From contig CAIKXD010000276.1 in assembly GCA_903831265.1 (NCBI GenBank), positions 21,998-85,997 on the forward strand: 64,000 nt of DNA, given 5' to 3'. Positions 1-64,000 of this stretch are shown here, piece after piece; within the stretch, counting starts at the first letter, position 1; each line of letters opens with the position of its first letter. The notes beneath the pieces were generated by a model. It was not told where the DNA came from, searched no databases, and saw nothing but the letters and a program-made list of their open reading frames with translations. The DNA is from an uncultured Bacteroidota bacterium. GTDB lineage: Bacteria; Bacteroidota; Bacteroidia; UBA4408. The position numbers were made by a program, and so were the translations under genes.

Positions 1-1
1 T

Positions 2-166
2 ATTACCAGCTGGGGGCAGGTAAAATATGGTTATGCCGAAAATGTGGATGAAATGATTGAACGTTTGCGCTATGACATATTGTATATCGAAAATATGAGC
101 CTTGCAGTAGATTTTAAAATTTTGATTTATACGGTGCTAATTGTGGTGCAGGGCCGAGGAAAATAG
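2..166 (+). CDS. Bacterial sugar transferase (WcaJ/WbaP-like phosphoglycosyl transferase), C-terminal fragment truncated by the window edge
   Basis: Hand translation of frame 2: ITSWGQVKYGYAENVDEMIERLRYDILYIENMSLAVDFKILIYTVLIVVQGRGK*, the typical C-terminus (ITxWxQV...D..YI.N.S...D..I...T) of this family. Confidence 0.85.
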   Translation: MTSWGQVKYGYAENVDEMIERLRYDILYIENMSLAVDFKILIYTVLIVVQGRGK

Positions 167-673
167 CTAGCCTTTAAATTTCAGACTCCATTCAAATTCA
201 AAACTGGCAACAACAGTACCATCATCCATTTTCCCCTCGCTCATCAACATAAATTTAACTGGTTCATTATTGTCAATAGCATTTTGAATAGCATTTGTTA
301 TAATATTGTTGGGTGAACAAGTAAAAAAGATAGTTGCGTCAGCTTTTTTAATAAATGTTGCTCTCATATCTGTTACTAACATGGAGCATTTTTTGCCTGT
401 TTCTATGGTTTCGGCCATTAAAATTAAACCCGTGCTTAACTCTGCAGCCATGCACTGCGCTGCAAAGTAAACCGAGCGAAAAGGATTTTGTGTTCTGCGT
501 GTAAAGGGGAGTTTAACACTACAAATATTTCTATCAAACTGATTAACTTTTATTCCACTAAACCAAATCAATGGAATTTGAAAAAACATAAGTGATCTAA
601 ACTTAAAACCACTGTTAGCTGCATTTACAAACTGTAAAGCCTTTTCATGATTAAAAGTTTTATCTTGTTGCAT
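167..673 (-). CDS. Hotdog-fold thioesterase-like protein (DUF4442/YiiD C-terminal type)
   Basis: Motifs NPFRSVYFAAQCMAAELSTG and F.KKA...I.F; last gene of the SulP-can run. Confidence 0.7.
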   Translation of the reverse strand: MQQDKTFNHEKALQFVNAANSGFKFRSLMFFQIPLIWFSGIKVNQFDRNICSVKLPFTRRTQNPFRSVYFAAQCMAAELSTGLILMAETIETGKKCSMLVTDMRATFIKKADATIFFTCSPNNIITNAIQNAIDNNEPVKFMLMSEGKMDDGTVVASFEFEWSLKFKG

Positions 674-1320
674 TAATCTTCAAGTCCACCTTTAAAATCG
701 AAACGATAAATTGGGTCTAAATATGAATTTGAATCAACGGTGATCAGGTGATTCATGATTCCATTTTTTAAACTGTATACACTACCATGCAGTGAAGGAG
801 CATTTCCATTAGCCCATGCTTTTTGAACTATAGATGTTTTTGCTAAATTGTAAACACCCTCAATTATATTAAGTTCAACAAGTCTATCGACACGTTTTTC
901 TTGATCTAATATTGCATCAAGTTCTTTAGCATGCAAACGATAAACATCTTTTATATGTCTGAGCCACTTATTGAGCATTCCATAGTGATTATTGGTTAAA
1001 GAAGCCTTAACACCTCCACATCCATAATGCCCAGAAACAATTATATGTTTTACCTTAAGTACCTCAACAGCGTACTTTAGTACACTTAACATGTTTAAGT
1101 CAGTACTCACAACTAAATTTGCTACGTTTCTGTGCACAAATATTTCACCAGGTTGAGTATCGGTAATTTCATTGGCAGGCACACGACTATCAGAGCAACC
1201 TATCCATAAAAAATTAGGCATCTGAATATCAGCTAATCTATTGAAGTAATTAGGATCAAGGTCTAGTCTATCTTTTGCCCAGCCTTTATTTTGCAGTAAA
1301 AGTTTTTCGTATTCGTCCAT
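673..1320 (-). CDS. can: Beta-class carbonic anhydrase
   Basis: Zn-ligand motifs WIGCSDSRVP, GEIFVHRNVAN and GHYGCGG. Confidence 0.95.
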   Translation of the reverse strand: MDEYEKLLLQNKGWAKDRLDLDPNYFNRLADIQMPNFLWIGCSDSRVPANEITDTQPGEIFVHRNVANLVVSTDLNMLSVLKYAVEVLKVKHIIVSGHYGCGGVKASLTNNHYGMLNKWLRHIKDVYRLHAKELDAILDQEKRVDRLVELNIIEGVYNLAKTSIVQKAWANGNAPSLHGSVYSLKNGIMNHLITVDSNSYLDPIYRFDFKGGLED

Positions 1321-2876
1321 TAGTTTTTATTTTGCCTAAAGTAAGGATTTAAACTTGAGTTTGATTTTTTTAGCTCTATTTTAATATTTCTATGCGTGGC
1401 AAGTTCTTGCATATCATCTAAAAGTTCAATAATATCTTTGTCGATATAAGTAGCCGAAACACCATCAATAATCATGTAACTCTTTTCAGGAATATTTTCA
1501 AATTTATCGCGAAGAAAAGCCTTATTTAAGAAAGAAACATTTCCTTTTAGTTTAACTAAAAAATTATTTCCATCAATAGTAAAAGATATTGCTCTTTTAA
1601 AACTTGAACGAATAATAAAGAAGAATGAAACCACTAATCCAATTCCTACGCCTATGAGCAAATCGGAAAATACAATTGCAATAACTGTGATAATGAAAGG
1701 CAAAAACTGATCTACTCCACTTATAAATTGCTGTTTATACAAGGTTGGTTTAGTTAATTTAAATCCTACAAAAATTAGCAATACTGCAAGGGCCGACAAA
1801 GGGATTTTATTTAACAACTGAGGAAGCAAAAGCACAAAAATAAATAACATTAAACCATGTAAAATAGCCGATAACTTTGTTTTATTACCGGCCACTATGT
1901 TAGCGCTACTGCGCACAATAACTGCTGTAATAGGAAGACCTCCAATAAAACCTGATACTAAATTGCCAGTTCCTTGAGCAATTAACTCTCTACTTGTTGG
2001 GGTAATTCGTTTATCTGGATCTAATTTATCTGTTGCTTCAATACTTAATAAAGTCTCTAAACTAGCCACAAGTGCAATTTTTATTGCTACCATCCAAACT
2101 AGGGCATTTGTAATTTGCCCATAATCTGGGAAATTGAAATTAGAGGTATCTAAAATATTGGGAATTTGCACGAGATGCTCTGGTTCAAGTCTAAATGGCT
2201 CATAAAATTTTTCGAAAATAATATTTGCTACAGTACCGCACACAACCGCAATTAGCGAAATAGGCACCATTTTAAAAAAAGCAATTTTTTTAAGTTTTTT
2301 ATGCTCTCCAAAGTAAAGCACAAGGAAAGTAATTAAAGCAATAACTACTGCGCCAATGGTAAAATGGTTGCCCATTTCTAATAATTCACTAAAGGTGTTA
2401 TGGTTATCTATTTGCTGAAAACTCTCATCTCCTTCATAATCTTTATCATAACCAAAGGCATGAGGAAGTTGTTTGAAAATTAAAATAATTCCGATAGCCG
2501 CAAGCATACCTTTAATAACAGAAGATGGAATAAAATTACCGATGATTCCCGCGCCTATGAATCCTAATAATATTTGGATTGCACCAGCAATTACAAGTGC
2601 TAATAAAAATATTTGAAATCCATTTAGTTGTTCAATAGAGGTTAGCACTACCACAGTTAGTCCCGCTGCTGGTCCGCTAACACTGGTGTGACTACCGCTG
2701 ATTAAGCCAACAATAATACCGCCCAAAATTCCTGCAATTAATCCACTAATAATTGGGGCTCCAGAAGCCAAAGCAATGCCTAAACACAAAGGCAAGGCTA
2801 CAAAAAACACCACTAGCGAAGCAGTAAAATCTGATGAAAACGTATCTTTTTTAAACATAAATTGGTTAAATAACAA
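1320..2876 (-). CDS. SulP/SLC26 family anion (probably bicarbonate) permease
   Basis: VFFVALPLCLGIALASGAP, SVSGPAAGL, RELIAQG.GN, PITAVIVRSSAN; many TM segments; stop overlaps the can start. Confidence 0.92.
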   Translation of the reverse strand: MLFNQFMFKKDTFSSDFTASLVVFFVALPLCLGIALASGAPIISGLIAGILGGIIVGLISGSHTSVSGPAAGLTVVVLTSIEQLNGFQIFLLALVIAGAIQILLGFIGAGIIGNFIPSSVIKGMLAAIGIILIFKQLPHAFGYDKDYEGDESFQQIDNHNTFSELLEMGNHFTIGAVVIALITFLVLYFGEHKKLKKIAFFKMVPISLIAVVCGTVANIIFEKFYEPFRLEPEHLVQIPNILDTSNFNFPDYGQITNALVWMVAIKIALVASLETLLSIEATDKLDPDKRITPTSRELIAQGTGNLVSGFIGGLPITAVIVRSSANIVAGNKTKLSAILHGLMLFIFVLLLPQLLNKIPLSALAVLLIFVGFKLTKPTLYKQQFISGVDQFLPFIITVIAIVFSDLLIGVGIGLVVSFFFIIRSSFKRAISFTIDGNNFLVKLKGNVSFLNKAFLRDKFENIPEKSYMIIDGVSATYIDKDIIELLDDMQELATHRNIKIELKKSNSSLNPYFRQNKN

Positions 2877-2906
2877 AAGTAAACACTTAATTGTAAAAGT
2901 TAAATT

Positions 2907-3134
2907 CTATAATTGATGCTTTGAATGCTGGTTTAGCGTTTTCATAAAATGATACTTGAAACAAACAGAGCTAGATTTGGAGTAAAAGATTGATTCTTCA
3001 TTTAAAACAAATAATTTTAATTGATGAGGTGATTGATAAAATTGAAGATCAATTACCTCTACATGTTTTTCCTTTTCTTTTTTAGGAATTGAGTTTTGCA
3101 ATAAATTTTGTGTTAGGGTAACATTCAGTTTCAT
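2907..3134 (-). CDS. Small hypothetical protein upstream of SulP
   Basis: 75-aa ORF co-oriented 30 bp upstream of SulP; no recognised motif. Confidence 0.3.
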   Translation of the reverse strand: MKLNVTLTQNLLQNSIPKKEKEKHVEVIDLQFYQSPHQLKLFVLNEESIFYSKSSSVCFKYHFMKTLNQHSKHQL

Positions 3135-3421
3135 AATTTCAATAATTGCGCTCTAAAAAAAGCCAACATAAAAAAGCAGTCATAAATGTTGATTTTCTGA
3201 TGATATCTATTTTCAAAACTTTTTATCAATGTTGCATTTTTTTGACAAAGTAATTATTTTTTTCTAATAAATAATAATTGGTTTAACAAGTTTGCAGAAA
3301 AAAACGGATTGATTATTGTCACATAAACTGAATTAATAAAACACCCCGAAAAAAAATTGAAAAGCTACATCGACATTAACATCTTCTAAAACAATTGAAA
3401 TAATAAAAATAATTAGAATTG

Positions 3422-3451
3422 TTGTAAAATGAATCTCAATTTCTAAGTTTG
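3422..3451 (+). promoter_or_regulatory. Bacteroidota housekeeping sigma promoter for the GH20 gene
   Basis: TTG (3422-3424), 19-nt spacer, TAAGTTTG (3444-3451), matching the TTTG-N19-21-TAnnTTTG consensus. Confidence 0.55.
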
Positions 3452-3494
3452 TAAATCATCTTTTGCCTAATCAAATCTTGCATTTTAATTTTTC

Positions 3495-5777
3495 ATGAAA
3501 ACAATACAATTTACTATCCTCTTTTGCATATTTATGTTTATTCATAAAGTTAATTGCAAAGCACAAGTAAACATTATCCCCTACCCTGCTAGTGTTGATA
3601 TAATGCATGGCGCATTTAAACTAGATAAAAGCACAAGCATTGTGTTGATTGATGATATTTTAAATATTAATCAACTTGAAGTTGAACAATTTAATTTGTG
3701 GATATTACAACATTATGGATTCAAACTAAATCAAACAAATAACTTAAAAGATAATCAAAACATTATTCAAATTCGTTCAGAAAAAACAGAAACCGAAAAA
3801 TATGAACTCAACATACAAGGCAATAAAATTGCTATAAAAGCAAGTGGTGAAGGGCTTAAAAATGCTTTTGAAAGTTTAAAGCAATTGATGCATGCTAATA
3901 AAAAAGAGAATGTATTTTCAATTCCTGCCTGCTTTATTATTGATAGTGCAGGTTTTCAATGGCGTGGCATGCATTTAGATGTGAGCCGTCATTTCTATGA
4001 TAAAGCATTTGTAAAAAAATATATTGATTATATAAGTATGTATAAAATGAATGTATTCCATTGGCATTTAACCGATGATCAAGGTTGGCGTATTGAAATT
4101 AAAAAGCATCCAAAACTCACTGAAATTGGCGCTTGGCGTAAGGGAAGTATGATTGGACATTATAACCAACATCAGTTCGACACCCTGCGTTATGGTGGTT
4201 TTTATACGCAAGATGATATCAAAGAAATTGTTGCTTACGCGAAACTAAAACATGTAACAATAGTGCCTGAAATTGAAATGCCTGGTCATGCTATGGCAGC
4301 ATTGTCTGCTTATCCACAACTTGCTTGCACATCAGGTCCTTTTGAAGTAGAAAAGCAATGGGGCGTTTTTGATGATGTATTTTGTCCGAAACCCGAAACT
4401 TTTCAATTTTTAGAAGATGTTTTAACTGAGGTGATGGCACTTTTTCCTGGCGAATATATTCATGTAGGTGGCGATGAATGCCCAAAGGAGCGTTGGAAAA
4501 ATTGCAGCAATTGCCAAAATCTTATAAAAAAAGAAGCACTAAAAGATGAGCATGAATTGCAATCCTATTTTATTCAACGCATTGAAAAGTTTTTAAATAA
4601 AAACAATAAAAAATTAATTGGGTGGGATGAAATATTAGAAGGTGGATTAGCACAAAATGCTGCAGTAATGAGTTGGCGGGGAACCGAAGGTGGCATTGCA
4701 GCTGCAAAACAAAATCATTTTGTGGTGATGACACCAGGCACTCATTGCTATTTCGATCATTATCAGGGGCATCCAACTATGGAACCTTTAGCTATTGGTG
4801 GTTTTACTCCCTTAGAAAAAGTATACAATTTTAATCCTATTCCTAGCGAATTAAATGCATTAGAAAGTAAATATATTTTAGGCGCCCAAGCCAATGTTTG
4901 GACAGAATATATTAATACATCTAAAGAAGTTGAGTATTTTGCAATTCCAAGAATGGCCGCCTTAGCAGAAGTTTTATGGACACCTATTGAAAATAAAAAT
5001 CTAACCCGTTTTTTAAATAACATTCAGTCGCATTTTAGTTACCTTGATTTGTATCAAACAAATTATGCACCATCCATTTACAATATAAATTATGAAATAA
5101 AAAAGGATAGTTTATCCAATCAATTTAATTTAAAACTTAGCAATGTGCTTTTTGATAACAATGCTCAAATGCCAGGTGATTCAATTGTTTTATTAAAGGA
5201 CAATAATAAGATTGAATTCTACAAATCTCCAATTGTATTGAATAAGTCATTTCAATTAAACGCACAATATCAAAGAAACAATAAATTGCTTGGCAAAGCC
5301 TGCCCTATTGTATTCAGTTTTAATAAAGCCACTGGTAAAAACATTAGCTTTAAAGAAGCACCAAGTAAGTTTTACAACAAAGGCAATTTAACCGATGGGC
5401 AAAAAGCTCATTTTCCGCGCATCAATAATGAATGGTTGGCTTGGAGTGGGCAAAATATGGAAGCTTCATTAAATTTGAATGATGCATCTTTTATTGAAAG
5501 TATTGATCTTGGTTTTCTAAAGAACGAGCAAGATTGGATTTACCTTCCGAGCCAAGTTGAAATTTTTATTTCGCTTGACAATATTCATTTTGTTAAAGTA
5601 GATACACAACCCAGCATAAGTGAAATTAATGGGAAATATAATTATCATTATGCGGTAAATAAATTAAAAGCACAATACATCAATATCACTGCTACTTGTG
5701 CTCCTAATATTGCGACTGGCAAGCCGGGGGAAGGCGAAAGTGCATGGCTTTTTGTGGATGAAATTGAAATTAAATAA
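3495..5777 (+). CDS. Beta-N-acetylhexosaminidase (GH20) with C-terminal discoidin/F5-8-like domain
   Basis: WRGMHLDVSRHF, FHWHLTDDQGWRIE, PEIEMPGH, catalytic HVGGDE, GAQANVWTEY; N-terminal signal peptide. Confidence 0.95.
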   Translation: MKTIQFTILFCIFMFIHKVNCKAQVNIIPYPASVDIMHGAFKLDKSTSIVLIDDILNINQLEVEQFNLWILQHYGFKLNQTNNLKDNQNIIQIRSEKTETEKYELNIQGNKIAIKASGEGLKNAFESLKQLMHANKKENVFSIPACFIIDSAGFQWRGMHLDVSRHFYDKAFVKKYIDYISMYKMNVFHWHLTDDQGWRIEIKKHPKLTEIGAWRKGSMIGHYNQHQFDTLRYGGFYTQDDIKEIVAYAKLKHVTIVPEIEMPGHAMAALSAYPQLACTSGPFEVEKQWGVFDDVFCPKPETFQFLEDVLTEVMALFPGEYIHVGGDECPKERWKNCSNCQNLIKKEALKDEHELQSYFIQRIEKFLNKNNKKLIGWDEILEGGLAQNAAVMSWRGTEGGIAAAKQNHFVVMTPGTHCYFDHYQGHPTMEPLAIGGFTPLEKVYNFNPIPSELNALESKYILGAQANVWTEYINTSKEVEYFAIPRMAALAEVLWTPIENKNLTRFLNNIQSHFSYLDLYQTNYAPSIYNINYEIKKDSLSNQFNLKLSNVLFDNNAQMPGDSIVLLKDNNKIEFYKSPIVLNKSFQLNAQYQRNNKLLGKACPIVFSFNKATGKNISFKEAPSKFYNKGNLTDGQKAHFPRINNEWLAWSGQNMEASLNLNDASFIESIDLGFLKNEQDWIYLPSQVEIFISLDNIHFVKVDTQPSISEINGKYNYHYAVNKLKAQYINITATCAPNIATGKPGEGESAWLFVDEIEIK

Positions 5778-5778
5778 C

Positions 5779-5810
5779 AATTGGAAATTCTAAATTGGAA
5801 ATTCTAAATT
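5779..5810. repeat. 14-bp tandem duplication (AATTGGAAATTCTA x2.3)
   Basis: aattggaaattcta aattggaaattcta aatt directly after the GH20 stop. Confidence 0.8.
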
Positions 5811-6357
5811 TTTAATTTTACTCCTATGGATAAGTAAGAGGGCACCATTATAACTTGGGAAAAGCTTGCGCTGAAACACCATGACGTTTTTATGGATTTA
5901 ACCCTGTAGGATATAAGTTTATTGCTTGTGGCTAATTGCTACAAAAAAACATACAACAATAATAGCGCTTGGTTGTGGTCCTAAAAATATCACAAAGCAA
6001 CTATTAAAGAATAAAAATTCAGATTCCCAATGTTGCTGTAGGTCTGATGCTTGGGTATTATGCCAATTGCATTTATTTTTTAGGCCAACTGAAAAATAAA
6101 TATGCAATGGTTAATGCTGATACTAACTGAAATTACACCAATGTGATTTATAAATTATACCAAAAGTTTAAAATCTTATATTGGCAAATGCCGATCGGAA
6201 AAAAGTTTGGGACAAATGCCGTGAAACAAATTTAGGCCATTACTTATTTCACATCGGTATTAGTAAAATAAGGCCATGCTGCAGTTGGACTAAATTGAAA
6301 GTGTAATCGGTATTATTTGTAAATTTCAATCTTAATGATAGGCTAAGCTCATCAACA

Positions 6358-6393
6358 AAAAATCCCACATAACAATTGATATGTGGGATTTTT
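6358..6393 (-). terminator. Rho-independent terminator, potentially bidirectional
   Basis: AAAAATCCCACATA-acaattga-TATGTGGGATTTTT, 16 bp past the stop of 6410..10204. Confidence 0.85.
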
Positions 6394-6409
6394 ACTATAG
6401 TTTATAAAT

Positions 6410-9400
6410 TTACTTTTGAATGCTAATTACATTTTTAAGTATGGCTCCATTTGGTTGAATTAATTCTATAAAATACAATCCGTTTTCCAAAGTATTTGTA
6501 TTGATACTTGTTTTATTTTGACCAACACCTATTTGCTCTTTTGTGCTTAACACTTTTCTTCCAGTATTATCATACATCATTAAATTAGCAGTGCCAGCAA
6601 CACTGCTATTGAACATAACATTAAAACTTTCTTTGGCAGGATTTGGGTAAATAACCACAGATGCACTCGATTGACTTGCAATTCCTGTAACATCTATTAA
6701 AGTTACAACTGCATCGTTAGTTAAAATAGGATCATTAAAATCAAAATAGATATTCGCAAAATCTATAATTTGAGTTCCCATGGCTAATCCATTGGTTGCA
6801 TTTATTTTAAAGTTAATAAAACCATGAGAGTTAGGTTCGTCATTAACAGAATCTGGCAGCATGATGTTCATAAAACGATAAGTAACCGTATTTCCAATTC
6901 TATTTACATCGCATGAATGACTTGAGTTTATCAATTGATAACTATTTACATCAAGTTCAGGCGCTAACTCATCTATCACAACTACATTATAAGCAGGTGC
7001 ATTCCCTGTATTTTGAAAATTGATAGTGTAAGTAATTTCCTGATCAGCATTTACTGATGAAATATATTGAGTAGCGGCATCTAAAGGATTATTGGTTCTA
7101 ACTACTAACTTGTTATTAGGATCCCAAGAACCAACAATGGTTTGATGCACTGTATCTGTATTGTTTGATTGATAATTATCGATACCACTTGTTGGAGTAA
7201 CCATTACAAATTCGAGCGTTCCGGCACCAAGTTGAATGCCAACCAATGCATTAAAGCTTGTCCAGATATTGGTACATGAGTTTGGATTGATATTAGCAAT
7301 AGTCCATGTAATTGTTTGAGTTGTGGTGTTAACTGTTCCAGCAGGTGTTTGATAATTTGGCACAATCGCTGGATCGTAAATCATGGTTACTGTGGCTCCA
7401 GTTGCACTTGAACCATAATTACACACATTGATATCATACCATGCCGGGAATCCTGGCGTAACTGTTGTGTGCGGTGTAATCACTACGCTTAAGTCATTCA
7501 TTCCTGGAGGCATATAAATACCAAAGTTGTTATTGCCATAATTGTAGCCTGGGGCAGCAACATTTATTTGATATGAAGTTGGCGTTGTAATGGTGCCGCT
7601 TGCATAATTCCCTGTAGGCGTATAACTTACGGTGTAATTACCTGGCGTTAACCAAATACTATAGTTTCCATACCAATCGGTATACATATAATTATTGCCA
7701 ATTTGAACCAATTGGTATGATAGACCAGATTCACTTCCGTCCATCACACCATTATTATTAGCATCTAAAAATACTGTTCCCGTAATTTCAGATGTATTGT
7801 TGTACACTCCAAAGTTATTACCACAAATTGTATCATTGGTTCCAACAGTAACTTCATAAAAGGCACAAGCACCAGTATCTATTGGAACTGTGAAATTGAG
7901 ACCACCGCTATTCACAAAATGATATGTACACAATTCAATTTGATAAATTCCGGCAGGTAAATTATTGAAATTGTAATTTCCTGAAGCATCGGTATAGGCA
8001 ATTTGACTTACACCATTACCCCACAAATACAAATATGTACTATCTACTCCTGAATCTCCAGCATCTATCACACTGTTATTATTGTTATCATTAAATACAT
8101 TTCCACAGATTTGTGAAACACCTGGAATACTTACATAAACAGTCATGTAAACTGGGCTGCAACCCGGAATGCTCATGCTTACCATATAATAGCCACCAAC
8201 AGTGTATGGATGCATCAATTGAGTTGCACTTGATGTTAGTGGAGCTGAACCATCCCCAAAGTCCCATGTAGCATTTTGCCCATTTGTTCCATAGGTAATA
8301 AATACAACCTGCCCAGGACCTTGATAGGTGTATGTAAATCCATAATTGCAATTTAATCCATACCAATAACTACAATTTGAAGTGCTACATCCTAAAGCAT
8401 CCGTTATAGTTACGCAGTAGTTTCCTTGAGCTGTTGGTGTAATCACAGCCTGGTTTGAACCATTGCTCCAAAGATAGGTATAAGGCGCTGCTCCGTTAGT
8501 TACATTAGCAGTCATTGTTCCTGCCAAAGAATCATTTACAACATTTACATATAAATTACAATTAGGATTGATCACAATGCAATCGTTAGCTGTACATCCA
8601 ATGGAGTCGGTAACGGTAACACAATAGGTTGTATTTGTTGTAACCATAATTCCTTGGGTAGTTTCACCAGTTGACCATTGATATGAGTAAGGACCATTGC
8701 CACTGTTTACAATTGCGCCTAAATACGTATTGTTTTGATAAGATAAAACTTGTACAGAAAAATTAGCACATGGATTTGAGGTGTTTACAACTACTGTAGC
8801 ACAAAATGGTGCACAATTAGCAACAGTCATACAAACATTATAAGTACCACTGTTTAAAAAAGTATGTGTAGCTTGTGGTGCTGCACTCGTTATTATTGGA
8901 GAGCCGTCTCCAAAATCCCAACTGATAGGTTGATTATTTGCGCCAGCAGAATAAAAAGTAACTACACCTTGATTTGGTGTGTTGTAAGTAAAGCCATAGT
9001 TGCAATTAGGATTTCCATTTGACCACGCGCAAGCTGTGGCACTACAACCCATAGCATCAGTAACTATAACACAATAATTTCCTGCTTGGGTAGGATAAAT
9101 GATAGATTGTGTTGAATTATTACTCCATAGATAAGTATATGGTCCAGCACCATTGGTAACTATTGGCGTAATTCCCCCAAGGTTGGTAAGTGTATCTAAG
9201 GCTACTGCCATAGTACAATTAGGATTCACAGTGATACAATCAGTTGCAGTGCAACCTAAAGCATCGGTAATTGTAACACAAAAAGTGCTTACACCATTGG
9301 TTTGTATCCACTGACTTGTATCGCCCGAAGTCCACTGATAAGTAACAGGCAAATTGGCATTAAACACTTCGGCTACTAAAGAGGTATTGTTTTGTACTGA

Positions 9401-10204
9401 TACAATATCAAGTGTTACACCTGAACAAGGCAGCGGCAAATTAACGGTTACATATGCACAATAAGGTATACATCCAGGCATTGAAATACAAACCTGATAG
9501 GTTCCACTTTGAGTGTAGGTATGAGAAAAATAGGTTGCCGCTGTTGTTATTTGCACTGAGCCATCACCAAAATTCCAGGTAACAGGCTGATTGTTGGTAC
9601 CTGCCGTAAAGAAATTTACTGCTCCTTGTGCACCATAATTAAAAGTGTATCCATAATTACAATTGTTTCCATACCAAAAGTAGCAAGCTGTGGAAGTACA
9701 GCCTATGGCATCGGTTACCGTAACACAATAGTTACCTACCGAGTCAGGGCTTAATACTTGCTGGTTAAAACCATTGCTCCATTGATAAGTATATGGCAAT
9801 GCGCCAAGGGTTGCAATGGCTGTCATGGTACCTGCAATTGAATCAGAGGCAATAGCAGCAACTAAATTACAATTACCTCCAGGCACTGAAATTTGTTGGC
9901 AAATGGTATCGCCACAATTATTATTAGCGGTGTAGATAATTAAACAGACATCGTAAACACCAGCATTTGGAAAGGTTTGAATTGGATTTGGAACAGTTGA
10001 AAACTGATTGTTATTGATACTCCAAAAATAACTAGCAATGGTGTCTTGCGATGTTGATGCATTGTAAAAATACACCAAGCCATTGGGCCCTAGGTTATAC
10101 GTGTAATTTGCTTGGCATTGCGCTTGAACTTGAGTTTTTACAAGCCCTAATAGGCCAATAAAAAACAGCAATAGAAATTTGCTAGAATAATAATTTTTTT
10201 TCAT
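6410..10204 (-). CDS. Large secreted T9SS substrate with PKD and SprB-like repeats, SdrD-B-like domains, DUF11/DUF7619-type domain and type A CTD
   Basis: Repeated W.FGDG (PKD) and Y.Y.WSNG...YCVT.TD..GC modules; GNVFNDNNNN and GTVFLDANNNG; SWDPNNK...YTINFQNTG..PA...F.NIMLPDS..DEPNSHGF..ANIYFDFN.PI.TN; C-terminal IYPNPA...GLYFI. Confidence 0.88.
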   Translation of the reverse strand: MKKNYYSSKFLLLFFIGLLGLVKTQVQAQCQANYTYNLGPNGLVYFYNASTSQDTIASYFWSINNNQFSTVPNPIQTFPNAGVYDVCLIIYTANNNCGDTICQQISVPGGNCNLVAAIASDSIAGTMTAIATLGALPYTYQWSNGFNQQVLSPDSVGNYCVTVTDAIGCTSTACYFWYGNNCNYGYTFNYGAQGAVNFFTAGTNNQPVTWNFGDGSVQITTAATYFSHTYTQSGTYQVCISMPGCIPYCAYVTVNLPLPCSGVTLDIVSVQNNTSLVAEVFNANLPVTYQWTSGDTSQWIQTNGVSTFCVTITDALGCTATDCITVNPNCTMAVALDTLTNLGGITPIVTNGAGPYTYLWSNNSTQSIIYPTQAGNYCVIVTDAMGCSATACAWSNGNPNCNYGFTYNTPNQGVVTFYSAGANNQPISWDFGDGSPIITSAAPQATHTFLNSGTYNVCMTVANCAPFCATVVVNTSNPCANFSVQVLSYQNNTYLGAIVNSGNGPYSYQWSTGETTQGIMVTTNTTYCVTVTDSIGCTANDCIVINPNCNLYVNVVNDSLAGTMTANVTNGAAPYTYLWSNGSNQAVITPTAQGNYCVTITDALGCSTSNCSYWYGLNCNYGFTYTYQGPGQVVFITYGTNGQNATWDFGDGSAPLTSSATQLMHPYTVGGYYMVSMSIPGCSPVYMTVYVSIPGVSQICGNVFNDNNNNSVIDAGDSGVDSTYLYLWGNGVSQIAYTDASGNYNFNNLPAGIYQIELCTYHFVNSGGLNFTVPIDTGACAFYEVTVGTNDTICGNNFGVYNNTSEITGTVFLDANNNGVMDGSESGLSYQLVQIGNNYMYTDWYGNYSIWLTPGNYTVSYTPTGNYASGTITTPTSYQINVAAPGYNYGNNNFGIYMPPGMNDLSVVITPHTTVTPGFPAWYDINVCNYGSSATGATVTMIYDPAIVPNYQTPAGTVNTTTQTITWTIANINPNSCTNIWTSFNALVGIQLGAGTLEFVMVTPTSGIDNYQSNNTDTVHQTIVGSWDPNNKLVVRTNNPLDAATQYISSVNADQEITYTINFQNTGNAPAYNVVVIDELAPELDVNSYQLINSSHSCDVNRIGNTVTYRFMNIMLPDSVNDEPNSHGFINFKINATNGLAMGTQIIDFANIYFDFNDPILTNDAVVTLIDVTGIASQSSASVVIYPNPAKESFNVMFNSSVAGTANLMMYDNTGRKVLSTKEQIGVGQNKTSINTNTLENGLYFIELIQPNGAILKNVISIQK

Positions 10205-10331
10205 GGTACATTGTTTTAATTACTATCAATACGATTAATACTAATACAATGTTAGTAAAAATTACGCTATTTTTAGATTATTAATTTCAACAATTGTTCA
10301 GGCTGGAGTATTAACTTTCTACAAGGTAAAC

Positions 10332-11687
10332 CTAGTCGATTTGTTCCTTTTTTATGAAAAGGCACAGTATGCCAGCAATAATCATTAATACACCACCCAA
10401 CACTAACGCATAAACGGCATTGCCTCCAAAAATATATTTTACAATTGGGCCTGAAAATAATGCGCTTACAATTTGAGGCAGTGTGATGAAAAAATTAAAA
10501 ATTCCCATAAAAACTCCCATTCTGTTGGCAGGAATGGCTCCAGATAACATCGAATAAGGCATGGCTAAAATACTGGCCCAAGCAATTCCAATAAATAACA
10601 TGGGAAAAATCATTGCATTTTTATTGGGCATAAAGTACATTAATATTAAACCAATTCCTCCAATAAGCAAAGAAAACATATGTGTTTTTGCATTACCAAT
10701 TTTTCTTGCAATTCTTGGTATAAATAATGCAAAAATTGCAGAAACCCCGTTGTAAATTCCAAATAAAATTCCTACCCAATCGCCTAAATTTTCACTTAAT
10801 AAGAGTTGTGATTTAGCAAAAGTATCATTTGGATTTTTAATTAGTGCCTCTTTAATAATTTCCATAGATGGTAAATCATAAGTATGTTCGCGTAAGGAGG
10901 TAGTGGTATACACCCACATGCAAAATAATCCAAACCAAGAAAAAAACTGAATAACGCCCAATTTCCACATTATTTTGGGTATTCTTAGTTTATCTTTAGT
11001 TTTATCTAACTCAACAATTCCTAATTCTATTCGTTCTTGAGGTGAATATTCCTTAGTTTTAAATATTGTCCATAAAATTGCGGCCATAAAAACAATTGCA
11101 CCAATATAAAATGAGTAAACAACATTGGGTTGCACTTTAACATTGGATAAACTATTTGAAACTCCAAACCAATTTGTAAGAATCCAAGGAAGAAAAGATC
11201 CAATAACTGCTCCAACACCAATTAAAGCCGTTTGTATAGCAAATCCTTTTGTTCCCTGACTTTCCGGCAAATTATCCGCTACAAGTGCCCTAAAAGGCTC
11301 CATTGATATATTAAAGGAAGTATCCATGAGCATTAAGAAAGCAGCGCCTACTAATAACGCAGGAAAAACACCCGTAAACCTGTCTGCATTGGGCAATAAA
11401 ACTAATGCAATGCATGCTAATATTGCACCTGCTAAAAAATAAGGTCTTCTTCTCCCTAATGTTTTAGACCAAGTACGATCACTCCAATATCCAATAATAG
11501 GTTGAACGATCATGCCAGTTAATGGTGCAACAAGCCAAAACCATGACAGACTTTCAACATTTGCCCCATAATCAGTTAAAATACGACTTGCATTACCATT
11601 TTGAAGCGCGAAGCCCATCTGAATTCCTAAGAATCCAAAACTCATATTGAATATTTGCCAGAAACTTAAGCTTTGTTTTTGTTTCAT
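10332..11687 (-). CDS. MFS sugar transporter (maltose/sucrose, MalT/SUC-like GPH family)
   Basis: IFNMSFGFLGIQMGFALQ, SDRTW...GRRRPY, MEPFRA.VAD.LP, GIAWASILAMPY, MGIFNFFI.LPQI. Confidence 0.88.
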   Translation of the reverse strand: MKQKQSLSFWQIFNMSFGFLGIQMGFALQNGNASRILTDYGANVESLSWFWLVAPLTGMIVQPIIGYWSDRTWSKTLGRRRPYFLAGAILACIALVLLPNADRFTGVFPALLVGAAFLMLMDTSFNISMEPFRALVADNLPESQGTKGFAIQTALIGVGAVIGSFLPWILTNWFGVSNSLSNVKVQPNVVYSFYIGAIVFMAAILWTIFKTKEYSPQERIELGIVELDKTKDKLRIPKIMWKLGVIQFFSWFGLFCMWVYTTTSLREHTYDLPSMEIIKEALIKNPNDTFAKSQLLLSENLGDWVGILFGIYNGVSAIFALFIPRIARKIGNAKTHMFSLLIGGIGLILMYFMPNKNAMIFPMLFIGIAWASILAMPYSMLSGAIPANRMGVFMGIFNFFITLPQIVSALFSGPIVKYIFGGNAVYALVLGGVLMIIAGILCLFIKKEQID

Positions 11688-11842
11688 TTTTTAATCTCCT
11701 TTAAAAATTAATCAAGGAGGTAAATGTAATTTTTTTGTGTGTACTTTTTACACTTTAAATATTTTTTTAAAAAAAATGGAGTTCTTTTTTTATTTTTCGA
11801 TGCTAAATCCTTATTATTACCCATTAAAAATGAAAGACTTTT

Positions 11843-12559
11843 ATGTCTGCTAACAAGTTTGAGTTTAAACAATTTGCTATAAGCCAATCAAAATGTGCAA
11901 TGAAAGTAGGCACCGATGCGGTATTGCTTGGTGCTTGGGTAGAAATTAATGAGGCGCAAAACATTTTAGATATTGGCACAGGAACAGGTGTAATTGCCCT
12001 CATGCTTGCTCAAAAAAGTAACGCATCCATTATTGCGCTTGATATAGATGCCATGGCATGCGAACAGTCAAGAGAAAACATTAAAAATTCGCCTTGGCCA
12101 AGCAGCGTTAGTGTATTAAATGAATCGCTTCAGCAATTTGCAGCAGCGCAGCAGGTTAAATTCGATTTAATTGTTAGTAATCCTCCTTTTTTTATTGATG
12201 CCTACAAATCGGCCGAAGAAGCCAGGAACCAAGCAAGACATACAGATCAATTACCTTTTATTGATTTGGTTAAATGCTCTATTCAACTGCTCAATCCCAA
12301 CGGTAGAGTTTGTATTATTTTACCTACCAAAGAAAGTTTAAAATTTAGAGAACTTGCAGCTGCAAATAATCTTTATCTCACAAAAATTACACATGTAAAA
12401 ACAACACAATATAAAGACGAAAAAAGACAACTTTTGCAATTTGAGTTAATCAATAAAAAACTTGTTGAGCAAACCCTTGTTATAGAGCAAGAAGAAAGGC
12501 ATTGTTATAGCCAAGAATATAAAGAACTAACCAAAGATTTTTACTTATCCTTTAAATAA
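11843..12559 (+). CDS. tRNA1(Val) A37 N6-methyltransferase (TrmN6/YfiC family)
   Basis: F.FKQF.I.Q..CAMKVGTDAVLLGAW, LDIGTGTG, SNPPFF, RNQARH. Confidence 0.9.
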   Translation: MSANKFEFKQFAISQSKCAMKVGTDAVLLGAWVEINEAQNILDIGTGTGVIALMLAQKSNASIIALDIDAMACEQSRENIKNSPWPSSVSVLNESLQQFAAAQQVKFDLIVSNPPFFIDAYKSAEEARNQARHTDQLPFIDLVKCSIQLLNPNGRVCIILPTKESLKFRELAAANNLYLTKITHVKTTQYKDEKRQLLQFELINKKLVEQTLVIEQEERHCYSQEYKELTKDFYLSFK

Positions 12560-12582
12560 AATAAATTAAATTCAAATACATA

Positions 12583-15500
12583 ATGACTAAAACTACTAAA
12601 CTACTATTTTTATTTTTATTACTTACTCAATTTAAGGAAGTAAGCGCGCAGGCAGGTGATACCATTACTTTGCAAACATTTACCTTTGGATCGCCACAAG
12701 ATGCGTGGTTTGTTTTTCCATCTGATACAGTAGGCGTTGAAAAGATTTTAATGAAATACACACTTAAGTGTAATCCAGCTCAATCGCCAGCCTGTGGAGA
12801 GTGGGATTATTTAACCTACACTTATTTATACGATCATACCGGTTTAACCGACTCTGCTGTGCAAACGCAGAATAACTTTACTGTGAACGGACAAGCCTTA
12901 CCAAATTTTGCCTACACAAATCAGCCAGCATATAGTTACAGTTCAAATTGGCAATACGGTATAAACTATAGTGATACCACCAGTTTTAATACAGCCACTA
13001 TTGGTACACTTAATCTTCAAAATCAAACTGCAATACAAAGCGCAAACGCTGCTTCTAGAAGTCAGCATCTTTGGACAGCTGCAGAGCTAAGTGCAGCAGG
13101 TTTAACTGCTGGTGAAATTACAGGAATGCAGCTTCAAGTGCTTTCGGCAGGTGGTATTCTTCGCCATTTTACCTTAAAATTTGCATCTACAACTAATTCC
13201 GTTTTAACTACAAATAATATTCAAAACACAGGATTTACAACGGTTTACAATGCAAATACACAACTTGCTAATGGCACAAATTCAGTTGCCTTTACTACGC
13301 CATTTATTTGGGATGGCACTTCAAATATTTTAATTGATATTACATTTGATAATCTTTTTGATGGTGCAAATCAAGTATTAGCTTCGAGTAATACAAGCAG
13401 TATTCAAAGTATTTATAGTGCTGATAAAGACAGATACATGGCACCAAATGCCAATGGATTTGTGAATGTGCCACTCAATAATAGTTTAGCAGCTATCGAT
13501 TCATTAATTACTGTTAGCTTTTGGGCTTATGGCAATCCGGCATCACAACCAAGTAATGGCAGCTGTTTTGAAGCAACGGATTCAGTAGGAAATAGAATTT
13601 TGAATAGTCACACTCCATGGTCGGATAGCAATGTTTATTGGGATGCAGGATTTTCGGGAACTGGTTACGACAGAATAAATAAATTAGCCACTAGTGCCGA
13701 AATTGAAGGCAACTGGAATCATTGGGCATTTATAAAAAATGCCGCTACAGGATCTATGAAAATATATTTGAATGGCACTTTATGGCATACGGGCACCGGC
13801 AAAACTAAACCTTTGAATAATATTCGTAATTTTAAGTTAGGTCGTGGAGTAAGCAATGCCACCGATTCTTATTCAGGTAAGATGGATGATTTTGCAGTAT
13901 TCAATAAAGAACTTGATGCTACCGAAATACAAAGCATCATGTATCAAACTATAGATATGGCCAACCCTTTATATAACAATTTAAGTTTGTATTATCATTT
14001 TAATGAAGGCAATGGCGCTGCCACTGATTTTGCACCGGGCAATCATAATGCAGCATTTTTTCAGAACACCAATAATCCTTTAAAAGATGCTCAGGAATTA
14101 ACAATCAACTTTATGGGTGATACCTTAAGACCAAACATCACTTTTGAGCAAGGTGTGTTTACATCTCAAATTGACTCCACGCTAATAATGGATTCAGTTT
14201 TAGTAGCACCTGTGCAGTTATTGACCTATGCCAATAATGGTTCGCCAACCATTGCAACAGATACAGTTTGGACATGGGCAATGCATTATTATAACTATAT
14301 TTTTGATGCCAATGGAAATGCTATTGACTCTACATTAGCACCAAGCGCAGGTTCATTAACCAATGGTACGTTTAACTATTACTCTTATTTTCCTCAAGTA
14401 ATAAGATATGAATTAGCGCGTTATATCACCCCTTATGGTAACAATTTAAGTTTAGGAAATGGATGGACTTGGACCTTTGATGTAACTGACTACAGAAAAC
14501 TTTTGGCCGACAGTGTGCATTTAACCGCAGGTAACTGGCAAGAATTGCTTGATATGCGATTTGAAATCATTAAAGGTACACCTTCGAGAGATATTATAAG
14601 CATTCAAAATATTTATTCTGGTGGTTATAATTATGGAAATGCTAACGATCCTATTGATAATTACCTGCTTCCTGTAACAGTTAACATTCCAAGCAATGCG
14701 GTAACAGCGCGTTGGAAAAGCAGAATCACCGGACACGGCATGGATACCCCTGAAAACTGTGCAGAATTTTGCCCTAAGAATCATTACTTTAAAGTAAACG
14801 GCACACAACAATTTTCTAAACTTGTATGGAGAGATAATTGTGATGTAAATCCACTTTATCCGCAAGGAGGTACTTGGGTTTACGACCGTTCAAACTGGTG
14901 TCCGGGCGCTGAAGTGTGGACTTATGATTTTGAACTTACCCCATTTATTACACCAGGTGCAGCAGCAGTTTTAGATCATGATGTGCAACCTTACTCAAGT
15001 ACTGGCGGTTGGCATTATTACCAAATAGAAGATCAAATTGTAACATACGGAGCGCCTAACTTTAGCAATGATGCTTCTTTAGAAACCATCTTATCGCCAA
15101 GCAACGATCAAATGTACCAGCGTTTTAATACCATTTGTACCCATCCAAAAATTAAAATTAAAAATAATGGTTCAAATAATTTAACCTCATTAACCATCAC
15201 CTATGGTATGAATGGCGCAACACCTTCGGTATTTAATTGGACAGGCAACTTAAAGTTTGAAGAAAGTGCTGAAGTTACCTTAGGCGAAATGAATTGGGCA
15301 ACTGGAGCAAGCTATTTTACAGTTACCTTAAGCAATCCAAATGGTATAGCTGATCAATACGCCCCAAACAATAGCAGAATAAGTAAATACAATTACCCCG
15401 CTTTAATGCCTGCTAACTTTATTGTAACAGTAAAAACTAATACACGACCTTGGGAAACAGAATATGCACTTAAAGATGCAGCAGGTAACATTGTTTTTGA

Positions 15501-16011
15501 AAGAAATACATTAGATGCAAATACCATTTACAGAGATACTGTAGCATTGGCGCAAGGCTGTTATGAATTTAGATTAATTGATAGTGGAGAAGATGGCTTA
15601 TCATTTTGGGCCAATACAGCACAAGGTAGCGGTTATGCAAGGTTTAATAGCATGACAGGTGGAATAATTAAAACATTTGGCGCTGATTTTGGTGGTGAAA
15701 TTTATCAGCAATTTACGGTAGGCCTAAATAACAGCACGCAAGAATATACTTTTGAAAAAAATCAAGTATTAAGAGCCTATCCAAATCCTACCAACAACTT
15801 ACTTTTTGTAACGCTTGATTTACCGAAGCGTTCGAATGGTGCATTATCAATTATAGATATCATGGGCAATGTCGTATATCAATCAAACATCAATAATAAA
15901 ATTGCTGATAGTTTTGAGATTGACATGAGCCAATATAGTGCAGGTGTTTATCAAGTGATATTGAATACCGATGCCGGTGTTAGTTCACAAAAAGTGATTT
16001 TGGAGAAATAG
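12583..16011 (+). CDS. Secreted peptide-N-glycosidase F-related protein with inserted LamG-like domain and T9SS CTD
   Basis: CGEWDY ... ELARYITPYG, WTFDVTDY, ITGHG..CAEFC, RSNWCPG; LamG WNHWAF..MKIYLNG..GKMDDFAVFNKEL; C-terminal YPNPT...GVYQV. Confidence 0.85.
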   Translation: MTKTTKLLFLFLLLTQFKEVSAQAGDTITLQTFTFGSPQDAWFVFPSDTVGVEKILMKYTLKCNPAQSPACGEWDYLTYTYLYDHTGLTDSAVQTQNNFTVNGQALPNFAYTNQPAYSYSSNWQYGINYSDTTSFNTATIGTLNLQNQTAIQSANAASRSQHLWTAAELSAAGLTAGEITGMQLQVLSAGGILRHFTLKFASTTNSVLTTNNIQNTGFTTVYNANTQLANGTNSVAFTTPFIWDGTSNILIDITFDNLFDGANQVLASSNTSSIQSIYSADKDRYMAPNANGFVNVPLNNSLAAIDSLITVSFWAYGNPASQPSNGSCFEATDSVGNRILNSHTPWSDSNVYWDAGFSGTGYDRINKLATSAEIEGNWNHWAFIKNAATGSMKIYLNGTLWHTGTGKTKPLNNIRNFKLGRGVSNATDSYSGKMDDFAVFNKELDATEIQSIMYQTIDMANPLYNNLSLYYHFNEGNGAATDFAPGNHNAAFFQNTNNPLKDAQELTINFMGDTLRPNITFEQGVFTSQIDSTLIMDSVLVAPVQLLTYANNGSPTIATDTVWTWAMHYYNYIFDANGNAIDSTLAPSAGSLTNGTFNYYSYFPQVIRYELARYITPYGNNLSLGNGWTWTFDVTDYRKLLADSVHLTAGNWQELLDMRFEIIKGTPSRDIISIQNIYSGGYNYGNANDPIDNYLLPVTVNIPSNAVTARWKSRITGHGMDTPENCAEFCPKNHYFKVNGTQQFSKLVWRDNCDVNPLYPQGGTWVYDRSNWCPGAEVWTYDFELTPFITPGAAAVLDHDVQPYSSTGGWHYYQIEDQIVTYGAPNFSNDASLETILSPSNDQMYQRFNTICTHPKIKIKNNGSNNLTSLTITYGMNGATPSVFNWTGNLKFEESAEVTLGEMNWATGASYFTVTLSNPNGIADQYAPNNSRISKYNYPALMPANFIVTVKTNTRPWETEYALKDAAGNIVFERNTLDANTIYRDTVALAQGCYEFRLIDSGEDGLSFWANTAQGSGYARFNSMTGGIIKTFGADFGGEIYQQFTVGLNNSTQEYTFEKNQVLRAYPNPTNNLLFVTLDLPKRSNGALSIIDIMGNVVYQSNINNKIADSFEIDMSQYSAGVYQVILNTDAGVSSQKVILEK

Positions 16012-16030
16012 AAAACATTGAGATTGAATT

Positions 16031-16074
16031 AATCCCATAAACTTTTAAGAAGCTAAAAGTTTATGGGATTTTTT
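16031..16074. terminator. Rho-independent terminator, probably ancestrally shared by the convergent PNGase gene and tsaD
   Basis: AATCCCATAAACTTTTA-agaagc-TAAAAGTTTATGGGATT followed by TTTT. Confidence 0.9.
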
Positions 16075-16106
16075 GTTGGTAAACATCAAACTCCATTCTG
16101 GCATTG
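16067..16106. repeat. Left direct repeat, a copy of the tsaD 3' end
   Basis: GATTTTTTGTTGGTAAACATCAAACTCCATTCTGGCATTG matches 19124-19163 at 39/40; the mismatch turns the tsaD TAA stop into CAA. Confidence 0.92.
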
Positions 16107-16109
16107 CTT

Positions 16110-16132
16110 CGTAAAAGCGAAGCTCTGCTTCG
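16110..16132 (+). repeat. REP element, copy 1 of 3 left copies (others at 16246-16268 and 16364-16386)
   Basis: CGTAAAAG-CGAAGC-tct-GCTTCG: GTAA tetramer at the foot of a 6-bp hairpin. Confidence 0.8.
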
Positions 16133-16149
16133 ATTTCCTTTAATTTAGC

Positions 16150-16169
16150 ATCCCGATATCTATCGGGAT
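16150..16169. repeat. Short palindrome present only in unit 1
   Basis: ATCCCGATA-tc-TATCGGGAT; the central 18 bp stand where units 2 and 3 have AGTT. Confidence 0.8.
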
Positions 16170-16412
16170 CACTTGCGTGGATATAGTTTGGATGTTAATT
16201 TTGAATACCAAATTTTAAAAGATGGCTGAAAGCTATAAAATACTTCGTAAAAGCGAAGCTCTGCTTCGATTTCCTTTAATTTAGCAAGTTTCACTTGCGT
16301 GGATATAGTTTGGATGTTAATTTCGAATACCAAATTTTAAAAGATGTCTGAAAGCTATAAATTCGTAAAAGCGAAGCTCTGCTTCGATTTCTTTAAATTT
16401 AGCAAGTTTCAC

Positions 16413-16443
16413 TTGCGTGGATATGTTTTGAATGCTAATTTTG
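16413..16443 (+). promoter_or_regulatory. RAYT promoter (TTG-N20-TAATTTTG), replicated in the upstream units
   Basis: TTG 16413-16415, TAATTTTG 16436-16443; unit 1 has TAATTTTG at 16196-16203, unit 2 has the variant TAATTTCG. Confidence 0.6.
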
Positions 16444-16458
16444 AATACCAAATTTTAA

Positions 16459-16989
16459 ATGATGTCTGAAAGCTATAAAAGACATGAAGATGGCTTATAC
16501 TTTGTTACTTTTGCTGTTGTAGGCTGGTTAGATGTTTTTACCAGAAGGACTTACCAAGATATTTTTATTGATAGTATTAAGTTCTGTCAAGAAAAAAAAG
16601 GATTAGACATTTATTGCTTTTGTTTGATGCCAAATCATGTTCACTTTATTGCTGATTCTTACGATGGAAGTTTGAGTAATATTTTGCGTTCGTTTAAATC
16701 TCACACAGCCAAAGCGCTGATGGCTGCCATTAAAGAAAACCCACAAAAAAGTAGAAAAGAGTTATTTTTACATCAATTTAATTATTTCGGTAAAAAAAGT
16801 AAAAACAATGAGCATCAATTTTGGAAACATGATAATCATCCATTTTATTTATACAGTAATGAAATGATAGCACAAAAGGTAAATTATATTCATAACAATC
16901 CTGTAGTAGCAGGTTTTGTTAATGAAGCACATGAATGGAGATTGAGCAGCGTAAATCCAAATTTCGAAGTTAAACTTGCTGCACTTTGA
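16459..16989 (+). CDS. REP-associated tyrosine transposase (RAYT/TnpA-REP; IS200/IS605 Y1 HUH superfamily)
   Basis: YFVT, HUH motif MPNHVH, FKSHTAK, FW, catalytic YIHNNPV and W..SS; flanked by inverted REPs. Confidence 0.92.
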   Translation: MMSESYKRHEDGLYFVTFAVVGWLDVFTRRTYQDIFIDSIKFCQEKKGLDIYCFCLMPNHVHFIADSYDGSLSNILRSFKSHTAKALMAAIKENPQKSRKELFLHQFNYFGKKSKNNEHQFWKHDNHPFYLYSNEMIAQKVNYIHNNPVVAGFVNEAHEWRLSSVNPNFEVKLAAL

Positions 16990-17020
16990 AGCCGAGCGAA
17001 GCTCTAACAATTAAAAAACA

Positions 17021-17043
17021 CGAAGCACAGCTTCGCTTTTACG
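17021..17043 (-). repeat. Inverted REP on the right flank of the RAYT
   Basis: CGAAGCACAGCTTCGCTTTTACG is the reverse complement of the left REP with 1 mismatch, in the loop. Confidence 0.88.
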
Positions 17044-17177
17044 CGGGAGGAACGTTACTTACTGGAAATCTTGGTTAAAAGAATAAATCATTACTTTTGA
17101 AGCAACAAAAAACAAAACGAATGAAATAGAATAAAATACAGCCTTTATGGCTGACATATAATATTGCGTTTAGCAAC

Positions 17178-17312
17178 TCCCGAAACTGAAAACTAGGAAT
17201 CTTCGAACAAACGGGGTAAGTGTATAAACGCTCACGCAAGGCGTGGGCTTTATCATTTCCCGTTTGTAGGTATCCTAGTACCTCAGTTTCGGATTGGTAA
17301 TTGTCCCACGCT
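17178..17312 (+). ncRNA. Candidate structured leader/ncRNA upstream of the LamG cargo gene
   Basis: Nested helices: CCGAAACTGA(17180-89)/TCAGTTTCGG(17283-92); ACTAGGA(17192-98)/TCCTAGT(17273-79); ACAAACGGG(17207-15)/CCCGTTTGT(17259-67); GCTCACGC(17230-37)/GCGTGGGC(17241-48); downstream CCCACGC(17305-11) can pair alternatively with GCGTGGG. Confidence 0.65.
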
Positions 17313-17369
17313 GATTTTTTATACTAACTCTACTGAGGGACAGAGTGGAACAAAACAAACTTAAAAAAA

Positions 17370-18743
17370 ATGAAAAAGAAAAGTTTACTTCTAACCGCAG
17401 TAGCAATGCTAGGATTGACTGCTGCAACATTGGCGCAAAATGTGCCAAATTATGTGCCTACAAATGGACTTATTGGTTGGTGGCCGTTTAGTGGCAACGC
17501 CAATGATGAGAGTGGGAATGGGAATAATGGGACGGTTAATGGGGCTATTTTAACTACTGATAGATTCGGTTATATAGGGAAGGCATACAGTTTTGACGGT
17601 TCAGGAGATTCAATAACTACTATACTTCCTGCAATAGGTAATTTTACTTTTAATGGATGGATAAATAGCTCTGCGTTACCAAGCGATTATCCTATTATTT
17701 ACAACTTTAATACAGGCCTGCAAAATAATAGATTACTATTACTGGGAGCAGCATATTCTGCAATAGATCAAGGTAAAATTTTTATAGGCGATGACAATGG
17801 CGTTTCAAATGATTATCAAACTTCCTTCACAGTAAATAATAATAATTGGAGAATGTTATCTGTTGTCTACGATTATAACTCAGCTACTCTTAAATTATTT
17901 GTTGACAATAACTTAATTGTTACAAAAAGCATAATAGGAAATTCAAATTTTGGAGGTAAGATTAAATTTGGAAATGGCTTTTCACAATTTACATCAGGTA
18001 ATCCATTTTATGATAGTAAAGGATATGTTGGTTCAATTGATGATATCGGCATCTGGAATCGTGCCTTAACCCAACAAGAAATAACAGATTTATACAACGC
18101 AGTCAACTGTGCAAACAATGCTACTATTACTCCACAAACCAACACTTTAACAACAGGAAACACCGCAACATTTACAGCTTCAACATCAGACCCCAACCCA
18201 AGCTATTTATGGCAATGCGATTTTGGACAAGGATTTCAAACATTGAATAATTTCGGTAATTATTCAGGAACAAATACAGCCAATTTGAATATTGCAAATA
18301 TTCAGCTTCCGAATCACACCCAACCCATTAGAGTAATTACAACTTCGGTGAACTGTATTGACACATCAAATGTTGCCACAATTTCGATTGCAGACACCTG
18401 TATAAACACAGTAACAGATACAACATTGATTACAGTAACAGACACTTTGCTGATCAATACTAATTTGACAGGTGTAAATCCGCCAAACAATGTAAACACC
18501 ATCAAGATATTTCCTAATCCCGCAAATGATCATATTACCATTAACTATGGTAATTTCTCGGTAATGAACGGCTATCTATTGAAAATTGAAAACGCTATAG
18601 GCCAACAAGTATTTCAAACAAATATTACGCAACAAAGTGATTATTTGAACTTAACAACTTGGGGCGGAAATGGACTTTATTTTGTTCACATTATTAACCC
18701 ACAAGGAAACACAATTGACATTAGAAAAATAGTGCTTCAATAG
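17370..18743 (+). CDS. Secreted LamG-like jellyroll protein with Ig-like segment and T9SS CTD (islet cargo)
   Basis: Signal peptide; VPTNGLIGWWPFSGNANDESGNGNNGTVNGA..TTDRFG, G.IDDIGIWNRALTQQEI, C-terminal IFPNPA...GLYFVHI. Confidence 0.88.
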   Translation: MKKKSLLLTAVAMLGLTAATLAQNVPNYVPTNGLIGWWPFSGNANDESGNGNNGTVNGAILTTDRFGYIGKAYSFDGSGDSITTILPAIGNFTFNGWINSSALPSDYPIIYNFNTGLQNNRLLLLGAAYSAIDQGKIFIGDDNGVSNDYQTSFTVNNNNWRMLSVVYDYNSATLKLFVDNNLIVTKSIIGNSNFGGKIKFGNGFSQFTSGNPFYDSKGYVGSIDDIGIWNRALTQQEITDLYNAVNCANNATITPQTNTLTTGNTATFTASTSDPNPSYLWQCDFGQGFQTLNNFGNYSGTNTANLNIANIQLPNHTQPIRVITTSVNCIDTSNVATISIADTCINTVTDTTLITVTDTLLINTNLTGVNPPNNVNTIKIFPNPANDHITINYGNFSVMNGYLLKIENAIGQQVFQTNITQQSDYLNLTTWGGNGLYFVHIINPQGNTIDIRKIVLQ

Positions 18744-18754
18744 CCTACCTCATA

Positions 18755-18810
18755 ACAGCCAACGCTCCCACCAGCAACATCGCTGGTGGTTAAGCGCTGT
18801 GTTTTTTTTT
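18755..18810 (+). terminator. Probable terminator of the cargo gene
   Basis: CCACCAGC-aacatc-GCTGGTGG core, extendable by CGCT/AGCG, followed by T9 (18802-18810). Confidence 0.65.
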
Positions 18811-18885
18811 AAAATTTAATTAGCAAATCATTAAAGAATTGAGAAAGTATGAGCTGCAAAATTTTTCAGCGCAAGTAAATATTTC

Positions 18886-18997
18886 AGCAGGTTGAGATTG
18901 AGCAGCGCGAATCCAAATTTCGAAATTAAACTTACTGCAATTTGAAGCCGAGCGAAGCGCTAACTTAAAAAACACGAAGCAAAGCTTCGCGTTTATG
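18886..18997 (+). pseudogene. Decayed second copy of the RAYT 3' end plus right REP
   Basis: 18894-18997 aligns to 16938-17043 with ~9 substitutions and one 2-bp gap by eye; the preceding AGCAGGTT matches the RAYT a further ~22 bp upstream (deletion). Confidence 0.88.
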
Positions 18998-19020
18998 GGG
19001 GTATTAAAAATTCATCGGAA

Positions 19021-19045
19021 GATTGCGGGTCGAGCCCGCAATGAC
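19021..19045. repeat. Second, unrelated REP-like palindrome
   Basis: GATTGCGGG-tcgag-CCCGCAATGAC; GC-rich hairpin in an AT-rich background, no U-tract. Confidence 0.65.
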
Positions 19046-19123
19046 GCTATTAGTGGCTAGCTTTACATAAAAAGTCTTTTGCTTAACCTAATAAGATTGG
19101 CTTCGTGCTTAAGCGGTTTACGA

Positions 19124-19163
19124 GATTTTTTATTGGTAAACATCAAACTCCATTCTGGCATTG
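19124..19163. repeat. Right direct repeat (overlaps the tsaD 3' end and stop)
   Basis: GATTTTTTATTGGTAAACATCAAACTCCATTCTGGCATTG. Confidence 0.92.
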
Positions 19164-20158
19164 GCCACCTGGGTTTGATTTCCAAATTTATTCATTTTAA
19201 ATTTTAAATAGCCCACCATGGCAATCATGGCTGCATTATCGGTACAATATTCGAAGGGTGGAATGTGGGCTTGTATGTTATTTTTTTGAGCCAATGTTTC
19301 GAATGCTTTTCGAAGTGCACTGTTTGCAGCAACACCACCAGCCAAGCCAATGTGTTTAACTTGGTGCTCCTGGGCTGCCTTTTCGAATTTATCAATCAAA
19401 ATTTTTACAATTCTAAATTGTATTGATGCACAAATATCAGCTAGATTGTTTGTTATAAATGCTGAGTCCTTCTGCTGTTCATTATTTATAAAATTTAAAA
19501 AGTTAGTTTTCAAACCGCTAAAACTAAAATTATAGCCTTCCATTTTTGGTGTAGGAAAATTATATTTTAAAGGATTTCCTATTGCTGCATATTTATCAAT
19601 TAAAGGTCCACCAGGATAGGGCAAGCCTATAATTTTAGCCGATTTATCGAAAGCTTCGCCCGCAGCATCATCAAGGGTTTCGCCAATGATGGTCATCTCA
19701 AAATAATCTTTCAATAAAACAATTTGTGTGTGCCCGCCAGATACCGTTAAACATAAAAAAGGAAATGTTGGAGGATTTACTAAATCAATAAAATGCGAAA
19801 GGATATGCCCTTGCATGTGATGTACATTTATTAATGGTTTATTGATTGCTAAAGCTAATCCCTTTGCAAATGAAGCGCCAACCAACAGCGAACCCAATAA
19901 GCCTGGACCTTGGGTATAAGCAATAGCATCTATTTCATTTAAACTTACTTTGGCCAAATTTAGTGCTTCTTGCATAACAGGAACAATATTTTGTTGATGC
20001 GCTCTAGAAGCCAATTCGGGAACTACACCACCATATTTTACATGAATTTGCTGTGTAGCCACAATATTGGCAAGGATTTTGCCATTGCGCAAAATAGCTA
20101 TAGAAGTATCATCACAAGATGATTCAATGGCTAAAATAAGTATTGATTGAGCATTCAT
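19130..20158 (-). CDS. tsaD: tRNA N6-threonylcarbamoyladenosine transferase subunit TsaD
   Basis: ILAIESSCDDT, YGGVVPELASRAH, GPGLLGSL, HHMQGH, VSGGHT, DDAAGEAFDK, YCTDNAAMIA. Confidence 0.97.
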   Translation of the reverse strand: MNAQSILILAIESSCDDTSIAILRNGKILANIVATQQIHVKYGGVVPELASRAHQQNIVPVMQEALNLAKVSLNEIDAIAYTQGPGLLGSLLVGASFAKGLALAINKPLINVHHMQGHILSHFIDLVNPPTFPFLCLTVSGGHTQIVLLKDYFEMTIIGETLDDAAGEAFDKSAKIIGLPYPGGPLIDKYAAIGNPLKYNFPTPKMEGYNFSFSGLKTNFLNFINNEQQKDSAFITNNLADICASIQFRIVKILIDKFEKAAQEHQVKHIGLAGGVAANSALRKAFETLAQKNNIQAHIPPFEYCTDNAAMIAMVGYLKFKMNKFGNQTQVANARMEFDVYQ

Positions 20159-20262
20159 TTCGATTGCAAAAGTGCAAACAATTATTGAATTTGCATTTAA
20201 TGGGAGTGCAAATAGGGAAAGCTTTGTGATATTGTTTATTTTTGGAACCTAAATAAGTAAGT

Positions 20263-23200
20263 TTGTTAAAGAAAATAAGAAAAATAAGTATCATCGTTAT
20301 CGTTAGTTTACTAGCAAGTAACTTATTGGCTTATGCATTACTAAGAACGCCTGCTGTTCAAACCTACCTTGTTGGCAAATTAACAAATTACCTTTCTCAG
20401 AAATTAAATACCGTAGCACGTATTGAAGGCGTTGATATCGAGTTTTTTTCTAAAATTGTTTTAGAGGGAATCTATATTGAAGATTTACATAAAGATACAC
20501 TCTTACATGCAGGAAAACTCAAGGTTGATATCAAAAAGATACTCATCGAAAAAAACATTATTAATCTAAAAGCAGTTACGCTTGAAGAATGTAGGGTAAA
20601 TTTAATTCAATATAAGAATGAGAAAGACCTCAACTTCCAGTTTATTGTAGATGCCTTTGATGATGGAGATACCACAACTAACAGAAATAAAAAACCATTA
20701 AAAATTTTCAGCAATGAATTAATTCTTAAGAATGTTGATTTCTCATATAACTACCAGGCCGATACAAGTTCTTTTGCTGGGGTAAATTTCGACCATATAC
20801 ATTTAAAAAAAGTGAATGGTACTTTTGAAAGCATAAAAATTATAAACGATACCATTAATGCAAATATTAAAAGCTTAAGCTTTAGAGATAAGAGTGGATT
20901 TCAGGTTTTTGAGATGTCAACTAATTTTAAGATTTCGCCTAAAGAAATGGTTTGTGATGAGCTCAAACTTGTAACCAACAAAAGTAAAGTTAAGGGTGAA
21001 TTGAAATTTGAAACTAATGAATGGGACGACTATAATGACTTTGAAGAAAAGGTATATATGCGTGGTAATTTTAAAGATACTAAGTTAAACTTTGGTGATA
21101 TTGCCTATTTTACAAGTGAGCTTGAAGGCATCAATAAATTTATAGTTTTTAGCGGAAAGATTAAGGGCACAGTTGCCAATTTAAGAGGCAATGAAATGGA
21201 TATTAATTTTGGCAAGAACTCGCATTTATTAGGCGATATTAAGATGACAGGTTTGCCCGATTTTGATGTTACATTTATACAACTTAAGCTCAAGGAATTT
21301 ACTACCACCACCGAAGATTTAGAAGGTGTTCCGCTGCCCCCATTTACTTCAAAAGAGCATATTGAATTGCCTCCCAACTTTTACAAACTTGGCATGATTA
21401 AGTTTAAAGGCGATTTTACTGGTTTTCAAAATGATTTTACAGCTTATGGCGATTTAGAAACCGATTTAGGCTCTGTGTCATTAGATATGGATTTGAAGCA
21501 AAATAAGAATGAGCTGCCAAAGTATAAAGGAAATTTAAAATCTAAAGACTTTAATATTGGCCAGTTTTATGGCATTGAAAATGTGCTTACCAAAGTAACA
21601 CTTGACATTGATATTGATGGCAAAGGTTTGGAAAATGAAACAGTTAATGCAACCGTTAAAGGTAAAGTAAACAATCTTATTTGCTTCGATTATAATTATA
21701 ACAATATGAGCATTGAGGGTAATTTTGCTAAAAACATATTTAGCGGAAAGCTCGAAGTAAATGATGTTAATCTTGCTTTAAAATATGATGGAGAAATTGA
21801 CTTTACCAATAAGTTGCCCATGTTTTATTTTCATACTGATATTGGTTATGCTAATCTTACAAAATTAAATATTATAAAATCAAGTTATGACCGTTGGATT
21901 AGTACTAGTGCAGATTTTAATTTTGAAGGCGATGATATAGATAACATTAAAGGATCGATTGTTTTAATGAACCTAATTTATAAAGACAGCTTAACTACTT
22001 TAAAATATAAAAAAATTGAGTTGACGGCATTAAATAATGGAGGCATTAAAGATTTAATTTTAAAATCAGATGCTGTTGATGCACGCATTTCGGGTAATTT
22101 TAAACTGCAAGAATTAGGGTCAGATTTTACCAATTTAATTGCACAGTATTTAACTTCTGCAGGCCTTAAAAACACCGCATCATTGAGTAAACAAAATTTT
22201 ACCTTTGAATTAACCACTAAAAATTCTGAAGGCATTTCTAATTTGTTAGTCCCCGAAATGATCATCAAACCTAATTCAAAACTGAATGGAAAGTTTAATA
22301 ATATTGACAATACTTTTAATTTAAGCGCTCAGCTGCCAGAAATAATTTTGTTTGATAAAAAAGTTTCTAAAGTAACTATCACAAGCAATTCTGGTTTAAA
22401 TAAATTAGGTCTTCAAATGACTTGCGATTATGTAGCCATAAGCGATAGTGGTTTAATTGAAAATATAGCATTAATTGCGGCTGCATCACAAGATTCTATT
22501 TTGTTTGGCTTTGATTTTAACAATAGAGGTAAAATTAAAAATGGAGCAGATTTAAACGGAAATATTATTTTTAAACCTGGCAATAATATCGATTTTTTTC
22601 TCACGAAATCGAATATTACGGTAGAAGATTCGCTTTGGGCTTTTGCCGAAAATAGCAAATTACATATTGATTCTTTGCATACCGATTTTGAAAATTTTTC
22701 AATAAGTCATAATAAGCAATCGCTCACCCTGGGAAGCCGACAAACCGCAGGAAATGAAAATGAAATAACCATCAATTTACACGATTTTACGCTTTCGAAT
22801 TTAAATCCATTTATTACTTCTTCTGATATTGTACTTAGCGGATTACTTAATGGAAATGCCTCCTTTTCGGGATTTGGCAAAAATATTATTTTTTCAACTT
22901 CCTTAGGCTTTGTAGATTTTAATGTTAACAATGAAAGTATAGGCGATGGTAACATTATCTCCTTATGGGATAGTAAAAAAGAATCTATAGGATTAAATGG
23001 TAATTTTATGCGAGGCACTTTACCTACTATTGGTTTTACAGGCTTTTATTATCCTAATAAAAAAGAAAATAGTTTGGATATAGAATTACAGTTAAAGAAA
23101 ACACCTTTAAAATTATTTGAGCGATTTTTGGTTGGTGTAATGAGCGATTTAAAAGGCTACGCAAGCGGTGATTTATTCTTACAAGGATCATTAAAAAACC

Positions 23201-24705
23201 CTTTACTAACAGGCGATATAGAAGTACAACGGGGCGGATTTAAGGTTGATTATTTAAACACCTCTTACACTTTTAATGGCAAAGCTAAGTTTGTAAAAAA
23301 TGACATCATTCTTCAAGACATTGTGTTGTTTGATCAATTTGGGAAAGAAGCAAAGGTAAGTGGCAATATGCCCCATGATTATTTTAGTGATATTAAATTA
23401 AATATTAGTATCAATATCAATCGTTTTTTTGTTTTAAATACAACCGAAGCATTAAACTCTTCATACTTTGGAAAGGCTTATGCAACAGGCTTAATCAACT
23501 TTAGGGGCGACTTAAATAAACTAATTATTGATGTTGATGCCAAAACAGAACCAGGCACGCAATTTAACATTCCATTATCAACACCAGAAGAAGTGAGCGA
23601 GAGTGGTTTTATAAGATTTGTGTCAAAAGACCCAAATACTGTGTTAGTAAAAGAACGATATAAAGTTGACTTTAATGGCATTCAAATGAGTTTAAATCTT
23701 GAAGTTACTCCAAGTGCCGAGGTGTTATTAATTTTTGATCGTAAAATTGGCGATATCATAACAGGAACAGGCAGTGGAAATATAAAAATGGATATTAGTC
23801 CTTTGGGTAACTTTACGATGTATGGCAATTATATTATCTCAAAAGGAAGTTATTTATTTACATTAAAAAACGTAATTAATAAAAAGTTTAAAATTACCGA
23901 AGGTGGCACCATTAATTGGAATGGCGACCCATTTGAAGCAGATATTAATTTAGATGCAGTGTATAAATTAAGAACATCGTTGAATGAGATTTTACCATCA
24001 GATAGCAGCAAAAGAAGAGTTCCAGTTGACTGTGTAATAAAAATGACCGATAAATTAATGAATCCAACCATTAAGTTTGATATTAAGCTCCCACAATCCG
24101 ATGAAAGAATTCAAAATGATGTGCGGGCGGCTATCAATACCGATAATGAATCAGAGTTAAACAAACAAATGTTTTCTTTACTTATGCTCGGTCGTTTTTT
24201 TCCGCCCAATGAAACAGTATCTTCAAGCAGCTTGGGGCTTTCGCAAAACACCTCTGAATTACTTTCATCGCAGCTTAGCAATATGCTATCGCAAAGTAAT
24301 GAATATGTAACATTAGGTGTAAATGTGCGCGCTGGAGATCAAACAGCCTCCAATGAGTGGCAAGCAAGTATGAGTACGCAATTGTTTCAACAACGCTTGA
24401 GTATTGATGGAAACGTGGGTGTAGCTAATAACCCAGCAAGTGCAAGTAACTTGGTTGGCGATATGAGCGTAGAGTATAAAGTAACCACTGATGGTAAGTT
24501 AAGACTGCGTGCATTTACACAAAGTAATGATTATACAAACCTAACCACTATTGCACCTTATACCCAAGGAGTAGGTGTATTTTACCGCGAGGATTTTGAA
24601 ACCTTTAGTGAGCTTTTTAAAAACTATAGCAATAAACTATTGTTTTTCAGAAAAGATAAGTTAACACCTGATGATGTTTCGCCAGAAGAAAAAATTAATA
24701 ATTAA
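20263..24705 (+). CDS. tamB: Translocation/assembly module TamB (AsmA-like) protein
   Basis: 1480 aa, N-terminal TM anchor, PAVQT motif, beta-taco-like body, C-terminal DUF490-like GTINWNGDP..A.INL.A.Y and QGVGVFYREDF. Confidence 0.85.
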   Translation: MLKKIRKISIIVIVSLLASNLLAYALLRTPAVQTYLVGKLTNYLSQKLNTVARIEGVDIEFFSKIVLEGIYIEDLHKDTLLHAGKLKVDIKKILIEKNIINLKAVTLEECRVNLIQYKNEKDLNFQFIVDAFDDGDTTTNRNKKPLKIFSNELILKNVDFSYNYQADTSSFAGVNFDHIHLKKVNGTFESIKIINDTINANIKSLSFRDKSGFQVFEMSTNFKISPKEMVCDELKLVTNKSKVKGELKFETNEWDDYNDFEEKVYMRGNFKDTKLNFGDIAYFTSELEGINKFIVFSGKIKGTVANLRGNEMDINFGKNSHLLGDIKMTGLPDFDVTFIQLKLKEFTTTTEDLEGVPLPPFTSKEHIELPPNFYKLGMIKFKGDFTGFQNDFTAYGDLETDLGSVSLDMDLKQNKNELPKYKGNLKSKDFNIGQFYGIENVLTKVTLDIDIDGKGLENETVNATVKGKVNNLICFDYNYNNMSIEGNFAKNIFSGKLEVNDVNLALKYDGEIDFTNKLPMFYFHTDIGYANLTKLNIIKSSYDRWISTSADFNFEGDDIDNIKGSIVLMNLIYKDSLTTLKYKKIELTALNNGGIKDLILKSDAVDARISGNFKLQELGSDFTNLIAQYLTSAGLKNTASLSKQNFTFELTTKNSEGISNLLVPEMIIKPNSKLNGKFNNIDNTFNLSAQLPEIILFDKKVSKVTITSNSGLNKLGLQMTCDYVAISDSGLIENIALIAAASQDSILFGFDFNNRGKIKNGADLNGNIIFKPGNNIDFFLTKSNITVEDSLWAFAENSKLHIDSLHTDFENFSISHNKQSLTLGSRQTAGNENEITINLHDFTLSNLNPFITSSDIVLSGLLNGNASFSGFGKNIIFSTSLGFVDFNVNNESIGDGNIISLWDSKKESIGLNGNFMRGTLPTIGFTGFYYPNKKENSLDIELQLKKTPLKLFERFLVGVMSDLKGYASGDLFLQGSLKNPLLTGDIEVQRGGFKVDYLNTSYTFNGKAKFVKNDIILQDIVLFDQFGKEAKVSGNMPHDYFSDIKLNISININRFFVLNTTEALNSSYFGKAYATGLINFRGDLNKLIIDVDAKTEPGTQFNIPLSTPEEVSESGFIRFVSKDPNTVLVKERYKVDFNGIQMSLNLEVTPSAEVLLIFDRKIGDIITGTGSGNIKMDISPLGNFTMYGNYIISKGSYLFTLKNVINKKFKITEGGTINWNGDPFEADINLDAVYKLRTSLNEILPSDSSKRRVPVDCVIKMTDKLMNPTIKFDIKLPQSDERIQNDVRAAINTDNESELNKQMFSLLMLGRFFPPNETVSSSSLGLSQNTSELLSSQLSNMLSQSNEYVTLGVNVRAGDQTASNEWQASMSTQLFQQRLSIDGNVGVANNPASASNLVGDMSVEYKVTTDGKLRLRAFTQSNDYTNLTTIAPYTQGVGVFYREDFETFSELFKNYSNKLLFFRKDKLTPDDVSPEEKINN

Positions 24706-26093
24706 TCCTTTACGTAAACTCTGTATTCCCAAGGCTTTAATTTTAACTCGTCTTCAATTTTAAGCGTTCCTTTTTTATCGGTAAACAGTTCAGTATAACT
24801 TGGAGCAAAAAGATATCTATCAAATTTAACCGTGGCTTCTTTGTTTGATAAATTAAGAATTACCACCACTTCATCTTTTCCCTTTCTTCTGTAATATGAA
24901 TACACTTGATCGGGATTATTGTTCATAATCTTAGCAAATGAACCACCCGACTCTGAATGCAATAAAGCATTGTTTCTTCTTTTTAGCGATAGCAATCTTG
25001 TATAAAAATCGGCATTTGAATAATTGCCCCAAACAATAGGATCTTTTTCAAAAAACTTAAGTCTTTTATCTAGGCCAGCCTCTTGTCCACTATACAGCAA
25101 AGGCATTCCGTTGAGTGTAGCACATAAAACATAAAATGCTTTAGCGCCCTCTCCAAACATTTCTTTTTCTGTGCCATTCCAGGAATTTTCGTCATGATTT
25201 GTTGTAAAATACATTCTAATCGCTTTGGTCGAATAGTTGAATTTATCTTCTCCTAAATAGTCGTCAATGGCTCTTGCCGGATATTCTCCTTTAGCTACTT
25301 TTCTAAAAATGCTAAAACCTTTCCAAGTGTAGGTCATGTTAAATGCAGCATGCAACTCAGGTTTTTCGCCCTCGGCCAACATAAATAATTTGGGGTTAAC
25401 AGCAGCTAATTCTTTTTGCGTTTCTACCCAAAAATCGGTAGGCACCATTTCGGCCACATCGCATCTAAATCCATCAATTTTAGTTTCGGTTAACCAAAAT
25501 TTCATGGCATCAATCATAGCAGCGCGCAAGGCTTTGTTATCGTAATTTAAATCAATCACATCGCTCCAATCGGGCACAGGCGGTACAAACTTTCCATCGG
25601 CTCCCTTGGTATAAAAATCTGGATTAGTTAAAGTCCAATTATGATCAGGTGCAGTATGATTTCCAACCCAATCAATAATAACATGCATACCAATGGAGTG
25701 CGCGTAATTTACCATGTGCTTAAAATCGTCCATAGTACCAAATTCTTCGCTAACAGCTTTGTAATCTTTAACGGCATAATAGCTCCCTAATGTTCCTTTA
25801 CGCTCCTTCACTCCTATTGGATGAATAGGCATAAACCAGAGTATATCAACACCCATTGATTTTAAGCGCGGAATTTCTTTTTCGAAAGATTTGAAACTTG
25901 AATTTTTGGCGTATTGTCTAAGATTTACCTCGTATATTGTACTGTTAATTGACCATAGTGGCTGATTTATAAAAATTTTATCTACTGATTTTTTTAATTC
26001 TTCCATCTTATTTTCTACTTGTGCAATACCTGATGAAAATAAGCCCAAGCCCATAAAGGCGGTTACTAAAATTTGTTTTGAATATTGTTTCAT
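24702..26093 (-). CDS. Alpha-amylase family glycoside hydrolase (GH13)
   Basis: IYEVNLRQY, LWFMPIHP, DWVGNH, DGFRCDVA, MLAEGE, TNHDENSW. Confidence 0.93.
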   Translation of the reverse strand: MKQYSKQILVTAFMGLGLFSSGIAQVENKMEELKKSVDKIFINQPLWSINSTIYEVNLRQYAKNSSFKSFEKEIPRLKSMGVDILWFMPIHPIGVKERKGTLGSYYAVKDYKAVSEEFGTMDDFKHMVNYAHSIGMHVIIDWVGNHTAPDHNWTLTNPDFYTKGADGKFVPPVPDWSDVIDLNYDNKALRAAMIDAMKFWLTETKIDGFRCDVAEMVPTDFWVETQKELAAVNPKLFMLAEGEKPELHAAFNMTYTWKGFSIFRKVAKGEYPARAIDDYLGEDKFNYSTKAIRMYFTTNHDENSWNGTEKEMFGEGAKAFYVLCATLNGMPLLYSGQEAGLDKRLKFFEKDPIVWGNYSNADFYTRLLSLKRRNNALLHSESGGSFAKIMNNNPDQVYSYYRRKGKDEVVVILNLSNKEATVKFDRYLFAPSYTELFTDKKGTLKIEDELKLKPWEYRVYVKD

Positions 26094-26611
26094 AGTAAAT
26101 TTATTATTTAAAATTCGATCACTTTTTTACTTATTTTAATCTTTAAAAGGAGCAACTCATTTGGTCTTGTTCTTTTATTTTACTTCAAAACTTTGTTGTT
26201 TAACTTATAAAGCTTTCGCACAAATTTAAAATATTCATTTTGCAATTTTATAAATACATTCTTAATTTCTAATTTATATTAAAAATAGCCCCAACTTGCG
26301 GTCATTTTTACAAATTTACTTGCTGCAACACACACTATATTTATTTCTACTGTCAATTTAGCATCGTTTTAATACCTGCATAAATTAAAGCAACTTTTAA
26401 CCCAAATTCCTCCTCAGCAAGCTAATCAACTTTATTTTACCTCAATCTTAAGTACTTACTCCAATTTTGAATTTCAGAACAGCGCGCTTATTCTTTAATT
26501 GAAAAGAGTTAGTGCGTATTTCATATTATTGCTAAATTTTGTTCACCAAAAATTCCTACTGCGTAACATGTTTAAAATTTCCCTCTGCTTTATTGCCGCA
26601 ATTCATTTTTA

Positions 26612-29005
26612 CTATTTTGTTGTGATAATCTCAAATGAATGTGGTGGCAGCTCAATCAACAGTTCATTATTTTGTATGCTAAACTTGCCGTTAAAATGTT
26701 TTTTTAAACTTGCCGAGGAGTATGCTTTAGGTAAGTTTACTTTAAATTTTATTGATTTATTATCTTTATTAAAAAACACCAGCGCAGCGCTATCAAAATA
26801 ATACCTGGCATAAGCCATTATTTTATCACCTACCTTCAACAAATCGTAATCGCCATAAATTAAAGCCATATTATTTTTACGAAGATTAAAAAGTTGTTTT
26901 GTGATGGCTAGTTGATTGGCTTCATCAGTAGGCAAATTACCAAACTTCATCATGCGTCTATTGTCAGGGTCACCAGCACCAGGCATGCCAATTTCATCGC
27001 CATAATAAATTACTGGAACTCCAGGAATTGTTGCAATGTAAGCCATCAACTGCGCTAGCTTTTTATAACCAACTTTGTTTTTTACAATAATATTTCTTTT
27101 CCAACCTAATTCTTTATCATCATCACTAAATTTTAAATCTTCGCCCGCATAAGAAATAAAACGTGCTATATCATGATTACCAGAGATGTTGCCCATTAGT
27201 GAATGCCAGCCATAATAATTAAAAGATTCATTCAAAGATTCGCTTAGCTTGGTAAAAGGTTCACGGTCGTTTACAAAAACACTGCGCGCATCAAAATACA
27301 AGTTAAAATCGAATTGTGCATTCTGTTGCCCACTGCTCACATAGCTTCCTATCAACTCTCTACTGCCAAAAGTTTCACCAATTTGATAAGGAACAGGAAC
27401 CTTATTTTTTTGCGCATACAATTTTATTTTCATGGTTAATGCTCTCCAAAAATCTTCACTCACATGTTTTGTAGCATCATGTCTAAAGCCATCAATACCA
27501 TACTTTTCTAACCAATACATAGCCGAATCGCTCATGGCTTCAATTACCTCTGGATTTGTATAATCCAAATCTGGCAAAAATGTATCAAACCAGGTTGTTA
27601 ATCTTTCTTCATCCCAAAGTCTAATATTTTTTCGTCCATCGGGCAGGTCAATTGGAGTTGTCCAATTTTTATGTTTAATATACACAGGATGTTTTTCGTG
27701 TATGTGATTTGAAACATAGTCCAATAAAATGTTCATATTTTTATGATGAGCATGCGCAATAGTAGATTTCAAGAGCTTTTCATCGCCAAATCTAAAATCA
27801 ACTTTGGTACTCGAAATTGGCCAATAACCGTGGTAACCGCTATATTTTCTATGTGGAGCAGGATACTCAACATAAGCCTCATAAGGATTTTGAACTATGG
27901 GCGACATCCAAATGGTATTAACACCCAATTTAGTAAAATAATTATTTTGAATATTTTCATCAATACCAGCAATATCGCCCCCCATATAATTGGCCTTAGA
28001 CAATACTGCGGTATCTTTAATTGGAAAATTATTTTTAGGATTACCGTCTTTAAAACGGTCAACCATCATAAAGTAAATAATCATTGCGGCCTTATCAAAA
28101 CGTTTAAGATCGGCAGTTTGCTTTACTACATTGCCGTTTTTTAACGGAATCATAATATCATTAGATGCACCTTCTTTATTGTAGCTATAAACTCTAATAC
28201 AAGATTTTGAGCTGCTAGCAGCTGCATCTGGAATTCTAATTTCTAAAATACCATTGTCGAAATTGGTAAATTGTTTTGTTAAATCATAATTATCCCATAA
28301 AACAAAAAACTTTTCTGGCTTGTTGATCGCTTCAATTCTAATCAAATTGCCATTTCCCCATTTTGTAAATAGTTTTGGCGATTTTTCTGAAGTAATATTT
28401 CCAATACTTATCAATGAATTTACACCTCCCATATTATTGTCAACTTTGTTGGGATTAATAGGATCAAGCATCCATTTATCATCAACAACCAATTGGTAAG
28501 CATATTTTCCTGGACTCAATGTTAACTTACAACTAAAAACATTTCCATCAAAGGTTAAGGCTGTATTGTTGGGTGTCCAACCATTAAAATCGCCAGCCAA
28601 TTGCACTTTTTTTGGCGCAGCACCAAGCGCAATGTACTTAAACTCATGAATAATTTTTTGCGACCGTTTTAAAACAATTGAATATTCAAAATTACCAGTG
28701 TAAAGTTTTAAATAAAACAGTGGTGGAAGTTGGGTCCCATTTTCGGTTAATGTAATTATTTTTTTATCTGCCGATAGCTTGGCATTTAAATAGGGTTTTG
28801 CCGATAAAGAATCTAATCTTTGTTCATCTATTAAAATATCATTTGTAATAATTTGTGTTTCTTGCGGTTGCAAATTGATTGGCAATACATGATCTAAAAT
28901 AAGATCTGTGTTATGCACCTTTAAATGCCCTTTACTATTGCACGAAGAAATAAATCCTACCGCAATAACGATTGCAAATACTAATACACTTTTAATTATC
29001 CACAT
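26612..29005 (-). CDS. GH13 alpha-amylase/neopullulanase-like lipoprotein with CBM48-like domain
   Basis: Lipobox-like ISSC; VQLAGDFNGW...Y.LVVDDKW..DP (CBM48); MVDRFKDG, YHGYWP, DYVSNH, DGFRHDA, GNHD, YYGDEIG, DPDNRR. Confidence 0.9.
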   Translation of the reverse strand: MWIIKSVLVFAIVIAVGFISSCNSKGHLKVHNTDLILDHVLPINLQPQETQIITNDILIDEQRLDSLSAKPYLNAKLSADKKIITLTENGTQLPPLFYLKLYTGNFEYSIVLKRSQKIIHEFKYIALGAAPKKVQLAGDFNGWTPNNTALTFDGNVFSCKLTLSPGKYAYQLVVDDKWMLDPINPNKVDNNMGGVNSLISIGNITSEKSPKLFTKWGNGNLIRIEAINKPEKFFVLWDNYDLTKQFTNFDNGILEIRIPDAAASSSKSCIRVYSYNKEGASNDIMIPLKNGNVVKQTADLKRFDKAAMIIYFMMVDRFKDGNPKNNFPIKDTAVLSKANYMGGDIAGIDENIQNNYFTKLGVNTIWMSPIVQNPYEAYVEYPAPHRKYSGYHGYWPISSTKVDFRFGDEKLLKSTIAHAHHKNMNILLDYVSNHIHEKHPVYIKHKNWTTPIDLPDGRKNIRLWDEERLTTWFDTFLPDLDYTNPEVIEAMSDSAMYWLEKYGIDGFRHDATKHVSEDFWRALTMKIKLYAQKNKVPVPYQIGETFGSRELIGSYVSSGQQNAQFDFNLYFDARSVFVNDREPFTKLSESLNESFNYYGWHSLMGNISGNHDIARFISYAGEDLKFSDDDKELGWKRNIIVKNKVGYKKLAQLMAYIATIPGVPVIYYGDEIGMPGAGDPDNRRMMKFGNLPTDEANQLAITKQLFNLRKNNMALIYGDYDLLKVGDKIMAYARYYFDSAALVFFNKDNKSIKFKVNLPKAYSSASLKKHFNGKFSIQNNELLIELPPHSFEIITTK

Positions 29006-29034
29006 AAAAAACTTATTATGTTACAAAAATAGCA

Positions 29035-31497
29035 TTAAAACTTCCATGTTAAAACAATTTCATTTTTGCTATTTTCAATTTCTACAAAAGGAACATTTTC
29101 GATGTACATTGGTGGTTTTGGGGGTTTGTTATAAGGATCGTAATCAGAAATAGGTTCTATATATTTCATAGCTTCATACTTCATGTTCACTTTATTGCCA
29201 TTCACCAACAACTCTGCTTTTAAATTTTTAAAGCCATGTAAAATAACCTTTATAGTGGTAAAGTGAGAAATATAACTTCCCTCCTGCTTTTCCAAAATTA
29301 ATTTACCATCGGTGTATCTATTTTTCATCCATCTTTTGCAATAATCCCCTTGCTCAAAAGCATAGGTATTTCCATCATCCTCATAATACATAAAATCGCC
29401 ATCATCTTCGCCCCACACATGCAAGCGCAATGTAGTTTCAGGTTTTATTTTTAATGATTGCACGGCAGTTTGCGATGGCATAAAACCTCCGGCTTTTACG
29501 TAAATAGGTAAAATCTCTTTAGATACTTCTATCAGCATTTCTTTACCACCTTCTAGCAATTCATCGCTATACAGATTAAACCACTTACCATGTGGCAAGT
29601 AAATTTTAGTGTATTCTCTAAAGCTTTCTGTTGGAATAATTAATAGGTTTTTCCCAAACAAATATTGATGTTGAAATTGGTTTTGATACACCTGTTCATC
29701 AAAGGTATAATCAATTGCTAACGAACGTGCAATGGGCAATCCATTTTGTGTTGCCTCAAAAAACGTTGAATAAATATAAGGCATTATTTTATAGCGCAAA
29801 CGAATATAATTTCTCGAAATATCTTCTACTTCTTCGCCAAAAGTCCAAGGTTCACTATCCTTGCTATTAATCATGCTGTGCGCTCTAAAGAAAGGAGTAA
29901 ATGCGCCTAACATCATCCATCTAGCAAATAAATCGGGACTGGCTTCACCTGCAAATCCACCCACATCATACCCTGCAAAAGGCACACCCGTTAAGCCCAT
30001 GCTATTAATTAATCTTACACCAGCCATCATATGTTCTTCAGTAGCCACATTATCGCCCGTCCAAACTGCACCATAGCGCTGAACCCCAGAAAAACCGGCC
30101 CGAGTTAAAATAAAAGGTCTTTTGCCATTCAATAATTTTTTAGCGCCTTCGTATGTACTGCGGGCCATTTGCATACCATAAACATTGCGTGCTTTTTTAT
30201 GTGTGGCACCTTCACCATCATATTCAAACTCAATTAAATCGGGTAAATGTTGGCCCCAAGCTGCAGGTTCATTCATATCATTCCAAAAACCTGTCACTCC
30301 ATTTTCGGTAAGTACACTTAACTTTTGGCCCCACCAATTTCTTGTTTTTTCATCAGTAAAATCGGGAAAGCAACTCCAACCTGGCCAAACCTCACCGCTG
30401 TAATGCTCACCGTCAGGGTATTTCACAAACAAATCTTTTTCAACACCTTCATCATAAGCTGCATAACCTTCTTCTCTTTTTACGCCCGGATCTATAATTA
30501 CCGCAAGGTCAAAATTCAAAGCGCGCAATTCATCGGTCAACTTTTTTGGATCAGGAAAACGCTTGTCGTGCCATGTAAAAACCTTATATGCATCCATGTA
30601 ATGAATGTCTAAATAAATTACATCGGCAGGAATATTTTTTTCTCTAAAGGTGCGTGCTGCATTCAACACTTCACTATCGGGATAATAGCTATAACGACAT
30701 TGTTGATAGCCTAAACTCCAAAGTGGTGGCAATTGCATGCGACCAGTTAAAGCCGTGTAGGAAGTAATAATATCGGCCACTTTTAGATGATGAATAAAAT
30801 AATAATTCATTTCCCCATCTTCGGCCTGAAAATACATGAAACGATCATTTGAAGCTCCGAAATTAAAAACGGTTTTATAGCTATTATCTAAAAATATCCC
30901 GTAAGGTAACTGTTCTTTAATACCAATATAAAAAGGTGTGCTCAAATATATAGGATCATCATCTGCAGCATAAGCAAAATTATCGGTATTCCAGTTGGTA
31001 TAAGCATTTCCTCTACGGTTAAGGTTACCTGTTTTTTCGCCTAAGCCAATATATTTTTCGTTTGGATGTAGTGTTTTGTAAGTGGTTACTTCGGTACCAA
31101 TCCATGATGTACCAAAGGAAGTATGATCTTCATTTATCAATTGATCATCTATAGTGTAAAACGAAACTCTAAAAGGATTAGTATTCAAAACCAACTTTAA
31201 GGCTTTTGTTTTTAATACAATTTTATCAGCCAGTTCGGCAATACTAAATTCGGTTTCTATGGGCAATCCAACAACTGCATAAGAAAAATCATCTTTCTCG
31301 TGTATTTTTTTTGAAATCCTGATTCTTATGGTATGCGCACTGTAAACAACTACTGCTATATTTTCAGTTTCTGTTTGCAACAACAAGCCATTGGCAATTT
31401 TTTCTACTTTAGCTATGGCACCAATACTTCTGTTAAAGTTATTGGCTCGCTTTTTCAAATTATCGTTAACTCCAGTTGTGTTTTTCCCTTCAATCAT
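29035..31497 (-). CDS. Alpha-glucosidase (GH31)
   Basis: PPLWSLGYQQCRYSY, YLDIHYMD, IIDPG, catalytic GFWNDMNEP, WTGDN, GYDVGGF, PFFRAH. Confidence 0.95.
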   Translation of the reverse strand: MIEGKNTTGVNDNLKKRANNFNRSIGAIAKVEKIANGLLLQTETENIAVVVYSAHTIRIRISKKIHEKDDFSYAVVGLPIETEFSIAELADKIVLKTKALKLVLNTNPFRVSFYTIDDQLINEDHTSFGTSWIGTEVTTYKTLHPNEKYIGLGEKTGNLNRRGNAYTNWNTDNFAYAADDDPIYLSTPFYIGIKEQLPYGIFLDNSYKTVFNFGASNDRFMYFQAEDGEMNYYFIHHLKVADIITSYTALTGRMQLPPLWSLGYQQCRYSYYPDSEVLNAARTFREKNIPADVIYLDIHYMDAYKVFTWHDKRFPDPKKLTDELRALNFDLAVIIDPGVKREEGYAAYDEGVEKDLFVKYPDGEHYSGEVWPGWSCFPDFTDEKTRNWWGQKLSVLTENGVTGFWNDMNEPAAWGQHLPDLIEFEYDGEGATHKKARNVYGMQMARSTYEGAKKLLNGKRPFILTRAGFSGVQRYGAVWTGDNVATEEHMMAGVRLINSMGLTGVPFAGYDVGGFAGEASPDLFARWMMLGAFTPFFRAHSMINSKDSEPWTFGEEVEDISRNYIRLRYKIMPYIYSTFFEATQNGLPIARSLAIDYTFDEQVYQNQFQHQYLFGKNLLIIPTESFREYTKIYLPHGKWFNLYSDELLEGGKEMLIEVSKEILPIYVKAGGFMPSQTAVQSLKIKPETTLRLHVWGEDDGDFMYYEDDGNTYAFEQGDYCKRWMKNRYTDGKLILEKQEGSYISHFTTIKVILHGFKNLKAELLVNGNKVNMKYEAMKYIEPISDYDPYNKPPKPPMYIENVPFVEIENSKNEIVLTWKF

Positions 31498-31752
31498 ATC
31501 ATTAAATTAAATTCGTATTCAACTTATGTTTAGGCTATAATATTAAGCAATATTTTTGCAAAACACCTTTTAATAAACTTTTAAAGTGTAAATATTACAC
31601 TTTATGAGAAAACAGGAAAGTTTTTTGGTTTTTTTTTTATTGGAAGGATTAAAAATTTGGGTGGTTAGGTAAGTGGATTTAGTTTTTGAATAGAGAAATT
31701 GGACGGTGGACGTCTCCAGGCTTCGGCAGTTTATCAAGCGGGTAAAGTAAGT

Positions 31753-31776
31753 TTTGTTGGTGATAACACCAACAAA
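31753..31776. repeat. Intergenic palindrome (REP-like or terminator)
   Basis: TTTGTTGGTG-ataa-CACCAACAAA, 27 bp past the stop of 31804..32766. Confidence 0.6.
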
Positions 31777-31803
31777 GAGTATGTTGCTAAATTGGAAAAC
31801 TCA

Positions 31804-32766
31804 TTAATCCAACTTAAACAAATATAACCTTGCAAACACATTTACAATTTCTTCGCTCGAAATAAAAACACTCGAATTATCTTTAAACGCTACCCCTTCC
31901 ATTTGGCCAACCTGGGCATATTCACCTAAAGTGTATTTTTTAGCTGTTCCTGCAAAAAAATTATCGCCAGTAAAACCATCAAAAGTCCATAAAAAGCAAT
32001 CAGATTTTTTGTTGTAACCAACAAGCGCAATCCTTTTGCCATCGGGACTTATATCAGCACCCGTAATGCGACCTCCTACCTCAAAACTTCCAATTAATTT
32101 AGCAGCATAATTTCCGGGCTTTGCTGGCAAAGTATATAAATTGGTTTTATCATCAAGCCTATTTTTAGTAAATAAATAAATTTGTTGATTGTGGTATAAA
32201 ATAGCTTCGCAATCAAAATTATGTTTTTTTGAAACATCAAATTCACTTTGCTCAGGGTAATAAAAATTAATGCTTCCTGTTGATTTTACAGAGCTTGTGG
32301 TTTTATTGATATCTTTTATAGCCACCAAATGTATGGCCAAATTTTTTCTTTCGCCTTCATTATTACCCATATCGCCAATGAACAGAAATTCATCATTTCT
32401 TGCTAAATCTTCCCAATCTGTATTTTGTATATTAACAACATCAATTGTTTGTTCTATGTTGCCATTTTGTGTATTCAAAAGCATCAATTGATTTGATCTT
32501 CCTTTATCATTATGAGTAATTAAAAGATTCCCTAAAAGAGCCAGTCCTGAAGTTTCTTTTATCTTTACATTAAGTTCGGCCAGTAGTTTTAAATTTCCGT
32601 TAGTGGCTTTACCGATATCTGGTAAAGAATCAGAAACAATACTTATATTATTTTTATTACTACTTCCGCAAGCAGTTAATGCAAATGCCGATAGTCCTGT
32701 AAAAACAAGAATTGCATTGATGCTTATTGAAATAACTTTAAATTTATACTTCATCAAAAAATACAT
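31804..32766 (-). CDS. Hypothetical lipoprotein, probable beta-propeller (SdiA-regulated/esterase-like-phytase type)
   Basis: Lipobox LTAC; ETSGL, THNDKG, NTDWEDL, FIGDMGNN, FDCEA, ITGADIS, QMEGV. Confidence 0.65.
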   Translation of the reverse strand: MYFLMKYKFKVISISINAILVFTGLSAFALTACGSSNKNNISIVSDSLPDIGKATNGNLKLLAELNVKIKETSGLALLGNLLITHNDKGRSNQLMLLNTQNGNIEQTIDVVNIQNTDWEDLARNDEFLFIGDMGNNEGERKNLAIHLVAIKDINKTTSSVKSTGSINFYYPEQSEFDVSKKHNFDCEAILYHNQQIYLFTKNRLDDKTNLYTLPAKPGNYAAKLIGSFEVGGRITGADISPDGKRIALVGYNKKSDCFLWTFDGFTGDNFFAGTAKKYTLGEYAQVGQMEGVAFKDNSSVFISSEEIVNVFARLYLFKLD

Positions 32767-33418
32767 TTACTTTTGTTACACCTTCTAACTTATTTAAGTC
32801 AGAAGCAAATATTCCTGCTTTGTTCATGTTTTTTAAAATAACATAATATGAATACTCGGTAAGTTGTGCATCGTTCTCTCCTATCTTTTTAATATTGATG
32901 AGTTTATGTTTTTTACAAAAAATGGAAAACGTTTTATGCAGCGCTGCTTCTGGTTGGTTTGCATTTTTAAATATTACTTGTACCAAATATTCTCTTCTTA
33001 CTTTCGAATTTTCGTTCAAGAAAGAGGCCACATAAATTACTGTTCCTATAAACAAAGTACCTGTAATGGCAATAGCAAAAGCCCCAGAGCCACATGCTAA
33101 ACCTAATGCTAAAGCAAAAAAGATAAACATAATATCTTGCGTATCTTTAACTGCTGTTCTAAATCTAATAATCGACATAGCACCTACCAATCCAAAAGCC
33201 CTGGCCAAGTTATTTCCAATAACCATAATTACCAATGCTGTTATTAAAGTAAGCATGATAATTGAAATAACATAACCAGATGAATAGCTAATGCCTTTAT
33301 AAGTAGCTTTGTATAAAATAGCAACAATAACTCCACAAAAAAGCGCTACAACTAAATTTGCCAGCGCCTCTGCAGGGCTCAATGAAAACATAAAAATATC
33401 TTGAAATTGCGTATCCAC
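32744..33418 (-). CDS. DUF4956 family membrane protein; probable GTG start at 33418 rather than the ORF-track start at 33496
   Basis: VIGNNLARAFGLVGAMSIIRFRTAVKDTQD; GTG lies 4 bp after the VTC stop. Confidence 0.88.
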   Translation of the reverse strand: MDTQFQDIFMFSLSPAEALANLVVALFCGVIVAILYKATYKGISYSSGYVISIIMLTLITALVIMVIGNNLARAFGLVGAMSIIRFRTAVKDTQDIMFIFFALALGLACGSGAFAIAITGTLFIGTVIYVASFLNENSKVRREYLVQVIFKNANQPEAALHKTFSIFCKKHKLINIKKIGENDAQLTEYSYYVILKNMNKAGIFASDLNKLEGVTKVNVFFDEV

Positions 33419-33422
33419 TTTA

Positions 33423-34166
33423 TTAAAACATTTTTTGGTTATAGGTTGATATTTCGTTGTGTAAAAACGCTGAAGCATATTTTGATAATGCCTCATGTTT
33501 TAATTCAAATTCCTGTATGATAGATTTGCACCATGAAGGCATGCCTCCTTCAAAATACTTTATCTCTAAAATAAAAGCATCTTTCCAAATATGCGAAAGT
33601 CCATTATTGCTAAAAAGTTCGCTCAAATGCGGAAAAACAGCTGCTCGTATGTTTTTATCAAATGTAATTCTAACCCCTGGGTCAAATTTTCCATGATAAG
33701 GTTCACGATCATAAACAACAAGATTAACGGGTCTTTGCGCTTCGCGATGCAGGTGAAATAAAAAACGGGCTGCATCTTCTTTCATAATGTCACTGGGTTT
33801 CCCATTTGATCTTTTTAGTTCACCAGTTTCAAGTGTTTTATCTAATAAATCATACACAGTAATGGCTCTGTTTTTTGCAATTCTATTGCCCAATTTTCTT
33901 TTTATTTCTAAAAAAACTTCACAACCGGCAAAGTAGTTATTGTACCCTCTTATGCGCAATTTCAATCTATTTTCTAAACCCTCTGCTTTCTCACTTAATG
34001 AGTCGAAATGAGGTGTATCAAAATAAATACTTCTTACAATATACTCTGATTTTAATTCAGTTTGATCTGCATTTAAATCGGGCACCAAAAAAGGCATAAA
34101 CCTTTTGCGCATTGGCTCAAGCATTTCATTATTTACCAAGTATTTTCTTTCGTAACGTAACTTCAT
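33423..34166 (-). CDS. VTC-domain (polyphosphate polymerase/CYTH-like) protein
   Basis: RYERKY, YIVRSIYFDT, R.KLRIRGY, FLEIKRK, YDREPY, RITFD, ILEIKY, LSKY. Confidence 0.9.
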   Translation of the reverse strand: MKLRYERKYLVNNEMLEPMRKRFMPFLVPDLNADQTELKSEYIVRSIYFDTPHFDSLSEKAEGLENRLKLRIRGYNNYFAGCEVFLEIKRKLGNRIAKNRAITVYDLLDKTLETGELKRSNGKPSDIMKEDAARFLFHLHREAQRPVNLVVYDREPYHGKFDPGVRITFDKNIRAAVFPHLSELFSNNGLSHIWKDAFILEIKYFEGGMPSWCKSIIQEFELKHEALSKYASAFLHNEISTYNQKMF

Positions 34167-34167
34167 A

Positions 34168-35226
34168 CTACATTCCCATGGCTGGCTTAAACAAGCGTAA
34201 AAAATAATCTTTGATACTTACCTTGGGGCAATTGATATCCACTTCGGCCATTGTGCCAGGTAAAATATTTTCTTCAAAAGGCCATAAACCTGTTACATAA
34301 AAGGCTTGTTTTCTATCTAAAATTCTAACGCTATTATCAATTCCTACTATATTTCCTTTATGCTCCTTATATGCTATCGTATCGGTTAGTTTTATAAAAT
34401 CTTTTTCTTTCAGTTGTATGGGAATTACACCCACCCAATGAGAGGTATCGCCAATGGTAATGACATTTTCGCCTATTTCGTTTTCTCTTTGCAATAATAT
34501 CATTCCCGACATAGGCGTGGTAAATGTAAAATAAGCCAGTCGCTCACTCACCTGTTTTATTTGTGATTCTAAATTAGAAATACGTGCCGTTACAAGGCGC
34601 TCTTGTTCCTTTTTTTCGCCTGTGGTTATTGACATATATCTTGCTTCGGCAATGCCTACCTCAATTTCCTTTACCTTCAGTTTATTAAGTTCAATATCAT
34701 ATTCTTGTTGAGGAATAACACTATCACCAAATAAAGCGGTACTTCTTTGCAATAATTTTTTTTGAATATCCAATTGTTCTTTAGCCAGCTCCCATTGCTC
34801 CTTAGCAGTTTGAATATCCTCTGGCTTTTGACCGGTGGTATAAAAATCTAATTCTGCTTTCATGATGTTTAACTCGCCTTTTAATTGTATTAAATTGCGT
34901 TGTTCTTCATTACTCACAATCCATCCAATAGTATCGCCAGCATTTACGTATTTTTGACTCAACATTTTGGGGTTTAACAAGAACTGAACAACATCGCCTC
35001 GCTGGAATTCAGTTACCCCGTAACTTTTTACAACACCACGCACATTATCCTTAAAAGAAGAAATCAAATTACCATCTAATGTCCTCACTAAATTAAACTC
35101 TGAGGCAGGCATAAATAAAGCTCTGGAGCTTATCTTATAGGGTACTTTAATATATATACATGCCACCACCAAAATCGCAAAAAATGCAATTACGGTGCTA
35201 ACAACTAATATTCGTCTGCTATTCAT
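34168..35226 (-). CDS. HlyD/membrane-fusion-like periplasmic adaptor protein
   Basis: N-terminal TM, V.AGDTI, long coiled coil, TPMSG, ILPGT.AEVDI. Confidence 0.7.
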   Translation of the reverse strand: MNSRRILVVSTVIAFFAILVVACIYIKVPYKISSRALFMPASEFNLVRTLDGNLISSFKDNVRGVVKSYGVTEFQRGDVVQFLLNPKMLSQKYVNAGDTIGWIVSNEEQRNLIQLKGELNIMKAELDFYTTGQKPEDIQTAKEQWELAKEQLDIQKKLLQRSTALFGDSVIPQQEYDIELNKLKVKEIEVGIAEARYMSITTGEKKEQERLVTARISNLESQIKQVSERLAYFTFTTPMSGMILLQRENEIGENVITIGDTSHWVGVIPIQLKEKDFIKLTDTIAYKEHKGNIVGIDNSVRILDRKQAFYVTGLWPFEENILPGTMAEVDINCPKVSIKDYFLRLFKPAMGM

Positions 35227-35574
35227 TTCTTCTAAAATCTTGTTAAAAGGTGCACAAAATAACTATTTAATAACATATAATTAACTTAATTTCAATTTTC
35301 AATGTAAATAAAGGCAATAATCAGGAATTATATAAAAGTAAGAGGTAAATTCTATTAATTTCAAGGGAAACACTTTTAAAGTTTATTTTAAAACATTTTT
35401 TCAATCCTTTATTTAAAATATTTACAATCATTACAAAATCGTTGTTTCATTTGATATTTTTCAATTAAATTCCAAACATTCCTGATTAAAATGTTGTGAA
35501 ACTGAAGATTATTTAGTTTCACTCAATTAAATTTATCGTATTTAGTTTACATTCGCAAATTCAAAACTGATTCA

Positions 35575-38565
35575 ATGAAAAAAACATTACATCTTTTCGT
35601 GCTTATCCTTTGTTGTATAGGTGCTGTAAATGCGCAACAAAACTTCCCTGTTAACGGCTTAAGAAATGAAAAAAAAATTATCTATGCCTTTACCAATGCT
35701 AAAATCTATATCGATTATAAAACCATTATTGAAAAGGCCACACTTATAATTTGCGATGATAAAATTATTGAAGTGGGCATAGCGGTTATTGTTCCAAAGG
35801 AAGCCCTAATTGTAGATTTACAAGGAAAATCTATTTATCCTTCTTTTATTGATATTTATTCCGATTATGGTGTTGTACAAGCTGAAAAATCTAAGTATAA
35901 AGAAGGGCCACAGTATGAATCTTCGGTAAAAGGAGCCTTTGGTTGGAATGAATCATTAAAAGCCGATTTTAATGCGTATTCTAATTTTAACATTGATGTA
36001 AAAAGTGCAGAGACAATGCGCAAGGCAGGATTTGGAACTGTTTTAAGTTTAAGGAAAGATGGCATTTGCAGAGGCACAGCCGCAGTTTTTACTTTACGTG
36101 ATGACAATCATAACAAAGCCTTAATTAAAGATAAGGCAGCAGCTTGTTACTCCTTCAAAAAAGGAAGTAGTCAGCAACAATATCCATCAAGTTTAATGGG
36201 TTCTATTGCCTTATTGCGTCAAACCTATTATGATGGAAAATGGTATGCAAGCGCTAAAGTAAAAGAGAAAAATATTACCCTAGATAGCTGGAATGATATA
36301 CAAAAATTACCACAACTGTTCGAGTCTGACGATAAATTAAACACACTACGCATTGCAAAAATTGGCGAAGAATTTGGCATCAACTACCTGATTAAGGCAG
36401 GTGGAAATGAATACCAAAGGCTAGCGGAAATAAAAGCTTTAAAATCAAAATTTATATTGCCGCTTAATTTCCCCGAAGCGCTTGATTTAAATGACCCATA
36501 CGATGCTATTAATGTTTCGTTAGCCACCTTAAAAGAATGGGAATTGGCTCCTCAAAATCCTATGTTTTTTGAAAAAGCAGGCATCGATTTTGCCTTTACA
36601 AGTGATGGATTAAAAGACAAATCGAACCTTTTAAAACAAATTCAAAAAGCAATTAAAAATGGTTTATCAGAACAACAAGCACTAAAAGCGCTTACGCAAA
36701 CCCCAGCCGAATACATGCTGATGAATGATTTGATTGGTGCACTAAAAAAGGGAATGTTAGCCAACTTTATCATTAGCAGTGGAAATATTTTTGAGAAAGA
36801 AAATGTAATTTTTGAAAATTGGGTGCAAGGAAGCAGATACATCATCAAAAATTATAACGAAAATGATATTAGAGGAAAATATTCTTTTAAAGCAGGAGCA
36901 GAAGTTTTATTCATGCATATTAGTGGAACTGTTGATGCTCCTAAGATAGACATTTTAAAAGATACATTAAAGTTAAAAACCAATGCAAAATTTGCCAAAA
37001 ACAACTTGACCTTATCTTTTGAAAAAGGTAAAAAAGAAGATGCCGAAACCTACAAAATGAATGCGCTTTTTGCTAATAAAAAATTTAATGGCAACATGCA
37101 AATGCCTGATGGAAATTGGCAATCATTTAATGCAAACTTAATTGAAGCCTATTCAGAAATAGCTAAAAAAGACAGCAGCAAAACAGAAATAGAGACAGGA
37201 AAAATCATCTATCCTTTTTGCGCATATGGGCTTGTTGAGCAACCAATTCAAGAAGAAGTAATACTTAAAAACGCAACAGTTTGGACCAATGAAAAAGAAG
37301 GTATTCTTACCGAAACAGATGTTTGGATAAAAGCAGGCAAAATAGTTAAGGTAGCCAAAGGGTTGCAAAGCCCTACTGCCAGAGTTATAGACGCTAAAGG
37401 AAAACATATTACACCTGGCATTATTGACGAGCATTCGCATATTGCAGCCACCGGAAATGTAAACGAAGGCGCTCATTCAAGTAGTGCAGAAGTGCGTATT
37501 GGCGATATTATTGATTGCGATGACATCAATATTTACCGTCAGTTAGCAGGAGGAGTAACCACAGCCCACATATTACATGGCTCGGCAAATGCTATTGGCG
37601 GACAAACACAATTAATAAAATTAAGATGGGGAAAAACTCCAAACCAAATGAAATTTGAGGGTGCTGATGGCTTTATAAAATTTGCCTTAGGCGAAAATGT
37701 AAAGCAAACCAATTGGGGCGAAAAATACACCATTAGATATCCCCAAACAAGAATGGGTGTAGAGCAAATTTATATTGATGCATTTACCCGTGCAAAAGAA
37801 TATGAAGCTGGATTAAAAGATCCTCTTAAACAACCGGTAAGAAAGGATTTGCAATTAGATGCTATGTTGGAAATAATCAACAAGAAGCGCTTTATTACTT
37901 GTCATTCATACCAACAATCAGAAATAAATATGTTAATACATGTGGCCGATAGTTTTAAATTTAAGGTTAACACATTTACGCATATCCTAGAAGGGTATAA
38001 AGTAGCCGACAAAATGAAAAAACATGGTGTTGGCGCTTCTACATTTAGCGATTGGTGGGCATACAAATACGAAGTAATAGAAGCTATACCTTATAATGGC
38101 GCAATTCTAAATCAAATGGAAGTGGTTACTGCCTTTAATTCAGATGATGCTGAAATGGCAAGAAGACTTAACCAAGAGGCAGCTAAGGCTATCAAATATG
38201 GCGGTGTTAGCGAAGAAGATGCTCTAAAATTTGTTACACTTAATCCCGCCAAATTATTACATATCGACAATAGAGTTGGAAGTTTAAAAGAAGGAAAAGA
38301 TGCAGATATAGTGCTTTGGAACGATCATCCACTTTCTGTTTATACCAAAACTTTGCAAACTTATGTTGATGGCATTTGCTACTTTGATATTGATAAAGAT
38401 ACACAACTTCAAAAAGATATTGCAGAAGAAAGAAATAGATTAATTCAAAAAATGCAGAAAGAAAAAGATAATGGCGAGGTGCTAAAGAAGCCCGTAATTA
38501 AAAAGAAACAACTTCAACACTGCAATGAATACGAATTATTGCCACATGAAAGTGATTCTAATTAA
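35575..38565 (+). CDS. Exported amidohydrolase-family protein with two amidohydrolase-like modules
   Basis: Signal peptide; N-terminal module IYPSFID lacking HxH; C-terminal module ITPGIIDEHSH, GGVTTA.ILHGSANAIGG, FNSDD, GSLKEGKDADIVLW. Confidence 0.88.
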   Translation: MKKTLHLFVLILCCIGAVNAQQNFPVNGLRNEKKIIYAFTNAKIYIDYKTIIEKATLIICDDKIIEVGIAVIVPKEALIVDLQGKSIYPSFIDIYSDYGVVQAEKSKYKEGPQYESSVKGAFGWNESLKADFNAYSNFNIDVKSAETMRKAGFGTVLSLRKDGICRGTAAVFTLRDDNHNKALIKDKAAACYSFKKGSSQQQYPSSLMGSIALLRQTYYDGKWYASAKVKEKNITLDSWNDIQKLPQLFESDDKLNTLRIAKIGEEFGINYLIKAGGNEYQRLAEIKALKSKFILPLNFPEALDLNDPYDAINVSLATLKEWELAPQNPMFFEKAGIDFAFTSDGLKDKSNLLKQIQKAIKNGLSEQQALKALTQTPAEYMLMNDLIGALKKGMLANFIISSGNIFEKENVIFENWVQGSRYIIKNYNENDIRGKYSFKAGAEVLFMHISGTVDAPKIDILKDTLKLKTNAKFAKNNLTLSFEKGKKEDAETYKMNALFANKKFNGNMQMPDGNWQSFNANLIEAYSEIAKKDSSKTEIETGKIIYPFCAYGLVEQPIQEEVILKNATVWTNEKEGILTETDVWIKAGKIVKVAKGLQSPTARVIDAKGKHITPGIIDEHSHIAATGNVNEGAHSSSAEVRIGDIIDCDDINIYRQLAGGVTTAHILHGSANAIGGQTQLIKLRWGKTPNQMKFEGADGFIKFALGENVKQTNWGEKYTIRYPQTRMGVEQIYIDAFTRAKEYEAGLKDPLKQPVRKDLQLDAMLEIINKKRFITCHSYQQSEINMLIHVADSFKFKVNTFTHILEGYKVADKMKKHGVGASTFSDWWAYKYEVIEAIPYNGAILNQMEVVTAFNSDDAEMARRLNQEAAKAIKYGGVSEEDALKFVTLNPAKLLHIDNRVGSLKEGKDADIVLWNDHPLSVYTKTLQTYVDGICYFDIDKDTQLQKDIAEERNRLIQKMQKEKDNGEVLKKPVIKKKQLQHCNEYELLPHESDSN

Positions 38566-38594
38566 TCTATCCAAAATTTAAACATTAACTTACA

Positions 38595-39914
38595 ATGAAA
38601 AAATTAAACAATCTATATATCACCATTTTATTTTGCTCATTTAACTTGGGCATTTCAATAAATACAATTGCCCAAAATCCAACTCCTGCCAAACCTCAAA
38701 CTAAAAGCATTTTAATAAATGGCGGCACAGTTCACGATGGACTTGGCAAAGTGTATAACGATGCCTCTGTTGGTTTTAAAGATGGTAAGATTATCTATTT
38801 ATCATACGTTAATCAAGCAGAATCTAAGCAAATTTGGGATACAATAATTGATGCTAAAGGAAAGCATGTTTACCCAGGTTTAATAGCACTTAATACTTAT
38901 TTAGGATTAGCTGAAATTGAAGCCATTAGGGCGATGAATGACTATGCAGAAGTTGGTGATAATAATCCAAGTGCAAGATCAATAATTGCCTACAATACCG
39001 ATAGCAAAGTAACGCCAACTGTGCGTTCCAATGGAATTCTGATGGCCCAAATTACACCTCAGGGTGGTCTTATCAGCGGTAGCTCATCTATTGTAAATTT
39101 AGATGCCTGGAATTGGGAAGATGCAGCCTATAAAACAGATGAAGGAATACATGTTAATTGGCCAAGCATGCGCGTATATTTTGGAAATGGTACTGAACAA
39201 GAGGAATTTGAAAAGAAACAAAAGGAAAGAATTAGTAAAGAATTAGAAAGCATTGAAAATCTCTTTGACAATGCCTATGCTTATCAGTTAACTGCAAAAC
39301 CAGAAAGTAAAAATTTAAACTTTGAAGCCATGCGTGGCCTCTTTAATGGAACTAAAAAATTATACATTCATGCCGATTATGTAAAAGAAATTATAGCGGC
39401 CATTAATTTATGTAACAAATTTAAAATACAATTTGTACTTGTTGGCGCGGCTGATGCAGGTTTAGTATTAAATTTATTAAAAGACAATAATGTGCCTATA
39501 ATCCTCGGAAAAACGCATGCCTTACCAAACCGTGATGATGAAGCTATTGATGCTGCTTTTACATTACCCAAAAAACTGAAAGATGCAGGTATATTATTTG
39601 CCTTAAGTTGTGACGGATTTTGGCAGGTGCGAAATTTACCGTTTATGGCTGGAACTGCAGCTGCATATGGTCTTTCGAAAGAAGATGCTTTAAGTACAAT
39701 TACCTATAATGCAGCACAAATTGCAGGTATAGATCAACAAGTGGGCAGTATTGCAAATGGAAAAGATGCCACTATTTTAATATGCAATGGCGACCTATTG
39801 GACATGAAAAGTAGCACCATCAAAAACGCTTTTATTCAAGGCAGATTAATTGATATTGATAACATTCAACATCAACTGTATGAGAAATATAAGAAAAAAT
39901 ATGAATTAAAATAA
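38595..39914 (+). CDS. Amidohydrolase-family protein, partner of the upstream gene
   Basis: IDAKGKHVYPGLI, TPTVRSNGIL, RNLPFMAG.A.AYGL, GSIANGKDAT. Confidence 0.85.
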   Translation: MKKLNNLYITILFCSFNLGISINTIAQNPTPAKPQTKSILINGGTVHDGLGKVYNDASVGFKDGKIIYLSYVNQAESKQIWDTIIDAKGKHVYPGLIALNTYLGLAEIEAIRAMNDYAEVGDNNPSARSIIAYNTDSKVTPTVRSNGILMAQITPQGGLISGSSSIVNLDAWNWEDAAYKTDEGIHVNWPSMRVYFGNGTEQEEFEKKQKERISKELESIENLFDNAYAYQLTAKPESKNLNFEAMRGLFNGTKKLYIHADYVKEIIAAINLCNKFKIQFVLVGAADAGLVLNLLKDNNVPIILGKTHALPNRDDEAIDAAFTLPKKLKDAGILFALSCDGFWQVRNLPFMAGTAAAYGLSKEDALSTITYNAAQIAGIDQQVGSIANGKDATILICNGDLLDMKSSTIKNAFIQGRLIDIDNIQHQLYEKYKKKYELK

Positions 39915-39968
39915 GGCTGTTTAGATTTTATTGTAACTACCTTGCACCCAAAATTTATTCGTTGAATT

Positions 39969-40511
39969 ATGGATCAAGTACCCGAAATGCCCATTGTAAG
40001 CTTTATGCAATCATTTTTAAATTTGCAAGCATTGGCTTATAGTGCTTACTTAAAGCAAGACATCAGAAAGTTAAATCCTTTGGTTGATGAATTGAATAGC
40101 TATGGCAATCAACATTTACAAGATCAGTTTGGTGTAGCCTACCAAAAAAAGACAGATACAGCAGTGGCAAGTTTATATGAAAATGAGGATATGGAATGTG
40201 CTCCTGCCCTATTATTCATGATAAAAAAATACAATTACCATCAATTTGGAAAGGTTTATCGCGCCTACGTATCAGCTATAAATCCGCACAAAAAAAGTTT
40301 TTCTAAATGTTATTTTATCATTCAAAACAAAGAAAAACTTCTCATTATTGCTCAATATTCATTTATCGAAAACCGAAAAAAACACCAACCAGAATGGGAA
40401 AATAATGGTGGTGAAGATATTACTATTGCACGATTAGGAAAGGCAATTGAAACAATTAAAATTACACCTCCTTTAGACAACCCTTTACATTTAAAAGAAT
40501 ACGAAATTTAA
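39969..40511 (+). CDS. Hypothetical protein
   Basis: 180-aa ORF filling the intergenic space; no recognised motif. Confidence 0.6.
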   Translation: MDQVPEMPIVSFMQSFLNLQALAYSAYLKQDIRKLNPLVDELNSYGNQHLQDQFGVAYQKKTDTAVASLYENEDMECAPALLFMIKKYNYHQFGKVYRAYVSAINPHKKSFSKCYFIIQNKEKLLIIAQYSFIENRKKHQPEWENNGGEDITIARLGKAIETIKITPPLDNPLHLKEYEI

Positions 40512-40512
40512 A

Positions 40513-41748
40513 TTACTCAAAGTCTTCGTAAAGCAAATATTTCTTTCTTATTTGTTTAAAGTCTTTGAGCTCTTTTTGCCAAGTTGCTTTAATTTGTTTA
40601 TCTGTAAAACCCTGTGTGATCTGTGCCTGTAGCAACTCATTACCTGCCAACCTTTTAAAAAACGAATTAAAAAACAATTCTTTATTTGGAAAATTAGCAT
40701 ACGCATTTAATAAAATATCAAGTTGAATTCCATCCTGCAAACTATCAGATAAATCATTATTGTTACTTAAATCAAACCCAAAACAAACTTCATTCATAAA
40801 TGGCGGATTAACAGCACCGATGATACTTTTAGGAACAAACGAAGTTTCACTATTTAAAAGCAATGGATGTCCATATTGCTGAAAGGGCTTGTTGGTGCCT
40901 CTTCCTACGCTTATTGCAGTACCTTCAAAAAAACACAAGGTTGGATATAGAGAAACGGCTCTTTGGTTTGGTAAATTTGGAGATGGACTTACTGGTAGCA
41001 CATACCTACTTTTATGCGTATAGCCTTTGCAATTAATTACAGTTAATTTACATTGCAAATTGTTACCCAACCATTTTTCGTTATTAACCATTTGTGCATA
41101 TTCTCCAATAGTCATTCCATGAACTACTGGTACTTTATGCATACCAACAAATGAAGCAAAAGAATCTTGTAAAACAGGACCATCAATATAAAATCCGTTA
41201 GGGTTGGGCCTATCAAGCACCACTAATGGTATATTTTGTTCAGCGCATGCCTGCATTACGTAGTGCATTGTGCTGATATAAGTATAAAAACGCGCTCCTA
41301 CATCTTGTAGGTCAAACAAAATAAGTTCAATATTTTCTAAATCTTTTACTGCAGGTTTTTTATTATTACCATAAAGAGATTTAACTGCAATTCCAGTTTT
41401 GGCATCTACGTCATCGGCAATTTTTTCTCCCGCGCTCCCAATACCTCTAAATCCGTGTTCGGGGCAAAAAACCTTCGTTACTTTTATTTCTAAGTTCACC
41501 AAGGTATCGAGTAAATGCTTTCCATTAACTAAAGAGGTTTGATTGCCCACTAAAGCAATTTCTTTATTTTTCAATAAAGGTAAATAGTCTTGCATACTTT
41601 CTGCACCTACTATTATTTTTGACTGTGAGTATAATTTAGTTGAATTGTATAAAAAAAAAATCATTCCTAACAACATCAATTTTGTAAGAGCTTTGCTTGA
41701 ATTTATCGTACTTTTAAAAATCACCTTTAATATTTTTATCGACTCCAA
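40513..41748 (-). CDS. Exo-beta-N-acetylmuramidase NamZ family (DUF1343/YbbC); true start probably downstream
   Basis: VGNQTS, F.PEHGFRG, SLYG, FDLQDVGARFYTYISTM, VLDRPNP, HGMTIGE, PSPNLP, SVGRGT, RKKYLLY. Confidence 0.92.
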   Translation of the reverse strand: MESIKILKVIFKSTINSSKALTKLMLLGMIFFLYNSTKLYSQSKIIVGAESMQDYLPLLKNKEIALVGNQTSLVNGKHLLDTLVNLEIKVTKVFCPEHGFRGIGSAGEKIADDVDAKTGIAVKSLYGNNKKPAVKDLENIELILFDLQDVGARFYTYISTMHYVMQACAEQNIPLVVLDRPNPNGFYIDGPVLQDSFASFVGMHKVPVVHGMTIGEYAQMVNNEKWLGNNLQCKLTVINCKGYTHKSRYVLPVSPSPNLPNQRAVSLYPTLCFFEGTAISVGRGTNKPFQQYGHPLLLNSETSFVPKSIIGAVNPPFMNEVCFGFDLSNNNDLSDSLQDGIQLDILLNAYANFPNKELFFNSFFKRLAGNELLQAQITQGFTDKQIKATWQKELKDFKQIRKKYLLYEDFE

Positions 41749-41792
41749 TGTTAAGAATTTATTACCAATGCGTGAAATAATTATGATTAACC

Positions 41793-41800
41793 TATATTTG
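41793..41800 (+). promoter_or_regulatory. -7 promoter element for the Lys-rich gene/ppk1/mnmD-like operon
   Basis: TATATTTG 21 bp before the ATG at 41822. Confidence 0.55.
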
Positions 41801-41821
41801 CAAACTTAAATAAAAAACCTG

Positions 41822-42265
41822 ATGGAAAAGAATCAAAAGAAAGACTTAGAACACTCGCTAATAAAGCAAACTGAAAAAATATTCTTCGAAATAGACCCTG
41901 CAACCACGGTTGTATTTTCTAAAAACCTGAGGAATCATTGCAAAGATTTGGCCAAAAAATTTATAAAAACGCAAAAAAAATTAAAAAAACAGTTAGAAGA
42001 AATAACCTCTAACGCTCCTGTAAAGATTGCAACCAATTTAAAAAAGGATGTTGAAGTATTAGAAAGTAAACCAAAATTGCCTATTAAAAAATCGGCTCCA
42101 TTAAAAAAAATTACACCAAAAAAAGCTCCTGCAAAGACCAATGCAGTGGCTTCAACTAAACAAAAACGAGTACGCAGAGGAAACAATTTGAGTAATGCTG
42201 CAGTGGTGCAAAAAAAAGCAATGGCCACTTTAGCAAAAAACATCAATAAAACTGCAAAAAAATAG
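41822..42265 (+). CDS. Lysine-rich hypothetical protein with histone H1-like C-terminal half
   Basis: About 34 Lys in 147 aa; KPKLPIKKSAPLKKITPKKAPAK; 12 bp upstream of ppk1. Confidence 0.7.
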   Translation: MEKNQKKDLEHSLIKQTEKIFFEIDPATTVVFSKNLRNHCKDLAKKFIKTQKKLKKQLEEITSNAPVKIATNLKKDVEVLESKPKLPIKKSAPLKKITPKKAPAKTNAVASTKQKRVRRGNNLSNAAVVQKKAMATLAKNINKTAKK

Positions 42266-42277
42266 TCTTTTCGGCAT

Positions 42278-44329
42278 ATGAAAGTAACAATGATTAATAG
42301 GGATATTAGCTGGCTATCTTTTAATGCAAGGGTGTTACAAGAAGCTGCTGACAAAACCTTACCTATAATTGAGAGGATAAAATTTCTTGGAATTTTTTCG
42401 AATAACTTAGATGAGTTTTTTAGGGTGCGTGTTGGCACTTATAAAAGAATGATTAATTTAGGTAAAAACGCCAGATACTATATTGGTGAAAATCCCGCGA
42501 AGGTGCTCCAAAAAATTCAATCGATTGTTGTTACACATCAAAAGGAATTTGATAGAATTTTTGCTGAAATTCTATTAGAATTAAAGCAAAAAAATATATT
42601 TATTTTAGATGAAAAATCGCTAAGTAAAAGTCAAGGTTCATTTGTAAAAAACTACTTTAAGGAAATGGTGCGCCCAATGTTGGTGCCAATAATGATACAA
42701 CACACCAACAAGCTTCCCTCCCTGCGCGATAAATCAATTTACTTAGCTGTTAAATTATCGCACAAGGTTAAAAATAAGGATTCTAGATATGCACTTATTC
42801 AGGTGCCTGATGATTTGCCCCGTTTTGTGCAACTTCCATCAAGTGATAAAAAAGAAGAAACATGTATTATATTATTAGATGATGTAATAAGATTTTGCTT
42901 AGAGGATATTTTCTTTGTATTTAACTATGATACCTATGGTGCATATACCATAAAATTAACAAGAGATGCTGAACTAGATATTGACAGCGACTTATCAAAA
43001 AGCATCACTGAAAAAATATCTAAAAGTTTAAAGCAACGCAAAATAGGCGAGCCTGTGCGCTTGGTTTACGACAGTCAAATTCCTAAAGATATGCTTGATT
43101 TTCTTACAAAAAGTATGAAAATTGATAAAAATCAAGCCTTGCTTCCGGGCGGACGGTACCACAACTTTAAAGACTTTATGCAGTTTCCAAAGGTTGGAGT
43201 TAGTGAACTTGTAAACACCCCGCTGCCTATACTCGAACATCCCAAATTAAAGGGAAATAAAAGCATGTTTGAAGTTTTAAAAAAAGGCGATATTCTACTT
43301 ACATTTCCTTACCAAAGCTTCGATCATATTATTGATTTTTTAAGGGAAGCAGCTATTGATCCTGCGGTTACCTCCATAAAAATAACGTTATACAGAGCAG
43401 CACGAAATTCAAAAATAATTAATGCTTTGGTTAATGCGCTTCAAAACGGGAAGGCTGTAACCGCCGTGGTTGAGTTACAAGCAAGATTTGATGAACAAGC
43501 AAATTTAAACTTAGCTAATAAACTACAAGACGAAGGAGCTACTTTGATATATGGTGTACCAGGATTAAAAGTGCATTCTAAAGTAATTTATATTAGCAGA
43601 AAAGAAGGCACTAAAACTGTAAGCTACGCACATATTGGCACGGGCAATTTCAATGAGTCTACAGCAAAAGTATATAGCGATTTTAGTTTGTTTACCAGCG
43701 ATATCAGAATTACATCAGAGGTAGAAAAAGTGTTTCATTTTTTTAAAAATAACTACAAGACGGGCACTTATAAAAGCCTTCTGGTGGCGCCATTTTTTAT
43801 GCGAAATAGAATACTAAAGTTAATACAAAATGAAATAAAAAATGCCAAAGCAAAAAAGCCTGCCCTAATTCAATTAAAACTAAACAGCCTTACCGACGAA
43901 GAATTAATAAAAAAATTATATGCTGCAAGCAATGCAGGTGTTAAAATTCAATTAATAATTCGTGGTATTTGTTCCCTTGTAGCAGGTGTTAAAGGCATGA
44001 GCGAAAACATTGAAGCAATTAGTTTAGTTGACACCTATTTAGAGCACGCTAGAAGTATGTTATTTCACAATAATGGCAACGAATTAGTTTACATTTCATC
44101 GGCCGATTGGATGATAAGGAATTTGGATTTTAGAACAGAAGTGGCTTGCCCTATTTATGATCTTTCGCTAAAAAATGAAATCAAAAAAATATTTGATATC
44201 CAGTGGAACGGAAGTACCAAAGTAAGAATTTTAAACGAGAAACAGGACAATCCATATCGCCAAGCTCCAGACGGAATAAAGAAAAGAGCGCAACTAGAAA
44301 TTTATAAATACCTTGCTGCAAAAAAGTAA
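42278..44329 (+). CDS. ppk1: Polyphosphate kinase 1
   Basis: NRDISWLSFNARVLQEA, FSNNLDEFFRVRV, IKITLYR, VELQARFDE, LKVHSK, HIGTGNFN, SSADWM.RNLD.R.E. Confidence 0.97.
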   Translation: MKVTMINRDISWLSFNARVLQEAADKTLPIIERIKFLGIFSNNLDEFFRVRVGTYKRMINLGKNARYYIGENPAKVLQKIQSIVVTHQKEFDRIFAEILLELKQKNIFILDEKSLSKSQGSFVKNYFKEMVRPMLVPIMIQHTNKLPSLRDKSIYLAVKLSHKVKNKDSRYALIQVPDDLPRFVQLPSSDKKEETCIILLDDVIRFCLEDIFFVFNYDTYGAYTIKLTRDAELDIDSDLSKSITEKISKSLKQRKIGEPVRLVYDSQIPKDMLDFLTKSMKIDKNQALLPGGRYHNFKDFMQFPKVGVSELVNTPLPILEHPKLKGNKSMFEVLKKGDILLTFPYQSFDHIIDFLREAAIDPAVTSIKITLYRAARNSKIINALVNALQNGKAVTAVVELQARFDEQANLNLANKLQDEGATLIYGVPGLKVHSKVIYISRKEGTKTVSYAHIGTGNFNESTAKVYSDFSLFTSDIRITSEVEKVFHFFKNNYKTGTYKSLLVAPFFMRNRILKLIQNEIKNAKAKKPALIQLKLNSLTDEELIKKLYAASNAGVKIQLIIRGICSLVAGVKGMSENIEAISLVDTYLEHARSMLFHNNGNELVYISSADWMIRNLDFRTEVACPIYDLSLKNEIKKIFDIQWNGSTKVRILNEKQDNPYRQAPDGIKKRAQLEIYKYLAAKK

Positions 44330-44344
44330 TTAATTCCTTTTTAT

Positions 44345-45031
44345 GTGAATTTATTTCCCCGTGCCGAACATTTTATTACTGCTGATGGATCTAGTACACT
44401 TATACTTCCTGGACTCAATGAGCAATACCATTCTATCCACGGAGCCATTCAGGAAAGCAATATTGTTTACATTCAAAATGGCTTCAACTATTCAGAAGTA
44501 GCTGACATAAATATTTTAGAAATAGGCTTCGGAACAGGATTAAATTGTTTACTAACCTATACCTCTTTTATTAACTCAAAAAGTTGCAAAAGCGTTAACT
44601 ACACTGCTATTGAACCTTTACCTATCCCCTTCGATTTATTAGAAAAACTGAATTATAAAAATGAGATTAATTCCTTCAAAATAAATGATGTTTTTAGGCA
44701 AATACATAGCTCAATTTCTAACGAAAAAATACAAATTACAGATCATTTTTCATTTACTTTAATTAGCTCAACGGTTCAAGAATTTCAGGATTCGGAAGCA
44801 AAATATGATGTTATTTACTTTGATGCATTTGGCCCCGATACACAGCCTGAAATGTGGTCTTTTGCTATTTTTGAAAAAATGTACTCTTTATTAAAACCCA
44901 ATGGCATATTAGTTACTTACTGCGCAAAAGGAGCTGTAAAAAGGTTATTAAAATCGGTAGGATTTAAAGTTGAAAATTTACCGGGACCTCCGGGAAAAAG
45001 AGAAATTACAAGAGGCCTAAAGCAAATTTAA
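44345..45031 (+). CDS. mnmD: tRNA mnm5s2U34 methyltransferase (stand-alone MnmC methyltransferase domain, MnmD-like)
   Basis: TADGS.T, EQYHS.HGA.QES, ILEIGFGTGLN, YFDAFGP..QPEMW, TYCAKG, LPGPPGKRE. Confidence 0.85.
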   Translation: MNLFPRAEHFITADGSSTLILPGLNEQYHSIHGAIQESNIVYIQNGFNYSEVADINILEIGFGTGLNCLLTYTSFINSKSCKSVNYTAIEPLPIPFDLLEKLNYKNEINSFKINDVFRQIHSSISNEKIQITDHFSFTLISSTVQEFQDSEAKYDVIYFDAFGPDTQPEMWSFAIFEKMYSLLKPNGILVTYCAKGAVKRLLKSVGFKVENLPGPPGKREITRGLKQI

Positions 45032-45332
45032 TATGCAAAAACCAATCTCTCAAAACTAATTCATGCAAAGCATTTAGCTTTAACCCTAATTGCGAATTAG
45101 AAATCTACTCAATTCATTTTGATTCAACCTAGAGCGCTTAATCCCATTTAAAATTTCAAAACAGCTCGCTTTTATATAATCCAAAAAAGTCCGTGAGTAC
45201 CTGATATTATTGCAAAATTTTGCCGACCAACAATACCTGGTAAACAATTTGAGCTTAAGCTTGAATTTGGGCTTTCTCAGATTAATTTTATTCCTATATT
45301 TGAGTCATAAACATTCCCTAAATTTGAGTTAA

Positions 45333-46340
45333 ATGGTCTATTCGAGATATTTATTTGCCTGTATCCCTTCTTTTCTATGCCTTATTGGAAATTTCTTTGG
45401 AGGGTTTTATAGTGGTCTAAATATTTTTTATTCGATGCTGTTATTGCCTTTGGCAGAATGGTTTTTGCACAATGAAAATAAAAAAAACGAGCATAATGAA
45501 GACGAATTAATGCCAACCTTAATCCTTATTTTAATTAGCTTTTTGCATCTAACAGTAACGCTAAGCTTGCTTTATGGCGTTTTCTGCAATAAACTTACCG
45601 GAATATTTATAATTATTGCTGCAATTTCATCTGGTGTAAATGCTGGCACCAATGGCGTAGTGGTTGCCCACGAACTTATTCACAGAAAAAATTTTATTTT
45701 GCGCGCACTAGGTATTTTAAATTTAATTCAAGTGAATTACGGACACTTTTACATAGAGCATATTAAAGGCCATCACAAATATGTTGGAACGCAAGCCGAT
45801 CCTGCCACCGCAATGTATGGCGAAAGTTTATACAAATTTGTGATGCGTACCATTCCAGGACAATTTTTAAGTGCCTTTTCATTAGAACAAAAACGTTTGT
45901 TCGACAAAAATCTGAGTCAGTTTAAAAACTTTGTGCTTGTTATCTCTTTTGTTGAATTAATGATAGTAGTTACAATTTTCTTAATTTTTGGGATTGAGCT
46001 GCTACTAGCCTACATGCTTTATAGCTTTGTTGCTATTTTTCTTTTAGAATATGTAAATTATATTGAGCACTATGGCTTAAAAAGAGATGACAATAAAAAA
46101 TTTGAAGCGCATCATGCATGGCAAAGCAATAAAATTACCAGTAGGTTAGGATTGATAGAACTTTCCCGTCATGCCGACCATCATATGAAAGCATCAAAGC
46201 CTTATCATACACTTAATACACACGACGGATATTATTTACCCTCAGGATATTTTGGGATGTTTTATATTGCGCTTATGCCAAAAATTTGGTTTAAAATAAT
46301 TCATCCAATTATTGATGATAACAGAAATAAATTTAATTAA
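45333..46340 (+). CDS. alkB: Alkane 1-monooxygenase (AlkB-like membrane di-iron hydroxylase)
   Basis: His boxes AHELIH, EHIKGHH, NYIEHYG, LSRHADHH; DPATA..GE; LPSGY; TATATTTG promoter element at 45295-45302. Confidence 0.88.
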   Translation: MVYSRYLFACIPSFLCLIGNFFGGFYSGLNIFYSMLLLPLAEWFLHNENKKNEHNEDELMPTLILILISFLHLTVTLSLLYGVFCNKLTGIFIIIAAISSGVNAGTNGVVVAHELIHRKNFILRALGILNLIQVNYGHFYIEHIKGHHKYVGTQADPATAMYGESLYKFVMRTIPGQFLSAFSLEQKRLFDKNLSQFKNFVLVISFVELMIVVTIFLIFGIELLLAYMLYSFVAIFLLEYVNYIEHYGLKRDDNKKFEAHHAWQSNKITSRLGLIELSRHADHHMKASKPYHTLNTHDGYYLPSGYFGMFYIALMPKIWFKIIHPIIDDNRNKFN

Positions 46341-46362
46341 ATTTAAACATTAAAATTTACCC

Positions 46363-46851
46363 ATGCCATCATTTGACATTGTTAATAAAATAGACATTCA
46401 AACACTAGACAACGCTATTAATGTAGCAAGAAAAGACATCACAAGTAGGTACGATTTTAAAGGCTCAAAAAGCACTATTGAGCTAGATAAAAAACTACTA
46501 TGTATTGATATACTAACCGAAAGTGAAATGAGAATTGAAGCCATTGAAGATACCATAAGAAGTAGAATGATTAAGCAAGGACTTAATCCTTTAGCTTTAG
46601 ATTTTGGCAAGGAACAATATGCCTCTGGAAACCTGTTAAAAAAAGACATTAAAATTAAACAAGGCATTGATAAAGAAACTGCTAAAAAGATTGTAAAGCA
46701 CATTAAAGATTTAAAACTAAAGGTTGAAGCACAAATTATGGATGAGCAAGTGCGCGTTACCGGAAAAAAAATAGATGAACTACAAGCCGTAATTAGCAGT
46801 GTTAGAGCCGCTAACTTTGAAATACCTGTGCAATTTGTAAACATGAAATAA
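46363..46851 (+). CDS. yajQ: YajQ family cyclic-di-GMP/nucleotide-binding protein
   Basis: MPSFDIV, RYDFKGS, QGIDKE.AKKIVK.IKD.KLKV.AQI, VRVTGKKID.LQ. Confidence 0.95.
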   Translation: MPSFDIVNKIDIQTLDNAINVARKDITSRYDFKGSKSTIELDKKLLCIDILTESEMRIEAIEDTIRSRMIKQGLNPLALDFGKEQYASGNLLKKDIKIKQGIDKETAKKIVKHIKDLKLKVEAQIMDEQVRVTGKKIDELQAVISSVRAANFEIPVQFVNMK

Positions 46852-46856
46852 TAAAA

Positions 46857-47261
46857 ATGAAAAAATACATAGTAGTATACATAGTTGCATTTATAAGCCA
46901 ATTTATTGATGCCAAAGCACAAACAAAAGAACCTTATAACGACAAGCAAAATATTGCTGTAGTAACAGAACAAGAGCCATTTTACCCGAAGGGTGATTGG
47001 GAACTATACAAATATGTTTTAAACGAAGTAAAATATAGCGATGAGGCCAAACAAAAATTGATTGAAGGTGAAGTGATGCTTAGTTTTGATGTTTTGCCCG
47101 ACAGTACTATTAGCAATACCAATGTGATTAGTGGCGTTTGCTGCGGTATTAATGAAGAAGTTCAAAGAGTAGTTAAAGCACTAAAATTTGCCCCTGCCAT
47201 GCAAAACGGAATTAAAATGCGTATGAATGTGATGATGAATTTTCCTGTTAAAGCACATTAA
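46857..47261 (+). CDS. TonB C-terminal domain protein
   Basis: P.YP.G, Y..EAK...IEGEV.LSF.V, F.PAMQNG. Confidence 0.8.
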   Translation: MKKYIVVYIVAFISQFIDAKAQTKEPYNDKQNIAVVTEQEPFYPKGDWELYKYVLNEVKYSDEAKQKLIEGEVMLSFDVLPDSTISNTNVISGVCCGINEEVQRVVKALKFAPAMQNGIKMRMNVMMNFPVKAH

Positions 47262-47279
47262 AATATATTACAGCAGCTT

Positions 47280-49181
47280 ATGCAACAACCAAAAAAACTA
47301 ACCAAAAAGGAAAAATTTCAACAATCTCATGAAGTAGCCAAATCTACTTCATCTATAAAAGTCGATAAAAAAGTAAGTTGGCTGTGGGTATATTTAACCA
47401 TTGCTTTGGCCGTATTTGTGTTATATGGCAATACGCTTTCAAATGGCTATGTGCTTGATGATTTTTCGGTGATTAAGGAAAATAATATTGTAAATCAGGG
47501 TACCAAAAATTTAGGTCAAATATTTAAAACAAGTTATCGCGCAGGATATTTAAATGTTAATGATGGTTTATATCGACCACTTTCATTAGCCATGTTTGCT
47601 GTAGAATGGTCTCTTTCGCCAGATAATCCGAGTTTGGGGCATTTTATTAATCTAATAATATATATTTTTTGCGGCATTATTCTTTTTAAATTGTTGCAAA
47701 AATTACTTCCTCAACTGCATCATTTTGTTATTGTTGGCGCAGTATTGCTATTTATTGCCCATCCAATTCATACAGAGGTTGTTGGTAATGTAAAAAGCAG
47801 AGATGAATTACTTTGTTTTTTGTTTTCGTTTTTAAGCATTCATTTTATTTTGAAATATATTGATGAATCAAAAAGTTATTTACTTGTGTTCAGCTCTATT
47901 TCGCTATTTATAGCCTTTTTAGCCAAAGAGTCGGCCATCTTAACAATTCCAATCCTATTTATTATGATTTGGTACTTTAAAAAAGAAGCCATGTCAAAGT
48001 TTATTGGAATTGCTACTTCGGTTGTTGTTCCTTTTTTAATTTATATGCTTATCAGAAAAAGTGTTTTAGACTCTTTTGCAGGAATTCAAAGCGTTACGTT
48101 AATTGATAATCCTATTGGAGCTCAAACAAATTTTGGTTTAAAACTAATGGGAAGTATGCAAGTAATAGGCGAATACATGCAACTTTTTGTATTGCCCCAC
48201 CCCCTTGTTTATGATTACTCCTATAATTCTTTTCCTCTTGAAAATGGAATTAACTTGCCCATCATTGTTGGAATAATTATCGTTTTAAGCATGATTGCCG
48301 CAATTTTTATTACCTATAAAAAGCACCCCATAATTTCCTTTTCTTTGCTTTTTATTTTTGCTGGTTTATCGCTCTATACAAATATATTTTTTACCATTGG
48401 AGCAGCAAAGGCAGAACGTTTTACGTTTTTAGCATCTGTTGGATTTTGCATCTTACTATCGTATTTAATTGCTAAATTTTTAAAATCTGATGTATATCAA
48501 TCAAATAATAATCCGGTAAAAAGTAAAAACTACTTTTTTGTGCTTGGCGCGATAATGTTGCTCTACAGTGTAAAAACAATCAGCAGAAACTTTGATTGGA
48601 AAGACAATATTACACTGTACACACATGATGTTGATTTAAATCCTATAAGTGCTAAAACGCATTATTACCTTGGAAATGAGCTCATAAAAAAGATTGCAGA
48701 TGAGGAAAAAGATTCAATTAAAAGGCTGGCTTATTTAAAAAAAGGCATCGAAGAAGTAAGAAAATCTGTAGCTATTTTTCCTGAATATTCTGATGGCCAC
48801 ACGCAAATTGGAGTTGGTTTTTTTAAAATGAATAACATGGATAGCGCTGCTGTTTATTTTAATAAAGGTTTGCAATACAATCCTAATAATAGTGTGGCAT
48901 TAAGCAATCTTGGTGCCTATTATTTTAATAAAGGGCGCTATGCAGAAGCTATTGATATTTACGATAAAACATTGCGTCTTAACCCAAGATTTATAGATGC
49001 CATGGTTAATTTAGGAAGTTGCTACGGTGCATCTGGTAAATTTAATGATGCCGTAATTTGGTTCTCCAAAGCCTATGAATTAGATCCATCTAATAAAAAA
49101 GCAATCACATTTTTAGCCATTACTTATCAAAATATGAAGCAACCCGACAAGGCAGCCTTTTATCAAAACCTGCTTAAATAA
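47280..49181 (+). CDS. TMTC-like (GT-C fold, DUF1736) membrane glycosyltransferase with C-terminal TPRs
   Basis: GYVLDD, YRPL, HPIHTEVV...SRDELL, LAKE, LVYDYS, AERF.FL.S.GF, RNFDW, then TPR repeats. Confidence 0.8.
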   Translation: MQQPKKLTKKEKFQQSHEVAKSTSSIKVDKKVSWLWVYLTIALAVFVLYGNTLSNGYVLDDFSVIKENNIVNQGTKNLGQIFKTSYRAGYLNVNDGLYRPLSLAMFAVEWSLSPDNPSLGHFINLIIYIFCGIILFKLLQKLLPQLHHFVIVGAVLLFIAHPIHTEVVGNVKSRDELLCFLFSFLSIHFILKYIDESKSYLLVFSSISLFIAFLAKESAILTIPILFIMIWYFKKEAMSKFIGIATSVVVPFLIYMLIRKSVLDSFAGIQSVTLIDNPIGAQTNFGLKLMGSMQVIGEYMQLFVLPHPLVYDYSYNSFPLENGINLPIIVGIIIVLSMIAAIFITYKKHPIISFSLLFIFAGLSLYTNIFFTIGAAKAERFTFLASVGFCILLSYLIAKFLKSDVYQSNNNPVKSKNYFFVLGAIMLLYSVKTISRNFDWKDNITLYTHDVDLNPISAKTHYYLGNELIKKIADEEKDSIKRLAYLKKGIEEVRKSVAIFPEYSDGHTQIGVGFFKMNNMDSAAVYFNKGLQYNPNNSVALSNLGAYYFNKGRYAEAIDIYDKTLRLNPRFIDAMVNLGSCYGASGKFNDAVIWFSKAYELDPSNKKAITFLAITYQNMKQPDKAAFYQNLLK

Positions 49182-49252
49182 GGCCCTATTTTAAATTAAA
49201 TTTATTTTTGGAACACTGTTTGCAATGTGGTGATGAAACAAAAAATTGTTTT

Positions 49253-50077
49253 ATGAAAACTATAATTGTGTTGCCCTTCAAATTAATTCTTTTTTCCGCA
49301 ATTTGTTTAACTACTTCTGCATTTAATGCGCAAAATTTAAATTCACCCGAAGCATTTATTCCTAAAAAAAACACTGCTTTTAAAAAAGGCGAAATACTTA
49401 CCTACAGATTGCATTATGGAGCAATTGATGCAGGTACGGCTACTTTAGAAGTTACCCAGGAAGAACGTGAATTTGGAGGAAGGCCAACATACCATGTTAT
49501 TGGATTAGGCAAAAGCACTGGTGCATTTGATTGGTTTTTTAAAGTACGCGACCGCTATGAATCATACATTGATCAAGAGGCTTTAGTTCCTATGGCATTC
49601 ATCAGAAGAGTAGATGAAGGCGGTTATAAAATAAATCAAAACTATGTTTACAATCACTATAAAAAACAGGTAATTAGCGAAGGTAAAGCTTATGAAGTGC
49701 CAAAAGATATTAACGATATACAAGATATGATTTCGGCCTTTTATTATGCAAGATGTATTGATTTTAGCAATGCCAAAGCAGGAAATATTTACACCATAAA
49801 TAGTTTTGTAGATGGCGAAATTTTCCCACTTAAAATTAAGTTTATTGGAAAAGAAACCATCTCAACATCCTTAGGTAAATTTAAATGTATAAAGTTTAGA
49901 CCAGTGCTTCAAAAAGGAAGGATTTTTAAAGATGAAGAGGATTTAAATGTTTGGATTTCTGATGATGCCAATAGAATTCCAATTAGAGCGCAAGCCAATA
50001 TTTTGGTGGGTTCTGTAAAGATGGATTTGCAGGATTATAAAGGTTTAGCAAATCCAATTGCTAAGGTTGAAAAGTAG
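49253..50077 (+). CDS. DUF3108 domain protein; ATG at 49253 preferred over the TTG at 49208
   Basis: F..GE.LTY.LHYG, FFKVRDRYESY, QDMISAFY, VWISDD.NRIP. Confidence 0.82.
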   Translation: MKTIIVLPFKLILFSAICLTTSAFNAQNLNSPEAFIPKKNTAFKKGEILTYRLHYGAIDAGTATLEVTQEEREFGGRPTYHVIGLGKSTGAFDWFFKVRDRYESYIDQEALVPMAFIRRVDEGGYKINQNYVYNHYKKQVISEGKAYEVPKDINDIQDMISAFYYARCIDFSNAKAGNIYTINSFVDGEIFPLKIKFIGKETISTSLGKFKCIKFRPVLQKGRIFKDEEDLNVWISDDANRIPIRAQANILVGSVKMDLQDYKGLANPIAKVEK

Positions 50078-50080
50078 AAA

Positions 50081-51580
50081 TTATTTTTCGGGCAAATAAC
50101 GATTTAGTATTTTATCCATCACTTTAAATCTTGCCAAAAAGTAAGCTGCAGGAATTAACATAATTACATCTGCTTGCAAAAAATAACGCATTTCGATATT
50201 TCTGCATTGAGGACTTGTTCCAAAACACAAATAAACATACAATAAAACAAAGAAAGAAGTTGCAAAAACAGCAAATGGTCTGAATTCTTTTTGCTTAAAG
50301 ATTATGTAGCACCCAATCATTCCAATTAATATTAATAAAGTTCTATAATATAAAAGATAGGCACCTAATTTTCTTGCGAAACTAGCATTGTCGCTCAGAT
50401 CGGTTTTAAACAATGCTTTTTTTAAATTTTGCAGAGGTACCTTCACATAAAAATTGAACGGTTGCTGTTTTATCTGATTTTGTCTTAATTCATCAAAAAG
50501 CCCTGCCACTTCTTTTGAACAGTCGTTAACAGTATCAAAAATTGGGATGGTTGCCTTCCAATAGCCTGCCCATTCGCTAAATCCTCGGCCACAATTTTTG
50601 GCAAGGTAAACAGCCCTTTCGAGTTTTAAAGAATCTTCTTTTGTAAAATATGAGGCCGCAGGAAAAACTACTTCTTTATTTTGCAAGATAGCTGAAAACT
50701 GTGGTTGCCATTCAGATTTAACGCTATATATATATTGCATAAAAGCAATTACATCCTCATTCCAATTATCAAAACCCCTTAAATCTTGTGTAATAATTAC
50801 TTTATTAAATCGTATATAATTTCTTAAAGGCCAAGCCCCATAGATCAAACTAAAAAACAGAAAAAACGCCAACATGTTGACCAACTTATTTTTAAAGTTT
50901 GAATGATATTTTTGATAAAAGAAGAAAATCATTAAAGGTGCAATTAATGCAAATTGTGGACGATTGAGCACAGCAAAACCGAGGCTAGCACCGGCAAGGG
51001 CAAGCATATACTTTTTATCACTTTTTAAGGTTAGCGCCAAGGCAAGCAAGGCAAAAAACAAGGATGGTATTTCAGAATAGCAAACAGGATTCCATACAAT
51101 TACAAATGGGTAAGTGGCATAAATAAGCGCAGCAATAATGGCTATTTTGTGTTGTTTAAATATATTACGTGAGATGTAATAAATCAAATATATACTTACA
51201 GTGTCTAATACAATTTGTAAATAGGCCGTAATCTTTAAAATAATGTACCACTTATCGGAATAATTTTCAAGTTCAATACCCTGTAAATAATAAAAGAAAG
51301 AAACGATACCAAAAGCGGGCGCCATAAATAACGAATAGCCTGGCATTCGACAATAGGCGGCCAATTCATTGTTGAGCATTAATGTAAACTCACCATTGTA
51401 TATTAAATTATACAATCCCGTCATCCAAGCGGTAGTATCATTGTCTAAATTAATATTTGGTCTGTTAAAGTAATATTGCGCAATTACTAGCGTAAAAAAC
51501 AACCTCAGAAAAAGGCCTAACAATACAATCTTTGATATTGAACGATGATTTCGGTAAAACGCTTTTAAAGCATCTATCAT
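50081..51580 (-). CDS. GT-C/ArnT-like (GT39/GT83) membrane glycosyltransferase
   Basis: Multi-TM; R.PGY, AALIYATYP, SEIP, LNRP, W.LRNY, EMRY. Confidence 0.72.
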   Translation of the reverse strand: MIDALKAFYRNHRSISKIVLLGLFLRLFFTLVIAQYYFNRPNINLDNDTTAWMTGLYNLIYNGEFTLMLNNELAAYCRMPGYSLFMAPAFGIVSFFYYLQGIELENYSDKWYIILKITAYLQIVLDTVSIYLIYYISRNIFKQHKIAIIAALIYATYPFVIVWNPVCYSEIPSLFFALLALALTLKSDKKYMLALAGASLGFAVLNRPQFALIAPLMIFFFYQKYHSNFKNKLVNMLAFFLFFSLIYGAWPLRNYIRFNKVIITQDLRGFDNWNEDVIAFMQYIYSVKSEWQPQFSAILQNKEVVFPAASYFTKEDSLKLERAVYLAKNCGRGFSEWAGYWKATIPIFDTVNDCSKEVAGLFDELRQNQIKQQPFNFYVKVPLQNLKKALFKTDLSDNASFARKLGAYLLYYRTLLILIGMIGCYIIFKQKEFRPFAVFATSFFVLLYVYLCFGTSPQCRNIEMRYFLQADVIMLIPAAYFLARFKVMDKILNRYLPEK

Positions 51581-51583
51581 AGC

Positions 51584-52504
51584 TTAATCTTCGAAAAAAT
51601 CTTTAACAATAAAAACAGGACGGTTTTGAGTTTCAACAAAAATTCTGTGAACATATTCACCAATAATTCCCATAAAAAGCAGTTGCACGCTTCCTAGGAA
51701 ATACATGCTTACTAAAATTGACGACCAACCAGTAATTGCTTCGCCTGTAAGTTTTTTGTACAATACAACAGCACCGCCAATAAGGGTAAAAATAATGCCT
51801 ATCATACCCAAATAAATACAAATTTTAATTGGTAATTTTGAGAATGAAAACAAAGCATCAAGGGCTAATTTTAATAACCTGCTAAAATTCATTTTGGCTT
51901 CGCCAATTGTTCTGTCATCTCTACTGTAATCAACATAATCTTGTTTGAAACCGATAAAGAAACGTAGGCCAGGTAGATATCTGTTTTTTTCCTCTAAGGC
52001 AAGAAATGCTTCCAATGCTTTTCTGTTCATCACACTAAAATTACCCACATTGGCAGGTGCATTAATGTTGCTTAGTTTATTAAAAATAAAATGAAATAGT
52101 TTAATTGAAAGCTTTTTAAAAAATGTTTCGTGACGCTCAGTTCTTCGGCCATACACCACATCGGATTGATTATCAATTGCACATTTGTACATATCGGCAA
52201 TTAACTCTGGAGGATCTTGCAAATCGCCATCCATCATGGCAACATAATCACCTTTAGCATAACTCAACCCTGCGGTGTAGGCAGATTGATGTCCGAAATT
52301 GCGCGACAGATTTAAAACCTTAAACCTTTTATCTCTTTGATGGCAAACCTGCAATTTTAATAAGGTATCATCTTTGCTGCCATCATTTACACAAATAACC
52401 TCAAAGTCATTGGTAAATTTGGTCATTGCAGACATCACGGCCTTATACAAATCTTCAATTAAGTCAGATTCATTATAAACTGGTATAACAACCGAAATTA
52501 GCAT
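51584..52504 (-). CDS. GT2 polyprenol-phosphate glycosyltransferase (GtrB/ArnC-like)
   Basis: ISVVIPVYNE, VNDGSKD, LSRNFGHQ, MDGDLQDPPE, two C-terminal TMs, GEY..RI..E...RP. Confidence 0.92.
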   Translation of the reverse strand: MLISVVIPVYNESDLIEDLYKAVMSAMTKFTNDFEVICVNDGSKDDTLLKLQVCHQRDKRFKVLNLSRNFGHQSAYTAGLSYAKGDYVAMMDGDLQDPPELIADMYKCAIDNQSDVVYGRRTERHETFFKKLSIKLFHFIFNKLSNINAPANVGNFSVMNRKALEAFLALEEKNRYLPGLRFFIGFKQDYVDYSRDDRTIGEAKMNFSRLLKLALDALFSFSKLPIKICIYLGMIGIIFTLIGGAVVLYKKLTGEAITGWSSILVSMYFLGSVQLLFMGIIGEYVHRIFVETQNRPVFIVKDFFED

Positions 52505-52566
52505 ACTACATTAATTTTTAAAGCGTTCCAAACCTACGGTTATTTACTGAAAAACTCAAATTAAGA

Positions 52567-54426
52567 TTAGAAATTTAGTTCCATGTACTTGTGCAAACAA
52601 ATAATAAGCCACACTCTGTTGTAGTAATAATCTTGTCCATCTTTGTAAAAATGATCCATTACTTGTTTTGCATAATTCCATTTTACAATGCCATATCTTT
52701 CGCACATGGCTTGGGTTACGTACTTTTCGGCATAAACTTTTAAATCTTTTTTAAGCCATTGGTACATTGGCACCGAAAAGCCTTTTTTGGGTCTATCGAA
52801 ATACGCTCGCGGCACATAATCATACAATACTTCTTTTAGTAAATATTTGGAAACATTGCCTTTCAATTTTAATTTTTCATTCAAATTAAAAGCAAATTCA
52901 ACTATACGATAATCCAAGAGCGGCACTCTTGTTTCTAACGAATGTTTCATTGTGGCTCTGTCAACCTTAACTAATAAATCATCTTTAAGATAAACTGTAA
53001 AATCAAAAAATGCCTGCATTTCGGTGGGAGATAACTTCCTTTTTAAATCTTTAAGTTCGGGAAAGTATTTGATGGTTTCGGCGGCCAAATCACCAATCAA
53101 CAGATGCAATTCTTTTTCATAAAATAAGTTTTGCTCTTGCGAAAAAATATTGCTTTCGAAATTAGTTGTTGAATAAGATTTAAATAAGTTAGCCACACGT
53201 TGTGTTCTGTTATTGCCCATACCTAGCGCCAAGTTAATGGGCCCTCTTAATGCAGAAATAAAGGGATTGGACAAACGTTGCGCCCAAATGTGTGCCCCAT
53301 AGCCCATAAAAAGTTCATCACCACCATCGCCCGAAAGTGTCATTGTTACATGCTTTCGAGCTAATTTAGAAACCATTAAAGTTGGAATCGCTGAAGTGTC
53401 GGCATAAGGTTCATCATAAATATTATCTAAGTCGGCCACTAAATCAAGCGCATCTTGTTGACTCACATTAAACGTATGATGATCTGTTTTTAAATAAGTG
53501 GCTACCTGTTCGGCAAAATGACTTTCGTTATGATCTTTTTCATTTAAGCCAATAGAAAATGTTTTAATAGGCGCTGATGAAATACTTTGCGCTACCGCAG
53601 TAACCAAACTACTGTCAATACCACCACTTAAAAAAGTACCAAAAGGCACATCGCTAATCATTCTGTATTTTACAGATGATATCACTAAATCTTTAAGTTG
53701 CTGTTTTGCTTTAACCTCATCGTTTAGCACTTCTTTAGTAATTTTGCTTGCAGGTTCCCAGTATGAAATTAGTTCAAAACCGTGCTTATTTAATTTTAAA
53801 TAGCTACCTGTAGGAAATTTGTAAACGTTTTTATAAATACTATGTGGTTCAGGAATAAATCCAAGATGAAAAAAATAGGGAATAGCCTCTGGGTTTAATT
53901 CCAGCTGAATAACATCTCTAATGGCTTTAATGGCCTTTAATTCTGATGCAAAAAAGAAATCCTTCTCATCCCAATAAAAATAAATGGGTTTAATGCCTAA
54001 GCGATCTCTTAAAATATACAGCGCTCCATTATCTTTATCATAAATGGCAATGGCAAACATACCATTTAGCATATTTACAATATTTTCGCGCCAAAGAGAA
54101 AAAGCTTCTAAAATTATTTCGGTATCAGAGCTTGTTTTAAACTTTGCATCTGGTCGGTATTTTAAAATCTCTTGTTTAATTTCATTGAAGTTATACACTT
54201 CGCCATTATACACCATCACAAATCTGTTATTGGCGCTCAACATGGGTTGATTGGCCGTTTCAGACAAATCGAGTATGCTTAATCTTCGGTGCCCTAAACC
54301 AACAAAACCTTCATAATAAACACCTCCAGCATCGGGACCACGATGGGTAAGACTGTTGTTTGCTTTAACAAGATGTTGATCATTAAACTTTCCTGACGGA
54401 GAAAAATAGCCTGTTATTCCGCACAT
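52567..54426 (-). CDS. asnB: Asparagine synthase (glutamine-hydrolysing) / polysaccharide amidotransferase
   Basis: MCGI, HRGPD, LGHRRLSILDL, NGEVYN, RDRLGIKP, FLSGGIDSS, LSGDGGDELF, KVDRA.M..SLETR.P.LD. Confidence 0.93.
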   Translation of the reverse strand: MCGITGYFSPSGKFNDQHLVKANNSLTHRGPDAGGVYYEGFVGLGHRRLSILDLSETANQPMLSANNRFVMVYNGEVYNFNEIKQEILKYRPDAKFKTSSDTEIILEAFSLWRENIVNMLNGMFAIAIYDKDNGALYILRDRLGIKPIYFYWDEKDFFFASELKAIKAIRDVIQLELNPEAIPYFFHLGFIPEPHSIYKNVYKFPTGSYLKLNKHGFELISYWEPASKITKEVLNDEVKAKQQLKDLVISSVKYRMISDVPFGTFLSGGIDSSLVTAVAQSISSAPIKTFSIGLNEKDHNESHFAEQVATYLKTDHHTFNVSQQDALDLVADLDNIYDEPYADTSAIPTLMVSKLARKHVTMTLSGDGGDELFMGYGAHIWAQRLSNPFISALRGPINLALGMGNNRTQRVANLFKSYSTTNFESNIFSQEQNLFYEKELHLLIGDLAAETIKYFPELKDLKRKLSPTEMQAFFDFTVYLKDDLLVKVDRATMKHSLETRVPLLDYRIVEFAFNLNEKLKLKGNVSKYLLKEVLYDYVPRAYFDRPKKGFSVPMYQWLKKDLKVYAEKYVTQAMCERYGIVKWNYAKQVMDHFYKDGQDYYYNRVWLIICLHKYMELNF

Positions 54427-54429
54427 AAA

Positions 54430-54951
54430 TTATTTCTTTTGTAAGGTTTTTTGATGCTTTAATCTTTGGGCCACATTTTCGCAGGCTTCACTCAGTAAAT
54501 CAAAAACCAACTGAAAACCTGCTTCATCACCAAAATAAGGATCGGGAACATTTTTGTATGATGTGCCTGGCAATTCAGTCAACATCAATTTAACTTTCGA
54601 TTTGTCAGTATCATTTCGCGATAAATTCAATACGTCAATTTTATTTTGTTCATCCATCACATAAATAATATCGAAGTTATCGAAGTCTTGCACCTTAAAT
54701 TGTCGGGCAACAATATTGCTGATATCAATACCATTTTTTAATGCATTTTTTGTGCTTCTTAGATCAGGATTTTCGCCAGGATGATAGTTTGAAGTGCCCG
54801 CAGAATCTACAGCAATGTTAAGATTATAATGATCTAATCTGTTTTTCATAATGCCTTCTGCTACTGGCGAACGACAAATGTTTCCCAAGCAAACCATTAA
54901 TATATTATTTACTTCAACCATAATTTTAACTGTGATCAGTATGTTCATCAA
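54430..54951 (-). CDS. Low-molecular-weight protein-tyrosine phosphatase
   Basis: VCLGNICRSP, DSAGT, VPDPYFG. Confidence 0.95.
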   Translation of the reverse strand: MMNILITVKIMVEVNNILMVCLGNICRSPVAEGIMKNRLDHYNLNIAVDSAGTSNYHPGENPDLRSTKNALKNGIDISNIVARQFKVQDFDNFDIIYVMDEQNKIDVLNLSRNDTDKSKVKLMLTELPGTSYKNVPDPYFGDEAGFQLVFDLLSEACENVAQRLKHQKTLQKK

Positions 54952-55516
54952 TTTCGGTTACCCCACCCGAAATAATAAATTTCATAAACTCTGCAGCTGG
55001 CACATTTACCAACTTAATATTTTCTACTGGAACTATAAACAAGTCGCCAGAAAGACTATAACTAAGGGGAAAGTAAACGGCCACTTTATTCTCGGCAATT
55101 CCTAAGTCTTTTAGATTACTTTGGGTAATAAATCCCATTTTCTCCATCAAAGGATTTTCGCTAACTTTTACAATAACAGGCTTGTTAAACTTTTTCTTTT
55201 GGCCCACAAAAGCAGATAGTAAATCTTTAACAGAAGTATACACAATTTTAAGAAAAGGTGTTTTTTCTATTAAGAGTTCAATACGTTTAAATAAGGGATA
55301 AAAAAAGATAGAAGAACCAATAGCGCCAATAATAATTAGTGTAGTTACACCACCAATTAAACCTAACAGTGGATCAATGAGCGGATGTATAGAAATCCCT
55401 AAAAGATCAACTGCACTGCCCACCCAATTGGTGATGGTAACAATTACATAAACTGTAATAGCCACAGGCACTGTAAACAATATTCCTTGCAGGAGATATC
55501 TTATAATTTTGTTCAT
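54926..55516 (-). CDS. DUF502 membrane protein
   Basis: LLQGILFTVP..IT, P.LKIVYTSVKDL..AF, GFIT, AVYFP.SY..SG, KFIISGG. Confidence 0.88.
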   Translation of the reverse strand: MNKIIRYLLQGILFTVPVAITVYVIVTITNWVGSAVDLLGISIHPLIDPLLGLIGGVTTLIIIGAIGSSIFFYPLFKRIELLIEKTPFLKIVYTSVKDLLSAFVGQKKKFNKPVIVKVSENPLMEKMGFITQSNLKDLGIAENKVAVYFPLSYSLSGDLFIVPVENIKLVNVPAAEFMKFIISGGVTEIDEHTDHS

Positions 55517-55732
55517 TTTTTTATATTAAACACCATTCAATAAATTCAAAAAACAATTAAATTCTAATTTTAACAATTCAATTGATTTTAAACCTTTATT
55601 TCAATCGGTAAAATTAATAAAATATAAATACTATCGAGTGTAAAAATTGACCCAACAAGGCGTGCTAAATAGACCCGAACATTTAAAGATTTGTATGACT
55701 TTGTTATTTTAAGGAGTGAATCTTAAAAGTTT

Positions 55733-56332
55733 TTATCGCTTTGTAATAATAAAAGCAAAAGGAAACTCCATATAAAATTTAACCGGCTTGTTTTTATGCA
55801 TTATAAATCCAAATTGCTTTTTTTCATTAATTGTTCTCATTAAGGTTTCTTCGAATCCCCATTCATGTTTGGTTAAAGGCAATACATTGGTAATTGAGCC
55901 ATTTGCATCAACAATTAAACTAATTTTAATATTGGCCTGAATTCCTTTTTTGAGTGCGTTTTTAGGATAAACTACGTTTTGTTCTAAATATTTATAAAAC
56001 AACTGCAGTCGGTTTTCAAAATTTTGATTGTAGGGAAGGTAGTTATATATTGTATCTGACTCTGTTACACAATAATCTTCCATAAAAATTCTTTTTTCGA
56101 CTTTAATGAATCTTTTTTTTCCAAATTTATCATCATAAAAAGAATAAAAAATGGGGTTATTTGTTAAGATATTATCTCCATTTTTATTATACAATGATAA
56201 AACAGAATCACAATTATAAACTTCAGTAGTTACCATCAAAACTGCTCTGTTGCTGTAAAAAAGAGTATCGTTTACCTGTGCAAATCCTTTGCAAAAAGAA
56301 AATAATAAAAAAGAAAATAAAAGTAGCTTCAC
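55733..56332 (-). CDS. Exported protein with TonB C-terminal domain
   Basis: Signal peptide; YLEQNVVYPKNALKKGIQ..I.IS.IVD..GSI. Confidence 0.7.
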   Translation of the reverse strand: MKLLLFSFLLFSFCKGFAQVNDTLFYSNRAVLMVTTEVYNCDSVLSLYNKNGDNILTNNPIFYSFYDDKFGKKRFIKVEKRIFMEDYCVTESDTIYNYLPYNQNFENRLQLFYKYLEQNVVYPKNALKKGIQANIKISLIVDANGSITNVLPLTKHEWGFEETLMRTINEKKQFGFIMHKNKPVKFYMEFPFAFIITKR

Positions 56333-56341
56333 TTTTAAATA

Positions 56342-57808
56342 TTAGTTCTTTAATGCCATTAAATTATTTTTTTCTTGAAGCCAAACAACAATCATAAAAA
56401 ACAGAAAAATACCTGTGTTGATGATTAATTTTAAAGTAAATTGCATATCTGCAAAAAGAAGCGACACAAAATATAATGCCACCGATAAAAAGATGTATCC
56501 CAAAATTTTCTTTACATCGTAATTAATTGGAAAGTGTTTTTGCCCCTGATAAAAGCTAAGCACCATCATGCTTGTGTAACAAATAAGTGTTGTACAAGCC
56601 GCGCCATAATAGCCTAAGTAAGGAATCAACAACACATTAAAAACAATAGTTAAAACAGCACCAAAAATACTAATACCTGCACCATAACCAGTTTTATTTG
56701 TTAATTTATACCATACTGTTAAGTTAAAGTAGATTCCTAAAAACCAATTAGCCAATAACAGAATAGGCACAATGGGCAAGCCATCCCAATAGTTTTTACC
56801 TACAAAAAACTTTACTATATCAAGATACAAAAGCGTGATTAAAAATATAGCTGCACAGGCAATTACAAAGTACTTCATCACATCTGCGTAAAGCTGCTCT
56901 GCTCCTTTGTTTTTGGCATGACTAAAGAAAAAAGGTTCAGCAGCATATCTAAATGTTTGAATAAAAATTGTCATGATGATGCTAATTTTATAACAAGCGC
57001 CATAAATACCAGTTTCGGCCATTACATTGCTGCCTGCAGGCAATAAATATTTGAGCATAATTCTATCGGCTGTTTCGTTTACCATACCCGCCAAACCAAC
57101 AACCAACAATGGAAATGCATAACGAATAAGTTCTTTCCACAGTGCTTTATCAAAATCGAATTTAATAATAAATTGAGGCAACAAAAGCACGATGGTAATG
57201 ATGCTTGCAATAAGGTTTGAAATAAAAATATACCCCACTCCTATCTCGGGGCTGTAAAAGTGTTTTACAAAATCAGGATTTTTTTGATACCAAGCCGGGC
57301 AGAGTATAATAAAGAATAAATTCAGCGAAATATTAACAAAAATGTTTACCAACCTAATAGTAGCAAATTTTAAAGCTTTATTTTGCGACCGTAACTTGGC
57401 AAAAGGCAGCGCAGTAATGGCATCTATTGCTATAATAAACATAAAGCACAAAAGATACCATGCATTATTTTGATACATAAGCATTACAGCAATTTTATCA
57501 ATAAAAATAAATCCCACACTAAGAAAAATAACTGCGGTTGAAAGTATTGAAATGAGGGCAGTTGAATATACTTTATTCGGATCTATATTATCTTTTTGAA
57601 AGTAACGAAAGAAAGCTGTTTCCATGCCATAAGTCATAAGCACAGCAAAAAACGCTACATAGGAATACAACTCGGTAACTACTCCGAATTCGGCTGGTAA
57701 AAAAACATTGGTATAAAGCGGAATTAGAAGATAATTTAATAAGCGACCAACAATACTGCTTAAACCATAAACGGCCGTTTGGGAAGCTAATTTTTTTATT
57801 GTGCTCAA
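56342..57808 (-). CDS. Polysaccharide/oligosaccharide flippase (Wzx/MOP family)
   Basis: KKLASQTAVYGLSSIVGR, TYGMETAFFR, DRIML, FRYAAEPFFF; many TM segments. Confidence 0.88.
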   Translation of the reverse strand: MSTIKKLASQTAVYGLSSIVGRLLNYLLIPLYTNVFLPAEFGVVTELYSYVAFFAVLMTYGMETAFFRYFQKDNIDPNKVYSTALISILSTAVIFLSVGFIFIDKIAVMLMYQNNAWYLLCFMFIIAIDAITALPFAKLRSQNKALKFATIRLVNIFVNISLNLFFIILCPAWYQKNPDFVKHFYSPEIGVGYIFISNLIASIITIVLLLPQFIIKFDFDKALWKELIRYAFPLLVVGLAGMVNETADRIMLKYLLPAGSNVMAETGIYGACYKISIIMTIFIQTFRYAAEPFFFSHAKNKGAEQLYADVMKYFVIACAAIFLITLLYLDIVKFFVGKNYWDGLPIVPILLLANWFLGIYFNLTVWYKLTNKTGYGAGISIFGAVLTIVFNVLLIPYLGYYGAACTTLICYTSMMVLSFYQGQKHFPINYDVKKILGYIFLSVALYFVSLLFADMQFTLKLIINTGIFLFFMIVVWLQEKNNLMALKN

Positions 57809-57902
57809 TTTAATTCAGATTTAAAAGCATGCAAAATAAGGCGCTTTTGCCATTAATAGTAACAACTTACAAATTATTATGTTAACCATAAAAGGCTCAT
57901 AA

Positions 57903-58730
57903 CTATCCTTTAGTTATTTTATTTTTTTTGGCTTCATTCCAATAAACGTCCATTTCTTGTAAAGTCATATCACTTAGTTGTTTTCCTACATTTTTAGCAG
58001 CTTGTTCGAGGTACTGAAAACGATGAATGAATTTTCTATTTGTTTTTTCTAAAGCATCTTCAGGATTGATACCTACAAAACGCGCATAGTTAATTAAGCT
58101 GAATAATATATCTCCGAATTCATCTTCTTTTTTATCGAAATCGGAATTGTTATCCATTTCGGTTTTAAACTCTGCCAATTCTTCGTTTACCTTGTCCCAC
58201 ACTTGTGAGGGTTCATCCCAATCGAATCCTACGGCTCTTACTTTTTCTTGAATGCGCTGTGCCTTAATCATTGCCGGCAAAGAAACAGGCACGCCTCCTA
58301 GCACCGACTTATTGCCTTCTTTTATTTTTAACTTTTCCCAATTTTCTTTTACCTGTTCTTGATTATTAACCTCCACTAGCTTACCATCATTATTGGGATC
58401 ACCATATATGTGAGGATGACGAAAAATGAGTTTTTCGCAAAGGCTATTAATTACATCGGTGATATTGAAATCATTAGTTTCGGAACCAATTTTAGCGTAA
58501 AAAACGATATGCAATAATACATCACCAATTTCTTTCTTTATTTCACTTTTGTTTTCTTTCATGATGGCATCGCTGAGCTCATAAACCTCTTCGATGGTGA
58601 GATGACGCAGCGTTTCAAAAGTTTGTACTTTATCCCAAGGACATTTTTCGCGCAAATCATCCATAATTTTCAACAATCTTTCAAAGGCTATTAACTCAGG
58701 TTTCATCTGTGATATTATTATTTTGGACAA
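57903..58730 (-). CDS. mazG: Nucleoside triphosphate pyrophosphohydrolase MazG
   Basis: CPWD..QT, IEE.YEL.DAI, E.GD.LLHIVF, KLI.RHPHIYG, GFDW, EFGD.LF, PE.ALE.TN.KF. Confidence 0.95.
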   Translation of the reverse strand: MSKIIISQMKPELIAFERLLKIMDDLREKCPWDKVQTFETLRHLTIEEVYELSDAIMKENKSEIKKEIGDVLLHIVFYAKIGSETNDFNITDVINSLCEKLIFRHPHIYGDPNNDGKLVEVNNQEQVKENWEKLKIKEGNKSVLGGVPVSLPAMIKAQRIQEKVRAVGFDWDEPSQVWDKVNEELAEFKTEMDNNSDFDKKEDEFGDILFSLINYARFVGINPEDALEKTNRKFIHRFQYLEQAAKNVGKQLSDMTLQEMDVYWNEAKKNKITKG

Positions 58731-58870
58731 ATTTAATAGTATTTAGGTCTAATTATAGAAAACATTTTAATCAAACTTAGGCAATCAAATTTGTTTTATG
58801 TGATAAGATTATTAGATTTGTGTTCTTTAAAAACAACAAAACATTAACATAAACTAATATTAACAAACAA

Positions 58871-60847
58871 ATGAAGAAAAATTTACTTTTAGCCTTAGGT
58901 GTTGGCTTCTGTTTTTCAGGCTTTGCACAAACGCAGCTTGTTCCCAAAAAGCAAGACAAAACCAATTCCAAATTCAATAAACAAGATGGACTTAACTTTT
59001 CGGCTATTGGCCAACAAAGACCATATTTAAATTTTAGTGATGGTGGATCAAACAGAGCTGTAACTAAAACCGCTTTTTCGGGTTCAAGAAATGCTTATGG
59101 TCTAATTGTAACTGAATCAAATTGCTTAACAGCTAATCAGCAATTAAATGCTGTTATGTTTACGCATCGTATTAGTAGTTTTTTTACTTTACCTAACGAT
59201 AATAGTGGTTATATCCAAAATACATTTAGTACTAATTTTGGAACTACTTGGGATTCAATTATTCAAACTGCAGATGCTGTAAATTTATGCCGTTACCCAA
59301 GTGGTGCAATTTTTAACCCTGCAGGAAATACCGATATCAACAATGCATTTGCAACAGTTGCAGGACCAATTACCTCTGGAGCAGGTTGGATAGGTAATTA
59401 CTTTTCTTCTTCAAGATTAGACAGTACAAACAACTTTCCAATATTTTCTATCGATGGATCTGCTGGTGTTACAAACCAAGGCTTTGCTAGAATTGGTTAC
59501 ACCGCTACAGACTCAAAAACTATTGTAACTGGTGGTTTATATGCTGATCCAAATGGAACTACAGCTGCAAGTCAACTTTACAGAGGTACAACCTTAAATT
59601 ACGCTACGCCTGATACAGGAAATACATTTGCATGGACTATTGACTCAATCAAACCAAATTTTTTATTAGGTGCTGATGGTTCATTCGAAACTTACACAAT
59701 TACTCAAACTGCTTGGAACAAAGCTGGAAACATTGGTTATGTTATTTTTAACGGTGTTGAAGCCACAATTACAGATTCAAGCGCTTTAGGATATGTTCCT
59801 ATTGTTTACAAAACAACAGATGCAGGAACAACATGGAATATGTTACCTTCATTTAATTTTTCTACTTTGCCTGCAATCGATTCTACTTTAGATCAAAGTT
59901 GGGTTAGTCAAGATGGAGATTACACAGGTCCTAAAAAGGCATGGTTTAGTCAAGATAAAGGTTACGATTGTGCTGTTGATGAAAATGGTAATTTACACAT
60001 TTTCTGCACTGTAGTGAGTGGATTTACCAACAACCCCGATTCACTAGGTTACACCCTTACACCAGGTTTAGCTGCTCCTACAAAAACATTTTATATGTTT
60101 GATACCTATACTACAGGAACAACTTGGGATGCTACCTTAGTAGATTCATTAAATACTGAAAATGCTGACGAGTTTTCGCCATTTACTGATGAAACAGGCA
60201 CACCGTTTGCAATTGACGCAAGAATGCAAATGAGTCGTTCTGATGATGGTTCTAAACTATTTTTCTTATGGTTAGATTCTGAACCAGATATTAATGAGCA
60301 AATTGAAAACAGCAAGCCAAACATTTTTGGTAAAGGTTATGATGTTACTAATCAAAAATGGACTTTTACTAAAAAGTTTACCGAAGATGCGCAAAATTAT
60401 TTCATGTTTACATCTAATATTGCATTACAAAACGGAACACTTTACAAAATACCAACTACAATATCTTTACCTTTAGATTGGCCAAATGATGTAAACTTAA
60501 TTAACCCAATGAGACATTTTTATGTTGATGGTATAGAGTTTGACCAAACAGAGTTTGTTAATGTAAAAAACATTGATAAAGCTGCAGGTTTTGATGTAAC
60601 AGGCAACACGCCAAACCCATTCAACCAACAAACTACATTCAATATCAGTTTAACTGAAACAGCCCATGTAACTGTAGACATTATCAATACTTTAGGTACT
60701 ACTGTAGCTACTATGGATAAAGGAAACTTAGTTGCGGGTTCACATAAACTTACCATTGATGGTTCTGACTTAGCTTCTGGTTTATACTTTTATACAGTAA
60801 AAGCTGGCAACAAAAGCGTAACACGCAAAATGATGGTTAAGAAATAA
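58871..60847 (+). CDS. Secreted T9SS type A sorting-domain protein of unknown function
   Basis: Signal peptide; BNR-like S.NFGTTW and TTDAGTTW; C-terminal PNPFN...LASGLYFYTV...TRKMMV. Confidence 0.85.
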   Translation: MKKNLLLALGVGFCFSGFAQTQLVPKKQDKTNSKFNKQDGLNFSAIGQQRPYLNFSDGGSNRAVTKTAFSGSRNAYGLIVTESNCLTANQQLNAVMFTHRISSFFTLPNDNSGYIQNTFSTNFGTTWDSIIQTADAVNLCRYPSGAIFNPAGNTDINNAFATVAGPITSGAGWIGNYFSSSRLDSTNNFPIFSIDGSAGVTNQGFARIGYTATDSKTIVTGGLYADPNGTTAASQLYRGTTLNYATPDTGNTFAWTIDSIKPNFLLGADGSFETYTITQTAWNKAGNIGYVIFNGVEATITDSSALGYVPIVYKTTDAGTTWNMLPSFNFSTLPAIDSTLDQSWVSQDGDYTGPKKAWFSQDKGYDCAVDENGNLHIFCTVVSGFTNNPDSLGYTLTPGLAAPTKTFYMFDTYTTGTTWDATLVDSLNTENADEFSPFTDETGTPFAIDARMQMSRSDDGSKLFFLWLDSEPDINEQIENSKPNIFGKGYDVTNQKWTFTKKFTEDAQNYFMFTSNIALQNGTLYKIPTTISLPLDWPNDVNLINPMRHFYVDGIEFDQTEFVNVKNIDKAAGFDVTGNTPNPFNQQTTFNISLTETAHVTVDIINTLGTTVATMDKGNLVAGSHKLTIDGSDLASGLYFYTVKAGNKSVTRKMMVKK

Positions 60848-60865
60848 TAACCAACTTTAACTAAT

Positions 60866-60908
60866 AAAAAAACCCGCTGAGTATACTACTCAGCGGGTTT
60901 TTTATTTT
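60866..60908 (+). terminator. Rho-independent terminator
   Basis: AAAAAAACCCGCTGAGTA-tac-TACTCAGCGGGTTTTTT. Confidence 0.92.
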
Positions 60909-60959
60909 ATTACTATTGTTGATTTACGATTGATGTATTGCGATATTGGGCCTTACAAT

Positions 60960-61058
60960 TGCGTTAAGGATGGGCGTGGAAATCTTTTTTGGCCTTTGGA
61001 AGGCCAAAAAAATTGGAACATACAGCCTGGCGGCTGCTTCAGCAGACGAACGCCCAAA
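60960..61058 (-). ncRNA. Flavo-1-like RNA motif / Bacteroidota intergenic structured repeat
   Basis: Minus strand reads TTTGGGCGTTCG...CAGGCTGTATGTTCCAATTTTTTTGGCCTTCCAAAGGCCAAAAAAGATTTCCACGCCCATCCTTAACGCA, matching my recollection of the Flavo-1 layout (GGGCGU...GGCU...AUCCYUAACGC); not checked with a covariance model. Confidence 0.65.
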
Positions 61059-61207
61059 TACAATTATGTTATAGATTCGAAAATTAAAATTTCATTGAGG
61101 AAAATTTGCTTTCGAAAATAGCGCTAATCTCCTTATATTATCCATCAGGAACTAGTCCTCACATGAATCTAAATAATTTACTTTTAAAACTTAAAGACTA
61201 GCTAGAT

Positions 61208-62392
61208 TTATTCTGATTCCACAGTATTGTGCTTTGCTTTTTTGGAGCCTGCGTAGATATCGTACTTTAAAAATCTGCATTCTAACTGTCCATTGAATAC
61301 AATGTATTTTTTTGTTGCATGTAATCCAATGTGCTTAGCTGCTTCTCGGTTTGCAGTAATTATCCATGCACTATGGCCGCCATAATTTTTCTTTAATGTA
61401 TCGCCAATTCTTTTGTACAACACTTCAATATCATCTTTATCGAGCCTGCCGCCATAAGGTGGGTTAATAATAATAGTGCCCGGATTTTCTGGAGCATCGG
61501 CTGTTTCAAAATCGGCTAATTCGGTTTTAATGATTCCCGAAAAATCGGTGTGCTTAATGTTATCTCTGGCAATGGTTAAGCTTTTTCGTGCACTATCACT
61601 ACCTTCAATAGGGGCATTTGTTTTTAATTTTCTATTGGCATTCGATTCCAACACCATGGCTTTAAAGGCTTCTTCATCAAAAATTTTCCAGCGTTCAAAA
61701 CCAAATTCTTTACGGTAATATCCTGCTGGTGTAGCTGTTGACATCATAGCAGCTTCAATTAAAAAAGTACCTGAACCACACATAGGATCGTAAAATGGTT
61801 GATCGGTTGTCCAACCAGATTTTATAATTAAACCTGCAGCTAATACTTCGTTAATTGGTGCTTTATTAACGCCAATTCTATAACCACGCATATGTAATGA
61901 GTTTCCAGAAGAGTCGAGTAGCACAGTGGCTTGTTCTCTAAAAATATGCACCTGTATTCTTAAATCGGGATGTTCATTATCAACCGAAGGTCTAATGCCA
62001 GTGCGATGTCTAAAAAAATCGGCAATTGCATCTTTAGCGCGCATAGAAACAAACATGGTATTATCAAATGCCGACTGATTGCAAATGCTATTGATGGTGA
62101 TGGTGTTGTTGGGTTGAATAAGTTCATCCCAAGGTAAATCATACACTTCTTCATATAAGGTATTACCATCGGGCACTTCAAAAGTGGCTATTTTAATTAG
62201 TACACGCAGGGCTAGCCTACTATTGTAATTTATTTTATAAACTAAAGGTAAATCTGCGGTACAAACTACTGCCCTATTATGTAGTTCAATGTTATCTACG
62301 CCGAGAGATTTAAGCTCGTCAGCTAATAGTTCTTCAAAGCCATAATGGCACGATACAACTAGATTAAGTTGTCCTGATAAAATATTTTTCAA
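61208..62392 (-). CDS. THUMP-domain SAM-dependent RNA methyltransferase (RlmL/YpsC-like)
   Basis: G.EELLA.EL, KDAIAD.FR, LDSSG.SLH.RGYR, APINEVLAAG, DPMCGSGTFLIEAA, NPPYG.R. Confidence 0.9.
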   Translation of the reverse strand: MKNILSGQLNLVVSCHYGFEELLADELKSLGVDNIELHNRAVVCTADLPLVYKINYNSRLALRVLIKIATFEVPDGNTLYEEVYDLPWDELIQPNNTITINSICNQSAFDNTMFVSMRAKDAIADFFRHRTGIRPSVDNEHPDLRIQVHIFREQATVLLDSSGNSLHMRGYRIGVNKAPINEVLAAGLIIKSGWTTDQPFYDPMCGSGTFLIEAAMMSTATPAGYYRKEFGFERWKIFDEEAFKAMVLESNANRKLKTNAPIEGSDSARKSLTIARDNIKHTDFSGIIKTELADFETADAPENPGTIIINPPYGGRLDKDDIEVLYKRIGDTLKKNYGGHSAWIITANREAAKHIGLHATKKYIVFNGQLECRFLKYDIYAGSKKAKHNTVESE

Positions 62393-62403
62393 ATGTTTAA
62401 TTT

Positions 62404-62667
62404 TTATTGATTTGCAGCTTTATGGTCATTAATTTGCTGCTGTACTTGCTGACTAGCTTTTTTCATTTCTTCGGTAACGGGCTCGGCGCTTTTTTCTATT
62501 TCTCTTTTGATACCATCGGTAGCTTCTCTGAACTCACGCATGCCTTTACCAAGGCCTCTTGCCAAGTTAGGAATATTTTTAGAGCCAAAAAAAAGAAGCA
62601 CCACCACTAAAATAAGCATAACCTCTGAGCCGCCTAAATTCAAAAATAATAGATTTAATAAAATCAT
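62404..62667 (-). CDS. tatA: Twin-arginine translocase subunit TatA/E
   Basis: GGSE..LILVV.LLFFG.K.IP.LARGLGKGMREFR.A. Confidence 0.92.
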   Translation of the reverse strand: MILLNLLFLNLGGSEVMLILVVVLLFFGSKNIPNLARGLGKGMREFREATDGIKREIEKSAEPVTEEMKKASQQVQQQINDHKAANQ

Positions 62668-62823
62668 TGTATCATAAATATTGCCCCAAAAGTAAGCTTT
62701 TTAAAGGAGTTTCAATAATAAAGACATAAAGTTTTGAAAAATTATGAATTACTGTATATTGATAACTGTTAACCTTATTTTTTTTTATACTTTAGACCCC
62801 TCAAAATTTTAAAGCCTTAGATT

Positions 62824-63438
62824 ATGCATATAGCCATTGCCGGAAATATTGGTTCCGGAAAAACCACACTCACTACTCTATTAGCCAAACATTACAATTG
62901 GCAAGCACACTTCGAAGATGCTGATGATAATCCTTACCTGAACGATTTTTACGAAGACATGCAACGTTGGAGTTTTAACCTTCAAATATACTTCTTAAAC
63001 AGCAGATTTAATCAAGTATTAGAAATAAGAAAGAGCGGTAAAAATGTAATTCAAGACAGAACTATTTATGAGGATGCTTACATATTTGCGCCTAACCTAC
63101 ATAGTATGGGATTGATGACCACCCGTGACTTTGAAAACTATTTTTCATTGTTTAACCTTATGGACAGCTTTGTGCAGCCACCCGATTTATTGATTTATTT
63201 AAGAGCATCTGTGCCTACTTTGGTTAATCAAATTCAAAAAAGAGGAAGAGATTATGAAAATTCTATCCGTTTAGATTATTTGAAACGATTGAATGAGCGC
63301 TACGAAGCTTGGATATCTACCTACAACCATGGAAAGCTATTAATTATAGAGGTTGACAATTTAAATTTTGCAGAATCCAACGAAGATCTTGGTGTAATTG
63401 TAAATAAAATTGATGCCGAAATACATGGTTTATTTTAA
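62824..63438 (+). CDS. Deoxynucleoside kinase (dCK/dGK family)
   Basis: IAIAGNIGSGKTT, NPYL.DFY, LQIYFL..RF, QDRTIYED, PDLLIYL, I.KRGR.YE. Confidence 0.93.
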   Translation: MHIAIAGNIGSGKTTLTTLLAKHYNWQAHFEDADDNPYLNDFYEDMQRWSFNLQIYFLNSRFNQVLEIRKSGKNVIQDRTIYEDAYIFAPNLHSMGLMTTRDFENYFSLFNLMDSFVQPPDLLIYLRASVPTLVNQIQKRGRDYENSIRLDYLKRLNERYEAWISTYNHGKLLIIEVDNLNFAESNEDLGVIVNKIDAEIHGLF

Positions 63439-63465
63439 TAATTCAACACAACATTTATACATTCT

Positions 63466-64000
63466 ATGAAAAAACTAATTTTTCTTTTTACATCATTATT
63501 AGTAATTACCTCATTGCAATTAAGTGCCACACCTGATGAAGGAATGTGGTTACCCATGCTTATTAAACGATTGAATGCCGCTGATATGGCCAAGCAGGGC
63601 TGTAAATTAACACCAGAGGAGATCTATCAGGTAAACCAAACTGCGCTTAAAGATGCCATCGTAAGTCTTGAGTTTTGCACAGCAGAAATTGTATCGGCCA
63701 ACGGCTTAATGTTTACAAATCATCATTGTGCTTACGATGCCATACAAGAAAACAGTAGCGTTGAGCACAACTATTTAGACAATGGTTTTTGGGCCAAATC
63801 GTACAGCGAGGAATTAAAAATTCCTGGTCAAACAGCCTCAATTCTTGTTCGTATGGAAGATGTAACAGCCGAAGTTTTAAAAGGCATTGATGACAATACC
63901 AGCGCAAGCGACAGAAGTAAAATGATTAGTGACGTTTCGAAAGAAATTTCAAAAAAAGCAGGTGAAGAAGGCAAATATAAAGCGGTTGTAAAAGACATGT
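63466..64000 (+). CDS. S46 family dipeptidyl-peptidase (DPP7/DPP11-like), N-terminal part truncated by the window edge
   Basis: Hand translation: MKKLIFLFTSLLVITSLQLSATPDEGMWLPMLIKRLN...LKDAIV...FCTAEIVSANGLMFTNHHCAYDAIQ..S.VEHNYLDNGFWA; missing from the ORF track because it has no stop in the window. Confidence 0.92.
   Translation, partial: MKKLIFLFTSLLVITSLQLSATPDEGMWLPMLIKRLNAADMAKQGCKLTPEEIYQVNQTALKDAIVSLEFCTAEIVSANGLMFTNHHCAYDAIQENSSVEHNYLDNGFWAKSYSEELKIPGQTASILVRMEDVTAEVLKGIDDNTSASDRSKMISDVSKEISKKAGEEGKYKAVVKDM

What the first reader, a model, noticed from the sequence alone, without database searches (positions are those of the whole stretch)
16067..19163. Integrase-less RAYT/REP islet that duplicates the tsaD 3' end and carries cargo: candidate RAYT-driven mobilisation system
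Seen: terminator | 40-bp tsaD-end copy | REP-module x3 | RAYT | inverted REP | structured RNA | LamG-T9SS gene | decayed RAYT end + REP | second palindrome | tsaD end. No tyrosine/serine integrase or DDE transposase is recognisable. Established: RAYTs are Y1 HUH nucleases that cut and rejoin ssDNA near REPs, and are usually regarded as domesticated, largely immobile genes; IS200/IS605 elements do not make target duplications. Inference: the left boundary of the insert falls within 1-2 bp of the first REP unit (…GCATTG|CTTCGTAAAAG). This fits RAYT joining a REP 5' end to a site inside tsaD to form a circle with cargo plus the tsaD tail, which then integrated through that 40-bp homology while keeping the essential tsaD intact.
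Basis: partly seen in the sequence, partly recalled or inferred. Interest (0 to 1): 0.85.

Follow-up and report, generated by a model that had tools for sequence, protein, structure and literature searches.

The report
Repeat islet duplicating the tsaD tail
A 3-kb patch of repeats with a REP-associated transposase gene sits between two copies of the end of the essential gene tsaD; two distantly related lake bacteria share it almost letter for letter, so it moved between species, most likely by ordinary recombination rather than by the transposase.

Summary
A 48-nt direct repeat (45/48) at 16059-16106 and 19116-19163 flanks 3 kb. Each copy holds a terminator arm, a T-run, the tsaD stop and its last 31 coding nt. 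Between the copies lie three REP modules, an intact RAYT, an inverted REP, a structured leader RNA, a LamG/T9SS gene, a second REP unit and a 110-nt repeat. There is no integrase.

New evidence:
- One other species (G001) has the same junctions. Shared islet parts are 94-98% identical against a 74-78% genome background.
- The near-identical tract runs about 200-300 nt past the repeat into tsaD. A crossover confined to the 40-nt homology cannot give that.
- The LamG "cargo" is missing from G001.
- None of the other 17 REP/RAYT regions in this genome has a unique flanking duplication.
- One strain seems to carry a truncated left copy.

Best reading (about 0.45): a repeat islet formed by one illegitimate join at a REP. 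Selection for an intact tsaD tail kept it, and tsaD-anchored recombination spread it between species. A RAYT-made junction stays possible (about 0.2).

Separately, the "structured RNA" is a covarying 5' leader. It occurs in 36 of 151 genomes of the class and is not in Rfam.

The parts
12583..16011 (+). Left neighbour: 1142-aa secreted protein with PNGase F C-terminal, LamG and T9SS sorting domains
   Evidence: Pfam N-glycanase_C 74 bits, Laminin_G_3, Por_Secre_tail. About 80% identical to G001 over 2090 nt.
16031..16070 (.). Terminator hairpin between the convergent genes (17-bp stem, 6-nt loop, T-run)
   Evidence: Inverted repeat I4, 100% complementary. Found by the terminator scan. Stems are identical in G001 and the loop differs.
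16059..16106 (.). Left copy of the 48-nt repeat: hairpin 3' arm, T-run, and a non-coding copy of the tsaD stop and last 31 coding nt
   Evidence: Family D3, 45/48 identical to 19116-19163. The core occurs only twice in the genome. One Logan contig of run X3 breaks off at 16084 and continues with other letters into a REP, which suggests a shortened copy in a strain.
16108..16479 (+). Three tandem REP-A modules. Each holds the REP core GTAAAAGCGAAGCnnnGCTTCG, a spacer and the first RAYT codons. The third runs into the RAYT gene.
   Evidence: Family D1, spacing 122 and 118 nt. Core hits at 16111, 16247 and 16365. A similar two-unit array without a RAYT lies on contig C81.
16459..16989 (+). RAYT (REP-associated tyrosine transposase), 176 aa, intact
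   Evidence: NF047646 102.2 bits against cut-off 80. Pfam Y1_Tnp. HUH (NHVHF) and YIHNNP align with the TnpA-REP chain 4er8 in a weak hit, E 0.6. 98% identical in G001, 86% in G006, 66% or less elsewhere.
16938..17047 (+). REP-B unit: RAYT 3' end plus an inverted REP core (17021-17043). With the third REP-A it bounds a 678-bp RAYT unit, 16365-17042.
   Evidence: Inverted repeats I1-I3. The stretch 16365-17042 is 97.8% identical to G001.
17179..17345 (+). Structured 5' leader RNA of the LamG gene: a long four-segment hairpin with an invariant tip, then a second stem. It ends about 25 nt before the ATG.
   Evidence: 20 of 43 pairs compensatory in 8 sequences. On 38 distinct sequences, 92.4% of cells paired against 35-47% when slid, and 31 of 44 pairs changed on both sides. 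No Rfam match.
17370..18743 (+). LamG / T9SS-sorted secreted protein, 457 aa. One of a paralog set with conserved ends and a variable middle.
   Evidence: Pfam Laminin_G_3 and Por_Secre_tail. Paralogs at 77-79% on C279, C271 and C176 match only 17047-17601 and 18035-18744. No close copy in G001.
18894..19001 (+). Second REP-B unit, in direct orientation to 16938-17047. The two bracket the leader and the LamG gene.
   Evidence: Families D2 and D5, 87-89%. REP core at 18975-18996 on the minus strand with 2 mismatches. In G001 two such units lie side by side with nothing between them.
19003..19112 (.). Pal2: an unrelated repeat of about 110 nt with the palindrome ATTGCGGGTCGAGCCCGCAAT. It ends 3 nt before the right repeat copy.
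   Evidence: 81% copy over 110 nt on G001 contig C24. 30-nt copies at 94-97% on G000 contigs C242 and C146.
19116..19163 (.). Right copy of the 48-nt repeat. It is the working end of tsaD plus 14 nt downstream.
   Evidence: Family D3. tsaD ORF end at 19130.
19130..20158 (-). tsaD (tRNA t6A threonylcarbamoyltransferase), intact
   Evidence: Pfam TsaD 333 bits. The C-terminal ARM(E/D)FD motif is also present in G003 and G006.
19130..19435 (-). The tsaD 3' tract shared almost unchanged with G001. 7 differences fall in 19130-19330 and dense differences start at 19435.
   Evidence: 96-98% identity in 19130-19361 against 73-81% (one 91% block) upstream. An independent contig of run X3 shows the same differences as G001 (table 3, compared).

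Best explanation
The islet is a recombination-built patch of repeats in the variable spacer between two convergent genes. It holds a REPtron (a RAYT with its flanking REPs), extra REP units, an unrelated 110-nt repeat, and in this species a LamG paralog with its leader.

Inferred: the tsaD-tail duplication arose once. DNA whose right part carried its own tsaD end recombined with the chromosome through tsaD homology. Its left end, at a REP, was joined illegitimately 31 nt inside the resident tsaD. The resident tail was left behind as a non-coding copy next to the terminator. Only such tail-restoring events survive, because the duplicated stretch encodes the conserved ARMEFD end of an essential protein.

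Shown: the finished structure later passed between two species that are about 23% divergent. One exchange point lay inside tsaD (about 19330-19435) and the other near the PNGase stop.

Shown for structure, inferred for cause: afterwards the REP arrays were remodelled and the LamG cassette was gained between two REP-B copies, or lost from G001. RAYT probably maintains and amplifies the REP units, as in published REPtron models, but it is not the integrase of the islet.
For: 1. G000 versus G001 background is 74-78% over about 14 kb of matched segments of a 20-kb query, the same as G000 versus G005. Yet the RAYT unit is 97.8% identical, Pal2 94%, the left repeat copy differs at 1 of 48 positions and the hairpin stems are identical, and the last 230 nt or so of tsaD are 96-98%.
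2. That tract runs past the repeat's inner end (19163) to about 19330-19435. So the exchange point lay in tsaD proper.
3. G005 and G007 have PNGase next to tsaD with unrelated 460- and 250-nt spacers, their own terminators, no duplication and no RAYT. G003 and G006 have other neighbours and spacers of 150 and 78 nt. The spacer is therefore variable and no integrase island is seen there.
4. Everything between the repeat copies is a repeat family or a paralog.
5. Only 1 of 18 REP/RAYT regions of G000 has a two-copy flanking duplication.
6. Junction sequences differ between lineages: G000 ...GGCATTG|CTTCG, G001 ...GGCATTGGC|GAGG, and an X3 contig that breaks at 16084 with CCCGAG before the REP.
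7. Strain-level mosaicism occurs at the same place in L059.
Against: - The left join falls right at a REP 5' flank in two or three lineages. A RAYT cut predicts this. My reading needs REPs to be hot spots for breaks, which is established for enterobacterial REPs but recalled here and not tested.
- Homologous exchange between sequences only 77% identical is expected to be very rare.
- The donor state (islet next to tsaD without the left copy) was not found in any of the 27 family genomes.
- The left end of the shared tract has little homology to work with: the PNGase end is about 80-84% identical and the spacer has diverged.
- The interior of G001's islet is unknown, because two contigs end there.
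Confidence: 0.45

Rival explanations
1. RAYT-made junction. RAYT nicked the REP-A 5' flank and stayed bound to the 5' end. That end was then joined to a 3'-OH inside the tsaD tail. This gave a circle or a read-through single strand carrying REPtron plus tsaD end, which then entered through tsaD homology.
For: - The left repeat copy abuts the REP 5' flank in G000 and G001.
- The tandem REP-A units also join a constant REP 5' flank (..TTCGTAAAAG) to a point in the RAYT 5' codons. One join reads ..AC|TTCG.
- Passages read in PMC3333891 and PMC8266576 say that TnpA-REP cuts single strands at C|T (one enzyme also at CA), holds the 5' phosphate, and lets another 3'-OH be joined. They propose single-strand circles and rolling amplification of REP clusters.
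- The RAYT is intact and its unit is 97.8% conserved across species.
Against: - G001's junction (GGCATTGGC|GAGG) has no CT. G000's reads GC|TT, with a base that is not tsaD's.
- It happened once among 18 REP/RAYT regions. Relatives' RAYT loci show only repeats that look REP-type.
- The cargo is not shared with G001.
- The spread between species needs a crossover in tsaD anyway.
Confidence: 0.2
2. Remnant or non-autonomous passenger of an integrase-driven island that uses the tsaD 3' end as its attachment site. The 48-nt repeats would be attL and attR.
For: Flanking direct repeats that rebuild the 3' end of a conserved gene are the usual mark of tyrosine-integrase islands (general knowledge, recalled). 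G000 has 9 Phage_integrase matches over cut-off that could in principle act in trans.
Against: - There is no recombinase gene and no room for a remnant between the repeats.
- No further copy of the repeat core exists in G000 or G001, so no sibling element with the same attachment site is present.
- None of 27 family genomes has the core other than these two. No island lies at tsaD in G003, G005, G006 or G007.
- The shared tract goes beyond the repeat.
- One full-text search for tsaD, attB and integrase together listed nothing relevant, judged from the listing only.
Confidence: 0.12
3. A small tandem duplication of the 48 nt arose first, and the repeat elements later inserted between the two copies.
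For: Short tandem duplications next to hairpins are common (recalled). The site clearly accumulates repeat elements.
Against: Insertions would have to land exactly at the joint of the two copies, since the left copy ends at the REP flank and the right copy starts 3 nt after Pal2. No genome shows the bare tandem duplication.
Confidence: 0.08
4. Assembly or binning artefact: chimeric contigs create the repeat or the near-identical tracts.
For: Both genomes are fragmented metagenome assemblies (390 and about 130 contigs). The near-identical parts lie at contig ends in G001.
Against: - The 40-nt identical core is shorter than a read.
- Both junctions recur in G001, and the right one in L059.
- G001's REP arrangement differs from G000's, and its characteristic joins recur in runs X3, X5 and X6.
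- An X3 contig spans 19170-19530 with G001's pattern of differences.
Confidence: 0.03

Closest known systems
REPtron / BIME cluster (E. coli TnpA-REP with flanking REPs; Pseudomonas RAYT-REPIN systems)
   Same: A single-copy Y1 HUH gene flanked by REPs in inverted orientation. The REP has a GTAA tag before a short GC-rich palindrome. Copies are dispersed in the genome, and units lie in tandem and in alternating orientation.
   Different: - The host is a freshwater Bacteroidota.
- REP units are long (about 90-120 nt) and include the first and last RAYT codons.
- There are only 22 core copies in this fragmented assembly.
- The unit is 98% identical between species that are 77% alike. Passages read in PMC5581495 describe RAYTs as mostly vertically inherited, with horizontal transfer rare.
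- The cluster is bracketed by a gene-tail duplication.
IS200/IS605 insertion sequences
   Same: Y1 HUH enzyme and subterminal hairpins. By published mechanism there is no target duplication from the enzyme itself.
   Different: The IS200 model scores 21 bits against a cut-off of 55. No second near-identical copy exists in the genome. The end hairpins are inverted copies of one another.
Integrase-borne genomic islands and integrase-less cis-mobilisable elements at gene 3' ends
   Same: Direct repeats that restore the 3' end of a conserved gene, and an integrase-less interior.
   Different: No helper element with the same core is present, and there are no island genes. The exchange tract exceeds the repeat.
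Homology-facilitated illegitimate recombination (one homologous anchor, one illegitimate end; described in transformable bacteria, recalled and not read here)
   Same: One end of the shared tract lies in a conserved gene and the other in non-homologous spacer. Foreign DNA is gained without a recombinase.
   Different: Uptake route and competence in this organism are unknown. Here the illegitimate end lies inside the anchor gene's own tail, which leaves a duplication.

Membership tests
RAYT (REP-associated tyrosine transposase) | Match to the curated family model above its cut-off | tested here: met
   NF047646 102.2 bits against 80; Pfam Y1_Tnp 33.5 against 23.
RAYT (REP-associated tyrosine transposase) | HUH motif and catalytic tyrosine in a Y-x-x-x-N-P helix | tested here: met
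   NHVHF and YIHNNP align with LPEHMHC and YIYINP of chain 4er8. The sequence hit itself is weak, E 0.6. Which tyrosine is catalytic is recalled.
RAYT (REP-associated tyrosine transposase) | Gene flanked by REPs in inverted orientation that also occur dispersed in the genome | tested here: met
   Inverted repeats I1-I3. 22 core hits on 13 contigs against 1 for the reversed pattern.
RAYT (REP-associated tyrosine transposase) | One copy of each type per genome, with no near-identical duplicates | tested here: met
   The five other paralogs in G000 are 30-48% identical.
RAYT (REP-associated tyrosine transposase) | Single-strand cleavage and strand transfer at REPs | not testable with these tools
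   Needs purified protein and oligonucleotides.
IS200/IS605 insertion sequence | Match to the IS200 transposase model and several identical copies | tested here: not met
   NF033573 21.1 bits against 55. No second copy above 48%.
Integrase-driven island at a gene 3' end | Flanking direct repeats that restore the target gene | tested here: met
   48-nt repeat, 45/48.
Integrase-driven island at a gene 3' end | Recombinase gene within the repeats, or a helper element with the same core elsewhere | tested here: not met
   No such ORF. The integrases lie on other contigs. The core is present only at this locus in G000 and G001.
Any Rfam family (for the leader RNA) | Covariance-model match | tested here: not met
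   Nothing at the motif at E up to 1 in the window, or at E up to 0.5 in 8 further loci.

The most novel reading that the evidence does not exclude
The REPtron is a horizontally mobile unit whose own RAYT made the tsaD-tail|REP junction. RAYT would nick the REP 5' flank, and that end would be joined to a 3'-OH in the tsaD tail. This would create a single-strand module that carries a replacement gene end and enters new hosts through that homology. It would be a recombinase-free, homology-anchored way for a 'domesticated' transposase to move itself, and whatever lies between its REPs, between species.
Probability: 0.17. Interest if true: 0.8.

Novelty: new variant of a known kind. Interest (0 to 1): 0.5.

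Why it matters
RAYTs are held to be domesticated, single-copy and vertically inherited. Passages read in PMC5581495 report only rare hints of transfer. Here a whole REPtron is 98% identical in two species that are about 23% divergent, at the same locus, with a restored essential-gene tail. This is a clear case of recent inter-species movement of a RAYT with its REPs. It is also a natural test bed for whether RAYT or plain recombination does the moving.

It further shows how an insertion inside the end of an essential gene can survive. Apart from that, the leader RNA is a widespread, strongly covarying motif of this class that no Rfam model covers. It lies in front of genes for exported proteins and is a good candidate for a new cis-regulator.

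Tried and rejected
- Rfam on the islet gave only chance-level hits.
It has the same right junction and ends at the REP, so it says nothing about the left side.
- Public runs were all short Logan contigs. Of 13 listed joints, none links about 16106 to about 19164 (an empty site) and none is a clear circle junction. One entry in table 5c only (run X5, 19141 back to 16365 with GAG between) could be a circle or tandem join. It could equally be the left junction of a G001-like strain placed on the near-identical right copy. I could not resolve it because the cap is one call. Absence in contigs proves nothing.
- Searching for a clean empty site found only G005 and G007, whose spacers are unrelated, so the exact pre-insertion state is unknown.
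- The C|T rule fits the junctions neither cleanly for nor cleanly against.
- Flanking-repeat scans of 17 other RAYT loci had only 1.5-kb flanks for most. L064 and L130 are the same locus, and L022-L025 repeat loci already covered. I judged the repeats found to be REP-type by eye, not by copy count.
- A literature search on a Bacteroidetes leader RNA listed nothing specific, judged from the listing only.
- No supplementary files were consulted. Supplementary trees of PMC5581495 might bear on how rare RAYT transfer is.
- I did not fold the RAYT or run complex prediction, because no claim needs them.

Full report
**What is there**

The window is contig C276 of a 4.1-Mb, 390-contig assembly, 99.7% complete. 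Record titles and run labels place it among freshwater Bacteroidota.

A 1142-aa PNGase/LamG/T9SS gene (12583-16011, +) and tsaD (19130-20158, -) converge. Just after the PNGase stop lies a perfect 17-bp terminator hairpin, 16031-16070.

A 48-nt direct repeat, 45/48 identical, lies at 16059-16106 and 19116-19163. Each copy holds the last 9 nt of the hairpin's 3' arm, the T-run, the tsaD stop and the final 31 coding nt. Those encode N-ARMEFDVYQ, a motif also kept in G003 and G006.

Between the copies, in order:
- three tandem REP-A modules of 118-122 nt, each with a REP core, a spacer and the first RAYT codons;
- an intact RAYT, 16459-16989;
- a REP-B unit whose core is the inverted complement of the REP-A core;
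- a 167-nt structured leader;
- a LamG/T9SS gene;
- a second REP-B unit in direct orientation;
- Pal2, a 110-nt repeat of another family, which ends 3 nt before the right copy.

The RAYT call is solid. NCBIfam NF047646 scores 102 bits against a cut-off of 80. The IS200 model fails at 21 against 55. HUH and YxxxNP align with E. coli TnpA-REP. No recombinase gene is present, and the 9 Phage_integrase matches over cut-off lie on other contigs.

**Is it more than chance or artefact?**

The repeat core occurs exactly twice in the genome. Among 27 genomes of the family, only G000 and G001 contain it, two copies each.

G001 shows the same left junction (hairpin, tail copy, REP) on contig C71. It shows the same right junction (Pal2, tail, tsaD) at the end of contig C79. 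Metagenome contig L059, from a strain 98.5% like G000 in tsaD, has the same right junction.

**Comparative evidence**

G000 versus G001 is 74-78% identical over about 14 kb of matched segments of the 20-kb query next to the islet. G000 versus G005 is no different, so G001 is not a close sister. PNGase is 80% identical over 2090 nt.

Against this background:
- the RAYT unit 16365-17042, bounded by inverted REP cores, is 97.8% identical;
- REP modules are 84-94% and Pal2 is 94%;
- the hairpin stems are identical and the left repeat copy differs at one position;
- the last 230 nt or so of tsaD are 96-98% identical, then identity drops to 73-81%, with one 91% block.

Differences between the two species in tsaD are sparse up to 19319, cluster at 19366-19400, and are dense from 19435. 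An independently assembled contig of run X3 covers 19170-19530 and shows the same differences as G001 plus three more (table 3). The mosaic is therefore not a quirk of one bin.

This RAYT lineage is otherwise found only in G006, at 86% amino-acid identity, among 185,579 species genomes scanned with peptide patterns. The next hit is 66%. In G006 it sits in another locus among large REP arrays.

G005 and G007 keep PNGase next to tsaD but have unrelated spacers of 460 and 250 nt and their own terminators. They have one tsaD end and no RAYT there. G003 and G006 have other neighbours 150 and 78 nt from tsaD. No integrase-bearing island at tsaD was seen in any of these.

**What this says about mechanism**

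The islet moved between species recently. The near-identical tract extends well beyond the repeat into tsaD, so the right-hand exchange was homologous recombination inside tsaD. It was not a crossover in the 40-48-nt repeat, whether made by a site-specific enzyme or by RecA. The left-hand end lies near the PNGase stop, where the spacer has diverged, so it was a short-homology or illegitimate join.

The LamG gene and its leader are not part of the shared unit. G001 has no close copy of the gene and no copy of the leader RNA. Where G000 has REP-B, cargo, REP-B, G001 has two REP-B units side by side. The cargo is a member of a paralog set with conserved ends and a variable middle. It probably entered or left by recombination between REP-B copies; that last step is inferred.

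The tail duplication is a one-off. Of 18 REP/RAYT regions in G000, three have flanking direct repeats. Two of those are repeat families with 18 and 104 genome copies. Only the tsaD one is unique sequence. RAYT loci of relatives showed only repeats that look REP-type.

The left junction differs in detail between lineages, and one G000-like contig in run X3 breaks off after 26 nt of the left copy. So the left copy does not look like a conserved functional site.

**How the duplication arose remains inferred**

I favour (0.45) a single event with three steps:
1. Incoming or sister DNA carrying its own tsaD end paired through tsaD.
2. Its far end, at a REP, was joined illegitimately inside the resident tail.
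3. Selection for the conserved tail then explains why the survivor carries a duplication.

The RAYT alternative (0.2) has real points in its favour. The join is at a REP 5' flank. The tandem REP-A units show the same constant 5' flank joined to a point in the RAYT 5' codons. Published biochemistry says TnpA-REP cuts at C|T, holds the 5' end and lets another 3'-OH be joined, and proposes circles and rolling amplification (passages read in PMC3333891 and PMC8266576). But the junctions do not read cleanly as C|T joins, and G001's has no CT.

The other readings:
- An integrase remnant or passenger (0.12) lacks a recombinase, a sibling element and any example in relatives.
- A prior 48-nt tandem duplication (0.08) needs insertions exactly at the joint.
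- Artefact (0.03) is unlikely given three independent sources.

**The structured RNA**

The 5' region of the LamG gene is conserved in paralogs and in other genera. RNAalifold on 8 sequences gives a long four-segment hairpin with an invariant tip, plus a second stem. 20 of 43 pairs are compensatory.

A covariance model finds:
- 3 copies in G000;
- matches in 10 of 27 family genomes;
- matches in 36 of 151 sampled genomes of the class, in 28 of 100 genera.

On 38 distinct sequences aligned to the model, 92.4% of cells pair, against 73% when shuffled and 35-47% when slid. 31 of 44 pairs show changes on both sides. The alignment is fitted to the model, which favours it somewhat. Reverse-strand scores are far lower, 29 against 193 bits.

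No Rfam family matches it.

In 22 of 25 loci examined, an ORF of 80 aa or more starts within 150 nt downstream, often 21-25 nt. About 19 of the 22 begin like signal peptides or lipoproteins, judged by eye with no predictor. Of 10 products scanned in Pfam, two pass a cut-off (Phage tail collar, Peptidase_M43), two are below cut-off (Collagen, PKD_4) and six have no hit.

The invariant GCGUGGG could pair either with CUCACGC (the tip) or with the invariant CCCACGC before a U-run. This suggests an attenuator-like switch. It is inference only, because invariant columns carry no covariation.

**Verdict**

- The integrase-less, mobile character is supported.
- The specific RAYT-circle-with-cargo mechanism is not supported by the new evidence, but it is not excluded.
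- The case is a new variant of a known kind: a REPtron that moved between species and is bracketed by a restored essential-gene tail.
- Interest is 0.5, helped by the leader RNA.

Noticed in passing
window 17179-17345; also G000 C279:6782-6949 and C176:1738-1906; loci L091-L128: A widespread, strongly covarying 5' leader RNA of about 168 nt, not in Rfam 15. It occurs in 36 of 151 sampled genomes of the class at 1-9 copies each, usually 20-25 nt before the ATG of genes for exported proteins of many families. It may be an attenuator-like switch.
   Followed up: partly
G000 C307:14290-15334 (locus L022): Another RAYT paralog, 45% identical, is flanked by 176-nt direct repeats (96.6%). That sequence has about 104 BLAST hits in the genome, so this repeat family is far more abundant than the REPs of the tsaD islet.
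   Followed up: no
G000 C81:5675-5900: Two tandem REP-A modules, each ending in the first RAYT codons (ATGTCAGAAAGC), with no RAYT gene behind them. The REP unit that spreads therefore includes the RAYT 5' end.
   Followed up: no
window 17047-17601 and 18035-18744 versus G000 C279, C271, C176; joints 17521-18036: The LamG/T9SS paralogs share leader, signal-peptide region and C-terminal part at 77-79%, but not the middle. Public contigs replace the middle (about 515 nt) with 526 other letters. The variation looks cassette-like.
   Followed up: no
window 19003-19112; G001 C24:14775-14884; G000 C242 and C146: Pal2 is a repeat of about 110 nt carrying the palindrome ATTGCGGGTCGAGCCCGCAAT. A third palindromic repeat (ACCAATTGCATTTATT...AATAAATnTGCAATGGT) often lies beside REPs, for example at the G001 C71 contig end and on G000 C75, C108 and C188.
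   Followed up: partly
locus L060 (G006 C2:471000-490000), local 3113-4421 and 13924-15876: Two large arrays of alternating REP units (10-17 copies per repeat family) lie either side of a 2710-aa gene, with the 86%-identical RAYT ortholog inside the second array.
   Followed up: partly
window 26394-26580 (query 6194-6382): A stretch of about 170-190 nt has 74-81% copies on many contigs of both G001 and G005. It is another dispersed repeat or a conserved small gene, and I did not look at it.
   Followed up: no
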